Below, one piece after another: positions 1 through 19,067 of a stretch of 19,067 nt of DNA; within the stretch, counting starts at the first letter, position 1, and the number at the start of each line of letters is the position of its first letter. A model generated the notes under the pieces. It searched no databases. It saw only the letters and a program-made list of their open reading frames with translations, and was not told where the DNA came from. The DNA is taken from assembly GCA_043822305.1 (NCBI GenBank), contig JBDRBU010000052.1, positions 1 to 19,067 of the forward strand, read 5' to 3'. Origin of the DNA: Candidatus Firestoneibacteriota bacterium (GTDB lineage Bacteria > Oederibacteriota > D2-FULL-39-29 > JBDRBU01). The position numbers and the translations under genes were made by a program.

Positions 1-137
1 TACCTCCTGAATTTCCTTTTATTCCTTTCATCAAACTTTATTATACCATATATCATTTCATTTTTGTATATCTTTTTAATTTTTCTGTAAATAAATTTAT
101 TTTTTATCCTCTAAATCATAGTTTTGGGACAGCCTCT
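1..137 (-). mobile_element. Probable left end of an insertion sequence (IS1182-like); transposase presumably just left of the window
   Basis: 121-137 reads AGAGGCTGTCCCAAAAC on the minus strand, resembling GAGGCTGTCYCAAAA IS1182-family terminal repeats as I recall them. Dehydrogenase homology starts abruptly at 138. The minus strand carries an inward TGnTATAAT (48-40) and SD AGGAGGT (8-2) pointing out of the window. Confidence 0.6.
2..48 (-). promoter_or_regulatory. Extended -10 promoter element (TGGTATAAT) and Shine-Dalgarno (AGGAGGT) for a gene starting left of the window
   Basis: Plus strand ATTATACCA at 40-48 and ACCTCCT at 2-8; no convincing -35. Confidence 0.55.
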
Positions 138-1079
138 AAAGCAGTAGGAATCTGTGGTTCAGATGTTCATTACTATAAGAATTGTAAAATTGGTGATCAG
201 GTTGTAAAGAAACCACATATACTTGGCCATGAAGTTTCGGGTCTGGTAGTTAAGATTGGAAAAAATGTAAAGAGCATAAAAACAGGCACTCGTGTTGCCG
301 TTGAACCAGGCATTTCTTGTGGTAAGTGTGAATACTGTTTAAAAGACAGACCAAATATATGTGCAAATGTGAAATTCTTGGGAACACCACCTACAAATGG
401 AGCATTTGTTGAATACATATCTTATCCAGCTGATCATCTTTTTCGACTTCCAGCCGGAGTTAGTTTTTCTGAAGGAGCATTAATTGAAACACTTAGTGTT
501 GGGATGTATGCCGTAGAACTTTCCGAGTTGAAAAGGGGTGATGATCTGGCCATATTAGGCTGCGGACCAATAGGGCTTGTTACTTTAAAAGTGGCTTCAA
601 GATTAGGAGCCAGTAGAATTTTTATAACCGATGTCATAGAAGAACGACTTAAATTTGCGAAGAAATACAAAAATGTTATTACCATAAATGCAAAAGATAA
701 TAATCCTGTTAAGATAATAAAGCAGTTAACAAGGAATCGCGGCGTTGATCTAGTTTTTGAAGCAGCAGGTTCTATCGAGACATTTAAACAATCTGTGGAA
801 ATTTGCAGCATAGGTGGTAAAGTCATATGGATAGGAATTCCAGAAGAAGATTTTGTATCTATTGACCCACATATGGCCAGAAGAAAGGAAATAATCATAA
901 AATTAGTTCGCAGAACAAAACATAATTATCAAAAATGCATAGACGCCATAACCTCTGGTAATATAGTTGTAAAAGATATGGTAACTCATAAATTTAAACT
1001 TAAAGATGTAAAAAAAGCATTTAAATTGGTTGAAAATTATTCTGATGGTGTGATGAAAGCGATGATAGTAGGGAAGTAA
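138..1079 (+). pseudogene. 5'-truncated Zn-dependent sorbitol/L-iditol 2-dehydrogenase-like (MDR family) gene
   Basis: The frame of the 369..1079 ORF is open back to 138: KAVGICGSDVHYY...ILGHEVSG...EPGISCGKCEYCLKDRPNIC. This includes the catalytic Zn motifs CGSD and GHE and the structural Zn Cys cluster; GCGPIG Rossmann motif follows. No RBS or plausible start upstream of 138; roughly the first 35 residues are missing. Confidence 0.8.
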
Positions 1080-1092
1080 AAGGAGAAGAAAA

Positions 1093-1770
1093 ATGTTTAA
1101 AAAATATTCAATAGGAATTGATTTTGGGACAAATTCTGTAAGAACTTTAATAGTTGATATTTCAAATGGAAAAGAAATAGGTACATATGTTTTTAATTAT
1201 GAAAAAGGAGAAAATGGAATTATACTTGATAAGAAAAACCCACTTGTGGCCAGACAGCATCCAGCAGATTATCTTAAAGGATTAGAAGTTTCAATAATTG
1301 GGGCATTAAAGCAATCAGATAAAGTTAAGGGATTTAAAAGATCTGATGTTATAGGTCTAGGAGTAGATACAACAGGAAGTACCCCCATGCCGGTTGATGA
1401 AAAAGGAATCCCTCTTGCCTTAAAAAAAGAATTTAAAAATAATATTAATGCACTCTCCTGGTTATGGAAAGACCATTCAAGTTATAAAGAAGCACAAGAA
1501 ATTACTGAATTAGCCATAAAAAGAGGAGAGCCATATTTAAATAAATGTGGCGGTGTTTACTCATCCGAATGGTTTTTTTCTAAAATTCTTTATTGTTTAA
1601 AAAAAGATTCTAAAGTTTTTGATTCTGCATATACCTGGGTTGAATTAGCAGATTTTATACCTGCTGTTTTAACCGGGGTTCAGAAACCAGAAGAAATCAA
1701 AAGAAGTATATGTGCTGCCGGACATAAAGCGATGTTTAATTCAAATATATATTTATCCAAAGGTTTATAA
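1093..1770 (+). pseudogene. araB: 3'-truncated ribulokinase (FGGY carbohydrate kinase N-terminal part)
   Basis: IGIDFGTNSVR, GVDTTGSTPMPVD, WKDH, YSSEWF and CAAGHKAM motifs; SD AGGAG at 1081-1085. Only 225 aa, whereas AraB is typically about 550 aa. Homology ends near 1740. Confidence 0.85.
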
Positions 1771-2670
1771 TTTTTATTTAAAATAAACACAGTAGTTGAG
1801 TTAGGAAATTTATCTAAAATCTGCCCGTTTGGAGTGCAGTTAAGGTCCTGAATTTTTTCTGTTTTAATATTTGGATTTGTTGCAAAATCCATTTTTTCAC
1901 CTTTAAGATGATATTTAAACCAATTAACTGTTTCCTGCCTTAATTTATCTGAATAACTATGAGTTGTTTTGCTTATGACAAGCCTTAATTTTTTGGTTGC
2001 ATTATATAATGAGTATATTTTTTTTGCTCTTTCATATGATTTTATGGTGCCTTCTATACAAAAGAAATCATATGCATTTGCTCCAATCTGAACAGGTTTG
2101 GGTGCCATGGCCGTAATGAAATCATCATGATTTATCCCATTTTTTATTGCACCAAAAATATTTTGCTCAGCATCATGTTCTTGTCCAGTCTTCATATATT
2201 CATATCTTGATGTAATATATGAACAAGGTATAGCGCATTTTATTCTGGTATCTATCATCATTAGATACGAAGTTTGAGTTCCACCACCCGAATTTCCTGT
2301 TACACCAATTTTATTTTTATCAACTTCATCTCTTGAGATTAAATAATCTATTCCTCTTATTCCATCCCAGATGAAATATCTTGCTATTGATGAGCCACAT
2401 ATTATACATTGAAATCCTGCATAACTATGTTCTGTTGTTCCCCATTCCACATCTCTTTTTTTAGTTTTTGGATTGCAATACTGCATTCTTTCACCCTGAC
2501 CAAGTGGGTCTATAACTAATACTACAAATCCATTAAGAACAAGGTCAATGCAAACTTTCTGATATTCTGGATATGCCTTAGCTTCTTTAGTATGACCGCA
2601 TACAAATAATATTCCTGGTGCTTTTCTAATTAAATTTTTAGGAATGTAAAGGTTTGATGTTACAAATATT
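1741..2670 (-). pseudogene. Internal fragment of an acetyl xylan esterase-like alpha/beta hydrolase
   Basis: Nucleophile elbow GVTGNSGGGTQT. The frame extends upstream of the called Met (2486) as IFVTSNLYIP...LFVCGH...DPLGQGER to about 2670, then hits TAA at 2702-2700 without a start. The 3' end runs into antisense araB sequence. Confidence 0.75.
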
Positions 2671-2683
2671 TTTGTTTTTTTTA

Positions 2684-2712
2684 TTGACTTATAAATAATT
2701 TATCAATATAAT
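2684..2712 (+). promoter_or_regulatory. sigma70-type promoter of the MarR gene
   Basis: TTGACT (2684-2689), 17 bp spacer, TATAAT (2707-2712); SD GAGGTG at 2741-2746 before GTG 2751. Confidence 0.85.
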
Positions 2713-2720
2713 ATTTAATA

Positions 2721-2737
2721 TGCCTAACTATTAGGCA
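2721..2737. promoter_or_regulatory. Palindromic operator candidate (MarR autoregulation)
   Basis: TGCCTAA-CTA-TTAGGCA perfect 7-bp inverted repeat between the -10 and the SD. Confidence 0.65.
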
Positions 2738-2750
2738 AAAGAGGTGATTT

Positions 2751-3263
2751 GTGAGAAATTCAGAGTTTAATAGTAAAATAGAATCTGTTTCTAAAGTCTT
2801 TCCTGATTTATTAAAACATCTTCAAACCTTAACCTACCAGGCACTTCCTATTGGAGACACTAAAGAAGAACAACTTTGCGCAGAACTTAGTTTATCTCAG
2901 ATGAAAACTTTATCTGTTTTTATTTGCGAAGATAAACCCTTAAAAATGAGTGATGTTGCCAAAAAATTAAATGTAACCTTACCTACTGTTACGCAGATTG
3001 TAGATAAGTTAGTTTCTTTAGAACTTTTAGAGAGAGTGAGAAATGAAGAAGATAGAAGATTAGTCATAGTAAGTATTACAGAAAAAGGCAAGAGGTTAGT
3101 AAGGATGTCCCAGGAAAGAAGAATAGAATCATTCAAATGGTGGTTAGAAAAATTAAGTTTAAAAGAGCAGATGGAATTAGTTGCAACTCTTGAGAAATTG
3201 AATGAGATTTTAGAGAGGATAAAAAAAATAGAAAGAGAAGAAAAATTAGCAAGAAAGATATAA
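2751..3263 (+). CDS. MarR family transcriptional regulator
   Basis: LSLSQ...MSDVAKKLNVTLPTVTQIVDKL...LERVRNEEDRRLVIVSITEKG winged-helix with DRR motif. Confidence 0.92.
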   Translation: MRNSEFNSKIESVSKVFPDLLKHLQTLTYQALPIGDTKEEQLCAELSLSQMKTLSVFICEDKPLKMSDVAKKLNVTLPTVTQIVDKLVSLELLERVRNEEDRRLVIVSITEKGKRLVRMSQERRIESFKWWLEKLSLKEQMELVATLEKLNEILERIKKIEREEKLARKI

Positions 3264-3315
3264 AAATGTATGACTATGGAGAATGTGAAATTTAGGTTTT
3301 TAGATGAGGTGTGAG

Positions 3316-3507
3316 ATGAAAAACAGTAAAAACATACAAATCAATTTTTTAAATCAAAACACTCCAACAAACAAGACAGAAAAAACCGTGGCAGATGTTT
3401 TTAGAGCAGCAGGACAAATAATGTATAATTATTATACTCTAGTATTAAAAAAAGATCCTAAAATTTTTAAATCTAAAAGAAAGCGGACAATTAAAATGTT
3501 AAAATGA
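3316..3507 (+). CDS. Small basic hypothetical protein, likely partner of the downstream nucleotidyltransferase
   Basis: SD GAGGTG at 3306-3311 favours ATG 3316 over 3304; ATGA overlap with the next gene. Confidence 0.6.
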   Translation: MKNSKNIQINFLNQNTPTNKTEKTVADVFRAAGQIMYNYYTLVLKKDPKIFKSKRKRTIKMLK

Positions 3508-3956
3508 AAAACACTTATTATAGTGGAGATTATTTAAAATTTTTAAAAATATTAGATAAACATAAAGTGGACTATTTAATTATTGGTGGATATGCAACAA
3601 TGCTTTACACAAAAATACCAAGGGGTACTAAAGATATGGATACATGGATTCGTCAAACAGAGAAAAATGCGAAGAATATTAGTGAGGCCATAAAAGAATT
3701 TGCTGGTAAAGAAATACCAATAGAAATCCTTTTGAAGGAAAATCAAAGAATTGAGATTAAAAGTGAAACATTTAAAATAGAAATATGGACATCACAAGAA
3801 ATAATAAAATTTGAACAGGCATGGGATGAAAAGAAAACAGAAAAACTCGGAGAAATTACATTAAAGGTAATATCAAAGAATCATTTAATCAAACTGAAAA
3901 AGCATTTCAATCGGCCTCAAGACAGGCTAGATTTATCTTTGTTAGAAGAGGAGTAA
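3504..3956 (+). CDS. Pol-beta superfamily minimal nucleotidyltransferase (DUF6036/AbiEii-like)
   Basis: YLIIGGYA...RGTKDMD catalytic motif and C-terminal K...RPQDRLDL motif typical of these NTases. Confidence 0.8.
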   Translation: MKNTYYSGDYLKFLKILDKHKVDYLIIGGYATMLYTKIPRGTKDMDTWIRQTEKNAKNISEAIKEFAGKEIPIEILLKENQRIEIKSETFKIEIWTSQEIIKFEQAWDEKKTEKLGEITLKVISKNHLIKLKKHFNRPQDRLDLSLLEEE

Positions 3957-4025
3957 CATTAGAATTATGATTCTGATTATACCGAAGGGATATAACAAAA
4001 TCTTAAAGAAATAAAAGGAGGCGGT

Positions 4026-4934
4026 ATGAGTGCGATACTATTAGATGGAGAAAGTTTAGCAAGAAAAATTAAAGAAGGGTTGAAAAAAGAAATAGAAGAT
4101 TTTAAGTCCAAAGGAAAATTGTTAACTTTAGTTGCTATTCAGGTAGGAGAAAATCCAGCTTCGCGAGTTTATGTTAACCAGCAGAAAAAAGCGTGTGAAG
4201 AGATGGGATTAGTTTATAGTTTAAAAGAACTACCAGCAACTACAACTGAATTAGAACTTATAAATGTAGTAGAAAGTTTAAATAAAGATGTTTTTGTAAC
4301 GGGGATAATACTTCAAATGCCATTACCACAAAACATGAATCCAAAAAATGTGCAGGTTAAAATTTCTCCAGAAAAAGATGTAGAAGGACTTAATCCATAT
4401 AATATAGGATTACTTGTTTACGGTAAACAAAAAGTTGCACCCTGCACGGCCATGGGAGCCGTAGAACTTTTAAAAAGTAGTGGAGTTGAATTAAAAGGAA
4501 AAGAAGTTGTAATAGTAGGGCATAGTGAGATTGTAGGAAAACCTATAACTTTGCTTATGCTTCAATCACTTTTGGAATCTCCAACTCCTACAATATGTCA
4601 CATCGCAACTAAAGACCTGTCATTTCATACAAAAAGAGCAGATATAGTTTTTGTTGGTGTAGGAAAGCCGGGTTTAATAAAAGGTGATATGTTAAAAGAA
4701 GGTTCAATAGTTATTGATATAGGGATAAATAGAATACCTGTGTTGAACGAAAAGGGTGAAAAAATAATAGATGAAAAATCAGGGAAGCCTAAAATGAAAA
4801 CAGTAGGTGATGTTGAATTTGAAAAAGCGAAAGAAATTTGTTCTTATATTTCACCTGTGCCGGGTGGAGTTGGTCCACTTACAGTAACCATGCTTATTAA
4901 AAATACAGTAGAGTGTGCCAAGTGGCAGGGATGA
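4026..4934 (+). CDS. folD: Methylenetetrahydrofolate dehydrogenase (FolD family)
   Basis: GIILQMPLP, EKDVEG, PCTAMG, IDIGINR, GDV and SPVPGGVGPLT motifs; SD AGGAGG upstream. Confidence 0.96.
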   Translation: MSAILLDGESLARKIKEGLKKEIEDFKSKGKLLTLVAIQVGENPASRVYVNQQKKACEEMGLVYSLKELPATTTELELINVVESLNKDVFVTGIILQMPLPQNMNPKNVQVKISPEKDVEGLNPYNIGLLVYGKQKVAPCTAMGAVELLKSSGVELKGKEVVIVGHSEIVGKPITLLMLQSLLESPTPTICHIATKDLSFHTKRADIVFVGVGKPGLIKGDMLKEGSIVIDIGINRIPVLNEKGEKIIDEKSGKPKMKTVGDVEFEKAKEICSYISPVPGGVGPLTVTMLIKNTVECAKWQG

Positions 4935-4945
4935 ATATAATTACT

Positions 4946-4970
4946 GATTGCGAATTTCGGATTACGGATT
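4946..4970 (+). repeat. Degenerate heptamer tandem repeat (about 3.5 units)
   Basis: GATTGCG AATTTCG GATTACG GATT in the folD-cooC spacer. Confidence 0.55.
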
Positions 4971-4982
4971 AAAAGGATATTT

Positions 4983-5741
4983 ATGCCGGGAGTAAAGATT
5001 GCGGTGAGTGGTAAAGGAGGGGTAGGCAAGACAACAATATCTTCGCTTTTATCACTTGAGTTTTCAAAGAAGGGGTATAGAGTTCTGGGTGTAGATTGTG
5101 ACCCAAATTCTAATTTAGGTAATTATTTAGGGATAAAAGAAGAAATAAAGCCAATAATTGAGATGCGGTCTTTGATAGAAGAAAGGATGGAAACAAAATT
5201 AGATAGTGTCGGAAATTTTTTTAAATTAAATCCAAAAGTAGATGATATTCCTGACAAATTTTCTAAGAGTATAGATGGAATTAAAGTAATTTCTATGGGG
5301 ACAATAAAAAAAGGCGGAACAGGTTGTGCTTGTCCAGAGAATACTTTTATAAAGTCTTTAGTTAGCCATCTTATTCTACATCGAGATGAAGTTGTGATTA
5401 TGGATATGGAAGCTGGATTGGAACATTTTGGCCGGGGAATGGCTGAAGGGGTTGATTTATTAATTATTGTCGTAGAGCCATCGATGGCCAGTATAGAAAC
5501 GGCCAGAAAGATTAAAAAATTAGCAAAAGATATAAAAATAAAAAAAGTTTTTGTAATAATAAATAAAATAAAAAACGAAAAAGAAAAAGATTATATTTTG
5601 AAATATTTCAATAAGGAAGAAATTTTAGGTGAATTATTTGTAGAAGACAAAATTCGCAATGATTCACTAAATGCTAATTTTCCAGTAAGATTAGGCAAAG
5701 AGAACATAAAAAGGTTTGAAGCAATTGTTTGTGGTTTGTAA
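4983..5741 (+). CDS. cooC: CO dehydrogenase nickel-insertion ATPase CooC
   Basis: Deviant Walker A GKGGVGKTT, DCDP, GCACPE metal-binding CxC, DMEAGLEHFGRG. Confidence 0.92.
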   Translation: MPGVKIAVSGKGGVGKTTISSLLSLEFSKKGYRVLGVDCDPNSNLGNYLGIKEEIKPIIEMRSLIEERMETKLDSVGNFFKLNPKVDDIPDKFSKSIDGIKVISMGTIKKGGTGCACPENTFIKSLVSHLILHRDEVVIMDMEAGLEHFGRGMAEGVDLLIIVVEPSMASIETARKIKKLAKDIKIKKVFVIINKIKNEKEKDYILKYFNKEEILGELFVEDKIRNDSLNANFPVRLGKENIKRFEAIVCGL

Positions 5742-5745
5742 TAAG

Positions 5746-5779
5746 GACAACCCCCTAACCCCCTTTATTAAGGGGGAAT
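5746..5779. repeat. REP-like palindromic repeat, copy 1
   Basis: GACAACCCCCTAACCCCCTTTATTAAGGGGGAAT; stem CCCCCTT/AAGGGGG; near-identical to 10248-10282. Confidence 0.8.
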
Positions 5780-5809
5780 TAAAAATTAGAGGGCTTTACG
5801 GATTATCTT

Positions 5810-6580
5810 ATGTCAATGACTATAGCCATATCAGGTAAGGGTGGGACAGGCAAGACAACAATAGCAGGGTTGCTTGTTAAATATTTAAAATCTTTAAACA
5901 AGAAAAATATTTTAGTCATTGATGCTGACCCTAATTCTAATTTACACAGTGTGTTAGGGATTAAATTAGAAAAAACCATAGGAGATATTATAGAAGAGAT
6001 TAAAGAAAAAGTAGATAAATTACAGGATTTACCGGGCAAGATGTCAAAATCAGAATATATTTCATATGAGTTAGAAAATATTCTGTTTGAAGGAAAAGGG
6101 TTTGATTTTTTATCAATGGGTATGCCAGAAGGGGCTGGCTGTTATTGTTTTATAAATTCAGTTTTAAGGACAGCCATAGATATTTTGACAAAAAGGTATA
6201 ATTTTGTAATAATAGATAATGAGGCCGGGATGGAACACTTTAACAGGAAGACGACACAGAAAGTAGATATACTTTTTATTGTTTCTGATGCAACAGTTAG
6301 AGGAATAAAAACGGCTAACCATATAAAAGAACTAATTAAAAATTTAAAATTAAAAGTTAAAAAAGAATATTTGATAGTAAATAGATTTTTAAAAAGCGAC
6401 AATTTATTAGAAAACGAGATAAAAAATACAGGATTAGAAATACTGGGGTATTTACCCGAAGATGAAATTGTGACTAAATTTGATTTAGAAGGAAAACCAA
6501 TAATTGATATTCCCGAAGATTCAGGAATTTACAAGGAATTAAAAGATGGTCTGGTCAATAAATTGACCAACCATTCCTAA
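5810..6580 (+). CDS. acsF: Second CooC-family ATPase, AcsF-like (ACS maturation)
   Basis: GKGGTGKTT, DADP, MGMPEGAGCYC (PEG.GCYC typical of the AcsF/CooC2 group), DNEAGMEH. Confidence 0.8.
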   Translation: MSMTIAISGKGGTGKTTIAGLLVKYLKSLNKKNILVIDADPNSNLHSVLGIKLEKTIGDIIEEIKEKVDKLQDLPGKMSKSEYISYELENILFEGKGFDFLSMGMPEGAGCYCFINSVLRTAIDILTKRYNFVIIDNEAGMEHFNRKTTQKVDILFIVSDATVRGIKTANHIKELIKNLKLKVKKEYLIVNRFLKSDNLLENEIKNTGLEILGYLPEDEIVTKFDLEGKPIIDIPEDSGIYKELKDGLVNKLTNHS

Positions 6581-6635
6581 AATTATTTATTTACATTAAG
6601 GGAAGTCATAGTTTAAATAAAATGGGGGTGGGATT

Positions 6636-6917
6636 ATGACAAGTTCTACTATTATTGCAAAAAAATTAGGAATTGAACCAAGAGTACTTGAAAAGGAGAG
6701 TATAAAAACATATTTAGAAAAACATCTTAGATATTTAGAAAGTGAATTATATAATATCGCGGTTAAGTATGAGGTAAAAAATTTTGAGGAATTTATTAAA
6801 CTTATTAATAAGGGCAAAATACACGAAGGAGATAAAGATTGGGAAGATTATTACAAATTTGAAAACATCCAACACAAAAGGGACACAATTATAAAAGTAT
6901 TAAGGTCGTATGAATGA
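6636..6917 (+). CDS. Putative antitoxin of a DUF6516 toxin-antitoxin-like pair
   Basis: 93-aa helical protein with KY...FEEF...WEDY pattern; ATGA overlap with the downstream DUF6516-like gene. Confidence 0.6.
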   Translation: MTSSTIIAKKLGIEPRVLEKESIKTYLEKHLRYLESELYNIAVKYEVKNFEEFIKLINKGKIHEGDKDWEDYYKFENIQHKRDTIIKVLRSYE

Positions 6918-7276
6918 ATAAATTAGAATATTTACAACATTTAGGGCAGATTGTTTATCACAATATAATTGTTGAGACAGAAATCATCGGTTTTAAGTTA
7001 CGTTTTACATTGATAGATGGAAGTTTTATTGATGTTTATTTGCCGGCGAAGGAAAGCAGTGGATTTGCATTTCATTGGGAACATAGACATATAGATAAGT
7101 TGTTTTATCGTTACGATAATTATCCCGATATAAAGTGGCGAAACATTAAAACATTCCCTTATCATTTTCATAATGGTAGACAGGATAAGGTAATTGCAGC
7201 ACATTTTGATAAAGAAGTGATAGAAGGGTTTAAAGATTTTATGGATTTTGTGAGAAGTAAGTTAAAAATCAAATAA
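6914..7276 (+). CDS. DUF6516 (TumE-like) putative nuclease toxin
   Basis: YRYDNYPD...KTFPYHFH matches the RYDN.P....TFPHH.H pattern of DUF6516. Confidence 0.72.
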   Translation: MNKLEYLQHLGQIVYHNIIVETEIIGFKLRFTLIDGSFIDVYLPAKESSGFAFHWEHRHIDKLFYRYDNYPDIKWRNIKTFPYHFHNGRQDKVIAAHFDKEVIEGFKDFMDFVRSKLKIK

Positions 7277-7288
7277 AAAGGAGAAATT

Positions 7289-9196
7289 ATGGAAAACAAT
7301 AATGAAAAAACGATAGACCAGACTTCAATAGAAATGTTGAAGAAAGCAGAAAAAGAAGGGTTGGAAACCGCTTGGGATAGATATGAAATAATGCAGCCAC
7401 AATGTGGTTTTGGAGAACTTGGTCTTTGCTGCAAGATATGTAATATGGGGCCTTGTAGAATTGATCCTTTTGGAGAAGGACCTAAAAGAGGAATTTGCGG
7501 GGCGACAGCGGATATAATCGCGGCTCGTAATCTGGTTAGAATGATTGCTGCTGGTGCGGCTGCCCATTCAGATCATGGCCGGGATATTGCCCAGACATTA
7601 ATTATGGCCGGAGAAGGCAAAACAGATGGTTACAAGATAAAAGACGAGGAAAAATTAAAAGTATTAGCCGAAGAGTTAAAAATAAAAACCGAAGGAAAAG
7701 ATATTAAACAAATCGCTAAAGAAGTAGGAGAAAGGCTTTTATCCGAGTTCGGACAGCAACACGGTAAACTTCATTTTTTTAATCGTGCTCCAAAGAAAAG
7801 ACAGGAAATTTGGGAAAAATTAAATATTCTTTCTCGTGGCATTGATAGAGAGATTGTGGAAATGATGCATAGAACAAACATGGGAGTAGATAATGATGTG
7901 GATAATATTATAAATCATGGCATGAGGACATCTTTAGCTGATGGTTGGGGCGGTTCTATGATTGCCACTGAATTATCAGATATTTTATTTGGTTCTCCTC
8001 AACCAGTTCGTTCTCAAGTTAATCTGGGTGTTTTAAAAGAAGACGAGGTAAATATAGTCGTTCATGGTCATGAACCAACACTTTCCGATGTAGTTGTTGA
8101 AGCATCAAAAGATCCTGAACTAATTGAGTTAGCTAAAAGTAAGGGAGCGAAAGGTATTAATCTTTCTGGTATTTGCTGTACGGCTAACGAAATTTTAATG
8201 AGACATGGGATTCCTATTGCTGGAAATTTTTTACAACAGGAATTAGCCATATGCACTGGTGCGGTAGATGTGATGTTAGTTGATGTGCAGTGTGTTTTTC
8301 CTGCCCTTGGCTCATTAGCTGAGTGCTTTCATACGAAAATTATTTCCACCTCGCCCAAAGCTAAATTCCCCGGGGTTGAACATATAGAGTTTAAAGAAGA
8401 AGAAGCTCTGGCTATGGCTAAAAAGATTATTCGTCTAGCCATAGAAAACTTTCCAAACAGAAAAAAAGAAAAGGTTTATATTCCATCTAATAAAATGGAC
8501 TTAGTTGCAGGTTTTACAACCGAGAATGTTTTTTATAATCTGGGCGGAAAGTATAGACCAAGTTACCGACCTTTAAATGACGCTATCATATCAGGAAGGA
8601 TAAGAGGTGCGGTGGGAATAGTTGGCTGCAATAACCCAAAAATAAAACAGGACTTTGGACATGTAGAAATGGCCAAGGAACTTTTAAAGAATGATGTCTT
8701 GATAGTTGTTACCGGTTGTTCAGCTATTGCTGATGCTAAAGCCGGGCTTTTAATTCCAGAAGCAGCGTTTGAATATGCAGGAAAAGGATTACAGGAAGTA
8801 TGCAGGGCTGTTGGGATACCACCTGTCCTTCATATGGGTTCATGTGTTGATATTAGCCGAATTTTAAATGTTTTGTGTAATGTTGTGAGCGAAGGTGGTC
8901 TGGGTGAAGATATATCTGATTTACCTGTGGCTGCAGCTGCTCCTGAATGGATGAGTGAGAAAGCCGTAGCCATTGCCTTTTATGCCGTGGCCTCTGGTGT
9001 ATTTACAGTTCTGGGTGTCCCTTTCCATATTTTAGGAGGCAAACAAATTACAGAATTACTTACCGATAAAATAGAAAAACTTGTTGGAGCAAAATTTGCT
9101 TTTGAATCTGATCCTATAAAAGCGTCACATTTAATAATCGAACATCTTAACAAAAAAAGAGAGAATTTAAAATTAAAACCAATGATGTATGAGTAA
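7289..9196 (+). CDS. cooS: Anaerobic Ni,Fe carbon monoxide dehydrogenase catalytic subunit (AcsA/CooS)
   Basis: D/B cluster CGFGELGLCCKICNMGPC...GIC; HSDH; C-cluster ligands HGHEP, GICCT, DVQC, GCNN, TGCS, GSCVD; PEWMSEKA. Confidence 0.97.
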   Translation: MENNNEKTIDQTSIEMLKKAEKEGLETAWDRYEIMQPQCGFGELGLCCKICNMGPCRIDPFGEGPKRGICGATADIIAARNLVRMIAAGAAAHSDHGRDIAQTLIMAGEGKTDGYKIKDEEKLKVLAEELKIKTEGKDIKQIAKEVGERLLSEFGQQHGKLHFFNRAPKKRQEIWEKLNILSRGIDREIVEMMHRTNMGVDNDVDNIINHGMRTSLADGWGGSMIATELSDILFGSPQPVRSQVNLGVLKEDEVNIVVHGHEPTLSDVVVEASKDPELIELAKSKGAKGINLSGICCTANEILMRHGIPIAGNFLQQELAICTGAVDVMLVDVQCVFPALGSLAECFHTKIISTSPKAKFPGVEHIEFKEEEALAMAKKIIRLAIENFPNRKKEKVYIPSNKMDLVAGFTTENVFYNLGGKYRPSYRPLNDAIISGRIRGAVGIVGCNNPKIKQDFGHVEMAKELLKNDVLIVVTGCSAIADAKAGLLIPEAAFEYAGKGLQEVCRAVGIPPVLHMGSCVDISRILNVLCNVVSEGGLGEDISDLPVAAAAPEWMSEKAVAIAFYAVASGVFTVLGVPFHILGGKQITELLTDKIEKLVGAKFAFESDPIKASHLIIEHLNKKRENLKLKPMMYE

Positions 9197-9319
9197 AAAC
9201 AAATTAAATCAAATAGTTAGAGTGAGTATTAAATAAAGGAGGTGCTGTTTCCATATTGTCGGAGAGTAAAGGCAGAAGGATAAATGGTATCTGTCCCTAT
9301 TTAAAAAAGAGGAGGAAAA

Positions 9320-10234
9320 ATGAAAGAATTTTTTTCAGGTCTTGTTAAAGGATTGATTATGTTTGTGTTGATAGTTTCAATCTCTGCGGCTAAAAAAAGA
9401 ATTTGTGTCATAGATTTTGAAGATAAAACATCTGGACAACATCATGGTTGGCGGGAAGTAGGCAAGGGTATGTCGGATATGCTCGTTACATCGTTAATAA
9501 AATCTAACAAATTTATGGTTATTGAGAGAGAAAAATTAACAAAAATTATGGAAGAGCAAAAACTCGGTGCTACTGGTGCTGTCACACCTCAAACAGCAGC
9601 AAAAATAGGTACTTTACTTGGAGTTAGTTATATCGTTACAGGAAGTGTAAGTGAGTTTGGTATAAAAGAAAGTAAGTTAGGTATTGGTAATTTAGGAGGA
9701 CTCTTACCTTTTGGTGGTGGAATTGACACAAGAACAAACACGGCAAAAGTAGCCGTAGATATTAGATTGATAGATACTTCAACATCACAAATAATTAGAG
9801 CAGAAAAAGGAGAAGGAGAAGAATCAAGCACTGGTGTATCTATTGATTTAAGTATAGCTCCCAGCGTGGATTTTGGAAAAGATGGATTTGATGAAACGGT
9901 TATAGGAAAGGCAACTCGTAAAGCAATAGATATTGTAGCCAAAGTAATTATTGAAGAAGAAGCCAAGATGCCGTGGACAGCAAGAATTATGAAAATCTCA
10001 GGTAATCAAATTTATCTTAATTCCGGCGAGGAAGATGGAGAAAAAGTTGGGAGGATAATGGGTATATATAGAAGAGGAGAAGAATTAGTAGATCCAGATA
10101 CTGGAGTGTCACTTGGTGCTGAAGAGAAAAAGATGGGAATAGCCAAGACAGTAAAGGTTGAAAAGAAATTTTCCATTGCTGAAACAGATGCGAAAGATTT
10201 ATTACAAAGTGATTATTTAAAAGAAGAGAAGTAA
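9320..10234 (+). CDS. Secreted CsgG/HfaB family protein with FlgT-C-like C-terminal domain
   Basis: Signal-peptide-like N-terminus; KKRICVIDF, LVTSL..SNKFMVIERE, YIVTGSVSEFG, VAVDIRLIDT; C-terminal IYLNSG...LVDPDTGVSLG. Confidence 0.85.
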   Translation: MKEFFSGLVKGLIMFVLIVSISAAKKRICVIDFEDKTSGQHHGWREVGKGMSDMLVTSLIKSNKFMVIEREKLTKIMEEQKLGATGAVTPQTAAKIGTLLGVSYIVTGSVSEFGIKESKLGIGNLGGLLPFGGGIDTRTNTAKVAVDIRLIDTSTSQIIRAEKGEGEESSTGVSIDLSIAPSVDFGKDGFDETVIGKATRKAIDIVAKVIIEEEAKMPWTARIMKISGNQIYLNSGEEDGEKVGRIMGIYRRGEELVDPDTGVSLGAEEKKMGIAKTVKVEKKFSIAETDAKDLLQSDYLKEEK

Positions 10235-10247
10235 AAAAGGAAGGGAA

Positions 10248-10282
10248 GACAACCCCCTGGGCCCCCTTTAATAAGGGGGAAT
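10248..10282. repeat. REP-like palindromic repeat, copy 2
   Basis: GACAACCCCCTGGGCCCCCTTTAATAAGGGGGAAT; same stem and orientation as 5746-5779. Confidence 0.8.
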
Positions 10283-10306
10283 ATGGGAATATAAAAAGGA
10301 GAAAAG

Positions 10307-11254
10307 ATGAAAATAGATGTGAAATCAGAAATACTTAAAGCAGTGGAAATAATAAAATTAAACAAGGAAGCAATAAAAGAGGTTTACGAAAGAAAAGAAT
10401 CTAATTTACCTGCTTTATTGATTGTGCTGATATGTGGTTTAATACCTGGTGTTTTTAGATTAAGTGTTTTAGGAATTATTATTGGGCCACTTCTTGCTTT
10501 AATTGGAACAGGAATTTATACGGCTATTATTTTTATTCTTGCTTTAATATTTGGAGGCAAAGGTTCTTACTCAAAATTGTTTAGAGTGATCGGCTATGCG
10601 TGTATGTTAGGCTGGCTTGGCTTTATTCCATTTGTGGGTTGGTTACTTTGTTTATGGATTTTAGTAGTTACTTTTATTGCTTTACAAACAAATTTTAATA
10701 TGTCTAAGGTGAAAGCAGGTCTAGTAGTGTGTATACCTGTTGTTATATGGATTATTATTTTTTTGGTTGCAATGGCTGCAGTATTACTTTTTAAAAATTT
10801 TAATAAGTTTTTACCAATGGCTGCAAAATTAGGGGGAAGTTGTAAAACAGATGAAAAGAAAACGGATACGACAAAAGAACAAATAGGAGGATATAAAGAA
10901 TTAGCAGAAGTAATTAAAAAAGCAGCAGAGATATCAGAGAAAAATTTTAAAATTCCAGATGATATTCCTATATATAAAAATTCAGAGGCCGGAACTGTGT
11001 TTTTTTATGAGGATGGAGGAACTGCAGAATTTTCATCGTCAGATAATGTTGGGAAAGTTAAAGAGTTTTATATGAAAGCCCTAAAAGAAAAAGGATGGAA
11101 AATAGTGGAGAGTATGAAAGTAGAAAATTTAAACATGTATTCAGTTTCAGCAGAAAAAGGTAATGATGATTTAGAAATCAAAATTTCAAATTTAGAGGAA
11201 GGAAAAAATAAAACTTATATTAGCATTTCATTATCAAAAAAAGACAAAAAATAA
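10307..11254 (+). CDS. Yip1-domain membrane protein with C-terminal soluble domain
   Basis: About five hydrophobic segments with FGGKGSY..LFRVIGYA...IPFVG (Yip1 pattern); hydrophilic tail with IPDDIPIY...FY..AL.EKGW. Confidence 0.75.
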   Translation: MKIDVKSEILKAVEIIKLNKEAIKEVYERKESNLPALLIVLICGLIPGVFRLSVLGIIIGPLLALIGTGIYTAIIFILALIFGGKGSYSKLFRVIGYACMLGWLGFIPFVGWLLCLWILVVTFIALQTNFNMSKVKAGLVVCIPVVIWIIIFLVAMAAVLLFKNFNKFLPMAAKLGGSCKTDEKKTDTTKEQIGGYKELAEVIKKAAEISEKNFKIPDDIPIYKNSEAGTVFFYEDGGTAEFSSSDNVGKVKEFYMKALKEKGWKIVESMKVENLNMYSVSAEKGNDDLEIKISNLEEGKNKTYISISLSKKDKK

Positions 11255-11324
11255 GGGAAACAAAATATTAGCGGGATTGTTGGAAAGTGTCAAATGTCAA
11301 GATCTGACCCCAAGGAGGTAAGTT

Positions 11325-13514
11325 ATGTCAAAGATTATTGCTACAAGAGCTATAAGAGGTGCACATAGTATAGTTAATAAGGCAGAAGGGTTTTATAAAA
11401 AAATGTTAGCGGAGAAAGGGCCTGATGTAAAAGTAGGGTTTCCAGACACGGCGTATTATCTGCCATTTATATATGCTATGTTAGGGTTAAAAATCACAAA
11501 ATTAGGAGAATTAGATTATGTCTTAAAATATTCTAAAAGTCTGCTGGCACCAATTCCAGATGAAAAGATATGGCTTCCGTATCTGGGAAATGTTTTAGAT
11601 TGTGGCATGGCCACATTATTTGCGGAAGAAATAATTGAAGTGTTAAAATATTTAGAGAGGCCGGATTTTGTTAAAGAACCATGGTTAGGATTTACAAATG
11701 ATTCAATCTTAAGAGAGCAGGGTATAAAACTTGTAGATGGCCGGATGCCGGGTTTTGCTGCCCTGGTTGGTGCTGCTCCTTCAGTAGATGAAGCCGTTAA
11801 ATTAGTCAGGTCATTACAGGAAAGACAAATATTGGTATTTATTGGAGGTCATACCCATGGTGTGAGCATAGCCGAGCAGTTAAATGAAGCAGGAATTCAA
11901 ATGGGATGGGATACTTTTATTGTTCCATATGGTAAGGATATTTATTCTGCAATTTATGCTTTAAATTTTGCTTTAAGAGGTGCTATGGCTTTTGGAGGGA
12001 TAACACCAAAAGGTAGAAAAGAAGCAACAGAACTTTTGCTTTATAATAAAAAAAGAGTTTATGCTTTTGTCATTGCCTTAGGAGAAGTAGATGATGAGAA
12101 ATTTGCAACAGCAGCAGGTGCTATAAACTTTGGATTTCCTACTATTGCAGATACTGATATTGACCAAATCCTTGTAACAGGTGTTTGCACTTACGAGCAT
12201 GTTGTTTCTCCTGTTACATTAGATAAGATAGTAGAAAAATCAGTAGAAGTTAGAGGATTAAAAATAAAAATGGAAAAACCTCCTATTCCTGTATCATATG
12301 GTGCTGCCTTTGAAGGAGAAAGAGTTAGAAAAGAACAACTGGCCTTAGAAATTGGTAGTAAGGTTTCAAAAGCATTTGAATATTTAAGAATGAAAGATAT
12401 GAATCAGATTGAAAATGGTAAAGTTGAAGTAATAGGTCCTGAGATTGATACTGTCTCTGAGGGGGGCAGTCTTCCCCTGGCCATAATTATTGATGTCGCC
12501 GGAAGAAAAATGCAAAAAGATTTTGAAACAATATTAGAGCGAAGAATCCACACATTTTTAAGTGAGGCCAGTGGCGTGATGCATATAGGTCAAAGAAATA
12601 TGATCTGGATTAGAATCAGTAAAGAAGCAAAACAAGCAGGATTCAAACTAAAACATCTGGGTGTGATTTTAAACACAAAACTACTTTCAGAATTTCCGGC
12701 TATAGTTGATAAATCACAGGTTACAATATATACGAACTTAGAAGATATAGAAAAGCATTTACCAGAAGCAATAGATGCTTATAATCAACGAGATGAAAGA
12801 GTTTCCGGGTTAACAGATGAAAGTGTTGATATATTTTATTCCTGTACGCTCTGTCAATCATATGCACCAAATCATGTCTGTATGATTACCCCGGAAAGAT
12901 TGGGTTTATGTGGTGCATATAACTGGCTTGATGGAAAAGCAGCCTATGAGATTAATCCCAATGGTCCAAACCAGCCCATAGCCAAAGGAACTTGCCTAGA
13001 ACCAGTGAAAGGTCAATGGGAAGGTGTAAATAAAGCCGTGAATGAAAAATCAAATAGAGCCTTAGAAAAATTTAATGCATATTCTATTATGGATTTTCCA
13101 ATGACCTCTTGCGGTTGTTTTGAATGTATAGTTTGCGTTTTACCCGAGGCAAATGGTGTGATGATTGTCAACAGAGGATTTTCTGGAATGACTCCTATTG
13201 GTATGACATTTTCTACACTGGCTGGTTCGGTTGGAGGTGGACAGCAAACACCCGGATTTACCGGAGTTGGAAGATTATATTTAACCAGTAAAAAGTTTAT
13301 ATCTGCGGAGGGTGGGCTACATCGAATTGTGTGGATGACAAAAGAATTAAAAGAAGGGCTGGGAGAACGATTAAAGAAAAGAGCCGAAGAATCTGGCACG
13401 CCCGATTTTATAGAAAAAATTGCAGATGAAACTATGGCGACCACAGTTGAAGAATTAGTTCCATTTTTACAGAAAGTAAATCATCCGGCATTAACCATGC
13501 CTTCAATAATGTAA
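11325..13514 (+). CDS. acsB: Acetyl-CoA synthase (bacterial-type, 729 aa)
   Basis: FPDTAYYLP; A-cluster ligands SCTLCQSYAPNHVC, GLCG and MTSCGCFEC; SD AGGAGGT. Confidence 0.97.
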   Translation: MSKIIATRAIRGAHSIVNKAEGFYKKMLAEKGPDVKVGFPDTAYYLPFIYAMLGLKITKLGELDYVLKYSKSLLAPIPDEKIWLPYLGNVLDCGMATLFAEEIIEVLKYLERPDFVKEPWLGFTNDSILREQGIKLVDGRMPGFAALVGAAPSVDEAVKLVRSLQERQILVFIGGHTHGVSIAEQLNEAGIQMGWDTFIVPYGKDIYSAIYALNFALRGAMAFGGITPKGRKEATELLLYNKKRVYAFVIALGEVDDEKFATAAGAINFGFPTIADTDIDQILVTGVCTYEHVVSPVTLDKIVEKSVEVRGLKIKMEKPPIPVSYGAAFEGERVRKEQLALEIGSKVSKAFEYLRMKDMNQIENGKVEVIGPEIDTVSEGGSLPLAIIIDVAGRKMQKDFETILERRIHTFLSEASGVMHIGQRNMIWIRISKEAKQAGFKLKHLGVILNTKLLSEFPAIVDKSQVTIYTNLEDIEKHLPEAIDAYNQRDERVSGLTDESVDIFYSCTLCQSYAPNHVCMITPERLGLCGAYNWLDGKAAYEINPNGPNQPIAKGTCLEPVKGQWEGVNKAVNEKSNRALEKFNAYSIMDFPMTSCGCFECIVCVLPEANGVMIVNRGFSGMTPIGMTFSTLAGSVGGGQQTPGFTGVGRLYLTSKKFISAEGGLHRIVWMTKELKEGLGERLKKRAEESGTPDFIEKIADETMATTVEELVPFLQKVNHPALTMPSIM

Positions 13515-13524
13515 GGGGGAGATT

Positions 13525-14046
13525 ATGAAGAGAGGAACGATATGGATTGATATAGGAAAATGTGTAGGATGTAAGACTTGTGAACTTCAGTGTGCCGTTG
13601 TTCATTCAAAATCTAAAAATCTTTTTAAAGCAATTTCTGAAGAGCCAATTTCTATTCCACGAATAAAAGTAGAGTCTGTAGGTCAAGGATTTTCAGTTCC
13701 TTTACAGTGTAGACATTGCGAAGATGCTCCTTGCGTAAAAATATGCCCTACAAGAGCATTAGAAAAATCTGATATTGAAAGTCCAGTTTTAATTAATAAA
13801 GAACGTTGTATCGGATGTCGGTTTTGCGTCCAGGTTTGCCCTTTTGGCGTAATAAGAATGGATAAATTAGGAACCACAATTGTTAAATGTGACTTATGCA
13901 TTGAACGTCTTAAAAATAATGAATTACCTGCATGCGTTAGCAGTTGTCCAACACATGTATTAAAGTTTAAATCTTTAGAAGAACAAGTATCCGAGATGAG
14001 GAAAAAGTCAGCTAAATATATGGTTGAATTTGTGAAAGATAACTAA
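13525..14046 (+). CDS. cooF: CooF-like 4x[4Fe-4S] electron transfer protein
   Basis: CVGCKTCELQC, CRHCEDAPCVKIC, CIGCRFCVQVC and CDLC...PACVSSC motifs. Confidence 0.88.
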   Translation: MKRGTIWIDIGKCVGCKTCELQCAVVHSKSKNLFKAISEEPISIPRIKVESVGQGFSVPLQCRHCEDAPCVKICPTRALEKSDIESPVLINKERCIGCRFCVQVCPFGVIRMDKLGTTIVKCDLCIERLKNNELPACVSSCPTHVLKFKSLEEQVSEMRKKSAKYMVEFVKDN

Positions 14047-14065
14047 ACCAAAGGAGAAAGACGGA

Positions 14066-14521
14066 ATGGAAACAGGTTCTATTTTATCTAAATATGAAAA
14101 GAAAAAGGAAAATCTTTTGGCAGTTTTGCAGGATATTCAGGGTGATAAAAATTATCTTCCAAAAGAGGATTTGAAAAAGATTGCTGAAAATTTTAGTGTG
14201 CCTTTAAGTGAACTTTTTTCACTGGCTACTTATTATAAATCTTTTAGTCTTAAACCAAAGGGCAAATACATTATTTTGGTTTGTATGGGAACCGCCTGCC
14301 ATGTCCGTGGTAGTGAAAGAATTTTACAACAACTTGAATTAAAACTTGGTATTAAAGCAGGAGATACTACTTCTGATGGTATGTTTAGTCTTGAGACTGT
14401 TAACTGTTTAGGTGCCTGTGCTTTAGGACCTTTAGTTGTTGTTAATAGTAAGTATTTTGGGAATATGACGACATCTAAAATAGGAAGAATATTAAAGGAG
14501 TATCTAAGTGGAAAAGATTGA
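14066..14521 (+). CDS. NuoE/HydC-like [2Fe-2S] subunit
   Basis: CMGTACHVRG...NCLGACALGP thioredoxin-like [2Fe-2S] motif. Confidence 0.92.
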   Translation: METGSILSKYEKKKENLLAVLQDIQGDKNYLPKEDLKKIAENFSVPLSELFSLATYYKSFSLKPKGKYIILVCMGTACHVRGSERILQQLELKLGIKAGDTTSDGMFSLETVNCLGACALGPLVVVNSKYFGNMTTSKIGRILKEYLSGKD

Positions 14522-16358
14522 GAGTATAGAGCAGTTAGAAAGACTAAGAAGTGAGATTATTTTAGCCAAAGACCCTAATAAAACTTGCATTGCTGTATGT
14601 TGTGGAACAGGATGTTCGGCTTCTGGGGCAGTACAAGTAATAGAATCTTTCAAAGAAGAAATGAAAAAACAGAATTTAGGAGTAGAAGTATTAGGTCGTT
14701 CAACAGGATGTCAGGGTTTTTGTGAAAGAGGACCTATTGTTCTTATATTTCCAAAAAAGATTTTTTACCAAAAGGTTACTCCAGAAGATGTTCCTGAAAT
14801 TATTTCTGAAACAGTAGTTAATGGTAGAATTGTTGAAAGATTGTTGTATAAAGACGCCTCTACTGAAGCTACAATTACACATATGGAGGATATACCTTTT
14901 TATAAGAAGCAGCGCCGGGAGCTTTTTGCAAATACGGCTCTTATAAATCCACTAAATATCTATGATTATATCTCTTTAGATGGTTATTTAGCATTATCTA
15001 AAGCACTTAAGATGAAACCAGAAGAAATTATAGAAGAAATAAAAAAATCCGGGCTACGTGGTAGAGGTGGTGCAGGATTTCCTACAGGCAGAAAATGGGA
15101 GTCGTGTAGAAAAGCAGAGGGAACTCCTAAATATGTGATATGTAATGCTGATGAAGGAGACCCTGGTGCATTTATGGATAGAAGTTTACTTGAAGGAAAT
15201 CCCCATTCCGTTTTAGAAGGAATGATAATAGGTGCTTATGCGGTTGGCTCAAATTATGGTTATATATATGTACGAAATGAATATCCATTAGCAATTAAAC
15301 ATTTTAGTACTGCTTTAGAACAAGCAGAGGGATTAGGCTTTTTAGGGGAAAATATTTTAGGATCAGGTTTTGATTTTAATATAAAGATAAGCAAGGGTGG
15401 TGGAGCATTTGTATGCGGTGAATCATCTGCTTTACGAGCTTCTATTGAAGGTCGTCTTGGTGAACCATCTGTTAAATATATTCATGCTACTGAAAAAGGT
15501 TTATATGAAAAGCCTACAGTACTTAATAATGTAAAAACCTGGGCAGCAGCAACATTAATCATTAATAAAGGAGCAGACTGGTTTAATAGTATTGGCACGG
15601 AGAAAAGTAAAGGAACTATGATTTTTTCTTTAGTTGGAAAAGTTAATAATACTGGTTTGGTTGAAGTTCCGATGGGAATAAAATTAAGAGAATTAATCTA
15701 CGACATTGGTGGTGGTATCATCGGTGGTAAAAAATTTAAAGCAGTTCAAAGTGGTGGCCCATCTGGTGGATGTATTCCGGAGAGTCTTTTAGATTTACCT
15801 GTTGACTATGAAGCATTAATAGAAGCAGGTTCTATGATGGGTTCTGGTGGAATGATTGTCATGGATGAAACTACCTGTATGGTTAATGTTGCCAAGTATT
15901 TTATTTCTTTTACACAAGAAGAATCCTGTGGAAAATGTGTTCCCTGTCGTGAAGGAATAAAACATATGCTAAATATTTTAAAAAGGATTACAGAAGGCAA
16001 GGGAGAAGAAGGAGATATTGAATTTTTAGAAAAGATAGGCGAGATGGTAAAGAAAACTTCTTTATGTCAGCTAGGTATCTCAGCACCAAATCCAGTATTG
16101 TCAACTATTAGATATTTTAGGGATGAATATTTGGCACATATAAAAGATAAAAAATGTCCAGCGAAAGTATGCACTGCTTTGATTAATTATTTTATTATTG
16201 AAAATAAATGTACTGGGTGTGTGGTTTGTGTAAAAGCCTGTCCTCAAAATGCAATAAGTGGTGAACGGAAAAAACCGCATATAATAGAGCAAAGTAAATG
16301 TATAAAATGCGGAATTTGTGAAAGTGTATGTAATTTTGATGCAATTGAGGTGAGATGA
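14508..16358 (+). CDS. NuoF/HydB-like FMN/NAD(H)-binding subunit with extra FeS domains
   Basis: N-terminal CCGTGC...CQGFC; SGLRGRGGAGFPTG; NADEGDPGAFMDR; GGPSGG; ESCGKCVPCREG...C; C-terminal 2x[4Fe-4S]. GTG start with SD AAGGAG. Confidence 0.94.
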   Translation: MEKIESIEQLERLRSEIILAKDPNKTCIAVCCGTGCSASGAVQVIESFKEEMKKQNLGVEVLGRSTGCQGFCERGPIVLIFPKKIFYQKVTPEDVPEIISETVVNGRIVERLLYKDASTEATITHMEDIPFYKKQRRELFANTALINPLNIYDYISLDGYLALSKALKMKPEEIIEEIKKSGLRGRGGAGFPTGRKWESCRKAEGTPKYVICNADEGDPGAFMDRSLLEGNPHSVLEGMIIGAYAVGSNYGYIYVRNEYPLAIKHFSTALEQAEGLGFLGENILGSGFDFNIKISKGGGAFVCGESSALRASIEGRLGEPSVKYIHATEKGLYEKPTVLNNVKTWAAATLIINKGADWFNSIGTEKSKGTMIFSLVGKVNNTGLVEVPMGIKLRELIYDIGGGIIGGKKFKAVQSGGPSGGCIPESLLDLPVDYEALIEAGSMMGSGGMIVMDETTCMVNVAKYFISFTQEESCGKCVPCREGIKHMLNILKRITEGKGEEGDIEFLEKIGEMVKKTSLCQLGISAPNPVLSTIRYFRDEYLAHIKDKKCPAKVCTALINYFIIENKCTGCVVCVKACPQNAISGERKKPHIIEQSKCIKCGICESVCNFDAIEVR

Positions 16359-17137
16359 TGAATATAACTATTGACGGAAAAGAAATAGTTAGTGATAAAG
16401 GTAAAACTATCCTTGAATTAGCCAAGGAGTCTGGAATAAAAATTCCTACATTATGTTATCATCCAGCCTTAGAACCATATGGTGGATGTAGGCTTTGTCT
16501 GGTTGAGATTACAAAAGAAGTATGGAAAGGATGGTCTAAATTAGTAGTCTCATGTGCTTATCCAGCAGAGGATGGACTAATTGTTAAAACAAATTCTTCA
16601 GAGGTTATAGAGGCGCGTAAATTTATAATAGAACTTCTTTTAGCTCGTACACCTTCTGCTAAAACAATTCAAGATCTTGCCAAAGAATATGGAATTGAAA
16701 AAAGTAAGTTTGCAGAAATTGCAGAAATGAAAGAAGATAAAGATTCTTTGAAGAATTGCATTCTCTGTGGTTTATGTGTTCGTGTTATTGGTGCTAATGT
16801 GATAAGTCTTGCTTATAGAGGAGTTACTCGTAAGGTTATGACACCTTACAATGAAGCATCGGATGTTTGCTTAAATTGTGGAGCATGTGCTTTTGTGTGT
16901 CCGACAGGAGCAATTGAAATTAATGATATTATTCCTTATCGTAAAATAACTGCCTGGCATACAGAGAGTGAACTTAAACAATGTTCTTTATGTGAGAAGT
17001 ATTTTGTTCCTGTAATTTTGCATAATAAGTTGAAAGAAAAAGTTAACATAAATTTAGATTTAAATTTACTGGATTTATGTCCTGACTGTAGAAGAAAAAA
17101 GATAGGGACAACTACTATTCTTAACTTATGTAAATGA
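16355..17137 (+). CDS. Short NuoG/HydA-N-terminal-like FeS protein lacking a catalytic domain
   Basis: IPTLC...GGCRLC...SC [2Fe-2S]; CILCGLC and CLNCGACAFVCP; C-terminal CSLC...CPDC; no H-cluster or molybdopterin motifs. Confidence 0.88.
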   Translation: MMNITIDGKEIVSDKGKTILELAKESGIKIPTLCYHPALEPYGGCRLCLVEITKEVWKGWSKLVVSCAYPAEDGLIVKTNSSEVIEARKFIIELLLARTPSAKTIQDLAKEYGIEKSKFAEIAEMKEDKDSLKNCILCGLCVRVIGANVISLAYRGVTRKVMTPYNEASDVCLNCGACAFVCPTGAIEINDIIPYRKITAWHTESELKQCSLCEKYFVPVILHNKLKEKVNINLDLNLLDLCPDCRRKKIGTTTILNLCK

Positions 17138-17187
17138 GGATTGTGCTAATTTAAATCATAGGTAGAAAAGGAATTAGAAAAAATTTA

Positions 17188-17310
17188 ATGTCAAAACTTA
17201 ACAAAGGACTGTTAAAAAAGAATAGATTCAAACAATTGAAAATAATAAAGATATTTATAATTGCATTATTTATTGCAATGATCCAAAATGCATTTACAGA
17301 AATTAGTTAA
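17188..17310 (+). other. 40-codon ORF resembling an isolated signal peptide (possible gene relic or small membrane peptide)
   Basis: MSKLNKGLLKKNRFKQLKIIKIFIIALFIAMIQNAFTEIS*; basic N-region then hydrophobic core; below the ORF-track cutoff. Confidence 0.35.
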
Positions 17311-17344
17311 TGATAAAAATTTAATACTGTAAGGGAGGTTTTGT

Positions 17345-18676
17345 ATGGCTTTAACAGGATTAGAGATATTTAAATTACTTCCTAAAACTAATTGTGGCAA
17401 ATGCGGTTCACCTACCTGTTTAGCGTTTGCTATGAGATTAGCCGCAAAAAAGGCAAATATTGATGAATGCCCGGATATATCTTCTCAAAGTAAATCTGCA
17501 CTTGGTGCTGCGTCTGCTCCACCGATAAGACTTGTTACCATTGGAGCAGGTGAAGACAAGTTAGAAGTTGGGAATGAAACAGTTTTATTTAGGCATGAGC
17601 AAACTTTTTATCATCCAACTGGACTGTGTATTCTTTTGGAAGATACTGACTTAAGTTTAGAAAATAAAATTACAGAAATAAATAATTTAATCTTTGAAAG
17701 AGTTGGACAAATTTTAAAAGTTAATTTGATTGCCTTAAAAAATTCTTCAAATGATGTTTCTAAATTTACTGATGCAGTTAAAATTATAACAGAAAAGAGT
17801 AAATTACCATTAATATTAATCTCAGATAATCCAAATGCCATAGAAGAAGGATTAAAAATATCTGCAAGCGGGAAACCTCTGGTTCATTCAGCAAATTTAT
17901 CTAATTATGAAAAAATGGCTAATTTATCAAAACAGTATAATGTTCCATTAGTTGTTTCTGGTAAAAACTTAGATGAGTTATCTGATTTAACACAAAAAAT
18001 AACTTCTTTAGGTGTTTCTGATTTAATATTAGAAGTTGATAAAGGAGATTTTGTTTCTAATTTATCTGATTTAGTTCAAATTAGAAGATTAGCTTTAAAG
18101 AAAACTTATAGACCTTTAGGTTATCCTGTATTAGCAAAAGTTTTAAATACTTCTTCTTATGATGAATTGTTTCAGGTCTCAACCTATATTTGTAAATATG
18201 CAAGTATAGTTATTCTTTCTGGTATGGAATTATGGGAACATTTATCGCTTCTAACTTTAAGACAAAATATTTATACTGACCCTCAAAAACCAATTCAAGT
18301 AGAATCCAAAATATATGATATAGGAGCAGTTTCAGATAATTCACCGGTTTTAGTTACTACTAATTTTTCTTTAACATATTCTTTGGTATCAGGAGAAGTA
18401 GAAGCATCTCGTATTCCAAGTTATATAATTGTTATCAATACCGAGGGAATATCTGTTTTAACTGCCTGGGCAGCAGATAAGTTTAATGCAGAGGTTATTA
18501 CAAAATACTTAAAAGAATCCGGTATTGATGGCAAAATTAAACATAAAAAAGTAATTATACCTGGTGGTGTTGCTGTAATCAGTGGAAAGTTACAGGAACT
18601 TTCCGGCTGGGAAGTTTTAGTAGGAACAAGGGAAGCAACAGGAATACCAGCGTTTTTGAAAGGATTAAAAAATTAA
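17345..18676 (+). CDS. acsC: Corrinoid iron-sulfur protein large (gamma) subunit
   Basis: LPKTNCGKCGSPTCLAFA...CP [4Fe-4S]; RQNIYTDPQKP; TTNFSLTY; SVLTAWAADKF. Confidence 0.96.
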   Translation: MALTGLEIFKLLPKTNCGKCGSPTCLAFAMRLAAKKANIDECPDISSQSKSALGAASAPPIRLVTIGAGEDKLEVGNETVLFRHEQTFYHPTGLCILLEDTDLSLENKITEINNLIFERVGQILKVNLIALKNSSNDVSKFTDAVKIITEKSKLPLILISDNPNAIEEGLKISASGKPLVHSANLSNYEKMANLSKQYNVPLVVSGKNLDELSDLTQKITSLGVSDLILEVDKGDFVSNLSDLVQIRRLALKKTYRPLGYPVLAKVLNTSSYDELFQVSTYICKYASIVILSGMELWEHLSLLTLRQNIYTDPQKPIQVESKIYDIGAVSDNSPVLVTTNFSLTYSLVSGEVEASRIPSYIIVINTEGISVLTAWAADKFNAEVITKYLKESGIDGKIKHKKVIIPGGVAVISGKLQELSGWEVLVGTREATGIPAFLKGLKN

Positions 18677-18696
18677 CCTCTTAACATTATACCGCT

Positions 18697-18949
18697 ATGG
18701 CGAACCGATATGTAGCAGGAATTGGTTGGGGGAACTGCAACATTGATTGAAACTGATAATGGAGATGTTTACAACCCCCAGATAGCCGTAGATACAAATG
18801 GAAATGGGATTGCGGTTTGGTGTCAGTATGATGGGACGAGGGATAACATTTGGGCGTACCGATATGTAGTAGGAACTGGTTGGGGAACTGCAGCATTGAT
18901 TGAAGCTGATAATGGAGATGTTTACAAGGTTCTTCAGGTTCTATTGTAG
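18697..18949 (+). pseudogene. Frameshifted relic of a 51-aa-repeat (beta-propeller-like) surface protein gene
   Basis: 153-bp period: 18704-18774 matches 18858-18927 (RYV.G.GWGTA.LIE.DNGDVY). Copy 1 has an extra G in the G-run at 18728-18732. No RBS or start. Confidence 0.7.
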
Positions 18950-18980
18950 AGATGTAATAGGATAGGATGGATCTTTGAAA

Positions 18981-19035
18981 TAGAAAGTATCTGTTAAATC
19001 CTGTATAATATAAATAAAAACATATTATACGGAGG
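18981..19035 (+). promoter_or_regulatory. Putative promoter with overlapping inverted repeat and SD for a gene leaving the window
   Basis: TAGAAA (18981-86), 17 bp, TATAAT (19004-09); IR GTATAATA (19003-10)/TATTATAC (19023-30); GGAGG 19031-35. Confidence 0.55.
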
Positions 19036-19045
19036 AAAATGACAG

Positions 19046-19067
19046 ATGCTTAACAAGGATTATGTAA
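19046..19067 (+). CDS. Start of a CDS running off the window (MLNKDYV...)
   Basis: ATG 10 nt after GGAGG, open to the window end. The nearer ATG at 19039 stops after 4 codons. Confidence 0.4.

What the first reader, a model, noticed from the sequence alone, without database searches (positions are those of the whole stretch)
13525..17137. CooF plus HydCBA-like bifurcating module with no catalytic head, embedded between acsB and acsC: candidate electron-bifurcating CODH/ACS
Seen: cooF, a NuoE-like, a NuoF-like and a short NuoG-like gene are tightly packed (overlaps at 14508-14521 and 16355-16358) inside the Wood-Ljungdahl cluster. The NuoF-like subunit has an N-terminal [2Fe-2S] domain, ADEGDPGAFM, GGPSG, the C...H...CP...C metal site and a C-terminal 2x[4Fe-4S] domain. 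Known: these features characterise bifurcating HydB/Bfu-family subunits (HydABC, HylABC-Fdh) rather than complex I NuoF. Seen: the third subunit has no H-cluster or molybdopterin domain. Inference: the catalytic partner is CODH via CooF, coupling CO/CO2 to NAD(H) and ferredoxin and supplying reductant to the methyl branch. CODH-linked Bfu modules have been predicted bioinformatically, but I know of no characterised one fused into an ACS operon.
Basis: partly seen in the sequence, partly recalled or inferred. Interest (0 to 1): 0.82.

Follow-up and report, generated by a model that had tools for sequence, protein, structure and literature searches.

The report
Bifurcating-type module inside CODH/ACS genes
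Four genes inside this bacterium's acetyl-CoA-pathway cluster encode an NADH/ferredoxin electron-splitting module that is probably wired to CO dehydrogenase, an enzyme type predicted in print but never purified; this copy has lost one iron-sulfur ligand and may be damaged.

Summary
Observation confirmed. The genes are CooF plus a complete BfuC-BfuB core (all FMN/Fe-S ligands) and a short BfuA that matches WorA of the bifurcating aldehyde oxidoreductase (TM 0.82; zinc finger plus docking helix). The partner is most likely CODH. 33 of 68 loci with a short BfuA lie next to cooS/acsB (22 next to acsB, named ones in four phyla), against 0 of 92 others. CooF and BfuA group with CODH-linked homologues, away from WorS/HytE. 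The genome's formate dehydrogenase has its own Bfu set. The class is already predicted (Codh-Bfu, PMC9304861; CodhABCSF, PMC12318220), and this scan has reported the ACS-embedded form in at least ten earlier findings on other DNA. All 119 database homologues keep that Cys, so this copy may be impaired. Bifurcation, binding and direction are untested; complex prediction and reads were unavailable.

The parts
4026..4934 (+). [quoted passage not shown]
   Evidence: Pfam THF_DHG_CYH and THF_DHG_CYH_C
4983..6580 (+). two CooC/AcsF-type ATPases (Ni insertion; name from family knowledge and context)
   Evidence: CbiA/MinD-type hits; homologues sit in the same clusters elsewhere
7289..9196 (+). cooS/acsA, Ni-CO dehydrogenase; the only copy found in the genome; proposed catalytic head
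   Evidence: TIGR01702 720 bits against cut-off 478; single copy; B/C/D-cluster motifs present (motif roles recalled)
11325..13514 (+). acsB, acetyl-CoA synthase
   Evidence: NF040764 above cut-off; A-cluster Cys motifs present
13525..14046 (+). cooF, 4x[4Fe-4S] wire (16 Cys) with a predicted C-terminal helix 151-171; homologue of WorS/HycB
   Evidence: groups with CODH-linked CooFs, apart from WorS and HytE
14066..14521 (+). bfuC (NuoE/HydC-like), C1 [2Fe-2S]: C73, C78, C114, C118
14508..16358 (+). bfuB (HydB-like): B5 C31/C36/C68/C72, FMN/NAD site, B1 C474/C477/C480/C520, B2 (Thr type, probably Zn) C457/H544/C550/C555, B3 and B4
16143..16358 (+). C-terminal B2-B3-B4 (ferredoxin-docking) part of bfuB, homogenised with the genome's Fdh-linked bfuB on C14
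   Evidence: 192 of 216 nt and 61 of 71 aa identical, against 254 of 415 aa in the core
16355..17137 (+). short bfuA of the WorA type: A1 [2Fe-2S], A2, no A3, A4 with three Cys only, zinc finger C210/C213/C242/C245, C-terminal helix 243-259
   Evidence: full-length match to 9mqx_A; model pLDDT 90, TM 0.82, rmsd 2.6
16786..16787 (+). junction of a 12-nt in-frame deletion (four residues, including the fourth Cys of the first ferredoxin motif, the remote ligand of A4)
   Evidence: Cys kept in 119 of 119 database homologues, 68 of 68 locus copies and 20 of 20 clostridial copies
17345..18676 (+). acsC, corrinoid Fe-S protein large subunit
   Evidence: NF003195 above cut-off

Best explanation
This is an ACS-associated Codh-Bfu, a Type 2 BfuABC module whose catalytic head is the CooS of the CODH/ACS complex. 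Proposed path: C-cluster of CooS, then CooF (four [4Fe-4S], possibly stacked as a short wire), then BfuA A4-A2-A1 (docked on CooF by the helix after the zinc finger, as WorA docks on WorS), then BfuB B1/FMN, with NAD(H) at FMN and ferredoxin at B3/B4 via C1. Net reaction: 2 CO + NAD+ + 2 Fd(ox) <-> 2 CO2 + NADH + 2 Fd(red). Alone, the NADH/ferredoxin pair (about -390 mV) is too weak to make free CO (-520 mV). With ACS drawing off CO the effective couple rises to about -320 to -365 mV, so the module could halve the ferredoxin cost of the carbonyl branch, or recover some ferredoxin during acetyl-CoA oxidation. Shown: gene set, ligands, fold, synteny, ancestry. Inferred: binding, coupling, direction. 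In this genome the A4 entry cluster has lost one ligand, so the copy is weakened, altered (for example to a three-iron cluster) or misassembled; I put its chance of working at about one half.
For: All BfuBC ligands present, best structural relatives all bifurcating enzymes. BfuA equals WorA in length, clusters, zinc finger and helix. 33 of 68 short-BfuA loci carry cooS or acsB against 0 of 92 others; 11 are flanked on both sides by CODH/ACS genes. The window's BfuA and 32 of the 33 CODH-linked locus copies, plus 4 clostridial ones, share one branch (SH-aLRT 93; 8 unassigned copies also inside) apart from Wor, Hyt and Hdr types. CooF falls with CODH-linked CooFs, away from WorS (98) and HytE (99). 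Rival heads are absent or self-sufficient: Fdh has its own BfuABC, no FeFe or NiFe hydrogenase was found in a 96.8% complete genome, and the AOR has no WorS neighbour. A free 2[4Fe-4S] ferredoxin exists. The two BfuB paralogues share a homogenised ferredoxin-docking domain. CooF binds CODH tightly in R. rubrum (PMC4652020, passages). Energetics; potentials from PMC9304861 Table 1, ACS free energy recalled.
Against: No biochemical data for any member. The A4 ligand is deleted in this copy and there is no A3 as a second route. cooS lies 4.3 kb upstream of cooF, with two unrelated genes and acsB between; none of the 33 loci has this order. One of the sequence criteria of PMC7311640 is not met (His326 where bifurcating HydB has Phe; WorB also has His). 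The Met at 223 is Gln in 45 of 120 homologues, including the nearest CODH-linked locus L041. Three CODH-linked loci (L094, L117, L185) have a BfuB without B2/B3/B4 motifs, so CODH-CooF-BfuA can be wired to a probably non-bifurcating core. On the nine loci with all three genes, BfuA and CooS distances correlate weakly (rho 0.22, 223 of 2000 shuffles as high).
Confidence: 0.6

Rival explanations
1. The module is wired to CODH but does not bifurcate. It is a CO:NAD+ oxidoreductase (diaphorase) that drains electrons from CO or acetyl-CoA oxidation into NADH only.
For: CO can reduce NAD+ directly (PMC9304861). The Phe criterion is not met and Met223 varies in the subfamily. Three CODH-linked loci lack B2-B4.
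Against: All six BfuBC clusters and GGPSG are kept. WorB shares the His variant and bifurcates. The ferredoxin-docking domain is intact and homogenised with the Fdh-BfuB.
Confidence: 0.15
2. The family works as proposed, but this genome's copy is dead or dying because the A4 cluster cannot form.
For: Unique loss of an otherwise invariant Cys. The cluster is broken up by inserted genes and a mobile-element end. ACS was found in only 2 of 40 relatives, none of 11 in the same order.
Against: The deletion keeps the frame. There is no excess of changes against the closest relative in BfuB (22 against 23) or BfuA (7 against 3, p 0.34). BfuB, BfuC and CooF ligands are intact. An assembly error cannot be excluded.
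Confidence: 0.15
3. The module serves another partner encoded elsewhere: the AOR on C77, the Hdr-Flx complex on C103, MetVF, or the 11-subunit complex I as its NADH input module.
For: These partners exist in the genome. The BfuB lineage also serves Wor, Hyt and HdrA systems.
Against: CooF and BfuA group with CODH-linked forms. BfuA lacks the His-ligated A3/N5 cluster and the large C-terminal domain of NuoG. Hdr-linked relatives mostly carry BfuA fused to HdrA.
Confidence: 0.1

Closest known systems
Codh-Bfu / CodhABCSF, predicted only (Schut et al. 2022, PMC9304861, parts 1-6 of 9 read plus a supplement search; Feng et al. 2025, PMC12318220, parts 1-4 of 7 plus passages)
   Same: BfuABC plus CooS and CooF; Type 2 BfuA without A3; zinc finger and helix predicted to dock CooF. 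CooF and BfuA of four clostridial loci with the published layout (cooS-cooF between bfuB and bfuA; L221-L223, L226) group with the window's.
   Different: Published examples are four sequences, clade 49, Firmicutes only, proposed for CO oxidation or detoxification; the four clostridial loci show no acs gene in the 11-16 kb fetched. Here the module lies among acs genes, and BfuB belongs with Wor/Hyt/Hdr-linked forms; holding it with the clostridial BfuB is rejected (p-AU 0.0012). No named clade-49 reference sequence was in the tree.
WorABCSL of Acetomicrobium mobile (PDB 9MQX)
   Same: Short A subunit with A1, A2, A4, zinc finger and adaptor helix (37% identity, TM 0.82); same His variant near FMN in B; CooF is a WorS homologue.
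   Different: The head is a Ni-CODH, not a tungsten enzyme; this copy lacks one A4 ligand; coupling is unproven here.
NiFe-HydABCSL (7T2R) and FeFe-HydABC (8A6T, 7Q4V, 7P5H)
   Same: BfuBC core; 7t2r_B is the best sequence match of BfuB (824 bits, against 789 for WorB).
   Different: No hydrogenase head, no A3, no large C-terminal domain in A; Thr495 in place of the fifth B2 ligand.
CooS-CooF of Rhodospirillum rubrum and Carboxydothermus hydrogenoformans (PMC4652020, passages)
   Same: CooF as the dedicated electron carrier of CODH.
   Different: There CooF feeds a membrane hydrogenase; here it sits beside an NAD/ferredoxin module.

Membership tests
BfuABC family (PMC9304861) | BfuB with FMN domain, SLBB, B1 and C-terminal 4Fe-4S domains; BfuC with one [2Fe-2S] | tested here: met
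BfuABC family (PMC9304861) | Ligands of B1-B5, including the B2 His | tested here: met
   C457/H544/C550/C555 align with C438/H525/C531/C536 of 7t2r_B; Thr495 variant
BfuABC family (PMC9304861) | Obligate coupling of NAD+ and ferredoxin reduction | not testable with these tools
   needs enzyme assay
Bifurcating beta subunits (PMC7311640) | A/E at 232 and M at 234; GGPSG at 427-431 | tested here: met
   A221, M223, GGPSG from residue 416
Bifurcating beta subunits (PMC7311640) | Phe (not Tyr) at position 367 | tested here: not met
   His326, placed by alignment to 7t2r_B; His in 119 of 120 homologues and in bifurcating WorB
Type 2 Bfu, WorA-like | BfuA with A1 and A2, no A3, zinc finger and C-terminal helix | tested here: met
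Type 2 Bfu, WorA-like | Intact A4 entry cluster (four Cys) | tested here: not met
   three Cys only in this copy; met in the 88% identical P0002 and all other homologues examined
Codh-Bfu | [quoted passage not shown] | tested here: met
   33 of 68 related loci carry cooS or acsB, 23 carry cooS
Codh-Bfu | BfuB in the lineage of the published clostridial layout (clade 49) | tested here: not met
   p-AU 0.0012 against grouping with L221-L223 and L226
Codh-Bfu | Physical complex of CooS, CooF and BfuABC | not tested
Complex I N module (NuoEFG) | Short NuoF; NuoG with His-ligated N5 cluster and large C-terminal domain | tested here: not met
   below TIGR01959 and TIGR01973 cut-offs; extra domains in B, missing domains in A

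The most novel reading that the evidence does not exclude
A widespread form of the Wood-Ljungdahl carbonyl branch in uncultured anaerobes of several phyla, in which the ACS-bound CODH is plugged through a CooF nanowire into an obligately bifurcating NADH/ferredoxin core recruited independently of the published clostridial Codh-Bfu. CO2 reduction to acetyl-CoA would then need half the usual ferredoxin, made possible only by ACS pulling CO away, and hosts tune the ferredoxin-docking domain by gene conversion between their Bfu paralogues.
Probability: 0.4. Interest if true: 0.8.

Novelty: new variant of a known kind. Interest (0 to 1): 0.5.

Why it matters
Energy budgets of acetogens and acetate oxidisers assume that CODH/ACS uses ferredoxin alone. 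A bifurcating input would change those budgets for many subsurface lineages, including this one, in which no Rnf membrane subunits and no hydrogenase were found. It would also offer a way to drive CO2 reduction partly from NADH. The idea is in print for CODH-Bfu clusters and untested; the ACS-embedded form gives a thermodynamic reason for it and many candidate operons. This particular copy is a poor test subject because of the A4 lesion, though it is a natural control.

Tried and rejected
Complex prediction of BfuA with CooF: tool not available, no verdict. Sequencing runs to check the deletion or expression: none was listed. General decay of bfuB, suspected from NNVKT and GEPS: rejected; Lys343 is the majority state (76 of 120) and Ser321 is shared with 5 relatives; deviations at conserved columns are ordinary (23 of 120 have as many); rates are not raised. 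Mirror-tree test: BfuA/BfuB distances tracked CooS on unmatched sets (rho 0.5-0.8) but were inconclusive on the matched set of nine; not used as support. Promoter scan: 59 sites against 68 expected by chance; no + strand terminator-like site between acsB's end and acsC; uninformative. CooF model is poor (pTM 0.56; rmsd about 14 to homologues); only its C-terminal helix was used. Literature: nine searches ran; none listed a purified Codh-Bfu or a description of the ACS-embedded module as bifurcating. Only passages were read in PMC6344411, PMC13056359, PMC6305446, PMC7325909, PMC9324843, PMC6085454, PMC5736913, PMC6203783, PMC4652020 and bioRxiv 765248; section 17 and passages in PMC7311640. Most subscription journals, figures, and Supplementary Table 1 of PMC9304861 (not among the text found) were not seen and may list acs-linked members. 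The ACS free energy was not found in print and is recalled. Rows dropped from trees: the first BfuB tree used 91 of 137 rows (45 Hdr-linked dropped at random); the second kept 10 Hdr-linked and 8 unassigned rows and left out 3 long FeFe branches. In one search, 15 of 251 genomes were not scored, and 20 of 39 matches were fetched.
Full report
Observation. The window is one whole contig (C52) of a 2.15-Mb genome rated 96.8% complete. Gene order on the + strand is folD, two CooC-type ATPases, a small gene pair with a TumE domain, cooS, a CsgG-like and a Yip1 gene, acsB, the four genes in question, and acsC. The rest of the pathway is on other contigs: acsV-acsD-acsE on C75, an RnfC2/MetV/MetF set on C121, fhs beside hdrABC-mvhD-flx on C103, and a formate dehydrogenase with its own Bfu genes on C14 (the names acsV, rnfC2 and flx are my labels from sequence and context). 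No FeFe or NiFe hydrogenase and no RnfD/E were found.

The core. The 616-aa subunit's best solved relatives are all bifurcating enzymes: NiFe-HydB 7t2r_B (824 bits), WorB 9mqx_B (789) and HydB 8a6t_B (788); complex I NuoF scores under 380. It has ligands for B5, B1, B2 (C457, H544, C550, C555, with Thr495 at the variable place), B3 and B4, and BfuC has the four C1 ligands. Of the residue criteria in PMC7311640, A221, M223 and GGPSG are met. The Phe site is His326, as in WorB and 119 of 120 homologues. BfuB shows no sign of decay.

The adaptor. The 260-aa subunit matches WorA (9mqx_A) over its whole length, and its model superposes at TM 0.82. In WorABCSL this subunit lacks A3, ends in a zinc finger and a helix that recruits WorS, and takes electrons in by S4-A4-A2-A1 (PMC12318220). 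The window's protein has the zinc finger (C210, C213, C242, C245) and a predicted helix at 243-259. CooF is a WorS/HycB homologue with 16 Cys and a predicted C-terminal helix.

The lesion. Four residues are missing after V144 (between 16786 and 16787), including the fourth Cys of the first ferredoxin motif. By the usual ferredoxin pattern (recalled) this Cys is the remote ligand of A4. It is present in 119 of 119 database homologues, including the 88% identical P0002, in 68 of 68 locus copies and in 20 of 20 clostridial copies. With no A3 there is no second entry route. No sequencing run was listed to test the assembly. The frame is kept and substitution rates are not raised, so the options are a recent lesion, a tolerated three-Cys cluster, or an assembly error.

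The partner. Of 160 related loci (best 80 of 495 and 80 of 428), 68 carry a short stand-alone BfuA (at most 340 aa; the pattern was loose and let through some proteins without the zinc finger). 33 of the 68 carry cooS or acsB, 22 carry acsB and 23 cooS; 0 of the other 92, mostly HdrA fusions, do. Eleven are flanked on both sides by CODH/ACS genes; usual orders are cooS-cooF-bfuCBA-acsB and cooF-bfuCBA-cooS-acsB, and none has the window's acsB-cooF order. Named acsB-bearing loci come from Planctomycetota, Spirochaetota, Chloroflexota and Ca. Firestonebacteria. Among 40 relatives of this genome, 2 have acsB; the same-class genome G012 has a short bfuA directly upstream of it at a contig end, while G014 has none in the fetched contig apart from a formate-dehydrogenase-type set. 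In trees, BfuA falls in a branch holding nearly all CODH-linked copies (SH-aLRT 93, below the starred level), and CooF falls with CODH-linked CooFs, apart from WorS and HytE. The genome's AOR has no WorS neighbour, and its Fdh carries its own catalytic BfuA. A mirror-tree test on matched loci was inconclusive. Binding could not be predicted.

Ancestry. Four clostridial loci have the layout described in PMC9304861, cooS-cooF between bfuB and bfuA, without acs genes in the fetched stretch. Their BfuA and CooF group with the window's, but their BfuB does not. The window's BfuB lies in a starred clade (97-98) with Wor-, Hyt- and HdrA-linked forms, and forcing it together with the clostridial ones is rejected (p-AU 0.0012). 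The CODH-docking half is therefore shared, and the flavin core differs in origin; direction and order of events are not established. The last 71 residues of BfuB are 61 of 71 identical (192 of 216 nt) to the genome's Fdh-BfuB, whereas the cores are 254 of 415 identical, and of 120 homologues only the closest relative exceeds 49 of 71. This points to gene conversion in the domain proposed to bind ferredoxin, older than the split from P0121. It fits both modules using one host ferredoxin (one candidate on C123) but does not prove selection.

Mechanism. With the potentials in PMC9304861 (CO -520, ferredoxin -500, NADH -280 mV) the mixed donor averages -390 mV, 25 kJ short per CO at standard state. 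A recalled ACS free energy of -30 to -38 kJ/mol lifts the effective couple to -365 to -323 mV. Confurcating CO2 reduction is thus feasible only when tied to ACS, which gives a reason for the embedding; the reverse would let acetyl-CoA oxidation yield some ferredoxin. Direction cannot be read from the genome.

Prior knowledge. Codh-Bfu was predicted in 2022 (four sequences, Firmicutes) and the CooF-nanowire model in 2025, stated there to be unpurified. NuoEFG-like COGs are listed among neighbours of Wood-Ljungdahl CODHs (PMC6344411), and nuoEF near CODH/ACS was noted in NPL-UPA2 (PMC6305446). My nine searches listed no characterised enzyme. This scan has reported the ACS-embedded module in at least ten earlier findings on other DNA; those are unchecked notes, not support.

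Verdict. A real, widespread, untested variant of a predicted enzyme class. CODH partnership about 0.85, bifurcation given that about 0.75, function of this copy about 0.5. Interest 0.5.

Noticed in passing
window 18690-19067 and G000:C75 8800-10517: After acsC comes a piece of a repeat-protein gene cut at about 18927 by a 140-nt element found at many contig ends. C75 holds the same repeat family just upstream of acsV-acsD-acsE, so the two contigs are probably neighbours split by a mobile element.
   Followed up: partly
L001 11870-13717 (G000:C14) and window 16143-16358: Apparent gene conversion between the ferredoxin-docking domains of the Fdh-linked and CODH-linked bfuB paralogues.
   Followed up: yes
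L094, L117 (Methanospirillum stamsii), L185: cooF-cooS-bfuC-bfuB-bfuA-cooC clusters, two of them in Methanomicrobiales, whose BfuB lacks B2, B3 and B4 motifs; possibly a non-bifurcating CO:NAD(P) oxidoreductase in a cultured methanogen.
   Followed up: partly
L221-L223, L226: Clostridial Codh-Bfu loci have bfuC on the opposite strand, and BfuA has a CxxxC spacing in its first ferredoxin motif.
   Followed up: partly
P0122, P0123: Close BfuB relatives with an altered N-terminal B5 motif (first Cys lost, second shifted), which may change the core's coupling.
   Followed up: no
G000:C121 9779-11761: A 661-aa protein joining a MetV-like N terminus to an RnfC-like domain upstream of metV-metF, in a genome with no RnfD/E found.
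   Followed up: no
window 6636-7276 and 9320-11254: A small gene pair with a TumE toxin domain between cooC and cooS, and CsgG-like plus Yip1 genes between cooS and acsB, interrupt the cluster.
   Followed up: no
window 1093-2486: A truncated FGGY sugar kinase overlaps an opposite-strand hydrolase fragment near 1680-1770, suggesting a rearrangement or misjoin.
   Followed up: no
L028 9024-16223: In G012 a Hyf/Ehr-like membrane complex lies directly beside acsB, on the side opposite the short bfuA.
   Followed up: no
77 of the 160 loci L040-L199: The same BfuCB core with the BfuA part fused to HdrA, beside mvhD and flx genes, is the commonest context of this lineage.
   Followed up: no
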